From: Treponemataceae bacterium
Lineage (GTDB): Bacteria > Spirochaetota > Spirochaetia > Treponematales > Rectinemataceae
Direction of reading: 5' to 3'
DNA: 14,152 nt
Assembly (NCBI GenBank): GCA_963677895.2
Contig: CAXXGJ010000014.1
Coordinates: forward strand, 1 to 14,152
Position 1 is the stretch's first letter. Each line of letters opens with the position of its first letter. This document shows, piece after piece, positions 1-14,152 of this stretch. Made by a program: the position numbers and the translations under genes. The notes beneath the pieces are model-generated. The model saw only the letters and a program-made list of their open reading frames with translations. It had not been told where the DNA came from and did no database searches.

Positions 1-912
1 TCATCCTGCTTCGACGCCAACGGCGCCGTCTTCGAGCCTCTGCTGGACGAGAACTGCGCGATCATAACCGACAGCCTCAATCATGCTTCCATCATCGACG
101 GCGTCAGGCTCTGCAAGGCCAAACGCATTGTTTTCAAGCATGCCGACATGCGCGATATCGAAGAGACCGATCCCGACACCGGCAAGGTGGCCAAGGGGCT
201 CGAGCGCTGCCTGAAAGAGGCGTCTGACGCGAGGATCCGCATGATCGCCACGGACGGCGTCTTCTCCATGGACGGCGACATCGCCGATCTCAAATCCATA
301 TGCGCGCTCGCCGAGAAATATGACGCTCTCGTCATGGTGGACGATTCCCACGCCACCGGATTCACCGGGGCGACGGGGCGCGGCACCTGGGAACATTGCG
401 GCGTGAAGGGAAGGGTGGACATCATCACCACCACCTTCGGCAAGGCGCTGGGCGGGGCTTCCGGCGGCGTGATCGCCGCCAGGAAGGAAATCGTCGAGTA
501 CATGAGGCAGAAGGCCCGGCCCTATCTATTCTCCAATACCGTGGCGCCCTCCATCGTGGGAGGCACGCTGAAGGCTCTCGAACTTCTCAGCGCGTCGACC
601 GCCCTGAGGGACAAGCTCGAGGCGAATACCAGGCGGTTCAGGGAGAAGATGACGGCGGCGGGCTTCGACATCAGACCCGGCGTCCATCCTATCTGCCCGG
701 TCATGCTGTACGACGAAAAACTGGCCCACGACATGGCCGATGCACTTCTTGAGGAAGGCATCTATGTCATCGGATTCTCCTTCCCCGTCGTGCCGAGGGG
801 CAAGGCTCGCATAAGGGTGCAGATTTCCGCCGCCCATGAACCGGGGCAAATCGACTTCGCCGTGGAGGCTTTTACCAAGGTTGGAAGAAGGCTGGGCGTG
901 ATCAAGGCATGA
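1..912 (+). CDS. kbl: Glycine C-acetyltransferase (2-amino-3-ketobutyrate CoA ligase), 5'-truncated by the window edge
   Basis: Frame 1 is open from base 1: [15 protein letters not shown]...[41 protein letters not shown]-lysine motif [41 protein letters not shown] at 910-912. Confidence 0.93.
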
Positions 913-932
913 GGGAGCTTCTCCGCGCCTAC

Positions 933-961
933 TTTACGTTCCGGGAGGTTTTCGCTATATT
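933..961 (+). promoter_or_regulatory. Putative sigma70 promoter for the FmdB-family gene
   Basis: TTTACG (933-938), 17 bp, TATATT (956-961); SD GAGGT at 999-1003 before ATG 1012. Confidence 0.5.
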
Positions 962-1011
962 TTCTACTCGAACCAACATTTCATCATTTCGCTAGACCGA
1001 GGTTAATCTAA

Positions 1012-1272
1012 ATGCCTACGTATGAGTATGAATGCCGAGAGTGTAATCTTACTTTCGAAAAATTCCAGTCCATGTCCGAGGACCCTGTCAAGGTCTGCCC
1101 CAAGTGCGGCGGAGCCGTCAGGCGCCTGATCGGCGGCGGAACCGGCGTCATCTTCAAGGGCAGTGGTTTCTATATCACCGACTCCAAGAAAGCGGGCAGC
1201 GCGTCGACGAAGAGCGCCGCCAAGAGCTGCGAGACCTGTCCCGCGAGCGGCACCAAGAAGGAGAGCGCCTAG
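1012..1272 (+). CDS. FmdB-family zinc-ribbon protein
   Basis: MPTYEYECREC...CPKCGG...FKGSGFYITD family signature; extra C-terminal CETC; SD upstream. Confidence 0.92.
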   Translation: MPTYEYECRECNLTFEKFQSMSEDPVKVCPKCGGAVRRLIGGGTGVIFKGSGFYITDSKKAGSASTKSAAKSCETCPASGTKKESA

Positions 1273-1275
1273 CGG

Positions 1276-2166
1276 CTATATGCCTTTTTCCAGCTGGGCT
1301 TTGGCCTGCTCCAGGGGCATGTCGAGCAGTTCGGGACTGGCGATGAGCCTGTAGAAGACCGAGGCCGAGCGCGCGAAGTAGAGACCGTCGGAAATCCTTT
1401 CGTCCACCGTTACCTTGAAATTTATGAAGTGGTGTTTCGTGCCGAAGGGGCCGTGGTGGCTGTCCTTCTGCGTGAGTTTGCCCATCACCACGAAGAAGCT
1501 AATGGTGCCCCATTCGTAAAGATGGTGGAAGGGCGCGTCGAGTCCGATGCTGCCCAAATTCGCGAAGAAGAGGGTGGCGTAGAAGGGGTCCACTTCGATA
1601 AGGCCTTTCGGGGCAAGATTGAAGCGGTCGAGAATCCTGTAGAGACCGATGAGGAGAGCCTTGGCGCCGGGAATGCTGTGGGCGAGCTTGGCTATCTTCT
1701 CGCCGTCCCCGCCTTCCCCTACTTCCCGCACATAGTTGATAGCCTTGTTTACCTTCAGCGTCACCGTATCGAGATCATCCTCGGGCTTGAAAACAACCTT
1801 CGCGCTTCCTTCCGGAGCTTCTTCCGTCATTTTCTGCTTCACGATGAATGACATGGTAATGTCGTTGTGCTGGTAGAGGGCCTTGCCGTGTATGAAACGG
1901 TTGAGTTCCGGCCTGATCGCCACGGTCCGCACCATCGCCGCCAGAACGAGGGAAAACAATGAATATCGATCCTGGCCCGAATTCTCGTTCTGATTCTTCA
2001 GTCCGGAGTTTCTCGCCCTCACGAAACGCAGGATATTCTCGACATCCACGTCCTTTTCATAGTACACGGCCGATTGATTGCGTCCGCGCATCATGTAGGG
2101 CATAAGCGCGTTGAGCGCATGGGCTTGTCGGACTTTTTTGCCGTCTGGTCTGTCGATGAAAAGCAT
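1276..2166 (-). CDS. Stand-alone 2-oxoacid dehydrogenase E2 / CAT-like acyltransferase catalytic-domain protein
   Basis: Motifs RPELNRFI, FFANLGSIG, TVDERISDG (variant of DHRxxDG); no lipoyl domain. Start placed at ATG 2166 (MLFIDRPDG), which is 7 nt downstream of TATAGT. Confidence 0.78.
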   Translation of the reverse strand: MLFIDRPDGKKVRQAHALNALMPYMMRGRNQSAVYYEKDVDVENILRFVRARNSGLKNQNENSGQDRYSLFSLVLAAMVRTVAIRPELNRFIHGKALYQHNDITMSFIVKQKMTEEAPEGSAKVVFKPEDDLDTVTLKVNKAINYVREVGEGGDGEKIAKLAHSIPGAKALLIGLYRILDRFNLAPKGLIEVDPFYATLFFANLGSIGLDAPFHHLYEWGTISFFVVMGKLTQKDSHHGPFGTKHHFINFKVTVDERISDGLYFARSASVFYRLIASPELLDMPLEQAKAQLEKGI

Positions 2167-2173
2167 GGAATGA

Positions 2174-2179
2174 ACTATA
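2174..2179 (-). promoter_or_regulatory. -10 element of a probable leaderless transcript
   Basis: Minus strand reads TATAGT-tcattcc-ATG with no SD. Confidence 0.5.
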
Positions 2180-2278
2180 TAGTAGCGATACAATTAGGTA
2201 AAGTATCGACGGGGACCGCGGCCCCTGGCCGGAAATTTTGTTTTTTTCGCCCGCGCGGGACTTTTTTCGATTTTCCTG

Positions 2279-2311
2279 TGTTAAACTCAATGTATCCTTC
2301 TTTTCAGGAGG
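2279..2311 (+). promoter_or_regulatory. Putative extended -10 promoter and SD of the four-gene operon
   Basis: TG-t-TAAACT (2279-2287) with T-tracts upstream; AGGAGG at 2306-2311, 9 nt before TTG 2321. Confidence 0.45.
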
Positions 2312-2320
2312 CACCACGTT

Positions 2321-3355
2321 TTGGATGATGCGCCGAAAAACGCAAGATCCTTAAGAGTACTGATCCTTTTTTCACGTTCTTCCAATACCGCCGTGGCCAT
2401 GGCCGACGATCGGCGCTTCGGCCGGTTCGCGTCGATCCTCGCCGACGGCGGATTCACCGCCAGGCTGGCATGCCCCGACTCCATCGCTATGCTTTCCGCC
2501 CTCATCGCCGAGTTCGGCCCCGACCTTGTTTTCAGCGCCCCCGACCATTTGCCCGAGTCCTCCCCGATGCCCGTCGGCGTCGCCTTTCCGGCGAACGCCA
2601 GGATAAACGTGCATGGCTGGCTGGAGGGAAGGGGAATCCCCTATGTGGGCTCCCCTCCCGATATCATAGAGCTCGCTCTTTCCAAGACGGCGCTCAAGGA
2701 AAAATGGGTAAAGGACGGAATATCCACGCCCGAGTTCCTCTCCTTGAACTCAGGTTCCGATCTTTCCGCCGTGGACAGGTCCTCGATTCCCCCCTTTCCC
2801 TGCATCGTGAAGCCGTCGGACGCCGGCAACTCCCGCGGCATCACGAAGGATTCGGTCGTTTTCGACATGAAAGCCTTGGCTTCCCTCGTCGCCAGCCTGG
2901 GCAAGGATTTCAGGCATATCCTCATCGAGCATTACCTGGGGCTCTACCCCGATTTCCGCGAAATCACCTGCGCATGCATAGGCAACGGCGAGGAGAGGCT
3001 CCTCATGCCCGTGGAAATTGTCTTTATCGATCCTCCCGGCATTCACGTGGTCACGACAGAGGATAAGGACGGCAGCAGGACCGAAGCCCGGCCGATAGCG
3101 GACGGATCCTTGCGCGAGGCGGCCCGGGCCTTCGCGGCCGCGGCCTTCTCGTCGGCGGGGGATATCAGGGATTATTCCCGATGCGACATGATTTTCGCCG
3201 GCGGGAAATTCTGGGCCATCGAAATCAACGGCCAGCCCATGATTCCCGACGCTTGGTTCGAGGCCTGCGCGCGGCAGGCGCATCTCTCGGAGAAGCAATA
3301 TATCCTGGCTATCATCGAGGCGGCCCTCAGCCGTTCGATCCGGACTAGGAGGTGA
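2321..3355 (+). CDS. ATP-grasp ligase, D-Ala-D-Ala ligase-like but non-canonical
   Basis: GIPYVGS, LALSKTALK...GISTP, PCIVKPSDAGNSRGI, LIEHYL, REITC, RDYSRCD, IEINGQP; lacks the Ddl GGxSxE and HGxxGEDG motifs; TTG start with strong SD. Confidence 0.82.
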   Translation: MDDAPKNARSLRVLILFSRSSNTAVAMADDRRFGRFASILADGGFTARLACPDSIAMLSALIAEFGPDLVFSAPDHLPESSPMPVGVAFPANARINVHGWLEGRGIPYVGSPPDIIELALSKTALKEKWVKDGISTPEFLSLNSGSDLSAVDRSSIPPFPCIVKPSDAGNSRGITKDSVVFDMKALASLVASLGKDFRHILIEHYLGLYPDFREITCACIGNGEERLLMPVEIVFIDPPGIHVVTTEDKDGSRTEARPIADGSLREAARAFAAAAFSSAGDIRDYSRCDMIFAGGKFWAIEINGQPMIPDAWFEACARQAHLSEKQYILAIIEAALSRSIRTRR

Positions 3356-3359
3356 TACG

Positions 3360-5249
3360 ATGTTTAAAATTTCCAGACATGACGTTTTCGGCCTTATTCG
3401 GCCTTCGATAGACGTGCATACCCTCGGGATGCTTTCCTTCGCCCAGGTCCTGGAGGACTGCGGCATAGAATCCCGCATCGCCGACGCCGATGTCGGCGGC
3501 GATATCGAATCCCTTTCCAGGCACGAGGGCGGCACCGTGCTTCGTGCCTGGCTTCGCAACAGGAAAATTTCGGTGCTCGGCTTCAGCTACCGGCTGGACC
3601 CCGCCGATGCCCTCCATCTTTTCGAAGTCCTATATGAGTTCCTCCACCGCGAGAAAATGCTTCTTTCGGATGGCGGTCCTATCAGGGGGCTGTTTTTCGC
3701 CGGGCTTCCTGAAGCCTGCGAGGCGGCGCTCGCCCGGCATCCCGATCTGACAGGCGTTTTCCGGGGCGACGAAGCGCCCCACGAGACGATGCGCATCCTC
3801 GGCATAGATGAGGACATGATGCCGCAAACCTTCTCCGAAGGTCTCAAGTACGACGTCGCGAGGATGGCTTTCGGCGAGTCCCTCGTGAAGGAAGGCCGCT
3901 ACAACGCGGTGAAGCCCGTCAACAGGTCCGACTCTCCCGGATTCGGCGCCTGGGGCGACAGGCTGACGGCGAGGATCGCCCATGGCACTGCCCGAAAGCT
4001 CCCGCCCCTCATACGCGTCCATGCCGGCCCCTACCTGCCCGACAGGAAGGAAGCGGTCAGGCTTTTCACCGAGTGGGTGAAGCGGCTGGCCTCGGGCGGC
4101 TATCTGGACATTCTCTCGATCGGCACTTCCCAGCTCAGCCAATCCAATTTCGGGGAAGACTGGGAAGGCAAGATCAACGGCGGCGGCGTTCCCCTCGCCA
4201 GCGCCGCCGAGTTCGCGGCTGTATGGAAGGCGGCGCGCCCCATGCTGGTGCGTACCTACGCGGGCACCAAGGATGTGCCGGCCCTCGCCAGGATGTACGA
4301 GGAAACGATCGATATAGCCTGGCACGCGCTTTCCCTGTGGTGGTTCTGCAAGCTGGATGGAAGAGGTCCCAACTCGGTGCTTGAAAACCTCAGGGAGCAT
4401 TTTCAGGCCATGCGCTACATAGCCTCGACGGGCAAGCCGCTCGAGATGAACGTGCCGCATCATTTCGCTTTCAGGGGCAGCGACGACCTTGGGTATGTCG
4501 TGTCGGGCTATATCGCGGCCAAGGCCGCCAAACTGCAGGGCATCCGGAACCTCGTCCTGCAGATAATGTTCAATACGCCCAAATACCTCTGGGGCATCCA
4601 GGACCTCGCCAAGGCTAGGACCCTTCTCAAGCTGGTGAAAGGACTCGAGGACGGGAATTTCAGGGTCTTCCTCCAGCCGCGGGGAGGCTTGGACTATTTC
4701 TCGCCAGAACCCGAGCGGGCCAAGGCCCAGCTGGCCGCGGTGACCGCCATGATGGACGACATCGAGCCTCACGACGAGACCAGCCCTCAGATCATCCATG
4801 TCGTGAGCTATTCCGAAGCCTATAAGCTGGCCGATCCGCCCGTCATTGAGGAGAGCATCAGGATCACGCGCCACGCGCTGCGGGAGTACCGGCGACTCAG
4901 GCGCGAAGGCGGCGTGGACGACATGGTCTCGAGCGCCGAGGTGGCCGCGCGCGAGAAGATCCTGCTGGACGATGCCGTGAAAATGATAAAGGCCGTGGAA
5001 ACCCTCATTCCCGACACCTATTCCCCCTATGGGCTCTATACGATGCTTTCTTCGGGCGTCTTCGCCCTTCCGTGGCTGACTTCCTGCCGCGAGGAATTCC
5101 AGGCCGCGAATATCGGGACCCGACTCGTGAACGGCGGCATGCATGCCGTCGACGCGGAAGGATCGCCTCTTCCCGTGGAAGCGAGGATCGAGATGGCGAG
5201 AGCCAATCTGGCCAAGGCTAGCGGCGGAGGAGGTCGTTATGGCATCTGA
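3360..5249 (+). CDS. Cobalamin (B12)-binding domain protein with a large C-terminal domain; putative B12-dependent enzyme
   Basis: N-terminal D18-V-H20-T-L-G23 (DxHxxG), GFS76YRL and LFFAG115 match the His-on cobalamin Rossmann motifs; no CxxxCxxC; SD AGGAGGT overlaps the upstream stop. Confidence 0.75.
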   Translation: MFKISRHDVFGLIRPSIDVHTLGMLSFAQVLEDCGIESRIADADVGGDIESLSRHEGGTVLRAWLRNRKISVLGFSYRLDPADALHLFEVLYEFLHREKMLLSDGGPIRGLFFAGLPEACEAALARHPDLTGVFRGDEAPHETMRILGIDEDMMPQTFSEGLKYDVARMAFGESLVKEGRYNAVKPVNRSDSPGFGAWGDRLTARIAHGTARKLPPLIRVHAGPYLPDRKEAVRLFTEWVKRLASGGYLDILSIGTSQLSQSNFGEDWEGKINGGGVPLASAAEFAAVWKAARPMLVRTYAGTKDVPALARMYEETIDIAWHALSLWWFCKLDGRGPNSVLENLREHFQAMRYIASTGKPLEMNVPHHFAFRGSDDLGYVVSGYIAAKAAKLQGIRNLVLQIMFNTPKYLWGIQDLAKARTLLKLVKGLEDGNFRVFLQPRGGLDYFSPEPERAKAQLAAVTAMMDDIEPHDETSPQIIHVVSYSEAYKLADPPVIEESIRITRHALREYRRLRREGGVDDMVSSAEVAAREKILLDDAVKMIKAVETLIPDTYSPYGLYTMLSSGVFALPWLTSCREEFQAANIGTRLVNGGMHAVDAEGSPLPVEARIEMARANLAKASGGGGRYGI

Positions 5250-6390
5250 CAAAAGCTGGCAGCAAGTTTGCGATATCCTGAAGGACGTGAAGGCCAAGGG
5301 GAAAAAAGCCCTGTGGTGCGTGGTGGGCGCCGGCAACGGAGGAATTTCCATGGCCGGCCACCTGGGGTTCATGGGCTTCGAGGTCCGCCTTTACAATAGG
5401 ACGGACGAGCATCTCAACGCCGTGCGCTGGTATGGTGGCATAGAGCTCGAAGGCGCGGTGGAGGGATTCGGTCCCGTCAGTCTGGCCACCTCATCCATCC
5501 AGGCCGCGGTCGAGGGCGCCGACGTCGTGATGATCGTCACGCCCTCCACGGCTCACTATTCGCTGGCCGCGGCCATGGCCCCCTTCCTCAATGACGGGCA
5601 GGTGATCGTCCTGAATCCAGGCAGGACGGGAGGCGCCCTGGAATTCCGCGCCGTGCTGAAGCAGTCGGAATCGCGAGTCAAGCCGATCATCGTGGAAGCG
5701 CAGACCTTCATCTACGCTTCGCGGGCCGTCAGCCGCCACAAAGGCCATATCTACAGGATCAAGAACGGCGTACCCGCGAGCGCCCTGCCTTCGCACATGA
5801 CACCCGACGCTCTTGCCGTGCTGAATCAGGCTTTCCCCGAGTTCACCGCCGGCTCCAACGTGCTGGCGACGAGTCTCGAGAATATCGGCGCTGTCTTCCA
5901 TCCCGCCCTCACTCTGCTCAACGCTGGCTGGATAGAATCGACGGAGGGCAATTTCGAGTATTACATCCAGGGCATGTCGCCGGCGGTCGCCAAGGTTCTC
6001 GAGAAGATCGACGACGAGAGGCTGGCCGTGGCGAGAGCCCTGGGCATACGCACCGTCTCGGCCAGGGAATGGCTTTACCTTACCTACGACTCCCCGGGCG
6101 ACACCCTCTGCGCGGCGATAAAGGCCACGACGGGCTATTTCGGGATAAAGGCGCCGCCGACGATCAACCATCGCTATATATGGGAAGACGTACCCATGAG
6201 CCTCGTGCCGATGTCCTCCATAGGAGCCATGCTCGGGATACCGACACCTACCATAGACATGATCATCACGCTCGCCGAGCTGATGAACGGCAGCGATTAC
6301 AGAGCCGTAGGAAGAACGGTCGAAACGCTGGGCATCAAGGGAATGAGCGTCGAGCAGATTCACCGACTCGTCACCGAAGGCGACGAGTGA
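5239..6390 (+). CDS. NAD/NADP-dependent octopine/nopaline (opine) dehydrogenase family protein
   Basis: Rossmann VVGAGNGG, LNPGRTGG, ENIGAVFHP, FEYYIQG, ERLAVARALG, HRYIWEDVPMSLVP; SD GGAGGAGG (5226-5233) supports ATG 5239, which overlaps the upstream gene by 11 nt. Confidence 0.9.
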   Translation: MASDKSWQQVCDILKDVKAKGKKALWCVVGAGNGGISMAGHLGFMGFEVRLYNRTDEHLNAVRWYGGIELEGAVEGFGPVSLATSSIQAAVEGADVVMIVTPSTAHYSLAAAMAPFLNDGQVIVLNPGRTGGALEFRAVLKQSESRVKPIIVEAQTFIYASRAVSRHKGHIYRIKNGVPASALPSHMTPDALAVLNQAFPEFTAGSNVLATSLENIGAVFHPALTLLNAGWIESTEGNFEYYIQGMSPAVAKVLEKIDDERLAVARALGIRTVSAREWLYLTYDSPGDTLCAAIKATTGYFGIKAPPTINHRYIWEDVPMSLVPMSSIGAMLGIPTPTIDMIITLAELMNGSDYRAVGRTVETLGIKGMSVEQIHRLVTEGDE

Positions 6391-6400
6391 GGAGGAGCCT

Positions 6401-7093
6401 ATGAATTTTACCGATATTTTGGATTCCATCGCCTCATCGTTCAATTCGCTTCCGCCGATAGCCGGGGCGTTTCTGACCTTTCTTCTGGGCTGGCTCGTCG
6501 CCCGTTTCGCCCGCTTCTTCACGCCGAAACTGATGACGCTTCTGCGATTCGACCGTTTCAGCGAAAAGACGGGGATTAACGGTTTCCTGAAAAAGGGGAA
6601 TGTCCACTATACGCCGTCGAAGCTGTTGGGGATGCTCGTCTACTGGTTTTTGATGATCCTGACGCTTTCGAACACGGTGGCGAGGCTCGACAAAGGGGCG
6701 GCATCATCCATCCAGGTATGGATAAGCTCGGCCCTGCCGATACTGATAGCCACGGGCATTATCGTCGTGATAGGCATTGTCGTCGTCACCTTCCTGTCGA
6801 ATTTTTTCATCACCATCGCCAGGAACGGCGCCGTACACAATCCTGTTCTGATAGGCAACGCGATCAAATATATCGGATTCATCGTCGTGGCGACCTTGGC
6901 CCTGGACCAGCTCGGCTTCGGCCAGACCATCGTGAGCACCATCTTCATACTCCTGTTCGCCGCGATAGCCCTTGGGCTGGCCCTTGCCTTCGGCCTCGGC
7001 TGCAAGGACATGGCGAGGAAACTGATGGAAGACTTCATCAGGAATATCCAGGAGAAGGAGAGAATCAAGCATGGCACGGATCTGGAAGGCTAG
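6401..7093 (+). CDS. CmpX-like / MscS-associated TM-helix-repeat membrane protein
   Basis: About five hydrophobic segments; LPPIAGAFLTFLLGWLVAR repeat unit; ALDQLG...ALGLALAFGLGCKD; no MscS beta domain; SD GGAGGAG. Confidence 0.78.
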   Translation: MNFTDILDSIASSFNSLPPIAGAFLTFLLGWLVARFARFFTPKLMTLLRFDRFSEKTGINGFLKKGNVHYTPSKLLGMLVYWFLMILTLSNTVARLDKGAASSIQVWISSALPILIATGIIVVIGIVVVTFLSNFFITIARNGAVHNPVLIGNAIKYIGFIVVATLALDQLGFGQTIVSTIFILLFAAIALGLALAFGLGCKDMARKLMEDFIRNIQEKERIKHGTDLEG

Positions 7094-7785
7094 GCTCTCG
7101 CTTCGGCGACGAGCGCCTCGGCCAGCAAGGTCATGGGATCGATGAGAGGGACCTTGAGGAATTCCTGCGAAAGGACGAGAGGCACTTCGGTGCAGCCGGC
7201 CACGATGGCGTCGGCGCCCGCCAGCACGAGCCTTTCGGCCGCCTGGACGAGAAGGGAGCGCGGATAATCTCCCCTGTTCCCCGCCTTTATGCCGTTTTTC
7301 CCGTAAATGGCTTCCATGACGAGATTGGCCTGGGCTTCGTCATCGGGCCATAGGATCGAATACTCGGCAAGGGAAGTCTCGTAGAGTCTGGCGGCCTTCG
7401 TTCCCGCCGTCGCGAGGATCCCCAGCCTGCGCGCCTGGGGGTAATTTGCATGCATCGCGGCGGCCATGGTCTCGAGGGCCGAGATGAATCGGAGGCCTGA
7501 GAGTTCCTTAAGTCGCGGAAGGAAGTTGTGCGCCGTCATGCAGGTTATGCCGATGATGTCGGCTCCGGCCGCCTCGAGCCTTTTCAGCGAGGCGAGCATG
7601 GCGGGGACGGGATCGGGCCCCTTGCCCAGTATGTTCGCCGTTCTGTCGGGAATGGAAGGATCGCATTCGATGACGATATGCGCGTGATCCTGATCCCTCG
7701 CGGCCTTGTCGAAAGAGAGCAGTTTCACGAAAAAGTCCGATGTCGCCTCGGGGCCCATGCCGCCGAGAATCCCAATGGTTTTCAT
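7090..7785 (-). CDS. Aspartate/glutamate racemase family amino-acid racemase (PLP-independent)
   Basis: KTIGILGGMGPEAT, PSIPDRT, two catalytic Cys (ITCMTAH, AGCTEVP), GILATAGT. Start is ATG 7785 or 7788. Its stop overlaps the stop of the convergent gene (CTAG 7090-7093). Confidence 0.9.
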   Translation of the reverse strand: MKTIGILGGMGPEATSDFFVKLLSFDKAARDQDHAHIVIECDPSIPDRTANILGKGPDPVPAMLASLKRLEAAGADIIGITCMTAHNFLPRLKELSGLRFISALETMAAAMHANYPQARRLGILATAGTKAARLYETSLAEYSILWPDDEAQANLVMEAIYGKNGIKAGNRGDYPRSLLVQAAERLVLAGADAIVAGCTEVPLVLSQEFLKVPLIDPMTLLAEALVAEARA

Positions 7786-7840
7786 CATTCCTTCCTTTAT
7801 TTTGCTCGATGAAAATGTTCTCAAATCCGCGCGTTCCCAA

Positions 7841-7909
7841 AGTGTACAGCATTCGCGGGTTCATGGGCAATAAATAATATTTGCGTTATTCGGCTTTTCA
7901 GTTTACCAT
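7841..7909. promoter_or_regulatory. Back-to-back divergent sigma70-like promoters (racemase / transporter)
   Basis: Plus strand TTGCGT (7881-7886), 17 bp, TACCAT (7904-7909); minus strand TTGCCC (7870-7865), 18 bp, TACACT (7846-7841). Confidence 0.55.
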
Positions 7910-7978
7910 TCTTTTTGGCGCTCATCCCTATTTCGCCGTCGGGCGAGCGCCTGTCCGAAATAACCAAGGAGGATTTTC

Positions 7979-9289
7979 ATGGCAGAAACGAAAGAAAAGA
8001 AGGGGCTTTTTGGCTGGTATTTCAAGACCAACCTTCTCATCCGGATTCTCATCGGCCTCGTGCTGGGCGCCATCGTGGGTATCATCCTGGGATTCTTCCC
8101 CGATTCGGTAAAAGTCTTCGTTGACAATTCCAAATTCTTCGGCGATCTCTTCATCAGGCTGTTGAAGATGATGATCGTGCCGGTTATTCTTTTCTCCCTC
8201 ATCGCGGGCGCCGCGAGCATCGATCCCGGCCGTCTGGGAAGAATCGGCGTCAAGATCATGGTGTACTACCTCTTCACGAGCGCCTTCGCCGTCGTCGTGG
8301 GACTTATCTTCGCCAATATCTTCCAGCCTGGCGTCGGCTTCAATGTCGTGGGGACCGCGGCCGTGCAAGGTAAAGCGGCGGCTGTGCCTACGGTTTCGCA
8401 GATCATACTCAACATCGTTCCGACCAATCCCATCGACTCCCTCGCCAAGGGCGACGTCTTGCCGATCATCTTCTTCGCCGTGGTCTTCGGCATCTCGCTC
8501 TCCTACATCAAGGATTCGGCCAATAAATCCCTGGCCAAGAGCGGCCAGATGCTTCTCGACGTGATCAACGCCGGAGCCGAGACCATCTACAAGGTCGTGA
8601 CCGGCATCATGCAGTATGCCCCGATCGGCGTATTCGTCCTTATCGCGCAGGTCTTTGCCCAGCAGGGCGCCAAGGCTATAGGCCCCCTCCTGGTCGTGAC
8701 CTTGGCCGTCTATCTCGGCCTGATCGTTCAGGTCGTCGTCGTCTACGGCGGCTTCCTGGCTGTATTCAAGCTGGGGCTGTGGAAATTCCTTAAAGGCGCC
8801 AACGAGGCGATGCTCACGGCCTTCGTGACCCGTTCCTCCAACGCCACGCTCCCCGTCACCATGCGCTGCGCAGAGGAAAATCTCGGCATTCCGCGCAAGA
8901 TATGCTCCTTCACGCTGCCCCTGGGCGCCACGATCAATATGGACGGCACGGCTATCTACCTCGGCGTATGCGCGATATTTATCGCGAACGCCATCGGCAG
9001 GCCGCTGACGATGAGCCAGCAGGGCATGGTCGTCCTGACCGCCACTCTCGCCAGCATCGGCACGGCGGGCGTCCCCGGCGCCGGCGCCATCATGCTTCTC
9101 ATGGTCCTCGAATCCATCGGCCTCAAGGTGACCGAAGGTTCCGATGTCGCGGCCGCCTACGCCATGATCCTGGGCATCGACGCCCTTCTCGACATGGGCC
9201 GGACCAGCATCAACATCACGGGCGATATCGTCGGTTCCGCCATCGTCGCGAAGAGCGAGAAAGAACTCGACATGACGAACTGGAAATAA
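7979..9289 (+). CDS. Dicarboxylate/amino acid:cation symporter (DAACS), GltPh/GltTk-like probable Na+/aspartate symporter
   Basis: [70 protein letters not shown]. Confidence 0.93.
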
Positions 9290-9316
9290 GAACCAGTCCT
9301 CATTCTCGCGATCGCC

Positions 9317-9354
9317 GGCCGGGCCGCCTCCATGGGAGGTCGCCCGGCCTTTTT
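9317..9354 (+). terminator. Intrinsic terminator after the transporter gene
   Basis: GGCCGGGC-c-GCCTCC / loop ATG / GGAGGT-c-GCCCGGCC followed by TTTTT. Confidence 0.85.
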
Positions 9355-9360
9355 ATTGTT

Positions 9361-9437
9361 TCTGCATATATTATGCAGAAAATATGCATAATATGACAAA
9401 AACCCCTTGATTTATTCTAAATATATGCATAATATGC
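9361..9437 (+). promoter_or_regulatory. argG promoter with ARG-box-like (ArgR) operator repeats
   Basis: Palindrome TCTGCATA-tat-TATGCAGA (9361-9379); TGCA at 9363, 9374, 9385 and 9426; direct repeat ATATGCATAATATG (9382-9395, 9423-9436); TTGATT (9407-9412), 17 bp, TAATAT (9430-9435). Confidence 0.72.
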
Positions 9438-9442
9438 TTTCC

Positions 9443-9526
9443 ATGATGTTCGGACCCGATAATTCTTCCTTTCTTCCTCAATCCCGCCCCGAAACCCGCT
9501 TCGAGGCCCGTCTCCGTCGTCGCTAA
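9443..9526 (+). CDS. Putative arginine-rich leader peptide (27 aa, MMFGPDNSSFLPQSRPETRFEARLRRR)
   Basis: ATG 7 nt after the -10 box with no SD; six Arg codons, ending CGT CTC CGT CGT CGC TAA; stop is 69 nt upstream of argG. Confidence 0.68.
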   Translation: MMFGPDNSSFLPQSRPETRFEARLRRR

Positions 9527-9595
9527 CAATTTATTTCAGCGCTTTCGGCGTTGGAAAGACGCTTTCCCCAGAAAATGTATCGTAAGGAGTAAGCC

Positions 9596-10873
9596 ATGAA
9601 AAAGAAAATCGTACTCGCATATTCGGGCGGCCTCGACACTACCGTCATCGTTCCCTGGCTCAAGGAAAATTATGACTGCGACGTGGTCGCGGCCTGCGGG
9701 GACGTCGGCCAGGAGGCCGACTGGGCTGCCATGGAAAAACGCGCCCTCGCTTCCGGCGCGATAAAGTTCATCAAGGTGGACCAGAAAGACGAGTTCGTGA
9801 AGGACTACCTCTGGGCTCTCGTGAAGTCGGGAAGCCCCTACGAGAAGAAATATCTGCTTGGAACCTCGGCGGCGCGTCCCCTCCTCGCCAAGGGCCTGGC
9901 GCAGGTCGCCATCGCCGAGAAAGCCGACGCGATCGCCCACGGCTGCACGGGCAAGGGCAACGACCAGGTCCGCTTCGAGCTGGGCATCAAAGCCTTCGCC
10001 CCGGAGATGGAAGTGATAGCTCCCTGGAGAATATGGGACATCCAGAGCAGGGAAGAGGAAATCGAATACCTCGAGAAGAGGAACATCCCCGTGCCCATGA
10101 AGAAGTCCGACTCCTATTCCCGCGACGACAATGTCTGGCACATCAGCCACGAGGGTCTCGATCTCGAGAATCCTGCCAACGAACCCAAGTTCGAAGGCAT
10201 GCTCAAAATGTGCGTTCCCCCCGAACAGGCGCCCGACAAGGCCGAATACGTGACCATCGGCTTCGAGAAGGGCGTGCCCGTCTCGGTGAACGGCGAGAAG
10301 CTCGATCCCCTCTCCATCGTCAAGAAGCTCAACGTCATCGGCGGCAAGAACGGCGTGGGCGTCATCGACATGGTGGAAAACCGCGTCGTCGGCATGAAGT
10401 CCCGCGGCGTCTACGAGACGCCGGGCGGCACCATCATCATGGAAGCCCACGACAAGCTCGAGCAGCTCTGCCTCGACAGAAAGACGCTCTCCTTCAAGCT
10501 CACCGTGGCGCAGCGCTTCGCCGAGATCCTCTACGAAGGCGAGTGGTTCTCACCCCTCTGCGCGGCGCTCAACGCCTTCATCGATTCGACACAGGAAGTG
10601 GTGACCGGCAGCGTGACCGTAAAGCTCTACAAGGGCTCCATACTCTCGGCCGGCGCGACCTCGCCCTATTCGCTCTACGACGCGAGCCTCGCGAGTTTCA
10701 CGACGGGACCGCTCTTCTCCCACAAGGATTCCAGCGGCTTCATCAACCTCTTCGGCCTGCCCACCAAGGTGAGGGCGCGGCTCAACGCGCGCATCGCCGC
10801 CCACGGCACGGCCGCCGGCCCCGATGTGGTGAAACCGGGCTGTTCAGGCTATACTGCTCCAGCGGGCGACTGA
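9596..10873 (+). CDS. argG: Argininosuccinate synthase
   Basis: KIVLAYSGGLDTT, YLLGTSAARP, AHGCTGKGNDQVRFE, SRDDNVWHISHEG, ENRVVGMKSRGVYETPG; SD TAAGGAG. Confidence 0.98.
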   Translation: MKKKIVLAYSGGLDTTVIVPWLKENYDCDVVAACGDVGQEADWAAMEKRALASGAIKFIKVDQKDEFVKDYLWALVKSGSPYEKKYLLGTSAARPLLAKGLAQVAIAEKADAIAHGCTGKGNDQVRFELGIKAFAPEMEVIAPWRIWDIQSREEEIEYLEKRNIPVPMKKSDSYSRDDNVWHISHEGLDLENPANEPKFEGMLKMCVPPEQAPDKAEYVTIGFEKGVPVSVNGEKLDPLSIVKKLNVIGGKNGVGVIDMVENRVVGMKSRGVYETPGGTIIMEAHDKLEQLCLDRKTLSFKLTVAQRFAEILYEGEWFSPLCAALNAFIDSTQEVVTGSVTVKLYKGSILSAGATSPYSLYDASLASFTTGPLFSHKDSSGFINLFGLPTKVRARLNARIAAHGTAAGPDVVKPGCSGYTAPAGD

Positions 10874-10936
10874 TGTGACGACAAATGCCGAGCGTCGACG
10901 CGCCATGGGCGCGGGCGGTTCGGCATGAGATTGATA

Positions 10937-10967
10937 AGGGGAGGCGCCGCGCCTCCCCTCATTTTTT
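10937..10967 (+). terminator. Intrinsic terminator-like hairpin between argG and argH
   Basis: AGGGGAGGCG / loop CCG / CGCCTCCCCT (10-bp perfect stem) followed by CATTTTTT. Confidence 0.72.
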
Positions 10968-10984
10968 ATAAGGATGGTGCTGAA

Positions 10985-12466
10985 GTGGCTAAGCTATGGC
11001 AGGCCGCCGCGGGCGGCGTGGGGCTCCACCCCGACGTGGAAGCCTTTCTCTCTTCGCTTTCGGTCGATACGAGGCTCCTGGGCGAGGACATCGAGTGTTC
11101 GATAGCCCACGCGGCGATGCTGGGGAGGCAGGGGATTCTTCCGCCCGAGGAGTCGGCGTCGATATGCGCGGCGCTCGAGCTTATGCTGGCCGAGGCCGGG
11201 GATGGGAAGCTCGCCGTAGATCCGGAGAGCGAGGATATTCATTCCTTCATCGAGGCCGAGCTGACGAAGAGGCTCGGCGAGGCGGGGAAGGCCGTCCATG
11301 CCGGGAGAAGCCGGAACGACCAGGTGGCCGTCGCCTTCAGGCTGCACATTCTGAGGGCTTTCGACGCTACGGAGGGGGCGGCACTGGGCGCGCTGCGGGC
11401 TTTGCTCGGTCTGGCCGAGAATCATAGGGAAACGATCATGCCGGGGTATACGCACCTGCAGCGCGCCCAGCCGGTGACGCTCGCGCACCATTTGCTCGCC
11501 TGGTGCGCGGCCCTCGAGCGCGACTGCGGCAGGTTGCGGGACGGACGCGCGCGGGCGGACGAATGCCCGCTGGGCTCAGGCGCCCTCGCGGGATCGGGCC
11601 TGCCCACCGACAGGGAATTCACGGCCGCCGCCTTAGGGTTCGCGCGTCCGTCCCGCAACACCATGGACGCCGTCGCCGATAGGGACGCATGTTTGGACTA
11701 CGGGGCGGCCTGTTCCAGCATAATGGTCCACCTCTCGCGCGCCTGCGAGGATATCGCCCTCTGGGTATCCACCGAATATTCATTCATGAGCCTGAGCGAC
11801 GCCGCGAGCACCGGCTCGAGCATCATGCCCCAGAAGAGGAATCCCGATCCCGCGGAGCTTATACGAGGGAAGACCGCGAGGGTCTTCGGGGCGCTCCAGG
11901 CCCTACTCGTCATGCAGAAAGGCCTGCCCTATGCCTACAACCGCGATCTCCAGGAGGACAAGGAAATGTTCTTCGACATCGAGGACACCGTGATCGGGGC
12001 CCTGCGCGCCTTTGCCGTCCTCGTCTCCTCGCTCCAGCCCAATGTCGAAAAGATGCGGAAAGCGGTGGATGAGGGTTTCCTCGAGGCTACCGACATCGCC
12101 GAATATCTCGTGCTGGAAGGCCTGCCTTTCAGGACAGCGTATCAGGCGGCCAAGGCCCTCGTGAAACTCAGCCTCTCCTCCGGTAAGCGTTTCTCCGCGC
12201 TGTCTCTCGAGGAAATCCAGGCTAGCCATGAGGCTTTCGCCAAACCCGGCTTCGATCGGGAAGCCTTTATCGACTATCTCGAGCCCGCATCCTGCATGGC
12301 GAGGCGAAGACAGACCGGCGGCCCCGCGCCCGAACGCACCGGCGAGGAGGTCCAGCGTCTGTCGGCCTTTGTCGCCGCGAGACAGGCCTCCCTGGCCGCT
12401 CAAGCCGCCGCCCAGCTGGCCGCCCGGCCGGCTGCGCATCAGCCCGCGCGGAGCGCCTCGCTTTGA
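10985..12466 (+). CDS. argH: Argininosuccinate lyase
   Basis: MAKLW start (GTG 10985, SD AAGGATGG), EDIH, HAGRSRNDQ, MPGYTHLQRAQP, PLGSGALAG, fumarate-lyase signature GSSIMPQKRNPD, YNRDLQEDKE. Confidence 0.97.
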   Translation: MAKLWQAAAGGVGLHPDVEAFLSSLSVDTRLLGEDIECSIAHAAMLGRQGILPPEESASICAALELMLAEAGDGKLAVDPESEDIHSFIEAELTKRLGEAGKAVHAGRSRNDQVAVAFRLHILRAFDATEGAALGALRALLGLAENHRETIMPGYTHLQRAQPVTLAHHLLAWCAALERDCGRLRDGRARADECPLGSGALAGSGLPTDREFTAAALGFARPSRNTMDAVADRDACLDYGAACSSIMVHLSRACEDIALWVSTEYSFMSLSDAASTGSSIMPQKRNPDPAELIRGKTARVFGALQALLVMQKGLPYAYNRDLQEDKEMFFDIEDTVIGALRAFAVLVSSLQPNVEKMRKAVDEGFLEATDIAEYLVLEGLPFRTAYQAAKALVKLSLSSGKRFSALSLEEIQASHEAFAKPGFDREAFIDYLEPASCMARRRQTGGPAPERTGEEVQRLSAFVAARQASLAAQAAAQLAARPAAHQPARSASL

Positions 12467-13285
12467 AACCGGCCGAAGCGGCGGCGCCTGAGGCGCCCGA
12501 CGCGCTTTCTGGGGGGATCGCGCCCACCGCGCTCTCTGAGACTGCCGCGCCAGCTGAGATTGAGGCGCCCGCCGTTCTCCCCTGCATCCTCCTCGCCGCG
12601 GGCGCTAGCTCGCGGATGGGGCGGCCCAAGCTGCTGCTGTCTCTGGACGGCGAGCCCGTCGTTCGGAGAACAGCCCGAATCGCTCTCGCTCATTGCCGGC
12701 CGCTCATCGTCGTCACCGGGTTCGGGCGCGAGAACATCGAGGCGGCGCTGACTGGTCTCGACGATATCGTCTTCGTCCACAATCCTGACTGGAAAGAGGG
12801 AAGGGTGACTTCGGTCCTCGCCGGCATCGAAGCGCTTCCGATAGATTGTCCCGGTTTCTTCCTTCACCACGCCGACATGCCCTTCGTCGACGAGACGGTC
12901 TTCGCCGCCCTGAGCCGCGCCGCATCGTTGCAGCTCGCCGCCGCGGGGGCGCCCTGTCGCCCCCAATGCCCCCGTCGCTCTCGTCGCTCTCGTCGCGGGA
13001 CGAAACGGGAAGGCGGGCCATCCCGTCTATTTCCCCGCTTCCTATATTCCCGCCATCCAGGCCAAGCGGACCGGCGAAAAACTCATGGGCGTCCTCGCGG
13101 CCTTAGGCTCCCTCATTGTCGAAACCGGATGTGACGGCGTCCTGGAGGACATGGACAGCCCCGAGGAATACGCCGCCCTGGCCGCGAAATACGGCCTGAG
13201 CCCGGAAGCGGCAACCGCCCTGGGAGCGATTGCCGGCCCAGAGCCGCGCCCCAGCCCTGGGGATGTGGCCAAGGCCAAAGCATAA
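12463..13285 (+). pseudogene. MocA/MobA-like nucleotidyltransferase (NTP_transf_3) with one +1 frameshift near 12945-12954; probably an intact gene with a sequencing error
   Basis: Frame 1: ILLAAGASSRMGRPKLLL, HNPDWKEG, HADMPFV. Frame 2 continues ...GRNGKAGHPVYFP...DMDSPEEY to TAA 13285. TTG start overlaps the argH stop (TTGA). Confidence 0.8.
12973..12996 (+). repeat. 9-bp tandem repeat, about 2.7 copies of CGTCGCTCT
   Basis: cgtcgctct-cgtcgctct-cgtcgc; encodes VAL-VAL-VA in the restored frame. Confidence 0.8.
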
Positions 13286-13288
13286 GGC

Positions 13289-13304
13289 TATAATGGCGGC
13301 CATG
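13289..13304 (+). promoter_or_regulatory. -10 element with probable leaderless start for ybaK
   Basis: TATAAT (13289-13294)-ggcggcc-ATG (13302). Confidence 0.55.
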
Positions 13305-13795
13305 ACGCAGCAGGGCGAAAAAAAGCGGCGAAAAGACCAACGTGATCCGGCTTCTCGAAGCCGCGAACCTTCCTTTCGAAATCCTTCATTATAAAGTGGA
13401 CGAGGACCTCTCGGCGACCCACGCGGCGGAAAAGCTCGGGCTCGATCCGGACCAGGTTTTTAAGACGATCGTCCTGTCGGGCGAAAGGATGGGCCATTTC
13501 GTCTGCGTCATCCCCGGATCCTGCGAGATAGACCTGAAAAAAGCGGCCAAGGCCCTAGGCGACAAGAGCTGCTCCCTCCTCCCCTCTCAAGGAGCTGGAA
13601 CCCCTCACGGGCTACGTGAGGGGCGGCTGTTCCCCCATCGGCATGAAAAAGCGATTTCCCACCTTCCTCGACGAGACCGCCTTCCTCTTCGAGAAGATTT
13701 CCGTGAGCGCCGGCAGGAGAGGCATGCAGGCGCTGATCAGCCCCCGGCTTCTGCTCGACATCGTGGGAGCCGCCGCCGCCGATCTCATCGCCTGA
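13302..13795 (+). pseudogene. ybaK: Cys-tRNA(Pro) deacylase YbaK with two +1 frameshifts (A7 run 13318-13324; C4 run 13581-13584); probably sequencing errors
   Basis: Restored protein MTQQGEKSGEKTNVIRLLE...QVFKTIV...DLKKAAKA...LPLKELEPLTGYVRGGCSPIGMKK...VSAGRRGMQ; TGA 13793-13795. Confidence 0.87.
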
Positions 13796-13832
13796 TCCGC
13801 CCAAGCCGGATGCTTCCTGGCAGTCTTATCGT

Positions 13833-13917
13833 ACTGGATAAATATGCATAAAAATTACATAAATACGTAAAATCTGCGTCCCACCCCTTGATGCGACCCC
13901 TTCATCCCCGCTATTTT
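13833..13917 (+). promoter_or_regulatory. Tandem ARG boxes and putative carA promoter
   Basis: acTGGATaaatATGCAta (13833-13850), 3 bp, atTACATaaatACGTAaa (13854-13871); TTGATG (13888-13893), 18 bp, TATTTT (13912-13917). Confidence 0.65.
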
Positions 13918-14048
13918 AAACCGACACCGCCGCACCTGCCAAAGGACCTTCCAAAGGTTTATCCCGCGCACGGTATCCCAAGCATGGCGGTGTCGTACCG
14001 CCGCTGTTTTCGGAAGCCAGAAAGGAAAGCCGGCGGAAGGAGACAGTC

Positions 14049-14152
14049 ATGCATTCCCGGAAAAAATCCGCTCGCCTCGTCCTCGAAGACGGCACCGAGT
14101 TCGCCGGAACGGCCTTTGGGGCCACACGTTCCCTGCGCGGCGAAGTCGTTTT
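14049..14152 (+). CDS. carA: Carbamoyl-phosphate synthase small subunit, 3'-truncated by the window edge
   Basis: MHSRKKSARLVLEDGTEFAGTAFGATRSLRGEVVF matches the CarA N-terminus (AxLVLEDGT-F-G-xFG...GEVVF); SD AAGGAG at 14037-14042. Confidence 0.92.
   Translation, partial: MHSRKKSARLVLEDGTEFAGTAFGATRSLRGEVV

Follow-up and report, generated by a model that had tools for sequence, protein, structure and literature searches.

A predicted new kind of vitamin B12 radical enzyme and its partner opine dehydrogenase in a spirochaete and its relatives

To our knowledge, only about a dozen reactions of adenosylcobalamin (AdoCbl) isomerases are known. Among described pathways that invite comparison with the locus studied here, that of pyrrolysine (PylB/C/D) combines a mutase, an ATP-grasp enzyme and a dehydrogenase in one cluster, and the NAGGN osmolyte pathway (AsnO and Ngg) uses ATP-grasp and AsnB-like enzymes to build an amidated solute; both differ from this locus in having no AdoCbl mutase and no opine dehydrogenase. 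A new family of proteins that depend on B12 was predicted in 11 genomes by Zhang et al. (2009, BMC Genomics 10:78, PMC2667541), with a distant B12 domain at the N-terminus, similarity to COG5012, a pfam02317 dehydrogenase gene always adjacent, and genes for D-Ala-D-Ala ligase and asparagine synthase nearby. Our locus resembles that family, as described there, in the adjacent pfam02317 gene and the nearby Ddl-like or AsnB-like genes, whereas the passages of that paper on the family contain no mutase assignment, pathway or experimental test. The literature searched, which covered few subscription journals, yielded no functional study or characterised pathway, and the gene association appeared in PMC2667541 only. 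The first-pass annotation of this DNA proposed an uncharacterised small-molecule pathway; this reading, with a B12 enzyme of the rearranging kind and an opine dehydrogenase at its base, is supported, and the gene association itself is already in print.

Here, we analysed a 14,152-nt stretch of a Treponemataceae genome (the window), in which four plus-strand genes encode an ATP-grasp ligase (gene 1, 2321-3355, 344 aa, TTG start), a predicted mutase (gene 2, 3360-5249, 629 aa), an opine dehydrogenase (gene 3, 5239-6390, 383 aa) and a CmpX-like membrane protein (gene 4, 6401-7093, 230 aa), genes 2 and 3 forming the core. Their reported co-orientation and intergenic gaps of 4, -11 and 10 nt are exact for all four ORFs, and the strong Shine-Dalgarno (SD) sequences ascribed to them are of the AGGAGG type, 5-9 nt upstream of every one of the four starts. 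As annotated, the unit is bounded by a divergent gene upstream (1276-2193, minus strand) and by a convergent racemase-like gene (7090-7824, minus strand), which overlaps the stop of gene 4 by 4 nt. The identities given to the ATP-grasp, DxHxxG B12 and opine dehydrogenase proteins likewise held (PF07478, DVHTLG and PF02317, respectively).

Co-occurrence of these genes in other genomes, proposed earlier as a neighbourhood check, proved widespread. The mutase family comprises 585 clusters at 50% identity and occurs, within the host family, in 52 of 69 genomes. In a sample of 96 loci, which is weighted towards the best 80 among 567 metagenome matches and includes kin that are not independent, 85 have an opine dehydrogenase with the mutase; 10 of the 11 misses are contig ends, and the fully flanked locus L009 encodes a barrel without a B12 domain and has no dehydrogenase. 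The two genes lie side by side in all 29 same-family loci and in all 16 loci of the short subfamily. The ATP-grasp ligase is present in 25/96 loci and the CmpX-like gene in 31/96, all four genes occur together in only 20/96, and the pair stands without ligase or membrane gene in 21/96. The conserved unit is two genes, mutase and opine dehydrogenase, and because the ligase and membrane gene are optional, the fixed four-gene pathway suggested earlier is not supported. The parallel drawn with the mutase-ligase-dehydrogenase logic of PylB/C/D fails as well: the ligase is often missing while the pair stays, and therefore cannot stand between mutase and dehydrogenase as PylC does, and the radical-SAM CxxxCxxC motif was found in 0/48 mutase relatives. 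ATP-consuming amide ligases occur in 55/96 loci, true MscS in 10/96 and a Na+/H+ exchanger in 7/96. In capsule loci (L003-L006, L008, L101 and L020), ATP-grasp, dehydrogenase and mutase genes lie among sugar transferase and aminotransferase genes.

The 629-aa protein is predicted to be a His-on AdoCbl mutase, with an N-terminal B12 Rossmann domain (approximately residues 1-150) followed by a GlmE-like TIM barrel (approximately 193-612). A Pfam scan assigned it no family at E<=0.1, PF02310 was found on its relatives, and PDB sequence searches with the protein or its alignment returned chance matches only. The DxHxxG cobalt-ligand motif appears as DVHTLG at residues 18-23 (His20 at 3417-3419); H20 and G23 are present in 41 of 44 aligned diverse relatives, and the Asp is replaced by Cys in many members of the short subfamily. 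The AF2 model reached a pLDDT of 90.8, and one of the B12 domain built from a single sequence scored poorly (pLDDT 52). Foldseek ranked glutamate mutase E first (1cb7_B, E 4.8e-12), and VIA comparison with that chain gave Z 29.0, with an rmsd of 3.4 over 378 aligned residues at 15% identity. Lysine 5,6-aminomutase is tied with GlmE within 1 (Z 28.0), followed by ornithine aminomutase (25.8), acyl-CoA mutases (about 20) and unrelated barrels (at most 17.5), and the top 26 structural matches are all AdoCbl mutases. MutL/GlmL is fused to three distant relatives, and further fusions join one to an ATP-grasp and another to the C-terminal part of a dehydrogenase; the host genome (G000, 92.8% complete) gave no MutL/GlmL match and encodes other AdoCbl enzymes.

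By the residues tested, the mutase family is outside both glutamate mutase and the PLP aminomutases. With glutamate mutase (GlmS/GlmE, EC 5.4.99.1; 1cb7 and 6h9e), its best structural match, it shares the His-on B12 motif, an equivalent of Glu330 and, in some relatives, the MutL/GlmL link. A profile alignment with GlmE (probability 78%, E 1.8e-5), to be read as a moderate mapping at about 15% identity that is uncertain in the beta-4 region, places E486, kept in 43 of 47 diverse relatives, on Glu330, which has been linked to activation of the Co-C bond (PMC4413051). E486 would thus be the adenosyl-contacting glutamate after strand 8 (GM Glu330, MCM Glu370, OAM Glu338). With shallow profiles, neither the GlmE alignment (probability 0.8%) nor the MCM one reached significance. 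The conserved barrel residues are R219, H221, R/K298, Y300, R335, R372, R441 and H480. GlmE R66, R100 and R149, which we take to be its glutamate-binding arginines, are not kept in the 78% alignment, where they fall on H221, Q261 and Y300, and GlmE F216 and M294 align to N364 and R441. Unlike GlmS/GlmE, the mutase is a single chain, and its partner is an opine dehydrogenase, not methylaspartate ammonia-lyase. The 629-aa protein had no PF06368 match above cut-off, which 1 of 20 relatives barely passed (27.5 versus 26.6 bits). The PLP aminomutases (lysine 5,6-aminomutase, 1xrs/8t0v; ornithine 4,5-aminomutase, 3kow) have similar barrels (Z 25-28) and a similar B12 domain (E 1.6e-4), but the loop bearing their PLP lysine (Lys629/Lys144) is deleted in the mutase: the OAM KHGG loop aligns to a gap, and no B12-domain lysine is conserved in 48 relatives. 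The sole strongly conserved lysine, K418, lies in a helix motif common to the acyl-CoA mutases (MCM/ICM/HCM). In the comparison with these, AKxR and HxxSxxEA motifs recur, Z is about 20 and the profile probability is 3%. An MCM-like barrel was considered and is weakened by the VIA scores (29.0 for GlmE versus about 20).

Gene 3 is, by sequence, an opine dehydrogenase of a mutase-dedicated clade. It combines a Rossmann fold with an Octopine_DH domain and matches PF02317 (E 2.1e-48, 164.6 bits against a cut-off of 30) and, over its whole length, the Arthrobacter N-(1-carboxyethyl)-norvaline dehydrogenase 1bg6 (E 8.5e-70), whose catalytic His, Arg and Asp it keeps as H221, R312 and D317. These residues, together with R129, are present in 79/79 mutase-linked homologues. 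In a quick tree, from which one of 43 loci was left out for a gene split by a frameshift, the 17 mutase-linked dehydrogenases formed one clade (SH-aLRT 99), and the signature R129, an Ala in 1bg6, marked 17/17 linked and 0/25 unlinked enzymes. At the cofactor site, NRT replaces the DID of 1bg6; Arg in place of the cofactor-site Asp points to NADP(H), and R54 (77/78 linked homologues) therefore suggests NADP(H) use. Linked dehydrogenases are often about 150-250 aa longer than 1bg6, with 25/85 having at least 500 aa, and PTS EIIA was confirmed on that of locus L002. Mutase and dehydrogenase distances correlate (Mantel rho 0.65, 88 pairs), which we do not take as proof of pairing because kin share history.

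The other two genes are accessory. Gene 1 is predicted to encode a Ddl-like ATP-grasp amide ligase: it matches PF07478 (E 8.4e-13), its ATP and metal residues are kept, and K122, K164, E203, R287, D289, E301 and N303 are invariant in 40/40 orthologues. It does not reach the NCBIfam cut-off for D-Ala-D-Ala ligase (64.7 versus 245.65 bits), and with a match starting at residue 97 it does not match the Ddl N-terminal substrate site. Gene 4 had been called an MscS-TM protein. The transmembrane part of that label stands, with five hydrophobic segments indicating about five TM helices of the CmpX type; a complete MscS channel does not, as the Pfam scan found neither the MscS beta domain nor the C-terminal cage. 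PF05552 is its sole Pfam match, NF033912 scores 55.4 bits against a cut-off of 100, and its atlas matches are all PF05552/CmpX (0.95-0.96).

A candidate extended -10 promoter, GTGTTAAACT (2278..2287, plus strand), lies ahead of the operon, its function being inferred. Of 40 distinct upstream regions from spirochaete relatives, 18 carry the motif GTGnTAnnnT, picked after viewing the sequences (after shuffling, mean 1.0 and maximum 4; on the reverse strand, 3); a sigma70 scan found nothing above chance. An Rfam scan of the window gave no riboswitch and nothing credible. Among 93 scanned mutase loci, 13 have a riboswitch upstream, including near-duplicates (L053/L057): nhaA-I directly upstream in 12, and c-di-AMP in one. 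The remaining 80 have none, though many have short upstream flanks. One riboswitch-led locus (L172) belongs to the same family and has the four-gene layout seen here; the one nhaA-I of the host genome sits on another contig (C6), away from the operon. The nhaA-I RNAs sense Li+ and some variants Na+ (PMC9646797), and opine or B12 terms are absent from the supplements of that paper. Together with the ion-transport neighbours, the riboswitches of relatives lend independent support to the osmolyte hint of the first-pass annotation.

Taken together, we consider it likely, with about even confidence, that the product of the two-enzyme core is a branched opine serving as a solute in salt stress. A biosynthetic B12 rearrangement coupled to reductive amination is the firmer part of this reading and quite probable; the stress-solute role of the product is evenly balanced, and the exact substrates named here are tentative. 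The dehydrogenase would use NADPH to couple an amino acid with a 2-oxoacid; one partner would be a C5 dicarboxylate, either glutamate or 2-oxoglutarate, so that an N-substituted glutamate results. By radical chemistry of the glutamate mutase type, the mutase would then convert this to an N-substituted 3-methylaspartate, in a pocket perhaps lined anew with cationic residues to suit the additional carboxylates of its substrate. Where present, the ATP-grasp ligase (or an AsnB-like enzyme in other lineages) might turn a carboxylate into an amide, and the CmpX-like protein could help the cell to handle its membrane or solutes during that stress. Within capsule clusters, an amino sugar would receive its acyl group from this core; Qui4N bearing an opine is a precedent (PMC10609480).

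An alternative that we regard as unlikely puts the mutase step first: a 2-oxoacid or its amino-acid imine would rearrange, with C=O or C=N migrating without PLP, and the labile product would be captured by the dehydrogenase in the form of an opine. In structure, the aminomutase barrels come as close as GlmE (Z 28.0 versus 29.0), the PLP-lysine loop is deleted, strict mutase-dehydrogenase pairing fits a labile intermediate, and Y300 aligns, weakly, with OAM Tyr160, which contacts the substrate carboxylate (PMC3958899). However, aligning the barrel with OAM (probability 1.5%) or LAM (1.0%) gave no significant match, and water hydrolyses free imines. We know of no precedent. A broader version, which we consider distinctly doubtful, posits a new AdoCbl isomerase class, in which a substrate-derived 2-oxoacid imine instead of PLP carries an N shift or skeleton rearrangement, the dehydrogenase locks what is formed, and the result is an osmolyte not described before, widespread among anaerobic phyla and reused as capsule decoration.

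Slimmer is the chance that the pair is catabolic, the mutase rearranging an external opine or amino-acid derivative that the dehydrogenase then cleaves oxidatively. 1bg6, the closest solved relative of the dehydrogenase, has a role in fermentation or catabolism, as do most AdoCbl mutases, the hosts are anaerobes, and 21/96 loci hold the bare pair; against this stand the ATP-consuming amide ligases (55/96), the capsule-cluster placement of some loci, the NADP(H)-type signature, the salt riboswitches and the lack of a recurring substrate importer among scanned neighbours. It is equally improbable that the pair chiefly supplies the cell envelope with a building block (a glycan acyl group or wall peptide), attached by the Ddl-like ligase, in this spirochaete too. 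The Ddl-like character of gene 1, the capsule loci in Bacteroidales as well as L020 and L101, and alanine racemase-like genes near L050 and L067 fit that role, but the window holds no glycan genes, the ATP-grasp types of capsule loci differ, the host genome has another Ddl-like gene, and many loci lack the ligase. Methyl transfer by the B12 protein, also raised in the first-pass annotation, is not supported because the barrel is of the AdoCbl mutase type; a methylcobalamin methyltransferase or corrinoid carrier is thus very improbable, even though DxHxxG occurs in corrinoid proteins too and Zhang et al. noted the COG5012 similarity (PMC2667541), given the exclusively AdoCbl mutase top 26, the kept Glu330 equivalent, the MutL fusions and the missing radical-SAM motif. 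Opine dehydrogenases also make metallophores, yet a staphylopine-like product, the annotation's other alternative, is hardly credible: no nicotianamine synthase or metal importer was present among the 90 neighbour and operon proteins scanned, window included, the four PDB matches of the dehydrogenase include no staphylopine or pseudopaline dehydrogenase, and the riboswitches point to alkali ions.

Under the preferred reading of a biosynthetic two-enzyme core, the 629-aa protein is a predicted vitamin B12 radical enzyme of a new type. Its family is large, falls outside GlmE and the PLP aminomutases and keeps to a single dehydrogenase clade; a new radical reaction of B12, and with it a new metabolite, is therefore probably hidden here. 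If so, anaerobes would have an extra B12 demand missed by current annotation, since the protein has no Pfam match. With a minimal unit of two genes and a predicted preference for NADPH, the idea can be tested directly.

Contigs from one possible RNA run, which may be DNA, cover the operon and the convergent gene and do not bear on co-transcription. The sequence is supported by an independent-looking contig, possibly the source data itself, that spans 1200-8000 with 2 differences and 0 gaps, and a partial second copy, 99.2% identical, lies on contig C28 of the host genome.

The four co-oriented genes of the window, a putative operon, encode a 344-aa Ddl-like ATP-grasp ligase (gene 1, 2321-3355), a 629-aa predicted AdoCbl mutase (gene 2, 3360-5249), a 383-aa opine dehydrogenase (gene 3, 5239-6390) and a 230-aa CmpX-like membrane protein (gene 4, 6401-7093). 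Sequence inspection agrees with the first-pass annotation on these ORFs, their gaps of 4, -11 and 10 nt, their SD sequences and the flanking genes, and the same locus occurs in a same-genus genome at 83% identity. The window spans the whole of contig C14, and its host is an anaerobic spirochaete. That annotation had also treated the four genes as a unit. Across 96 loci (the window, 9 plus 6 from relative searches, and the best 80 of 567 matches), all four do co-occur in 20, but the constant core comprises only the mutase and the dehydrogenase (85 loci), the latter being on the mutase strand in every case and within 300 nt by ORF ends in 75. Of the 11 loci lacking it, 10 sit within 500 nt of a contig end, leaving L009 as the sole true exception. 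Other partners vary: a gene 1 orthologue is found in 25 loci, an AsnB-like gene in 27 (together with gene 1 in 3), a capsule-type ATP-grasp in 6, a CmpX-like gene in 31, a true MscS in 10 and a Na+/H+ exchanger in 7. Because the dehydrogenase is near-constant and the other partners are not, we consider the core to be two genes. In a shorter mutase subfamily (~550 aa, 16 loci), the dehydrogenase is adjacent in 16/16 and a ligase in 7/16; since mutase and dehydrogenase can do without a ligase between them, the parallel previously drawn with pyrrolysine (Pyl) synthesis fails.

The accessible part of Zhang et al. 2009 (PMC2667541) predicts, from 11 bacteria, a B12-dependent family described as novel, whose genes always adjoin a pfam02317 gene and have genes for D-Ala-D-Ala ligase and asparagine synthase in the vicinity; the authors call for experiments. 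Our literature searches, which reached few subscription journals, found no later functional study of this family, and thus the association is known, yet unexplained. The 629-aa enzyme is a predicted variant AdoCbl mutase with an undescribed reaction.

Neither Pfam nor PDB sequence searches returned a match for the 629-aa protein, which has 2881 relatives among 7999 scored candidates, in a family of 585 clusters at 50% identity. Its AF2 model (pLDDT 90.8) has a TIM barrel C-terminal to a Rossmann domain, with glutamate mutase E as the top Foldseek match (VIA Z 29.0, rmsd 3.4, 378 residues, 15% identity); VIA gave Z 28.0 for lysine 5,6-aminomutase, 25.8 for ornithine aminomutase, ~20 for acyl-CoA mutases and at most 17.5 for unrelated barrels. 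Conserved among 48 diverse full-length relatives are H20, G23, the SYRL strand, R219, H221, D250, S253, Q261, R/K298, Y300, W328, D333, R335, E362, R372, D376, Q401, R441, H480 and E486. Against six GlmE proteins, a profile alignment (probability 78%, E 1.8e-5) matches GlmE R66, R100 and R149, the glutamate-binding residues, with H221, Q261 and Y300, and F216 and M294 with N364 and R441. E486 aligns with GlmE Glu330, an adenosyl-contacting residue (PMC4413051, as far as accessible). In contrast to ornithine aminomutase, where a loop carries the PLP lysine (accessible text of PMC3958899), the 629-aa protein has a gap where this loop aligns. We infer an AdoCbl-dependent radical isomerase, distinct from both glutamate mutase and the PLP aminomutases, whose pocket is more cationic. 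Among 20 distant relatives picked by length or distance, one is fused to an ATP-grasp, one to the C-terminal part of a dehydrogenase and three (P0181, P0225, P0209) to MutL/GlmL, which suggests a subgroup with its own reactivase. Full-length homologues P0138, P0141 and P0144 are degenerate, missing H20 or H221, and L009:7965-9344 is a barrel-only homologue with neither a B12 domain nor a dehydrogenase neighbour.

The gene 3 product is close to 1bg6 (E 8.5e-70), with H221, R312 and D317 intact; 1bg6, however, has Ala at the position of R129, which is present in 79/79 mutase-linked homologues (R54 in 77/78). In a quick tree of 42 usable loci, seeded from PF02317 searches of 201 + 151 genomes, a single branch (SH-aLRT 99) separates the 17 linked dehydrogenases from the rest; R129 occurs in 17/17 linked versus 0/25 unlinked enzymes, and R/K54 in 17/17 versus 8/25. 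As Arg at position 54 marks NADP(H) enzymes, the residue suggests NADP(H) use and, therefore, the synthesis direction, and R129 may bind an extra substrate carboxylate. The host genome carries a second, unlinked opine dehydrogenase on contig C6 (L025:7953-9056; L106), missing both R129 and R54. At least 500 aa are reached by 25/85 dehydrogenases; an N-terminal PTS EIIA domain, confirmed at L002:6398-8005 and listed alike for L022, L023 and others, possibly provides ion- or phosphorylation-linked control.

Gene 1 orthologues have a complete ATP-grasp catalytic set (40/40), and gene 1 scores far under Ddl cut-offs. The N-terminal Cys is absent from 20 of 30 AsnB-like ORFs and present in 5; the other 5 are unreadable there. 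Gene 4, earlier labelled an MscS-TM protein, is CmpX-like and no complete MscS, with ~5 hydrophobic segments and PF05552 as its only domain. Alternative membrane partners are DUF5698/DUF2179 genes beside the operon in L045, L078, L213 and L219-L221 and DUF389 in L065 (Pfam-confirmed for L045 and L065).

An Rfam scan of 93 loci placed an nhaA-I riboswitch 5' of the operon, on the coding strand, in 12 (L035, L039, L041, L043, L045, L053, L057, L074, L077, L081, L091, L172) and a c-di-AMP riboswitch in L103; L172 belongs to the host family and has the four-gene layout of the window. The scan found neither riboswitch in the window, and the only nhaA-I of the host genome lies at C6:290315-290364. 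The accessible part of PMC9646797 describes nhaA-I RNAs as Li+ switches, some variants sensing Na+, that occasionally head trehalose synthesis genes. On one contig (L035/L036), the operon, nhaA-I and a divergent Na+/H+ exchanger are present twice in tandem, ~10.6 kb apart. The core pair and an ATP-grasp also lie within polysaccharide clusters at seven loci (L003-L006, L008, L020, L101), in four of them flanked by a PglC-type transferase on one side and the usual place of an acyltransferase on the other. O-antigens are known to carry alanopine on Qui4N (PMC10609480, in the text available). Together, the riboswitch and polysaccharide contexts favour a biosynthesised carboxylic acid that can be amidated as the product.

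As a whole, the best reading, which could equally prove right or wrong, is that the dehydrogenase would use NADPH to form an opine, an N-substituted glutamate, which the mutase would rearrange to an N-substituted 3-methylaspartate; optional amidation would follow, and the product would serve as a salt-stress solute. The fold, the conserved residues, the gene linkage and the dehydrogenase clade are observed, whereas each chemical step and the solute role are proposed. That the mutase instead acts first, on a 2-oxoacid or imine, is conceivable but doubtful. A catabolic pair, running against the direction that NADP(H) use suggests, is unlikely, and so, to the same degree, is an envelope building block, to which the polysaccharide-cluster loci could be fitted. 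A methyltransferase, which the B12 domain alone would allow, is improbable beside the mutase-like fold and the absence of a CxxxCxxC motif from all 48 family sequences. The metallophore offered in the first-pass annotation is very improbable.

Within the host family, 52/69 genomes encode the mutase; at 29 loci the dehydrogenase is 3' of it in 29/29 and the ligase 5' in 18/29, and the membrane gene start is visible in 21 (1.5-kb flank). In a search for gene 1 orthologues, AsnB-like genes aside, five incomplete genomes with no adjacent ligase showed no close orthologue elsewhere in four and a 64% copy on another contig in one. Phylum samples contained the mutase in 7/301 genomes of the host phylum and in 20/251, 4/401 and 2/351 around G303, G301 and G302, respectively.

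Upstream of the operon, a candidate extended -10 promoter-like motif (2278-2287, by resemblance), picked post hoc, recurs in 18/40 distinct upstream regions versus 1.0 in shuffles. The divergent gene (1276-2193, minus strand), whose sole domain resembles the 2-oxoacid dehydrogenase acyltransferase catalytic domain (PF00198, E 2.5e-6), adjoins the operon in 7/96 loci, all close relatives. An Asp/Glu-type racemase gene (7090-7824, minus strand), above the cysteate racemase CuyB cut-off, and a divergent, probable dicarboxylate/amino-acid symporter gene (7979-9289, plus strand) are linked to the operon in close relatives only. Further 3' lie argG-like and argH-like genes (9596-12466), recognised by translation, and MobA-like (12463-13134) and YbaK-like (13342-13851) genes whose tails may be frameshifted. 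A second copy of window 1-4856, 99.2% identical (L024, C28:1-4857), stops at a contig end within the mutase gene; given 5.5% contamination of the host genome, it is probably a co-binned strain and not a duplication.

Follow-up and report, generated by a model that had tools for sequence, protein, structure and literature searches.

The argGH operon of genome G000 is preceded by a short open reading frame, MMFGPDNSSFLPQSRPETRFEARLRRR (ATG 9443 to TAA 9526), which ends in a run of arginine codons. This ORF is very probably an arginine-responsive leader of some kind; there is a high likelihood that it is translated, and its terminal Arg codons probably monitor the charging of tRNA-Arg. For argGH, the mildly favoured reading is an attenuator in which starvation stalls a ribosome on the leader, with Rho as the likely means of termination. 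The window analysed, the whole 14,152-nucleotide stretch, is contig C14 of G000, and its features are collected in Table 1. A preliminary description of the same DNA had pointed out a 27-codon ORF with six Arg codons, four of them among the last five, starting 7 nt past a -10 box. Both the ORF and its spacing are confirmed by the sequence. The second leader found before argC and the preference for CGT codons had been missed.

Table 1. Features of the argGH leader region, in window numbering
Feature	Position	Strand	Basis and remarks
Amino-acid/dicarboxylate symporter gene, upstream	7979-9289		Family matches under curated cut-offs
Terminator-like hairpin and T-tract	9334-9361	+	Stem 9334-9353 plus tail; 3' of symporter gene
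ArgR-box-like inner half-site pair ATGCA-N7-TGCAT (putative)	9373-9389	.	Sequence and scan
Second ArgR-box-like pair ATTCT-N7-TGCAT (putative)	9414-9430		Overlaps promoter spacer
Predicted sigma-70-type promoter TTGATT-17-TAATAT	9407-9435	+	-35 at 9407-9412, -10 at 9430-9435
Leader ORF, 27 codons, predicted leaderless start	9443-9526	+	Sequence, promoter position
C-rich, G-poor leader body, candidate Rho loading (rut-like) tract	9458-9508	+	Base composition
Control codons CGT CTC CGT CGT CGC TAA (R-L-R-R-R-stop)	9509-9526	+	Conserved; core CGY-YTY-CGT
Hairpin 3' of leader stop, possible pause site	9534-9556	+	P 0.87 in naked RNA; sequence not conserved
Shine-Dalgarno (SD) AAGGAG of argG	9584-9589	+	Sequence
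argG, argininosuccinate synthase	9596-10873	+	TIGR00032, 470 bits (cut-off 268)
argH, argininosuccinate lyase	10925-12466	+	TIGR00838, 497 bits (cut-off 280); ORF limits, true start may be later

The promoter of the leader is weak, matching at 8 of 12 positions, and is absent from the output of a stock promoter scan; relatives carry TTGAAA-17-TAAAAT at the equivalent position. Other in-frame start codons (TTG 9407, ATG 9425 and ATG 9434) all fall within the promoter. The half-site calls of the two ArgR-box-like pairs follow the ArgR box consensus, and G000 encodes both ArgR and Rho. The hairpin and T-tract behind the symporter gene likely serve as an insulator, shielding the argG promoter from transcription of that gene.

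Conservation was followed within one order, whose families are coded f1 to f6, f1 being the family of G000 itself. The f1 sample covered 59 of 61 argG-matching genomes, two being left out with argG cut at a contig end, and the f6 sample covered 22 loci, two weakly matching f6 genomes being left out. Before argG, 44 of 59 f1 loci and 21 of 22 f6 loci carry the core CGY-YTY-CGT within an Arg-rich end that closes with an in-frame stop. The 22nd f6 locus also carries the leader, beyond the 260-nt limit used, and the terminal Arg run is kept in 22 of 22 f6 loci. The core lies 35-213 nt from argG in the 65 loci and up to about 280 nt overall. Its first position is CGC in 59 loci, GCC in 3 (one of these rows was anchored one repeat early and is in fact CGT), CGT in 2 and CGA in 1; its second is CTC in 48, CTT in 14 and TTC in 3; its third is CGT in 65 of 65. 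The first pattern required CGT at this third position. A relaxed rerun allowing any Arg and Leu codon gained the long-spacer locus alone, and CGT stands there too. The two codons after the core are mostly Arg, with changes including CGA, AGA and AGG, and the leader stop varies in frame between TAA, TGA and TAG. The peptides of relatives are 10-48 codons long and share their end, the last 3-6 residues. In several of them the R-L unit is repeated (RLRLRLRRR, RRLRRLRRR, ARLYAKARLRSR; loci L008, L019, L028, L162, L167 and L184-L199), perhaps through local duplication of control codons.

Starts were called as the strongest SD-led start or a promoter-adjacent ATG, in any frame. With this call, an in-frame start reaches the core in 57 of 65 loci, 43 of them SD-led and 14 leaderless; among the remaining eight, one lies at a contig edge, six have unscored in-frame candidates and one is out of frame. 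In this last locus, L156 of genome G079, the frame of the leaderless ATG is not that of the RLR core, owing to either a natural frameshift or an assembly error. Most relatives keep an in-frame start, and leaderless initiation turns out to be a lineage trait and no part of the mechanism. The leader is missing from 15 of the 59 f1 argG loci. In ten of these (L010, L013, L017, L145-L150 and L158) argG has no SD and its own ATG sits 6-7 nt past the -10 box, a layout that deletion of the leader from ATG to ATG would produce and which suggests that the position of the leader ATG is a working leaderless start.

The argG leader was found in 20 genera, and since the genomes are kin, locus counts overstate independence. 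An ArgG tree of 43 rows was built, in which several inner branches are unsettled and leader presence was labelled manually, with one f6 row marked leader-less in error; it places leader-less lineages scattered among leader-bearing ones in a well-supported f1+f6 clade. No leader was found upstream of argG in the 15 f3 loci, the 30 f4 loci (one of which offered just 17 nt) or the 3 f5 loci, and in many f4 genomes argG is located within the argC operon. A pattern scan of 185,579 genomes matched at least 112 stretches, mostly by chance in GC-rich genomes. Four among the listed matches have argG downstream, from which the range beyond spirochaetes is not inferable, and three named records with leader and downstream argG are labelled Spirochaetota. 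Across the class, the exact pattern occurred in 6 of 401 genomes, all judged chance, in a sample that held few f1 and f6 genomes and with a pattern that misses variants.

A second leader is present in G000 before argC-argJ-argB, where the SD-led ORF MKRSYPVYLPTLLTFGFEPRTPRLYSVRR (G000:C2:390301-390212, minus strand, locus L270) is followed by a C-rich tract. Among 50 of the 56 f1 argC matches, the strongest SD-led short ORF has at least two Arg in its last four codons in 42 loci and one CGT at its end in 4 more (46 of 50 in total), and 4 have no such end. The ends of these leaders include VRR, YRR, SRK and ARR. Lineages g4, g9, g14, g19 and g20 have lost the argG leader and kept the one before argC. 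In f4, argG is often part of an operon with argC as its first gene, and an R-L-R core, judged by reading, precedes argC in 10 of 30 f4 loci (one with 18 nt only) and in the one f2 locus (1 of 1). The Arg-ended leader element is present in four families.

To put this arrangement in a genomic context, a null set of small ORFs, 101 in all, intergenic and either SD-led or leaderless, was drawn from a crude gene call of G000. At least two Arg in the last four codons were found in 7 of 101, with CGT included in 2 of 101, and these two are the argG and argC leaders. This null result and the recurrence before two non-homologous arginine operons make it very improbable that the element is without regulatory function, or is an untranslated RNA or DNA motif with an incidental ORF. 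The in-frame starts and the stop codon that varies in frame also speak against this reading; in its favour are the loss of the leader at 15 f1 argG loci and the out-of-frame ATG of L156. As in leader-peptide attenuators broadly, a short ORF with a valid start lies between promoter and first gene (57 of 65), and its end-product codons are conserved while the remaining peptide varies. Elsewhere in G000, no Arg leader was found before argF (two genes), argS or argR. With TIGR01850, argC was not found in 42 f6 genomes, though argG and its leader are present, and arginine may therefore come from ornithine, citrulline or another route in f6. An SD-led 18-codon ORF of G000, MTNLKNIEPTPLVIVAFT (G000:C6:271114, plus strand), ends in a branched-chain codon run and lies 88 nt before an ORF of no assigned identity; it could be another leader or chance.

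CGT, invariant in the core, makes up 9.7% of Arg codons genome-wide (1601 long ORFs of G000). Before argC, it accounts for 72 of 111 terminal Arg codons (all 50 f1 loci). The tRNA-Arg anticodons of G000, a genome 93% complete, are GCG, UCG, CCG, UCU and CCU; there is no ACG and hence no Watson-Crick tRNA for CGU, so that CGU must be read by wobble. The GCG-tRNA pattern was found in 78 of 101 genomes of the order and the ACG version in 2 of 101, neither of these resembling the tRNA matches. Wobble-read codons tend to slow most under starvation, and such slowness would account for the retention of CGT at sites where CGC would leave the peptide unchanged. In E. coli, CGU is read with a different tRNA.

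The same fixed CGT weighs against a reading in which the R-L-R end acts in the ribosome as a motif for nascent-peptide arrest or a slow step, responding to free arginine or some related metabolite and not to tRNA charging. R-L-R is also a macrolide arrest motif. A Leu or Phe is kept between two Arg in 65 of 65 loci, and several peptides repeat the RL unit, its Leu being CTA-coded in f6, all of which would suit such a motif. Nothing, however, is conserved upstream of the last 3-6 residues in peptides of 10-48 codons, in place of the 10-25 conserved positions of ligand-sensing arrest peptides such as TnaC, SpeFL and AAP, and f1 argC leaders end in other tripeptides. Arrest by excess arginine would moreover drive a biosynthetic operon in the wrong direction, except by blocking the SD, and the SD is too distant for that. 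This reading is considered distinctly improbable.

RNA structure was modelled on naked RNA. The pairings named in the preliminary description all exist in the sequence, with P 0.87 for 9534-42/9548-56, 0.04 for 9553-58/9562-67, 0.27 for 9509-15/9553-61 and 0.11 for CTCC with the argG SD; the hairpins are particular to G000 and are not conserved, the spacers varying between relatives. The leader folds no better than its shuffles (z +1.19). An Rfam scan gave no family, the lone match being P11 on the minus strand at 20.7 bits versus a cut-off of 70, and an NCBIfam search with the leader peptide gave no match. With no Rfam family above cut-off and this fold score, a T-box or riboswitch was rejected. 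A scan of 9527-9595 found no terminator-like site, in agreement with the earlier statement that no U-tract terminator follows the leader, and the sites that a loose scan picked up in 14 of 65 spacers do not share a position. A classical trp/his-type attenuator was rejected on finding no conserved U-tract terminator or antiterminator.

A stall at the same codons could also have a translational output, with CUCC in the control codons or the pyrimidine-rich leader hiding the SD of the first gene as long as the leader carries no ribosome, as in Ms5788A. Its best point is the codon before CGT in argG leaders, which is only CTC, CTT or TTC, all able to pair with GGAG; CTG is never found there though it makes up 27.6% of Leu codons in G000, and this invariance lies outside what the Rho model explains. 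In many f1 argC leaders, on the other hand, GTT, TAT or GCC precedes CGT. Pairing with the argG SD involves just 4 bp, and the modelled probability of core-SD pairing exceeds 0.2 in 7 of 65 argG loci and 5 of 46 f1 argC leaders; core-RBS pairing above 0.2 was found in 4 of 11 f4/f2 argC leaders, which is to its credit. Cognate core-SD duplexes are no stronger than non-cognate ones (-8.04 vs -8.03 kcal/mol). With one stalled ribosome, the relief of RBS opening has a median of 0.16 kcal/mol, which is no more informative than the 0.05 obtained with the ribosome at the stop, and it exceeds 1.4 kcal/mol in 6 of 65 loci. When the ORF is fully covered by ribosomes, relief exceeds 1.4 kcal/mol in 25 of 65 loci and is 1.5 in G000, again in favour of masking. 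Spacers of 35 to about 280 nt do not suit it. Altogether, this output is held to be unlikely, and the SD unmasking advanced in the preliminary description is not upheld. An attenuator of the Ms5788A type was rejected on these pairing and relief values, which come from equilibrium models only, so that kinetic pairing might still take place. In SD-led loci the core could also pair with the SD of the leader itself; this was rejected as well, since the two are not co-adapted (-12.14 vs -12.06) and the idea is inapplicable to leaderless loci.

Rho loads on C-rich, G-poor RNA, and it is this composition that the leaders share. Positions 9446-9508 contain 40% C and 16% G, and for both C-G skew and YC count the segment 9458-9535 ranks at the 99.4th percentile of windows across the genome. 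Over the 65 loci, the 20 nt before the core have 47-51% C and 12-13% G, and the 10 nt after the stop have 47% C and 9% G, compared with 25% C and 26% G after 372 control stops taken from G000 only. The post-stop C-rich test was passed by 45 of 65 loci versus 39 of 372 controls, and the C-G skew exceeds the genome's 95th percentile in 54 of 65 windows, in which the core is included. G000 itself is among the 20 of 65 that fail the C-rich test, the 25 nt after its leader stop being U-rich (C 6, G 5), and its argC leader window reaches the 93.5th percentile for skew and the 68th for YC. The shortest spacer (35 nt) and the shortest peptide (10 codons) are tight for Rho loading. Of 101 genomes of the order, 99 have Rho over the cut-off, too many for its presence to be discriminating. 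The leader has what is expected of a Rho-dependent leader attenuator, that is, a C-rich, G-poor and weakly structured tract that a ribosome can cover in a genome that encodes Rho, with a weaker post-stop part here. The Rho-blocking output raised in the preliminary description therefore fits the conserved flanks and is weak in this window after the stop.

In the proposed mechanism, a ribosome would start at the 5' end of the transcript. When arginine is plentiful, it would pass CGT CTC CGT CGT CGC, terminate and leave; the C-rich, G-poor RNA around the stop would then be open to Rho, and transcription would end in the spacer or early in argG. When arginine is scarce, the ribosome would wait at the wobble-read CGU codons in the middle of the C-rich tract and keep Rho off, and argGH would consequently be transcribed. 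In addition to this leader control, initiation would be set by ArgR. ArgR was found in 24 of 25 f1 and 22 of 24 f6 genomes; the leader would thus be an addition to ArgR and not a substitute for it, in line with the earlier view of a layer besides ArgR.

The same stall could instead act on mRNA stability or by another route, the ribosome near the 5' end protecting the message from nucleases. One layer of Salmonella speF control, with orf34 and RNase G, is a precedent, as far as the available text of PMC6386406 describes it, and cleavage could fall in the single-stranded AU-rich stretches that follow the stop and precede the SD. This output would leave the enrichment of C over G specifically unexplained, and no conserved structure was found; by analogy it may be considered, and it is judged improbable.

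Several known systems resemble the leader in part. The classical attenuators trpL, hisL, thrL, leuL and pheL are short upstream ORFs rich in codons of the end product. The present leader has such an ORF, and a stall is predicted to raise expression, as there; unlike them, it concerns arginine, its control codons abut the stop, and it has no conserved intrinsic terminator or antiterminator. In E. coli tnaC, a ribosome held at the leader end occludes a rut site, and the fungal arginine attenuator peptide (AAP) comes from a uORF linked to arginine and placed upstream of an arginine gene. Excess ligand triggers both, and both act as arrest peptides of specific sequence; the present leader, in contrast, has an unconserved peptide body and is predicted to be triggered by shortage.

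Closer in layout is Ms5788A, a mycobacterial poly-Cys leaderless sORF for which the sections available of 10.1101/834739 describe stable pairing with a downstream SD and no termination role. The Cys 'ribulon' of that source shares with the present leaders the cognate codons at the 3' end, leaderless initiation (in this lineage) and several operons, but here no stable or co-varying SD pairing was found and most relatives are SD-led. For predicted actinobacterial cys leaders, the accessible part of PMC1262725 gives a codon run near the stop, no terminator hairpin and pyrimidine tracts, as here; it proposes polyY tracts as Rho sites, calls the tracts unconserved and saw nothing of the kind in other pathways. 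Those leaders concern Cys in Actinobacteria, whereas the C-rich bias is measurable here across four spirochaete families. According to the same available text of PMC6386406, Salmonella speF orf34/SpeFL has consecutive Arg codons, its translation blocks Rho and arginine lowers expression; it differs in controlling ornithine decarboxylase, in its conserved peptide domain, in an Arg effect via RNase G and in its 516-nt leader. Staphylococcus aureus rbfL, in the accessible portion of PMC13009471, is a short uORF that ends in Arg codons and senses arginine limitation, but it overlaps the downstream SD, its stalling represses (the opposite sign), it uses AGA/AGG codons and its target is a biofilm regulator. 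Judged by its sequence features, the present leader is predicted to work like a leader-peptide attenuator and is outside both the classical terminator type and the SD-pairing type of Ms5788A.

As far as is known, control of arginine biosynthesis is usually put down to ArgR repression, with no part for leader-peptide attenuation. The open literature, supplements and subscription papers aside, yielded no leader-peptide attenuator for arginine biosynthesis. In the main text of PMC2965389 the terms arginine, argG and Spirochaet are absent, and its supplement may list such elements; the supplement of PMC8632094 may list Arg-leader-like attenuators. An order-wide arginine 'ribulon', in which terminator-less argC and argG leaders with a wobble-read CGU sensor let a stalled ribosome gate Rho, is a proposal with chances about evenly balanced. 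If it holds, arginine biosynthesis would have a leader-peptide attenuator, one triggered by starvation and gated by Rho. The element also offers a compact testable case, in four families and two non-homologous operons, beside ArgR. The peculiarity of the tRNA set (GCG, no ACG) would be tied to the sensor codon, and a silent CGT-to-CGC change is predicted to blunt regulation. If Rho is the output, starvation sensing would be joined to Rho gating, a pairing which, in the sources as available, was proposed for actinobacterial cys leaders and not borne out at one locus tested.

Some further observations were made in the window. A 629-aa ORF at 3360-5249 matched no family in the NCBIfam search, and directly after it lies a dehydrogenase-like ORF (5143-6390) with weak family matches. 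Downstream of argH, the profile matches of a MocA-like ORF (12463-13134; profile 2-116 of 188) and a YbaK-like ORF (13342-13851; profile 4-97 of 152) are limited to the first two thirds, which suggests frameshifts or assembly errors. A genome-wide ARG-box scan was noisy, with 42 AT-rich matches. Another ArgR-box-like site, at 13844-13860, is located 5' of an ORF that starts at about 13888 and leaves the window, and is possibly a further ArgR target.
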